In this document: piece after piece, positions 1-20,000 of the stretch
How the letters are laid out: each line of letters starts with the position of its first letter
Numbering within the stretch: the stretch's first letter is position 1
NCBI GenBank assembly: GCA_004022145.1
Contig: RCNU01000028.1
Source of the DNA: Paecilomyces variotii
Lineage: Eukaryota
Strand: one strand, 5' to 3'
Length of the DNA: 20,000 bases
Position numbers and translations under genes: made by a program
The notes under the pieces: generated by a model
What the model saw: the letters and a program-made list of their open reading frames with translations, nothing else
Told to the model about the DNA's origin: nothing
Database searches by the model: none

Positions 1-1736
1 CTCTAAAAAAAGCTTTTATTAAAGTTAAGCTATTAATTAATTATTTAAAAGTATAGAAATATTAAGCAGTATTATATATAAACCTAGAATCTTTACTATA
101 AGATATATAGAGGAATAAGTTAATAAATTAAGGTAGAATTTATATTTTTATAAGATATATTAAGAGAATAAATAAATAATAGAAAGTTTAGGCTCTAGAT
201 ATAAAAAAGACTATTAAGACTTATTAAGCTAAGTTCTTTAAAAATAAACTAAGAAGAGATCTAGATCTTAAGATTCTCTAAAGATTATTACTAAATATAG
301 TACTAATAAGAAACTTAAGAGATTAACTAGTAACTTAGCTTATTACCTTAAGTATATATATATATTCTTAAATAAAAAAGAGAATAATATTAATAATTAG
401 GAGAAGAGTTATAAAGAAGTTTTAGCTTTTCTTTAAAAGGAAAATAAAGTTTTTTATTAAAAAGAAATTAAAATATTTTATTATAATAAAATTAAGGAAT
501 AAGAGAAAATATTTAATTATTCTTACTTTAATAACTTAAATAATTATAAGAACTTATAGATAAACTCCCTATTTTAACTAAGTAAATAAGTTATATTTTA
601 TATAGAGATTCTCTAGCTAGTAAAGATCTCTTATATAGTAAAGTATAAGAGAGAGAAAGTTAAGTTACTAGATAATAAATAAAATACTAAGAAGTTATAT
701 TAAGCAATATTTATATTAAATCTCTTACCTCTAGATATTAATATAGACTAAGAGAAGTATATAGAATAAGTATTAAATACTATAATAGTAATATATATAG
801 TAAAGGAATATATTTTAATCTTAAACTTATATTATACTATAATTAATAACTTTACTTAAAGTAAATTATAGTAGAATATATTTAAAGCTAAAATAAATAT
901 ACTCTAAGTAAATAAAATTTTTAAAATAGTTATATTATTACTAAAAGCTAATATTATAATTAACTATTAAGTATTAGCTATAAAATATAACCTAGATAAT
1001 TCTCTTTAAAAGCTTAAGATATATCTTATTACTTAAGAGTTTACTTAGAAATATAGTATTAATTTTAAGTATACCTTTATTCTTATCTTATAATATAATA
1101 TACTATAAGTATTCTTAGCTATTATTATAATAGAGAATTATAAGTATTATACTATAAATATTAATAATACCTTTATAGAGTTAATATTAAAAGAGAAGAT
1201 TTATATAATACTTTTATTAAGAATAAATATACTATTAAAAATAATACTAAAAGTTTTTTAATCTCTATATAGTTTAAAATAAGCTATAAGAGATTAAAAT
1301 TAAACTTATATAAAAATACTTTAAAAAATAAGTTTTATATAAACTAATATTAATTTATACTTATTATAGCACTTAAAGAAAGAGATCTTACTCTTAATAT
1401 ATATTAATAATATCTTAATTAATATAAAATAAATAAAGAATATTTATTAATTTAAATAAGAGTTTAAATTAATATATAAAATAAAGAATCTAGAAGAAAT
1501 AAAGAAAATTCTTAGTATTTAAGTTATTTAAAATAAGAAGGATTAAATATTAATAATAGACTAATCTTATTATATTAAAGAACTCTTATTATAATATAGA
1601 ATAAGTAAGAAAAAAATATATTTAGTTAATATCTTATTAAATAAATATAACTCTTTAAAACTATTTAGTCCTTAAGATAAAAGAGTAAATTAGAGAAAGT
1701 ATTAAAGAATTATTAATAGCTTAATTTACTTAATAA

Positions 1737-2231
1737 TAGAGTAGTTATATAGGCGGTTCGGTTCGGTTCAGGGGGGGGGTTAAACCGCCCGTAGCGGTTT
1801 TCGGTTCGGGGCAGATAAACCGTACCTGAACCGAACCGTATACTAGTAGTTCGGTTTAAAACCAAAAAAACCGGATCGGCATAATTAGTTACTAACCTAA
1901 GTTAGATCCGGTTATATAACTATGCTCTAGCTATATTAGGATAAATAAGCGAAAATTACAATACCGTAATTTACCGATTTCTAATATATTTTTATTATAT
2001 ATACTAAATACTATAGTAATTTTATACCTCCGATATAAGTATCGATAAATTACATAGTGTAATTTAAATACGAGGTTAAAATTACGGTTCAAATGGTTTA
2101 AACCAAAAACTACCGGTTCGGTTCGGTTCTAGTAGACTCGCACCGCGGTTTACTAGGAAGCGAACCAAACCGAACTATGGGCGGTTCGGTTCGGTTCGGT
2201 TCGGTTTTTTCGGTTTACTATAACTACTCTA
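1737..2231. mobile_element. Non-autonomous hAT-superfamily element / MITE (495 bp)
   Basis: Perfect 13-bp TIR tagagtagttata (1737-1749) / tataactactcta (2219-2231); perfect 8-bp TSD cttaataa (1729-1736, 2232-2239); subterminal (CGGTT)n clusters at both ends. An 8-bp TSD and (C/T)AG termini are hAT hallmarks. No ORF. Confidence 0.9.
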
Positions 2232-2699
2232 CTTAATAATTTTAATAAGACTAGATATTATATTTATAATAGGTAAATTAAGTTAATATTTATTAAATCT
2301 ATTTAAAAAGTATTTTAAGATATTAAAGTCTTTTATAAAATACTTATAATTAATTATATATCTTAGTCTTAAGTTTAATATAAACTAAGACTAATAATTT
2401 ATTAAGTACTTAGACTTAGATAGGCATATACCTCGGCCTAGCTGGGGCCAAGCTTAGCCCATCCTAGGAGCTTAGCCCACCCTAGAGCTCATCCTTAGCT
2501 AGGTTGAGCTTAACCTACCTTATATATAGATTAAGTATAAGCTCAGTATAAGCCGATTATATAATTAATATAAGGTTAGCCTATTTAAGGATTAATAATA
2601 ATATTTATATAATAAAACTCTTTAGAATTTATAATATATATATATAATAGCTAATATAAAGCTAAATACTATTACTTTTTCCCTAAATACCTAAAAATA

Positions 2700-5600
2700 G
2701 CTAAAAACTAAGTAACTATAACTAATAGCTAAGTTAATAATATTTTTAATTAATAGCTACATAATATTTCTGTCTAAGTATATTAATATAATTCTTATAG
2801 AGGCCTAGCAGATACTAAATATATACTTAGTATTTATTATATTTAAACTAGATACTAACTTATTATAAAGTAAACTTATATAGAACTATAACCTTTATAA
2901 AGTATACCTAAACTAGTTTAAGAATATAATAAGTAATTAAAATAATGTCTATTCCTATATAAAAAGCGAAGATAAATAGAACTATAACCTTTATAAAGTA
3001 TACCTAAACTAGTTTAAGAATATAATAAGTAATTAAAATAATGTCTATTCCTATATAAAAAGCGAAGATAAAAAATTTAAGATATATTCTAAATTTCCTC
3101 TTTATATAAGACTTAATTAAATATATTCTTTTTATATAAGTTTTAATAAGGCATATACTAAATATATCTAAGAGGCTATTTCTCTTATAGGTATTATTAT
3201 TAGCCGCAGTAGTATCTCTAAGATTATAGTTAATAATATTTAGGATAAGTTATTTATTCTTAAATATCTAATAACTTATTTTAGTAATATCTTGCATTTT
3301 ATCTATTAAAAGAATTTTTTACCTTATAATTATTCTAGTATAAATATCTATTAAATATTTTAATAACTTTTATTAAAGGTATATCTATACCTTATCTTAA
3401 GCAGATGTTTAATATATTATAAGCATATGCTAAATATAGCTTAGATTTAGTTTGGGCTCTATACTTAAGGTAATTATAAAACCCTATCTCTCCTACTTCT
3501 TTAAAAGGATAAAAAAGATAAAATTTAAAGCAAGACATACTATTAGGCATATAAATACAGCAGTATTAAATATTATAAGTATATGCTAGAGTATATATTT
3601 AAACAATGCTATAAATATAGCTATATTAAACTAAATATCTTTAAAACGCTTTATAAAGAAGCAGGCTATACATTTGATATTATTTCTGCTAGTAAATTTC
3701 TTAAAAGAAAAACTGAAAATTAGTATAATAAATTTCTTTATTTTTAGAATTAATAATTAGCAGGGCATTATTTTTATCCAGAAAGTAAAATATAAATATG
3801 CTTAAATTAAACTCCGGTAATCTTTAAACAGTATAAAGTAAGTTTAACTCTATATTTGATTTTAGCATATGCTAAATATATTCTTAGCTACCAGTTACCT
3901 TTATCGGTTGCCTATTAATAAGTGATTTTAAACTATAGTATATTGTATAAGCTATCTCTATATATATAGCTCAAATTTATATGCCTTATCTATATACCTT
4001 AGTAGCTTATAGGATATATAATACTAATACTCCTATTTAATCTATTTATACCTATATTAACTATATTATTTTAAGGCGTATAACTTATAGTAGGTATTTG
4101 CTCTATATATACTAGGCATATACTAACTATAGGTCTAGGATTTAACCACTCTTAAGGTATATCTAAAGTCCTATATAAAGAATATAATGCTTTAATTAAT
4201 ATTTTTATTCCTTATAATTAAGATTATTTTCCTTTTATCCTTCTTATTTATTAAGAAGATTATATATATTTTCCTCTATTACTAACTAAGTTAAGTTAAG
4301 ATTTTGCTTAAGAACTTATAGATCTAATTAACTAAAGAGATATTCTTACTATAATTATGCGTATATTATATATACCTTAAGCCTGCATTCTGCATATGCT
4401 AACCAGATACTTATAGATAAATTCTTAATATCTCCCGAAGTATATACATTTAAATAAAAGTATTAAAATTAAGCTCTAAATTTAATTAGAGCTTCTTTAA
4501 ATATTAAGGATAAAATTGCTTATTTAATTTAAAAATAAAAACTTCTATAATACCTATTTAGTTCAGATATTGCTAGTTAGAATCTATTCTTACTATATGT
4601 TTTATATATATTAATATTATATAGAGGTTATACAAGAGTATAAGTTTAATCAACACAGAGAAAATAATAAATAATAGATTTGCGCAGTTAATATTAGTAA
4701 AACTAGAGAATATATTATTATTTATTATATAAATGCTTAAGTAAAAGCATTTATAAAAGCTAAATATCTTAAAATAGATTTAGCTTATAAGATAATACTT
4801 AAAAATATAAATGTCTTTTTAATCTTAAGCTAGAATTCTAAAGCTAGATATATATTTAACTTCTCCTTATTATATGTTTAGCATATACTGACTTTATATT
4901 AGGGATTAATACTTATTGCTATACTTTTATCTCTCTATAAACTTATTATATATATTTTTAAATATTTAAATTACTATTTTAAATATTATTATAAGCTGCA
5001 TATTAATATATTTAATAGGCATATATTTTAAATAAAGAAGGGATATAGACTGTTACTATAAATATATATAAGAAATAAGTACTTAGTTAGTATTATCTTA
5101 ATAAATACAGAGTATATGCTAAATATATTTAGGCTTTAATAACTACTTATATTCTATTTATCCTTCCCTTAACTGGTAAGAATATTTTAAGTATATACTT
5201 ATCTTCTGCCAAATATATATTAAACACAATTTCTATAAGAAGTTTAAAAGATCTTATCCCTTTATCTATTAACTAAAATATCTATAGGATCTATATTCTT
5301 ACTAAGAAATCCTTTAAACTATATACTAATAGGGTGAGGAATATCTAAATATTAAAAAATAGCTTTAAAGTAAAATAAAACTATAGATTCTTACTGTATT
5401 ATTATAGGAAACATTAAAAATCTCTTTTAAATAATAGAGTTATACTTAAAAGTATATTAGATTATCTGAAAGTAGTTACTTCTAAGATAATTATAATATA
5501 GGGAGAAACCTATCTTTACTGGGGGCTATTTAACGGTACATCTATACTTAGCATATACTTAATATCTATCTAGCATAGATTAAATACTAATAAGGCTAAT

Positions 5601-6475
5601 TTATATTTAGTCTACAATAATATATAGAAGATATTACTAAATAACAAGAGCTTTTTAACTATAATATTAATAATATATAGCAAAACTATAGTAATATTAT
5701 GCGGATCTCCTAATAGATACAAAAAAACAATAAGATAAAAGTTTAATATGCCTTTAAATATATGCTGAACATATCTTTTAGACTAATAGAATTAAAGAGC
5801 TATTAATTATTAAATGAATCAATCTTATTTACTATTTAATCTTAATAATTCCTATAATATACCTTTAGATAATAGTAATAATCGATCTTCTGATAAAAAT
5901 GCTAATTTTAAGGTTATTTTAATATCTTTATCTAAACCTTCTGCTAAACATATACTAGCTAAAGATAAAATATCTATAGAGCATATACTAAGCAGAGGTT
6001 GAAGAAGGGGTTAACCTAGAGGTTCTGGTCATTGTCAGAGCTAAGTTTAATCTAGGACTAAGTAGACTAAGCTAAGCTCTGAAGAATTAGACTCAGATTA
6101 TATTTCTCAACGCAGATTAAGTGAAGAGCATATACTAAACAGAGGTTAAAAAAGGGGTAGATCTAGAGGTTCTAGTTATATTTAAGGCTAGGTTCGATTT
6201 AATACTATCCTAATACCTAGAAGGGTTTAAACCTCTTTATTAAATTTAGATAGCTCTGCTAGTTCTAATCTAAAGTATATATTAACTCTATATCCGGCAT
6301 ATATTATCTAGGAGTTAAGTATAGATTCTAGATAGAATAGAGCTTATATACGCTATAGCAGAGGACCCTTATTAGAAGAAATAGCAGAGACTAATTTTGC
6401 TATTTAATTAAGAGAAATAATAGAATAAAGGCAATAAGAATTTAAGTAAGAAAGAGAAGGATTATTACAGTAGTT
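2700..6475 (+). pseudogene. Intron-rich MULE-type DDE transposase, destroyed by RIP (start approximate)
   Basis: Inferred motifs: 'YLEMDLAYKM' (D at 4777-4779); 'GIRTVTMDMCKKQAPG' (D codon 5061-5063, now aat); 'HILIFCQxH' (C at 5207-5209); 'LSESSHF' (E at 5468-5470). This is the D..D..CxxH..E order of Mutator transposases. Splicing gttagt..ag (5086-5132) keeps the frame; another intron at 3838-3887. The C-terminus has an RGRPRG-like basic repeat (5991-6030) and an E/Q/R-rich tail. Confidence 0.75.
2880..3072 (+). repeat. Perfect 96-bp tandem duplication inside the MULE
   Basis: 2881-2976 is identical to 2977-3072 (tagaactataacc...aagcgaagataaa). Confidence 0.95.
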
Positions 6476-6599
6476 TATATAATAAATATATATATCTATA
6501 TAGCTATAGTTATATAGTAAATATATATATATATTTCCTTTTCCCCTATAATAAGAATAAATAAAAAATAAAGAATATTGTATTATAATTATTTAAAGA

Positions 6600-8400
6600 T
6601 ACAGAAAAACAGTCTTTAAGTATAAGAACTTAGCATTGAACTGAAGTTCGGTATTAACAATCTTTAAGTATAAGAGCTTAGTATTAAACTAAAGTTCAGC
6701 ATCGAGCATATGCTCGGGGGAGAGCTAGGCTTAAATATTTATATATTTAAGGCCTCTGAAAACTTATCCTTAGAAGAGGAGATTATAACTTATAGATATA
6801 AACTCAGCATATACTCTGCGTATAAAAGAGAAGAACTTATTAATAAACTTAGCACTGCAGCTATTAATACTATAAGGATATCTATAGCTACAATTATAAG
6901 CACAATTATACTTTAATTTAGTTGGTATTTCTTTATCGGCAGTATATCTACTTATATATTTATTATAAGATATAAACCATCCGCGCTTTAATAGAGTTAA
7001 GGCAAGACCTATATTATAACCTAGTTCAGCATATGCGCAAGATAAATTAGAAGGCTACTTACTATTATTTCTATCATTATTATCTTGCGGCAATAGGATA
7101 TTTCTAGTCTATATAAGGTTAGTATATATATAACGCAGGCAGGGGTATATTTACTGTGCGCTTATAAGATAAGGTTAATAAAGATATAGGATGCTAGAAC
7201 AAAGGCCAAGATTAGTTAAAGTTAATATTGGGCATATGCTGAATATATCTAAAAAGCCTGCTGAGAGTTATAAGTTATATATAAATAGTAATATAAATGG
7301 CAATATAAATGGCAAAGAAGATAGTATATAGATCCTATTTATATATTAGCATATGCTAAACTTATTCTCCGATAAAACTAGCTTTTATAGCTGTTTCTGA
7401 ACTCATTATTAGTGCAAGCTACTTTTTTACAGGATGTAGCAATACTCTTAATTAGCATGCTTCCTATATTAGAAGAAATATTAGCTTAATATAAGCTCTA
7501 TATATGCCTAAGACTTACTATAGTTTATAAATAAAGTCGGCGTCTTGCTATTTGCTAAGTAAAACATATTTAATTAGTATACTGTATATTATTAGCATAG
7601 CTCTAGTATATATAGAACAGATCCTAAACTTACTATAGCCTAATTATCTTCTTATCTATAATTATATTATTAGTCTCTATATTGCGGTTTAATGCTACAG
7701 CAGATTAGTATATATTTAATATATATTAAGGATAATAACATACTCGCCCCTAAGTATATAGTCCTTATATAGTGTTGTAACTTTAACTGTCAGCATATTA
7801 TATATATATAGAACTTATATTAGACTTACAGCAGGCTATAAATTAATAATCTTACTATATATAAGCAGGCTATCTGCGTTTACTTATACTCAGCAACTAT
7901 AGAAGCTCAGTATATGCTTGGTTAATTTTAAAGAAAGGACTTATATATTCCTGTTTATGCTTAAGATAAAAGACCTAAGGATCAGCATGCGGGCATTTTC
8001 CTCAGCGGTAATTGCAGGCACTATCTATATTTAGTATGCTTTCAGCATATGTGCAATATCTGCTTACTAGATTTCTTATTTTCCTGCTTAGCTGTAGTGT
8101 GCGAGTCTAGGATCTATATTAGATTTAGGTTAAGAACTGGGCCTATTTTTATTTAGCATATGCTTAATATTAAGCAGAGATGTACTTACTATAATAATAC
8201 CTGTAGTTTGTTGGATTACCTGCTAATAAAACTACATTGCAGGTAAGGAGTTCCTTTAAATATAGCAGTATTTTTGTGGTTGTACAGCAGTAATATAAGA
8301 GGGTGGACTGTAATACTATAGAGGCAGAGTGAAGGTGTTATTAGGGAGGTTGAAGATAATATAAATAATGTGAACTTCTATGCGATAGGATTCTAACGTC
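6600..8400 (-). pseudogene. Second, convergent, multi-intron gene of the MULE; product unrecognised (ends approximate)
   Basis: Run of ~47-55-bp minus-strand introns with GTAAG(T/C) donors (seen on + as acttac/gcttac) and YAG acceptors: 8143-8189, 8021-8067, 7897-7944 (donor RIP-hit), 7781-7829, 7582-7633, 7464-7518, 7009-7062. Short exons read e.g. 'IDPRLAHYS' and 'PAITAEENARMLIL'. Confidence 0.6.
6613..6705. repeat. Imperfect 48-bp tandem duplication
   Basis: tctttaagtataagaacttagcattgaactgaagttcgg (6613) versus tctttaagtataagagcttagtattaaactaaagttcag (6661); the differences are transitions. Confidence 0.85.
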
Positions 8401-9271
8401 GCTTCAGCATATGCTTAATAACCGCCTTTACATATACCGCCTTAGTAAACTGCGCAGAATAATATCAGTTTTAGCTCCCTATATATATCCCAGCGTTGCT
8501 CTGACCTATGCTTAGCATATGCTGCAATACGGCACAGAGCATATGCTATATACAGTTCCTGACAAATATAGTTTATTGCAATATAATATGAAAACTTTAT
8601 TATGAGTTATATAAGCTATATATATGCTAAGCCCACCCAAACGCTATACTGAAACTAACTTAGTATCTGAGCTAAACCTAGATTTTTCTTAGGTGGGCTG
8701 AGCTTTTCAAGTAGGCTAAGCTTAGCCCCGGCTGGGCCGAGCTATATCCCGGACTTAGATTATATAATAGATAAGATTAATTAGATATTAATCTTAGAGA
8801 ATATTTTTACTTTAACTAAAAGCTTAATAAGCTAATTAAATAAAAAATAAAAGTTTATTATAATTTTAACTATAAAGGCTAAATATATAGCTATATATTA
8901 AGCTATAAAGTAGTCTTAATAATTAGCCCTTCTTTTAAGAGATATAAGATATAAATACTATATTAGTCTAAATAAATTTAAGCTAATAATAAGAGAAAAA
9001 TAAGCTTTTATTATTAATTCTCTAGTTAAAATCTATAGAGATAACTAAGTATTATTATTACTAATTAAAGATACCTATATTTATAAAAGGTTAAAGTATA
9101 TTAATATTATATATTACTATATATATAACTTATATTAAAAGAATAAAATTAATATTAAGTTTATTAGAATATAGAATATAATAGTAAATAATTTTACTAA
9201 ACTACTATTAAAAACAGACTTCTTAAAATTTTTAAGTTAACTAAGATTAACTAACTTAATAAGTATAAATT

Positions 9272-9600
9272 AAGGAGAAGTATTATAAAATAGTAATTAA
9301 GACTAATAAATTCTAATATAATAAAGATTTTATTTTAAGAAAATCTTTAAGAATAATTTTACTTTAATAAAATTAAGCAGCTTTAAAAAACTATTTCTTA
9401 AGCTTTATTTAAAATCTATTGCCCTAACTAAGAATATATAAATATACTTAATATCTACTATATGTGCTAATACTTTTTCTCCCTAATTATTATTAGCCCT
9501 TTAAGTTAATTAAATAGTCTAGGGAATTTTATTTAAATCTATTCTTTTTAACTTTTTTTAATTAAAAAGATTAAGTTAAAGTTTTAATTATAAAATAATA
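9272..9600 (+). repeat. Polypurine tract and start of the 3' LTR of copia copy A (right end not determined)
   Basis: aaggagaag (9272-9280) follows the pol end and is immediately followed by tattata (RIP-mutated TGTT...) at 9281. The end coordinate is a guess. Confidence 0.45.
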
Positions 9601-9667
9601 TTATTATTAATAATATTAAATAATTAAAATTATTAGTAAAATAAAGTATTATTTAAAGAGACTATAT

Positions 9668-9994
9668 TATTATACTTCTTATAGAGATAATAATAGTTAA
9701 AAAGAATAGAGAATAAAATAACTTTTTATACTAGCTTTAAAAGAAAGTATAACTTAAAATAAGAATAAAGTATAAGAAATAGAACTAATACTAATATATC
9801 TTTATAATATAATTAGTTAATTATATTAAGTTAGTTAAGTTCTTCTCTTAAGCTAATATACTTACTATAAGAATTCTTCTATTAAGCTAACTATTTTCTA
9901 TAACTATATATATAATTATTTTAGACTTTTTTATAAGAGAACTTCTTATATATTCTCTTTATAAACTGCTAGTTTTAACTGCTATATTATAATA
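9668..9994 (-). repeat. Putative 3' LTR of copia copy B (~327 bp)
   Basis: On the minus strand it begins tattata directly after the PPT and ends tataata at 9668 (RIP-mutated TG...CA inverted ends). The far end is inferred from that short inverted repeat only. Confidence 0.5.

Positions 9995-20000: not shown

Follow-up and report, generated by a model that had tools for sequence, protein, structure and literature searches.

A dispersed palindrome in a RIP-mutated transposon of Paecilomyces variotii and its overlap with intron branch sites

The element and its palindrome

Why should a transposon carry the same short palindrome many times over, on both strands and in both of its genes? This question is raised by the 20,000-nucleotide stretch of Paecilomyces variotii DNA analysed here (the window), for which an earlier note had described the palindrome as a mark of a whole element that often falls into branch-point regions. 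We conclude that the palindrome is a real cis-element maintained at high density by a transposon family, and that most copies are built into short introns, in which its right half together with TRA(Y) is the branch site.

The element (2422-8751; 6330 bp) is a RIP-mutated transposon with terminal inverted repeats and is multicopy in its genome. It is a real insertion, as had been proposed, being flanked by a 9-bp target-site duplication (GACTTAGAT at 2413-2421, the identical 9-mer at 8752-8760), and reads of other copies span the empty site, seen as joints from 2415 to 8755 and similar in the DNA runs X1 and X3. The terminal inverted repeats (2422-2486, + strand; 8687-8751, - strand) lie within an inverted pair, I1, of 88 nt and 70% complementarity (2399-2486 with 8687-8774), which includes the duplicated target site. 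The GC content of the element is 0.25 and the observed/expected ratio of CA/TG is 0.5; per DNA run, 2799 to 3224 contig pieces match the element, with differences that are nearly all transitions. Weak protein and fold evidence supports the proposed Mutator-like assignment: the best structural matches of the transposase are an IS256-family enzyme, no match of the element to Pfam MULE reaches the cut-off, and the transposase may be Mutator/IS256-like.

The perfect 10-mer AGCATATGCT occurs eight times (3422, 3864, 6705, 7348, 8155, 8406, 8514 and 8538, all eight as listed in the earlier note), compared with 0.02 copies expected from dinucleotide shuffles, none of 200 of which reached eight. The core 8-mer GCATATGC is found 11 times, including the three additional copies already recognized at 4392, 7029 and 7232 (0.17 expected, maximum 2). 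All 12 one-transition copies lie within 2422-8751; 11 of them, in the form GCATATAC or GTATATGC, are at exactly the places given previously, and one more, GCATATGT at 8045, had been overlooked. Over both genes this amounts to about one copy per 250-400 bp. Markov models of order 1 to 3 were trained on the element itself, and its GCA/TGC bias is thus included in the background; they yielded a mean of 0.05-0.35 8-mers (maximum 3; 300 simulations each), against the 11 copies observed. Orders 4 and 5 gave 1.8-8.8 copies, and these orders learn the motif itself. Among all 8-mers, GCATATGC ranks first both within the element and within each of the two groups of related loci. The core is often extended to TAGCATATGCTA, and longer palindromes of 12 to 14 nt (TAGCATATGCTA and TTAGCATATGCTAA) are present in the window and its relatives.

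The motif is indeed absent from the flanks, with zero copies in 1-2421, in 8752-11900 and in the GC-rich part, but the value of the flanks as a control did not hold up: they contain just 18 and 16 CpA plus TpG dinucleotides in total, too few to carry the word. The RIP-surviving form RYATATRY reaches a density of 9.8 per kb within the element, compared with 2.9 and 1.3 per kb in the two flanks. Since each of the RIP-related forms GCACATGC, GCATGTGC and GCACGTGC has zero occurrences, the central ATAT is ancestral and was not made by RIP.

A related element sharing the palindrome was found at ten metagenome loci, which lie on contigs named with a common prefix and represent one, less mutated element family (hereafter the relative). 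Since the palindrome thus recurs in a related element of another fungus, the motif is probably functional.

Motif sites in the two genes

Gene 1 (3120-6200, + strand, outer limits approximate), with RIP stops, appears to encode the transposase. It was located by tblastn of the homologues P0012, P0015 and P0020, which gave blocks at 4147-4362 (frame 1), 4419-4574 (frame 3), 4627-4866 (frame 1), 4905-5075 (frame 3) and 5132-5536 (frame 2), and a weak block at 3178-3738. The frame changes coincide with motif-bearing gaps, which are therefore short introns of 43-57 nt. GCATATAC followed by TAAC (4116-4123) lies in an intron of the strict scan (4090-4132) just upstream of a coding block, and the matching intron of the relative contains GCATATACTGAG. 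GCATATGC followed by TAAC (4392-4399) is located in the intron at about 4363-4418, where frame 1 gives way to frame 3 and 18 codons are inserted in the relative. At the next site, GCATATAC followed by TGAC (4881-4888; intron at about 4867-4910), the dominant frame again shifts from 1 to 3; here too the relative has 18 inserted codons, in which GCATATGC stands 10 nt ahead of GGCTAAT. GTATATGC followed by TAAA (5112-5119) lies in the intron at about 5075-5131 (frame 3 to 2), which matches positions 1501-1547 of locus L073 holding GCATATGCTAAT, and GCATATAC at 5551-5558 lies in the intron at about 5537-5582, directly after the coding block ending at 5536, where the relative has GCATATGC. Further upstream, GCATATGC at 3865-3872 forms part of the 14-nt palindrome TTAGCATATGCTAA in an intron of the strict scan (3838-3887; donor 27 nt upstream of the motif), GCATATGC followed by TAA (3423-3430) belongs to a predicted intron seen as extra window residues within the weak P0015 match, and GCATATAC followed by TAA (3151-3158) is predicted to lie in an intron or the 5' part of the gene. 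The 45 nt around the 3423 copy and the - strand intron 8189-8143 are 73% alike (pair I2).

Copies in exons are present as well, in agreement with the suggestion that the motif is placed wherever coding allows. GTATATGC at 3579-3586, read K-Y-M-L within the P0015 match and without a TRA extension, is probably exonic, as is, by translation, GCATATAC at 5981-5988 (E-H-I-L); the latter lies in a duplicated segment with a second motif copy at 6128-6135, and this segment varies in copy number, with joints going back 145 or 105 nt. The copy that had been placed in the left terminal inverted repeat (GCATATAC at 2424-2431) is probably no true copy: it is missing from the right repeat, which reads GGATATAG, and from the terminus of the relative, which reads GGGGTCGCAG.

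Gene 2 (6680-8600, - strand, limits approximate) was predicted from splice signals only, namely seven strict GT..CTRA..YAG intervals of 43-55 nt from 8189 to 7009; homologue and domain searches found no protein homologue or domain for it. Three sites lie in introns of the strict scan: GCATATGC followed by TAAA (8156-8163; intron 8189-8143), ACATATGC followed by TGAA (8045-8052; intron 8067-8025) and GCATATGC followed by TGAAC (7029-7036; intron 7062-7009, donor 26 nt upstream). One contig with ordinary-GC flanks matches the window at 8142-8192 only. The other sites on the - strand are in predicted introns: two copies (8515 and 8539; 8515-8546) share one at about 8553-8506, in which this strand reads GTATATAGCATATGCTCTGTGCCGTATTGCAGCATATGCTAAGCATAG, and the remainder comprise GCATATGC followed by TGAAG (8407-8414), GCATATAC followed by TGAG (7910-7917; donor altered by RIP to ATAAGT, 27 nt upstream), GCATATGC within TTAGCATATGCTAA (7349-7356), GTATATGC followed by TGAG (6807-6814) and, in the predicted last intron, GCATATGC 5 nt before GATGCTGAAC..TTTAG (6706-6713). 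GCATATGC at 7232-7239 has a TGA extension on the + strand only.

Because the right palindrome half and TRA(Y) together serve as the branch site, the TRA extension is oriented with the sense strand of the gene concerned: it is found in sense at 9 of 11 sites of gene 1 on the + strand and at 8 of 11 sites of gene 2 on the - strand, at a TRA background frequency of 0.065. This is the strand pattern that had been noticed, + in the left gene and - in the right gene. Judged by reading the contexts, about 15 of the window's 18 intronic copies are joined in sense orientation to a branch site; at seven sites a donor is found 26-27 nt upstream of the motif (five strict, two RIP-changed), and motif density is 17-26 per kb in introns compared with 0-4 per kb in exons. 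The proposed coincidence with branch points is thus borne out by protein-guided frames in gene 1, and in gene 2 by splice signals only.

The related element and the reading of the palindrome

The loci of the relative are homologous to window positions 4047-5491 (blastn E values of 1e-19 to 1e-27; aligned). GCATATGC is their most enriched 8-mer, with copies at matching introns: a motif-type 8-mer is present in all six matching introns of the relative and in five of the six in the window, the sixth reading ATATATAT. Conservation between the families is thus 5-6 of 6 for intronic copies, compared with one of three for exonic ones. Exact exonic copies are present in the relative's de-RIPed consensus at 1606 (H-M-L), 1740 (S-I-C) and 1850 (A-Y-A), one per reading frame, that is three per 1189 exonic nt where by our own arithmetic about 0.02 would be expected from base composition; those at 1740 and 1850 are intact in single loci. 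Exonic copies turn over, with one of the three common to the window (5191, now GTATATAC), which has probable exonic copies of its own at 5981, 6128 and 3579.

The explanation that we favour, albeit tentatively, is a dyad-symmetric site that is kept at high density, read as DNA by a dimeric factor and accommodated in introns, where it also serves as the branch site. The perfect two-fold symmetry, the exonic copies in three frames and the fact that such copies have been gained and lost between the families point to a dimeric, sequence-specific protein, which would recognize the palindrome in double-stranded DNA. Candidate readers are the second protein of the element or the N-terminal part of the transposase, a host factor being less likely. 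In Arabidopsis, VANC proteins read motifs in the Mutator-like VANDAL elements, and by analogy the reader might mark or regulate element copies, for instance through transcriptional activation or by opposing silencing. Placing the site at the branch point would cause no additional sequence cost to the element. However, a pure DNA tag does not predict the sense-strand fusion to the branch site, the enrichment and better conservation in introns also count against recognition as DNA, and the same palindrome in two diverged families counts against a VANC-like role. No conserved copy was found in the terminal inverted repeats or in clearly untranscribed DNA.

Strand-coherent TRA extensions, frame changes located at motif introns, the donor distance of 26-27 nt at seven sites and the motif copy kept in five of six verified introns would all be accounted for if the palindrome were a splicing element at the RNA level, an extended branch-site consensus for many very short introns, and we regard this as possible but somewhat doubtful. 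Such an element might act by stronger pairing with U2 snRNA or by pairing with a complementary arm near the 5' splice site; transcripts spliced efficiently would then be less prone to stalling on spliceosomes, and exonic copies would be incidental. In our own pairing of AGCAUAUGCUA(A)C with the stretch GUAGUAUCUGUU of human U2, which may differ from that of the host, 11 of 12 positions pair, two of them as G-U, but the sole mismatch is the invariant centre of the palindrome, and 4 of 6 identities in the left half would, by our own estimate, arise by chance with a probability of about 0.07. In two introns of the relative a stem connects the branch region with the 5' arm (z -3.66 and -2.13), whereas 10 of the 12 introns folded are no more stable than shuffles. 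Moreover, dyad symmetry is unnecessary for a branch site, exact exonic copies are far above chance, and in the relative's intron matching the 4881 site the motif lies upstream of the separate branch site GGCTAAT.

It is unlikely, though conceivable, that the motif is left over from intron proliferation, in which sister introns from one symmetric ancestor spread in both genes before the families split and the palindrome owes its persistence solely to the branch site in one of its halves. The uniform architecture (43-57 nt, donor 26-27 nt before the motif), the contig that shares only the intron 8142-8192 and the 73% likeness over 45 nt of the gene 1 intron 3392-3436 to the gene 2 intron 8150-8194 are consistent with such a history, although likeness of AT-rich introns around a common 12-mer is partly expected. 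The core of L073 1501-1547 is near-symmetric, 26 of 32 positions matching its own reverse complement by our count, and sister (stw)introns of Hypoxylon with the 10-nt palindrome WTTCTAGAAA provide a precedent (available text of PMC8469720). Intron descent leaves the exonic copies unexplained, and the left half, dispensable for splicing, has been retained by both families at matching introns that are otherwise unalignable.

A general intron consensus of the host, an extended branch site of ordinary genes that the element merely follows, is quite improbable: the consensus published for fungal branch sites is only RCTRAC. The similar intron in a contig with ordinary-GC flanks would fit it, but the relative's metagenome gave at least ten matches to the pattern, and all ten listed lie within copies of the element family, although contigs of that sample reach 131 kb; the other 109 loci are at chance level (one copy in 107, two in L071 and L085, that in L085 reading as a chance coding match), and two intron-like stretches in the flank of the relative are without the motif.

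The palindrome is no RIP artefact. That RIP or base composition spared or created the word is close to refuted: half of the surviving CpA is GCA (149 of 304) and the purine/pyrimidine alternation of the word is a pattern that transitions preserve, but element-trained tri- and tetranucleotide models expect merely 0.15-0.35 copies, no RIP intermediates are present, and the less mutated relative with its de-RIPed consensus (GC 0.43) has eight exact copies in 3 kb.

Comparison with known systems

As far as string searches of the literature can show, the motif turns up only in unrelated settings, among them primers and sites of other organisms. MuDR/MULE elements have target duplications of 9-11 bp and long terminal inverted repeats, and maize MuDR has two convergent genes. 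The present element is similar in its 9-bp target duplication, its terminal inverted repeats of about 65-88 nt, its two convergent genes and the IS256-family structural matches of its transposase, and differs in its very high intron density and the lack of a Pfam MULE match at the cut-off; a dispersed internal palindrome was not found reported for MuDR/MULE elements by string search.

Introner-like elements of Dothideomycetes, in the available text of PMC3609843, exceed regular introns in length, are predicted to form stable structures and are found in hundreds of host genes. The introns described here are likewise repeated and have complete splice signals, but only 2 of 12 fold better than shuffles and they occupy conserved positions in transposon genes. 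The Hypoxylaceae sister (stw)introns are described, in the available part of PMC8469720, as 93-207 nt long, with inverted repeats of 45-55 nt, in many host genes, and with their palindrome in the repeats and not at the branch site. To judge from that part, both are fungal spliceosomal intron families with a common 10-nt palindrome and internal symmetry; the present introns are shorter (43-57 nt) and, as far as seen, confined to one transposon family, and their palindrome is a different one that overlaps the branch site and is also exonic.

As in VANDAL, a putative member of the Mutator superfamily has genes besides the transposase, and as in the VANDAL/VANC motif arrays a short element-specific motif accumulates internally, mainly where coding places no constraint on it. 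Unlike VANDAL, the present element shows no VANC-like protein, and its host uses RIP instead of RNA-directed DNA methylation. VANC systems are described as family-specific in the available text of PMC5735166; in contrast to VANC arrays, the present motif is a perfect palindrome, dispersed and not tandem, fused to branch sites and common to two diverged families.

The insertion, its ends and its surroundings

The palindrome is embedded in an element of 6330 bp (2422-8751) that is flanked by the 9-bp target-site duplication GACTTAGAT (2413-2421 and 8752-8760), a length which fits the range of the Mutator superfamily (approximately 9-11 bp). Its inverted ends form an 88-nt pair that is 70% complementary after RIP, long terminal inverted repeats (TIRs) as expected for this superfamily, and positions 2439 and 2443 are C in other copies of the element, so that pairing with the right arm is restored. 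In two DNA runs of the same organism there are contigs in which 2415 is joined directly to 8755; they represent other copies of the flanking repeat, in which the site is empty. The element is covered by approximately 2800-3200 contig pieces per DNA run, which differ almost only by transitions. Thus, the duplication, the inverted ends, the empty-site joints and the many transition-differing copies together identify a true, highly repeated, RIP-mutated insertion. The RIP signature extends over positions 1-12000, where G+C is 15-32% and TpA is in excess (TpA/ApT 1.32-1.44); the observed/expected ratio of CpA/TpG is 0.05-0.14 in the flanks, and (CpA+TpG)/(ApC+GpT) is 0.10 in the flanks compared with 0.73 in the element.

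Several features of the surrounding DNA were noted in addition. A perfect 96-bp tandem duplication (2.0 copies, 100% identity) at 2880-3072 lies within heavily RIP-mutated DNA and is probably younger than the RIP mutations. The left flank contains an unmutated GC-bearing island of CGGTT repeats (2100-2210), with (CGGTT)5 at 2182-2206 and more at 2110-2130. The RIP-mutated transposon block abuts the rDNA array: positions 12000-20000 hold a ribosomal DNA unit with the 18S rRNA at 15363-17162, the 5.8S rRNA at 17348-17501 and the start of the 28S rRNA from 17675, cut by the window end, preceded by a spacer of 58-70% G+C with sub-repeats of approximately 44, 124 and 242 bp at 12537-14293.

A related family and the predicted genes

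A scan of a metagenome collection for the TIR pattern gave no matches, and a scan for GTAAGT followed by a 15-45-nt gap and AGCATATGCTAA, a pattern that itself selects one motif copy per locus, gave at least 119 loci. Among the matches listed, ten loci sharing a contig-name prefix carry up to 7 motif copies in 3 kb, and the remaining 109 carry one copy (107 loci) or two (L071 and L085), which is the level expected by chance; L085 reads as coding sequence of bacterial or phage type (...SAYANAYAS...) and was discarded as a chance match. The ten loci, approximately 3 kb of DNA each, belong to a single element family whose copies are 90-92% alike, and they cover it in two overlapping parts. One part is homologous to 4047-5491 of the window (blastn 72-76% identity, E 1e-19 to 1e-27); the other extends to a terminus, GGGGTCGCAGCTCGGC, similar to the TIR of the window. 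With a G+C of 0.32-0.40 the copies have undergone less mutation, and their de-RIPed consensus contains 8 exact copies of the motif in 3 kb. The question raised in the earlier note, whether related elements carry the same palindrome, is thus answered positively for this family, GCATATGC being common to it and the window's family.

For gene 1, on the + strand at approximately 3120-6200 and predicted to encode the transposase, a 162-residue open frame in the related locus L056 matched 79 proteins at E <=0.001, among them uncharacterised proteins, 566-969 residues long, in records of Aspergillus, Blastomyces, Penicillium and Eremomyces. Pfam searches of the element's six frames and of the frames of the related loci L027 and L062 (stops read as X) found no family. 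At E 0.01, nine homologues of the gene 1 product gave no transposase family; seven had no match at all, P0056 matched TPR repeat families and P0061 had one weak unrelated match. When four homologues were searched at E 10, P0015 alone matched PF10551 (MULE), with 14.6 bits and E 0.047, below the cut-off of 27.6. The AlphaFold model of the homologue P0012 has a mean pLDDT of 60.9 and a core at 410-760 mostly at 70-95; its best five PDB matches are all the ISCth4 transposase (E 0.004-0.013, probability 0.87-0.96, TM 0.26-0.30; none at E 0.001), and candidate catalytic D, D and E residues were picked out in it by eye. ISCth4 belongs to the IS256 family, and these weak but consistent indications suggest that the gene 1 enzyme may be Mutator-like.

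Gene 2 is predicted on the - strand at approximately 6680-8600, where the stretch from 8189 to 7009 contains seven intervals of 43-55 nt with strict intron signals. No homologue was found by six-frame Pfam searches or by translated comparison with the relatives, so its prediction derives from these splice signals. The best translated matches between the window and L027/L062 (E 0.004-0.02) were unconvincing, and a dynamic-programming exon/intron path on the related loci scored 339-419 on both strands and did not separate them. The loci L027 and L013 were tied to gene 2 through 150-180-nt overlaps with L056, L062 and L073. A transition-tolerant local alignment was tried and rejected as too permissive (568-592 for L027, 485-526 for block shuffles). 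Both L027 (897-925) and L013 (reverse strand) have a pair of motif copies, 12 nt apart and located 140-170 nt from the terminus, within sequence resembling a first short intron; the pair at 8515/8539 in the window is similar.

The RNA libraries X19 and X20, two food-fermentation metatranscriptomes, contain 190-548 contig pieces of the element family, which may represent transcription of mutated copies or DNA carry-over. They show no joints of approximately 50 nt, and one RNA-library contig runs gapless over 7713-8543; as these are RIP-mutated copies, perhaps DNA carry-over, they are uninformative on splicing. Only 8142-8192, which corresponds to the predicted intron 8189-8143, is matched by one contig of the DNA run X1 and one of X19; in both, the 255-nt flanks have ordinary G+C and match no other part of the element. 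These contigs may come from an unmutated relative of gene 2 or from another gene with a sister intron.

Distribution of the palindrome and its fusion to intron branch sites

All motif positions listed in the earlier note proved correct, with 8 copies of the 10-mer AGCATATGCT, 11 of the 8-mer GCATATGC and 11 of the single-transition forms GCATATAC/GTATATGC, and one more single-transition copy, absent from that list, is present at 8045. Dinucleotide shuffles lead one to expect 0.02 copies of AGCATATGCT and 0.17 of GCATATGC, and the comparison with a matched background upheld the excess, Markov models of order 1-3 trained on the element predicting 0.05-0.35 8-mers. GCATATGC is the most over-represented 8-mer of the window element and of both groups of related loci; the top-ranked 8-mer in the flanks is CCGAACCG. 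It had also been claimed that the flanking DNA is free of the motif, and none was seen there, but the flanks are a weak control because almost no CpA/TpG is left in them. Counting RYATATRY, a form that RIP cannot destroy, gives a 3-8-fold higher density in the element than in the flanks. Of 304 CpA remaining in the element on both strands, 149 are in GCA and 44 in GCATAT. The copy noted in the left TIR (2424) did not hold up as a terminal feature, as the right TIR and the terminus of the relative both lack a counterpart.

Most copies are placed with respect to predicted introns. A strict scan inside the genes, with a GT donor upstream and CTRAY from a few to roughly 30 nt ahead of YAG on the sense strand, identified two introns on the + strand and seven on the - strand. 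The 8-mer is followed by TRA on the + strand at 9 of 11 sites in the gene 1 region and on the - strand at 8 of 11 in the gene 2 region (background 0.065), and with this extension on the sense strand the right half of the palindrome forms TGCTRA(Y), a normal fungal branch site. The branch site lies 8-17 nt upstream of the acceptor, the donor lies 26-27 nt upstream in seven sites (five strict donors and two changed by RIP), and the introns are 43-57 nt long. In gene 1 the predicted introns interrupt the reading frame of the homologous protein: homologue matches define coding blocks at 4147-4362, 4419-4574, 4627-4866, 4905-5075 and 5132-5536 in frames 1, 3, 1, 3 and 2, and the changes of frame between them (4363-4418, 4575-4626, approximately 4867-4910 and 5075-5131) all fall within gaps of 44-57 nt bearing GT..CTRA..YAG signals. 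The motif occurs in three of these four gaps (4392, 4881, 5112) and also in the introns directly before and after this stretch (4116, 5551); at the matching places the relative has inserts of 17-18 codons or changes of frame. Six introns could be matched between window and relative; in these the motif, or a transition form, has been retained, whereas the remaining intron sequence no longer aligns. Hairpins were rejected as a general explanation of the introns, 10 of 12 folding no better than shuffles and two having z below -2.

The motif is not restricted to branch sites. Its left half is dispensable for splicing, yet in both families it makes the motif a perfect palindrome of 10-14 nt. The relative's consensus has three exact copies in one exon, using all three reading frames, and two of these copies are intact in single loci; only one of the three copies is common to the relative and the window, and the window has exonic copies of its own. 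Density is 17-26/kb in introns compared with 0-4/kb in exons, approximately 0.014/kb being expected from base composition.

Two further observations concern rearrangements within the element. The segment 5975-6150 is duplicated, with the motif in each copy (5981, 6128), and joints in DNA and RNA-library contigs stepping back by 145 or 105 nt there indicate that copy number varies between element copies. The DNA runs X1 and X3 also contain forms lacking approximately 1960 bp, in which 3136-3145 is joined to 5108-5113. Each break point immediately precedes an intron end that carries the motif (3151, 5112), and the two intron ends are similar to each other; motif regions may thus seed internal deletions.

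Possible functions and comparison with known systems

We tentatively rank first the reading that the palindromes are clustered sites at which a dimeric factor would bind DNA, the sites being placed wherever the coding sequence permits and joined to the branch point; this reading accords with the symmetry and with the presence and turnover of exonic copies. It is also possible, though we rate it lower, that the motif is a splicing signal, as suggested by its tight fusion to the branch point, its better conservation in introns and its pairing with the human U2 stretch except at the central U; however, this pairing is not beyond chance, and for just two of 12 introns does a predicted stem surpass those of shuffled sequences. 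Doubtful in our view is descent of the introns from one symmetric intron, of which the motif would be a relic, although intron build is uniform, the introns of gene 1 and gene 2 are alike, one contig matches a single intron only (8142-8192), and sister introns with a 10-nt palindrome in Hypoxylon offer a precedent (PMC8469720). A bolder extension of the DNA-site reading, slightly more doubtful still, would make the palindrome the family's private code: its own second protein or the transposase would bind it as a dimer and couple recognition of self DNA or RNA to the splicing of approximately 20 introns, leaving the element expressed only with its own factor and otherwise silent. This coupling is proposed because most sites overlap branch points.

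Below all of these we place two unlikely readings. A host-wide intron rule, with specificity against host genes judged indirectly, is improbable. Least credible by far is an artefact of RIP: GCACATGC, GCATGTGC and GCACGTGC are all absent, so RIP is not the source of the central ATAT.

Transposon ends carry binding sites. An internal, element-wide palindrome in the branch site of nearly every intron, kept in two diverged fungal families, would be unlike such terminal sites: it would represent either a splicing signal specific to transposons or a new mode of self-marking or self-regulation by a transposon. The case also provides a workable system in which to ask how families of similar introns originate and why some of them bear palindromes, and there is a practical gain in that a 12-nt probe, together with mutants of the left and the right half, would separate a DNA-binding from a splicing role. 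A literature search for the motif string returned primers and unrelated sites, and no description of it was found.

The closest systems are two: VANDAL elements with their VANC motifs, and the sister introns of Hypoxylaceae that bear a palindrome (PMC8469720). With VANC-type systems the element shares the accumulation of an apparently element-specific motif in its interior. However, VANC-type motifs are described as differing between related families, whereas the two families described here have the same GCATATGC. In VANC-type systems an element protein binds the motif and removes silencing marks; the gene 2 product has no recognisable homologue. Introner-like and sister introns are longer than regular introns and have stable predicted structures, in contrast to the short and mostly unstructured introns of this element, and they are near-identical in many unrelated host genes, of which the sole hint here is the contig matching 8142-8192. 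Compared with both VANDAL elements and the Hypoxylaceae introns, the distinguishing features of the present case are that the palindrome sits at the branch point, extends across two transposon genes, occurs also in exons and is common to two diverged families.

Follow-up and report, generated by a model that had tools for sequence, protein, structure and literature searches.

Described transposons with accessory genes or internal motif arrays

In the maize element MuDR, the genes mudrA and mudrB are convergent. To our knowledge, few accessory genes have been described in Mutator-like elements, little is understood of them, and the only one named in fungi is mutB. Other transposons are known for their internal motifs. 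Ac, En/Spm (with its TnpA sites), and the P element hold many copies of a short transposase-binding motif, clustered within a few hundred bases of their ends. The introner-like elements of fungi are near-identical intron copies that occur across unrelated genes.

No catalytic role is assigned to the second product of MuDR in the available portion of one source (PMC6446971). Fungal Mutator-like elements with two ORFs are on record in the accessible parts of two papers, which give the Mutyl and Hop-subgroup elements target duplications of 9–10 bp and TIRs of 22–99 bp (PMC6446971, PMC9865632). For Arabidopsis, the available text describes the VANC21 motif, YAGTATTAY, as asymmetric, present in one orientation and at high density, and often arranged in tandem (PMC5735166).

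The locus examined here lies in a window (the whole stretch of DNA analysed) of 20,000 nt from Paecilomyces variotii (GCA_004022145.1, contig RCNU01000028.1), of which positions 6600–8400 are the region under study. We are moderately confident that this region is the second, minus-strand, intron-rich unit of a 6.33-kb Mutator-like TIR transposon, killed by RIP and converging on a plus-strand unit in the left half of the element. Such an element would resemble MuDR in its TIRs, its 9-bp target duplication, and its two inward-reading genes. Unlike MuDR, it is fungal, far more intron-dense, RIP-dead, and furnished with an intron-borne palindrome, and homology to MURA or MURB was not found. Mutyl (Yarrowia lipolytica, mutA/mutB) and the two-ORF ascomycete Hop-subgroup MULEs are likewise fungal and have a second ORF, but an intron-borne motif array was not found in those parts of their descriptions that were accessible.

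The motif array itself invites other comparisons. As in VANDAL21/VANC21, a short family-private motif occupies introns together with intergenic and terminal non-coding parts, according to the available text for the Arabidopsis system (PMC5735166); the P. variotii motif differs in being a 10-bp palindrome, joined to a branch-site-like box and present roughly once in each intron, and no VANC-like protein was detected. Ac, En/Spm, and the P element likewise have many motif copies inside the element and one at a terminus, but the P. variotii motif is spread through the whole element and lies inside introns. With introner-like elements the locus shares many introns that have sequence in common, except that the common part here is only 10–16 nt long and that a single transposon is the only place where the units are known.

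Boundaries, class, and state of the element

The TIR transposon spans 6,330 bp of the window (Table 1) and can be classed as Mutator-like on structural grounds only. Its ends are formed by TIRs of ~68 nt, in keeping with the long TIRs of MULEs, and the 9-bp target duplication falls within the range of 8–11 bp given for the Mutator superfamily in the accessible portion of PMC6446971. The duplicated sequence, GACTTAGAT, is present in two copies at the element and in a single copy in an uninterrupted inverted copy of the flank. In addition, contigs of two runs (X19 and X5) join position 2412 directly to 8752, with 6–9 letters common to the two sides.

Base composition bears the signature of RIP, with a GC content of 0.22–0.30, a TpA/ApT ratio of 1.32–1.33, and a (CpA+TpG)/(ApC+GpT) ratio of 0.52–0.94. 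Transitions account for 490 of the 491 variable places in run X1. The copy in the window is dead, and RIP weakens homology searches of the element. Pfam searches of six stop-masked frames returned no family at E ≤ 10, and hence no MULE-type DDE domain at E ≤ 1 or E ≤ 10, which RIP or introns could mask.

Table 1. Features of the P. variotii element, with positions counted from the first letter of the window.
Feature	Positions	Strand	Remarks
Target-site duplication GACTTAGAT, left copy	2413–2421	.	9 bp
Transposon body	2422–8751	.	Boundaries and base composition; heavily RIP-mutated
Left TIR	2422–2489	+	68-nt inverted match, purine/pyrimidine space and alignment
Left intron-bearing unit	3100–6420	+	TRA side of motif, strict-model units
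Dispersed palindrome AGCATATGCT array	3422–8547	.	8 perfect and 11 one-mismatch copies
Canonical intron-like units of left unit	3838–3887, 4090–4132	+	
Repeated module, 147 nt	5965–6208		In left unit; exon and intron duplicated
TA-rich spacer between converging units	6476–6534	.	TRF, period 2
48-nt tandem duplication, 3′ end of minus-strand unit	6602–6713	.	Self-comparison
Coding-like 3′ part of minus-strand unit	6741–7193	-	Holds 94-codon frame
i13	6840–6789	-	ATAAGT donor, motif GTATATGC, TAAG acceptor
i11	7062–7021	-	GTAAGT donor, perfect motif core, CTAG acceptor
i10	7154–7109	-	GTAAAT donor, ACTAAC box
i7	7518–7464	-	Intron-like unit
i6	7633–7582	-	Intron-like unit
i5	7743–7695	-	GTATGT donor
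i4	7829–7787	-	GTAAGT donor; GCTGACAG at end; CAG acceptor overlaps CTGAC box
i3	7944–7897	-	ATAAGT donor (RIP-type G>A change)
i2	8067–8025	-	GTAAGC donor
i1	8189–8143	-	GTAAGT donor, perfect motif
Candidate start codon	8235–8237	-	In phase with lowest-stop splicing path; weak
Subterminal region	8393–8553	-	Least mutated, 3 perfect motif copies
Right TIR	8684–8751	-	Alignment and purine/pyrimidine-space match
Target-site duplication GACTTAGAT, right copy	8752–8760	.	

Self-comparison in purine/pyrimidine space, which hides RIP changes, revealed only three local direct repeats in addition to the TIRs. Intron-like signals and the TRA side of the motif described below change strand near position 6500, at the junction of two transcription units that would converge. 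The left unit is presumed to be the transposase gene. A convergent layout like that of mudrA/mudrB had been proposed in the sequence-only reading, and two of its components stood, namely a TIR element with a 9-bp duplication and a switch of strand by both intron signals and TRA side; a transposase in the left half was not recovered, with no Pfam family found there. That reading is partly supported: its layout appears to hold as far as such signals go, and its functional part is unsupported, with no family or homologue detected for the product.

Relatives of the element were sought by pattern. A degenerate TIR pattern had no matches among JGI metagenome contigs, and a two-motif pattern matched at least 113 loci, eight of them with more than one match. 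Two of these eight (L005 and L018) were examined and proved to be minisatellites of ~45–60 bp in DNA that does not look fungal. When the element was compared with the 113 loci by blastn, only AT-rich matches were returned, the longer ones at 58–62% identity and a few of 48–94 nt at 70–83%. Neither scan yielded an un-RIPed relative, and no published description of the element was found in the main-text literature. The value of the locus is that of a pointer to a family, rather than of a demonstrated mechanism, for the window offers a dead copy only.

Intron-like units and coding signal in the right half

At least seven regularly spaced minus-strand introns of ~50 bp, separated by short exons, had been claimed for this region. 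They are upheld as intron-like units, but splicing is not, as no intron-sized joint was seen in RNA. The seven units (i1–i7) measure 47, 43, 48, 43, 49, 52, and 55 nt and are separated by exons of 75, 80, 67, 43, 61, and 63 nt; the spacing from donor to donor is 86–123 nt (mean 112, SD 14). A strict model, GT..CTRAY..YAG, is passed by five of the seven. Throughout positions 6600–8400 the same model finds six units on the minus strand versus none on the plus strand, and in two RIPed flanks it finds none and one, respectively. Under a first-order Markov null, the region is expected to hold a mean of 1.14 strict units (P(≥6) = 0.001). The GTAAGT donor occurs five times versus 0.575 expected, a count that none of 2000 simulations reached. 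By the same model, the left half contains two plus-strand and two minus-strand units, a count that tells against the reading of two converging units.

Twelve minus-strand units could be drawn altogether, with lengths of 42–55 nt; ten begin with GT and two with AT, as a G>A change by RIP could produce. In the subterminal region, two intron-like units (8553–8506 and 8437–8393) with GTATAT donors can possibly be drawn. At lengths usual for fungal introns, the minus-strand units combine a GT donor, a branch box, and a YAG acceptor, and so carry the signals expected of spliceosomal introns. Beyond a box of 10–16 nt they have no extended mutual similarity, as judged by self-comparison in purine/pyrimidine space. 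An origin of the regular spacing in tandem modules was considered and rejected, as neither TRF nor this self-comparison detected a repeat of ~115 nt.

A coding-like signal is shown for 7193–6741 only. When the intron-like units 7154–7109, 7062–7021, and 6840–6789 are removed from this stretch, 104 codons remain without a stop, and purine periodicity (R1–R3) is 0.212. Random pseudo-splicing rarely does as well (P = 0.009 for stops, P = 0.015 for periodicity), and none of 5000 flank samples matched the periodicity. No open frame of the element is longer than the 94 codons that this stretch includes on the minus strand (7054–6773). For that frame, phmmer returned no hits among 1.84 billion representatives; the best score in the ESM Atlas was 0.82, with low recognition, and gave no lead. 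A plus-strand frame of 80 codons is open at 6674–6916 in codon-aligned antisense phase. Since purine periodicity is strand-symmetric and this opposing frame exists, the strand of the coding-like part is assigned by the intron signals alone.

The micro-exon stretch (7519–8237) gave a different picture. It retains nine stops in 145 codons, a count equalled or bettered in 73% of random pseudo-splicing trials, and its periodicity of 0.097 is unexceptional (P = 0.18–0.32). Exons B, C, E, and F appeared coherent in frame by purine periodicity, but this was set aside as a post-hoc choice; coherence at two of the six adjacent junctions is what chance would give.

These data bear on a reading in which a second protein gene does not exist and the units are non-coding cis modules, such as transposase-binding sites or regulatory repeats, or else introns of a non-coding transcript, with the 7054–6773 frame a product of chance or an antisense shadow. 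We consider this rather unlikely. A coding signal in the micro-exon stretch that does not rise above controls speaks for it, as do the lack of any homologue or family by Pfam and phmmer, the 0 intron-sized joints among 10 listed, the antisense-aligned plus-strand frame, and the presence of a motif core at the left terminus. However, the donor, branch box, and acceptor co-occur in order, at fungal lengths and on a single strand, and the units do not appear to be copies of one repeat, since their similarity ends with the 10–16-nt box. Moreover, 7193–6741 is open and periodic beyond both the pseudo-splicing and the flank nulls.

Two metatranscriptome runs contain 0.11–0.17 of the sampled words, and contigs from two RNA libraries cross three predicted introns unspliced (X20 pieces 6769–7071 and 7513–7671). 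No intron-sized joint occurs among the 10 joints listed and the contigs are colinear with the DNA, although the libraries may contain DNA and RIPed copies are possibly unspliced. The contigs therefore neither show transcription nor exclude splicing of intact copies. Contig cover is low over parts of the right half, an observation on which no weight was placed.

Under our preferred reading of a second intron-rich gene, introns of 42–55 nt would each begin with a GTAAGT-type donor, run from AGCATATGCT straight into a TRA(Y) box, and end in a YAG acceptor. In intact copies, the spliced mRNA would encode an accessory protein of perhaps ~250–330 residues, whose gene would be placed as mudrB is in MuDR or mutB in Mutyl. 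By analogy with fungal Mutator-like elements, in which there is precedent, a second accessory gene is plausible.

A dispersed palindrome associated with branch-site-like boxes

The sequence AGCATATGCT, a perfect 10-bp palindrome, occurs 19 times in the window with no more than one mismatch, versus 0.69 matches expected, and none of 200 shuffles reached this number. All 19 matches lie inside the element. Copies are ~24–450 nt apart, about one per intron, and are not in tandem. Inside the intron-like units, the palindrome runs into a branch-site-like TRA box. Eight of the 11 motif cores in the right half fall within units that have both a donor and an acceptor, and the copies at 7349, 7232, and 6706 have no recognisable donor. 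A further core, GCATATAC, with one RIP-type change, is located at 2424–2431, which corresponds to positions 3–10 of the left terminus.

The side on which the TRA box follows the core depends on the half of the element. In the left half, nine of 11 copies have the box on the plus strand and three of 11 have it on the minus strand; in the right half, eight of 11 have it on the minus strand. Counting one-sided boxes only, the ratio is 7:1 in the left half versus 1:7 in the right half (Fisher p = 0.010), a flip that fits two convergent transcription units.

Because the side of the branch box tracks the direction of transcription, we take the palindrome to serve first in the splicing or the expression of transcripts from the element itself, where it would act as a cis signal common to the introns of both genes. 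A second role, as the binding site of a dimeric protein of the element, is likely given the perfect 10-bp palindrome and its copy at the left terminus, and the transposase would be the simplest candidate for that protein. Judged from its position, the terminal core may suit the transposase as binder no less well than an accessory protein.

A more ambitious version of this proposal can be formulated. Both convergent genes might carry ~25–30 introns in all, each with a branch-site palindrome that is read on DNA or pre-mRNA by a dimeric protein encoded by the element (the transposase or the second product), so that splicing or expression is linked with transposition or with protection from silencing. 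We regard such an element-private intron code as distinctly unlikely. If it were true, two intron-dense genes with a branch-site palindrome in every intron would be a novel means by which a transposon labels its own transcripts or DNA.

The common box could instead have been inherited without function, if the introns descend from one short unit that was multiplied inside the element after the manner of introners. This history would accommodate the presence within 6.3 kb of ~25–30 units with a common box, divided between two genes that lie on opposite strands, and an exon-plus-intron module is visibly duplicated in the left unit. Nevertheless, the units resemble one another in purine/pyrimidine space only in the box and the splice signals, none bears terminal repeats or its own duplications, and a box that stays perfect while the remainder has diverged suggests selection on the box. 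We judge common descent of the introns to be highly unlikely.

The sequence-only reading had gone further and suggested a VANC-like protein-plus-motif system, in which the minus-strand gene encodes a sequence-specific anti-silencing protein that has the AGCATATGCT array as its target. This suggestion gained no direct support, as no family or homologue was detected and the motif is unlike VANC21 targets, and we assign it a very small probability. RIP is mutational and irreversible by demethylation-type anti-silencing, and a family inactivated in this way would be beyond the reach of such a protein. The side of the branch box, moreover, follows transcription, and binding by the transposase would be in line with the copy at the left terminus. 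The product resembles no family in Pfam or phmmer searches, which RIP limits. What the idea has in its favour is placement, since the motif has all its matches (19/19) within the element and lies in introns and the subterminal region, as described for VANC21 on VANDAL21 in the available text (PMC5735166). The non-coding location of VANC-type arrays is thus reproduced, but their dense or tandem arrangement in one orientation is not, the motif being palindromic and present about once per intron.

To the remaining notion, that the element acquired its right-hand unit, an ordinary fragment of a host gene, in Pack-MULE manner, we give hardly any credence: Mutator-like elements do capture host sequence, according to the accessible part of one source (PMC6446971), and the product matches no transposon family in Pfam, but no host homologue was found by phmmer among 1.84 billion representatives in a search weakened by RIP, and the motif common to the introns of both units and to the subterminal region is the element's own signature, which argues against a freshly captured gene.

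A role for the palindrome as an RNA hairpin was also considered and rejected, as eight units fold like their shuffles (z from -1.35 to +0.83). In the literature, the 10-mer occurs in 65 papers, and among the 20 matches listed it appears only in primers and unrelated sites. Two sets of deletion-like joints within the element (3136/3145 to 5113, and 5571 to 8526) have short sides (22 nt where given), one with its intervening part undefined, so that no weight is placed on them; their ends lie at most about 15 nt from motif copies.

Element limits and genomic setting

The window falls into two parts, an AT-rich block (positions 1–12270, GC 0.13–0.31) and an rDNA unit. The block carries a RIP-type dinucleotide signature, with a TpA/ApT ratio of 1.3–1.4 versus 0.89 in the rDNA. 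The (CpA+TpG)/(ApC+GpT) ratio is 0.10 in the flank of the element, 0.52 in its left half, 0.94 at 6600–8400, and 1.03 in the rDNA. The GC-rich rDNA spacer, which has many subrepeats bearing the palindrome GGTCACGTGACC, directly adjoins the RIPed block and may therefore mark an edge of the rDNA array.

The ends of the element align to each other as inverted repeats, and in purine/pyrimidine space, which masks RIP transitions, the terminal inverted repeats (TIRs) match over 68 nt (2422–2489 versus 8684–8751). The flanks belong to a repeat whose second copy, near 10520, is inverted and uninterrupted. The sequence GACTTAGAT (RIPed form) occurs once in that copy and lies on both sides of the insertion here (2413–2421 and 8752–8760). 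Moreover, contigs of two sequencing runs join 2412 straight to 8752, with 6–9 letters in common. Together, the empty-site copy, these joints, and the TIR match establish an element of 6,330 bp (2422–8751) with a 9-bp target duplication. The surrounding DNA (256–2421 plus 8755–9316) is one arm of a large inverted duplication of another RIPed repeat, the other arm, uninterrupted and providing the empty site, being 9959–12235.

This structure is compatible with the Mutator superfamily, for which a target duplication range of 8–11 bp is described (PMC6446971). Because a search of six stop-masked frames for a transposase domain returned no Pfam family at E ≤ 1 or E ≤ 10, the superfamily is assigned by structure alone.

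Features of the rDNA unit and intron-like units of the element
Feature	Position	Strand	Remark
rDNA spacer	12270–15360		start of rDNA unit, after AT-rich block
18S	15363–17162
5.8S	17348–17501
28S	from 17675
i1	8189–8143	minus	intron-like
i2	8067–8025	minus	intron-like
i3	7944–7897	minus	intron-like
i4	7829–7787	minus	intron-like
i5	7743–7695	minus	intron-like
i6	7633–7582	minus	intron-like
i7	7518–7464	minus	intron-like
Further unit	7154–7109	minus	intron-like
Further unit	7062–7021	minus	intron-like
Further unit	6840–6789	minus	intron-like
Upstream unit	8553–8506	minus	possible, intron-like
Upstream unit	8437–8393	minus	possible, intron-like

Intron-like units and coding potential of the right half

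The sequence-only reading had proposed a second, convergent micro-exon gene at 6600–8400 with at least seven regularly spaced minus-strand introns. The seven intron-like units (i1–i7, between 8189 and 7464) are real and non-random. A strict intron model (GT[AG]NG[TCA], then CT[AG]A[CTA] 2–18 nt ahead of YAG, 36–85 nt in all) found six units on the minus strand of this region and none on the plus strand, versus a mean of 1.14 for that minus strand under a first-order Markov null (P(≥6) = 0.001). The left flank yielded none on either strand, and the right flank one, on the minus strand. GTAAGT occurs five times where 0.575 is expected, a count reached in 0 of 2000 simulations. The exons separating i1–i7 measure 75, 80, 67, 43, 61, and 63 nt, and donors are spaced by 112 ± 14 nt. 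A decayed tandem repeat was rejected as the source of this regularity, since TRF detected no period of ~115 nt; self-comparison in purine/pyrimidine space likewise recovered solely the TIRs and three local direct repeats, with no ~115-nt repeat. The best reading of 6600–8400, which we regard as on balance probable, is a second, convergent, intron-rich unit with a putative protein lacking a family match.

Within this minus-strand unit, only the 3′ third looks coding-like. The longest stop-free frame of the element (94 codons, 7054–6773) lies there, on the minus strand. Removal of the three further units from 7193–6741 leaves 104 codons with no stop, the other phases having 8 and 24. Its purine periodicity, a RIP-invariant measure defined as R at the first codon position minus R at the third, is 0.212. 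Of random pseudo-splicing trials, 0.9% were free of stops and 1.5% were as periodic, a level that flank DNA reached in 0 of 5000 samples. Of 20,000 265-nt stretches drawn at random from the element, 34 had an open frame, and we estimate that most or all of the 34 are located in the 7193–6741 region. Purine periodicity does not distinguish the strands, and in the codon-aligned antisense phase the plus strand is open for 80 codons (6674–6916); the intron signals were therefore used to orient the coding-like part. With the 94-codon frame as query, phmmer gave no match at E ≤ 0.001 among 1.84 billion representatives, and an Atlas search returned uninformative neighbors only.

The proposal that the micro-exons themselves form a coding frame gained no backing. 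When i1–i7 are taken out of the stretch between a candidate ATG at 8237 and position 7519, the 145 codons of the best phase contain 9 stops, compared with 20 and 14 for the remaining phases; random pseudo-splicing performs equally well in 73% of trials. The periodicity of 0.097 is unexceptional against both pseudo-splicing (P = 0.18) and flank DNA (P = 0.32), and no 90-nt segment of this stretch attains a periodicity of 0.25. RIP can turn any Gln, Arg (CGA), or Trp codon into a stop, and thus these stops do not refute coding, which is neither refuted nor supported.

A palindromic box at a putative branch site

The 10-bp palindrome AGCATATGCT has 19 matches with at most one mismatch (eight perfect; 0.69 expected), a number reached in 0 of 200 shuffles, and all 19 are located at 3422–8547. 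Its 8-nt core, with one RIP-type change allowed, is present in 23 copies, including one at positions 3–10 of the left terminus. Imperfect copies carry C>T or G>A changes, the kind expected from RIP, and all three copies at 8400–8560, which is mutated least and still keeps CpG, are perfect. From these patterns, we infer that the box is ancestral and not a RIP product.

In the right half, 8 of 11 cores fall within units having both donor and acceptor, with the minus-strand donor 15–31 nt upstream of the core and YAG 8–20 nt downstream. The core continues directly into T[AG]A to form GCTRA(Y), which we take to match the filamentous-fungal branch consensus. This extension is found in 9 of 11 left-half copies on the plus strand (3 of 11 on the minus) and in 8 of 11 right-half copies on the minus strand (2 of 11 on the plus), such that one-sided extensions are distributed 7:1 versus 1:7 (Fisher p = 0.010). 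Together with the donors, this strand flip supports two convergent transcription units meeting at a TA-rich spacer near 6450–6600. The putative convergent layout is read from intron signals and extension side, although the strict model split its left-half units evenly, two on each strand.

The branch consensus accounts only for the GCT of the palindrome. With its other seven bases, the box forms a perfect 10-bp palindrome, a symmetry unlikely to have arisen by chance and suggestive of a dimeric binder. RNA folding of eight units was no better than shuffles (z −1.35 to +0.83). Our preferred description of the palindrome is a box carried in the introns and fused to their branch site; the box may also serve as a protein-binding site. 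A 147-nt module is present twice toward the 3′ end of the left unit (5965–6208, 77% identity), each copy having a motif copy first and then a basic Arg/Gly-rich reading that may resemble an AT-hook.

There is precedent for Mutator-like elements with a second ORF, as described for MuDR (mudrB), Mutyl (mutB), VANDAL (vanB and vanC), and an ascomycete subgroup with 85–99-bp TIRs and "1 or 2" ORFs (PMC6446971). Mutyl with mutA and mutB is likewise described elsewhere (PMC9865632). The further suggestion of a VANC-like protein with the palindromes as its target is an analogy that we consider improbable. On VANDAL21, VANC21 is reported to bind YAGTATTAY within non-coding DNA, namely introns, intergenic parts, and terminal parts (PMC5735166), and the palindrome shares this non-coding placement. 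However, its arrangement differs from that of VANDAL21 motifs, which are described as having one orientation, high density, and often tandem repeats (PMC5735166). According to a 2026 preprint, a Mutator transposase can itself activate cognate copies in a sequence-specific manner, and therefore the transposase stays a candidate reader of palindrome-type motifs.

Other copies, relatives, and rearrangements

Part of the element is present in 20 runs from 8 studies. The fraction of sampled element words is 0.59–0.81 in four runs of one coded organism and about 0.3 in several food-fermentation and grain metagenomes. In one run (X1), 2,596 contigs fall on the element at ≥90% likeness, and 490 of 491 variable places are transitions. 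These data establish a multi-copy family whose members are set apart almost entirely by RIP-type changes, so a corrected consensus is feasible from the assembly. Two RNA libraries contain 0.11–0.17 of the sampled words in contigs colinear with DNA; among the joints listed, none is intron-sized, and such libraries may include DNA.

In JGI metagenome contigs, the TIR pattern had no match, and a two-motif pattern matched at least 113 loci. Local blastn of the element against the 113 produced AT-rich matches only, the longer ones at 58–62% identity and a few short ones (48–94 nt) at 70–83%. Two motif-rich loci considered as relatives (L005, 1250–2229; L018, 400–960) were rejected as short tandem minisatellites unrelated to the element, with 13–14 copies of the 10-mer inside ~45–60-bp repeats. 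The 10-mer is thus also present in repeat families other than this one.

A non-RIPed MITE-like insert of ~490 bp occupies 1737–2231; its terminal inverted repeats are 13 nt long and perfect (TAGAGTAGTTATA), and GGTTCGGTTCGG is repeated many times within it. The TAGAGTAGTTATA end also forms the loose end of an RNA-library contig at 6327, which indicates that another copy of the large element has this insert at another site. Within heavily RIPed DNA, a 96-bp tandem duplication (2880–3072) is 100% identical by TRF; it is probably post-RIP in origin, or else too short for renewed mutation. Contigs of other copies join 3136 to 5113 and 5571 to 8526, each end point lying no more than about 15 nt from a motif copy. 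These joints may reflect derivatives that lost internal sequence by deletion at the motif, or alignment artifacts of short matching sides.
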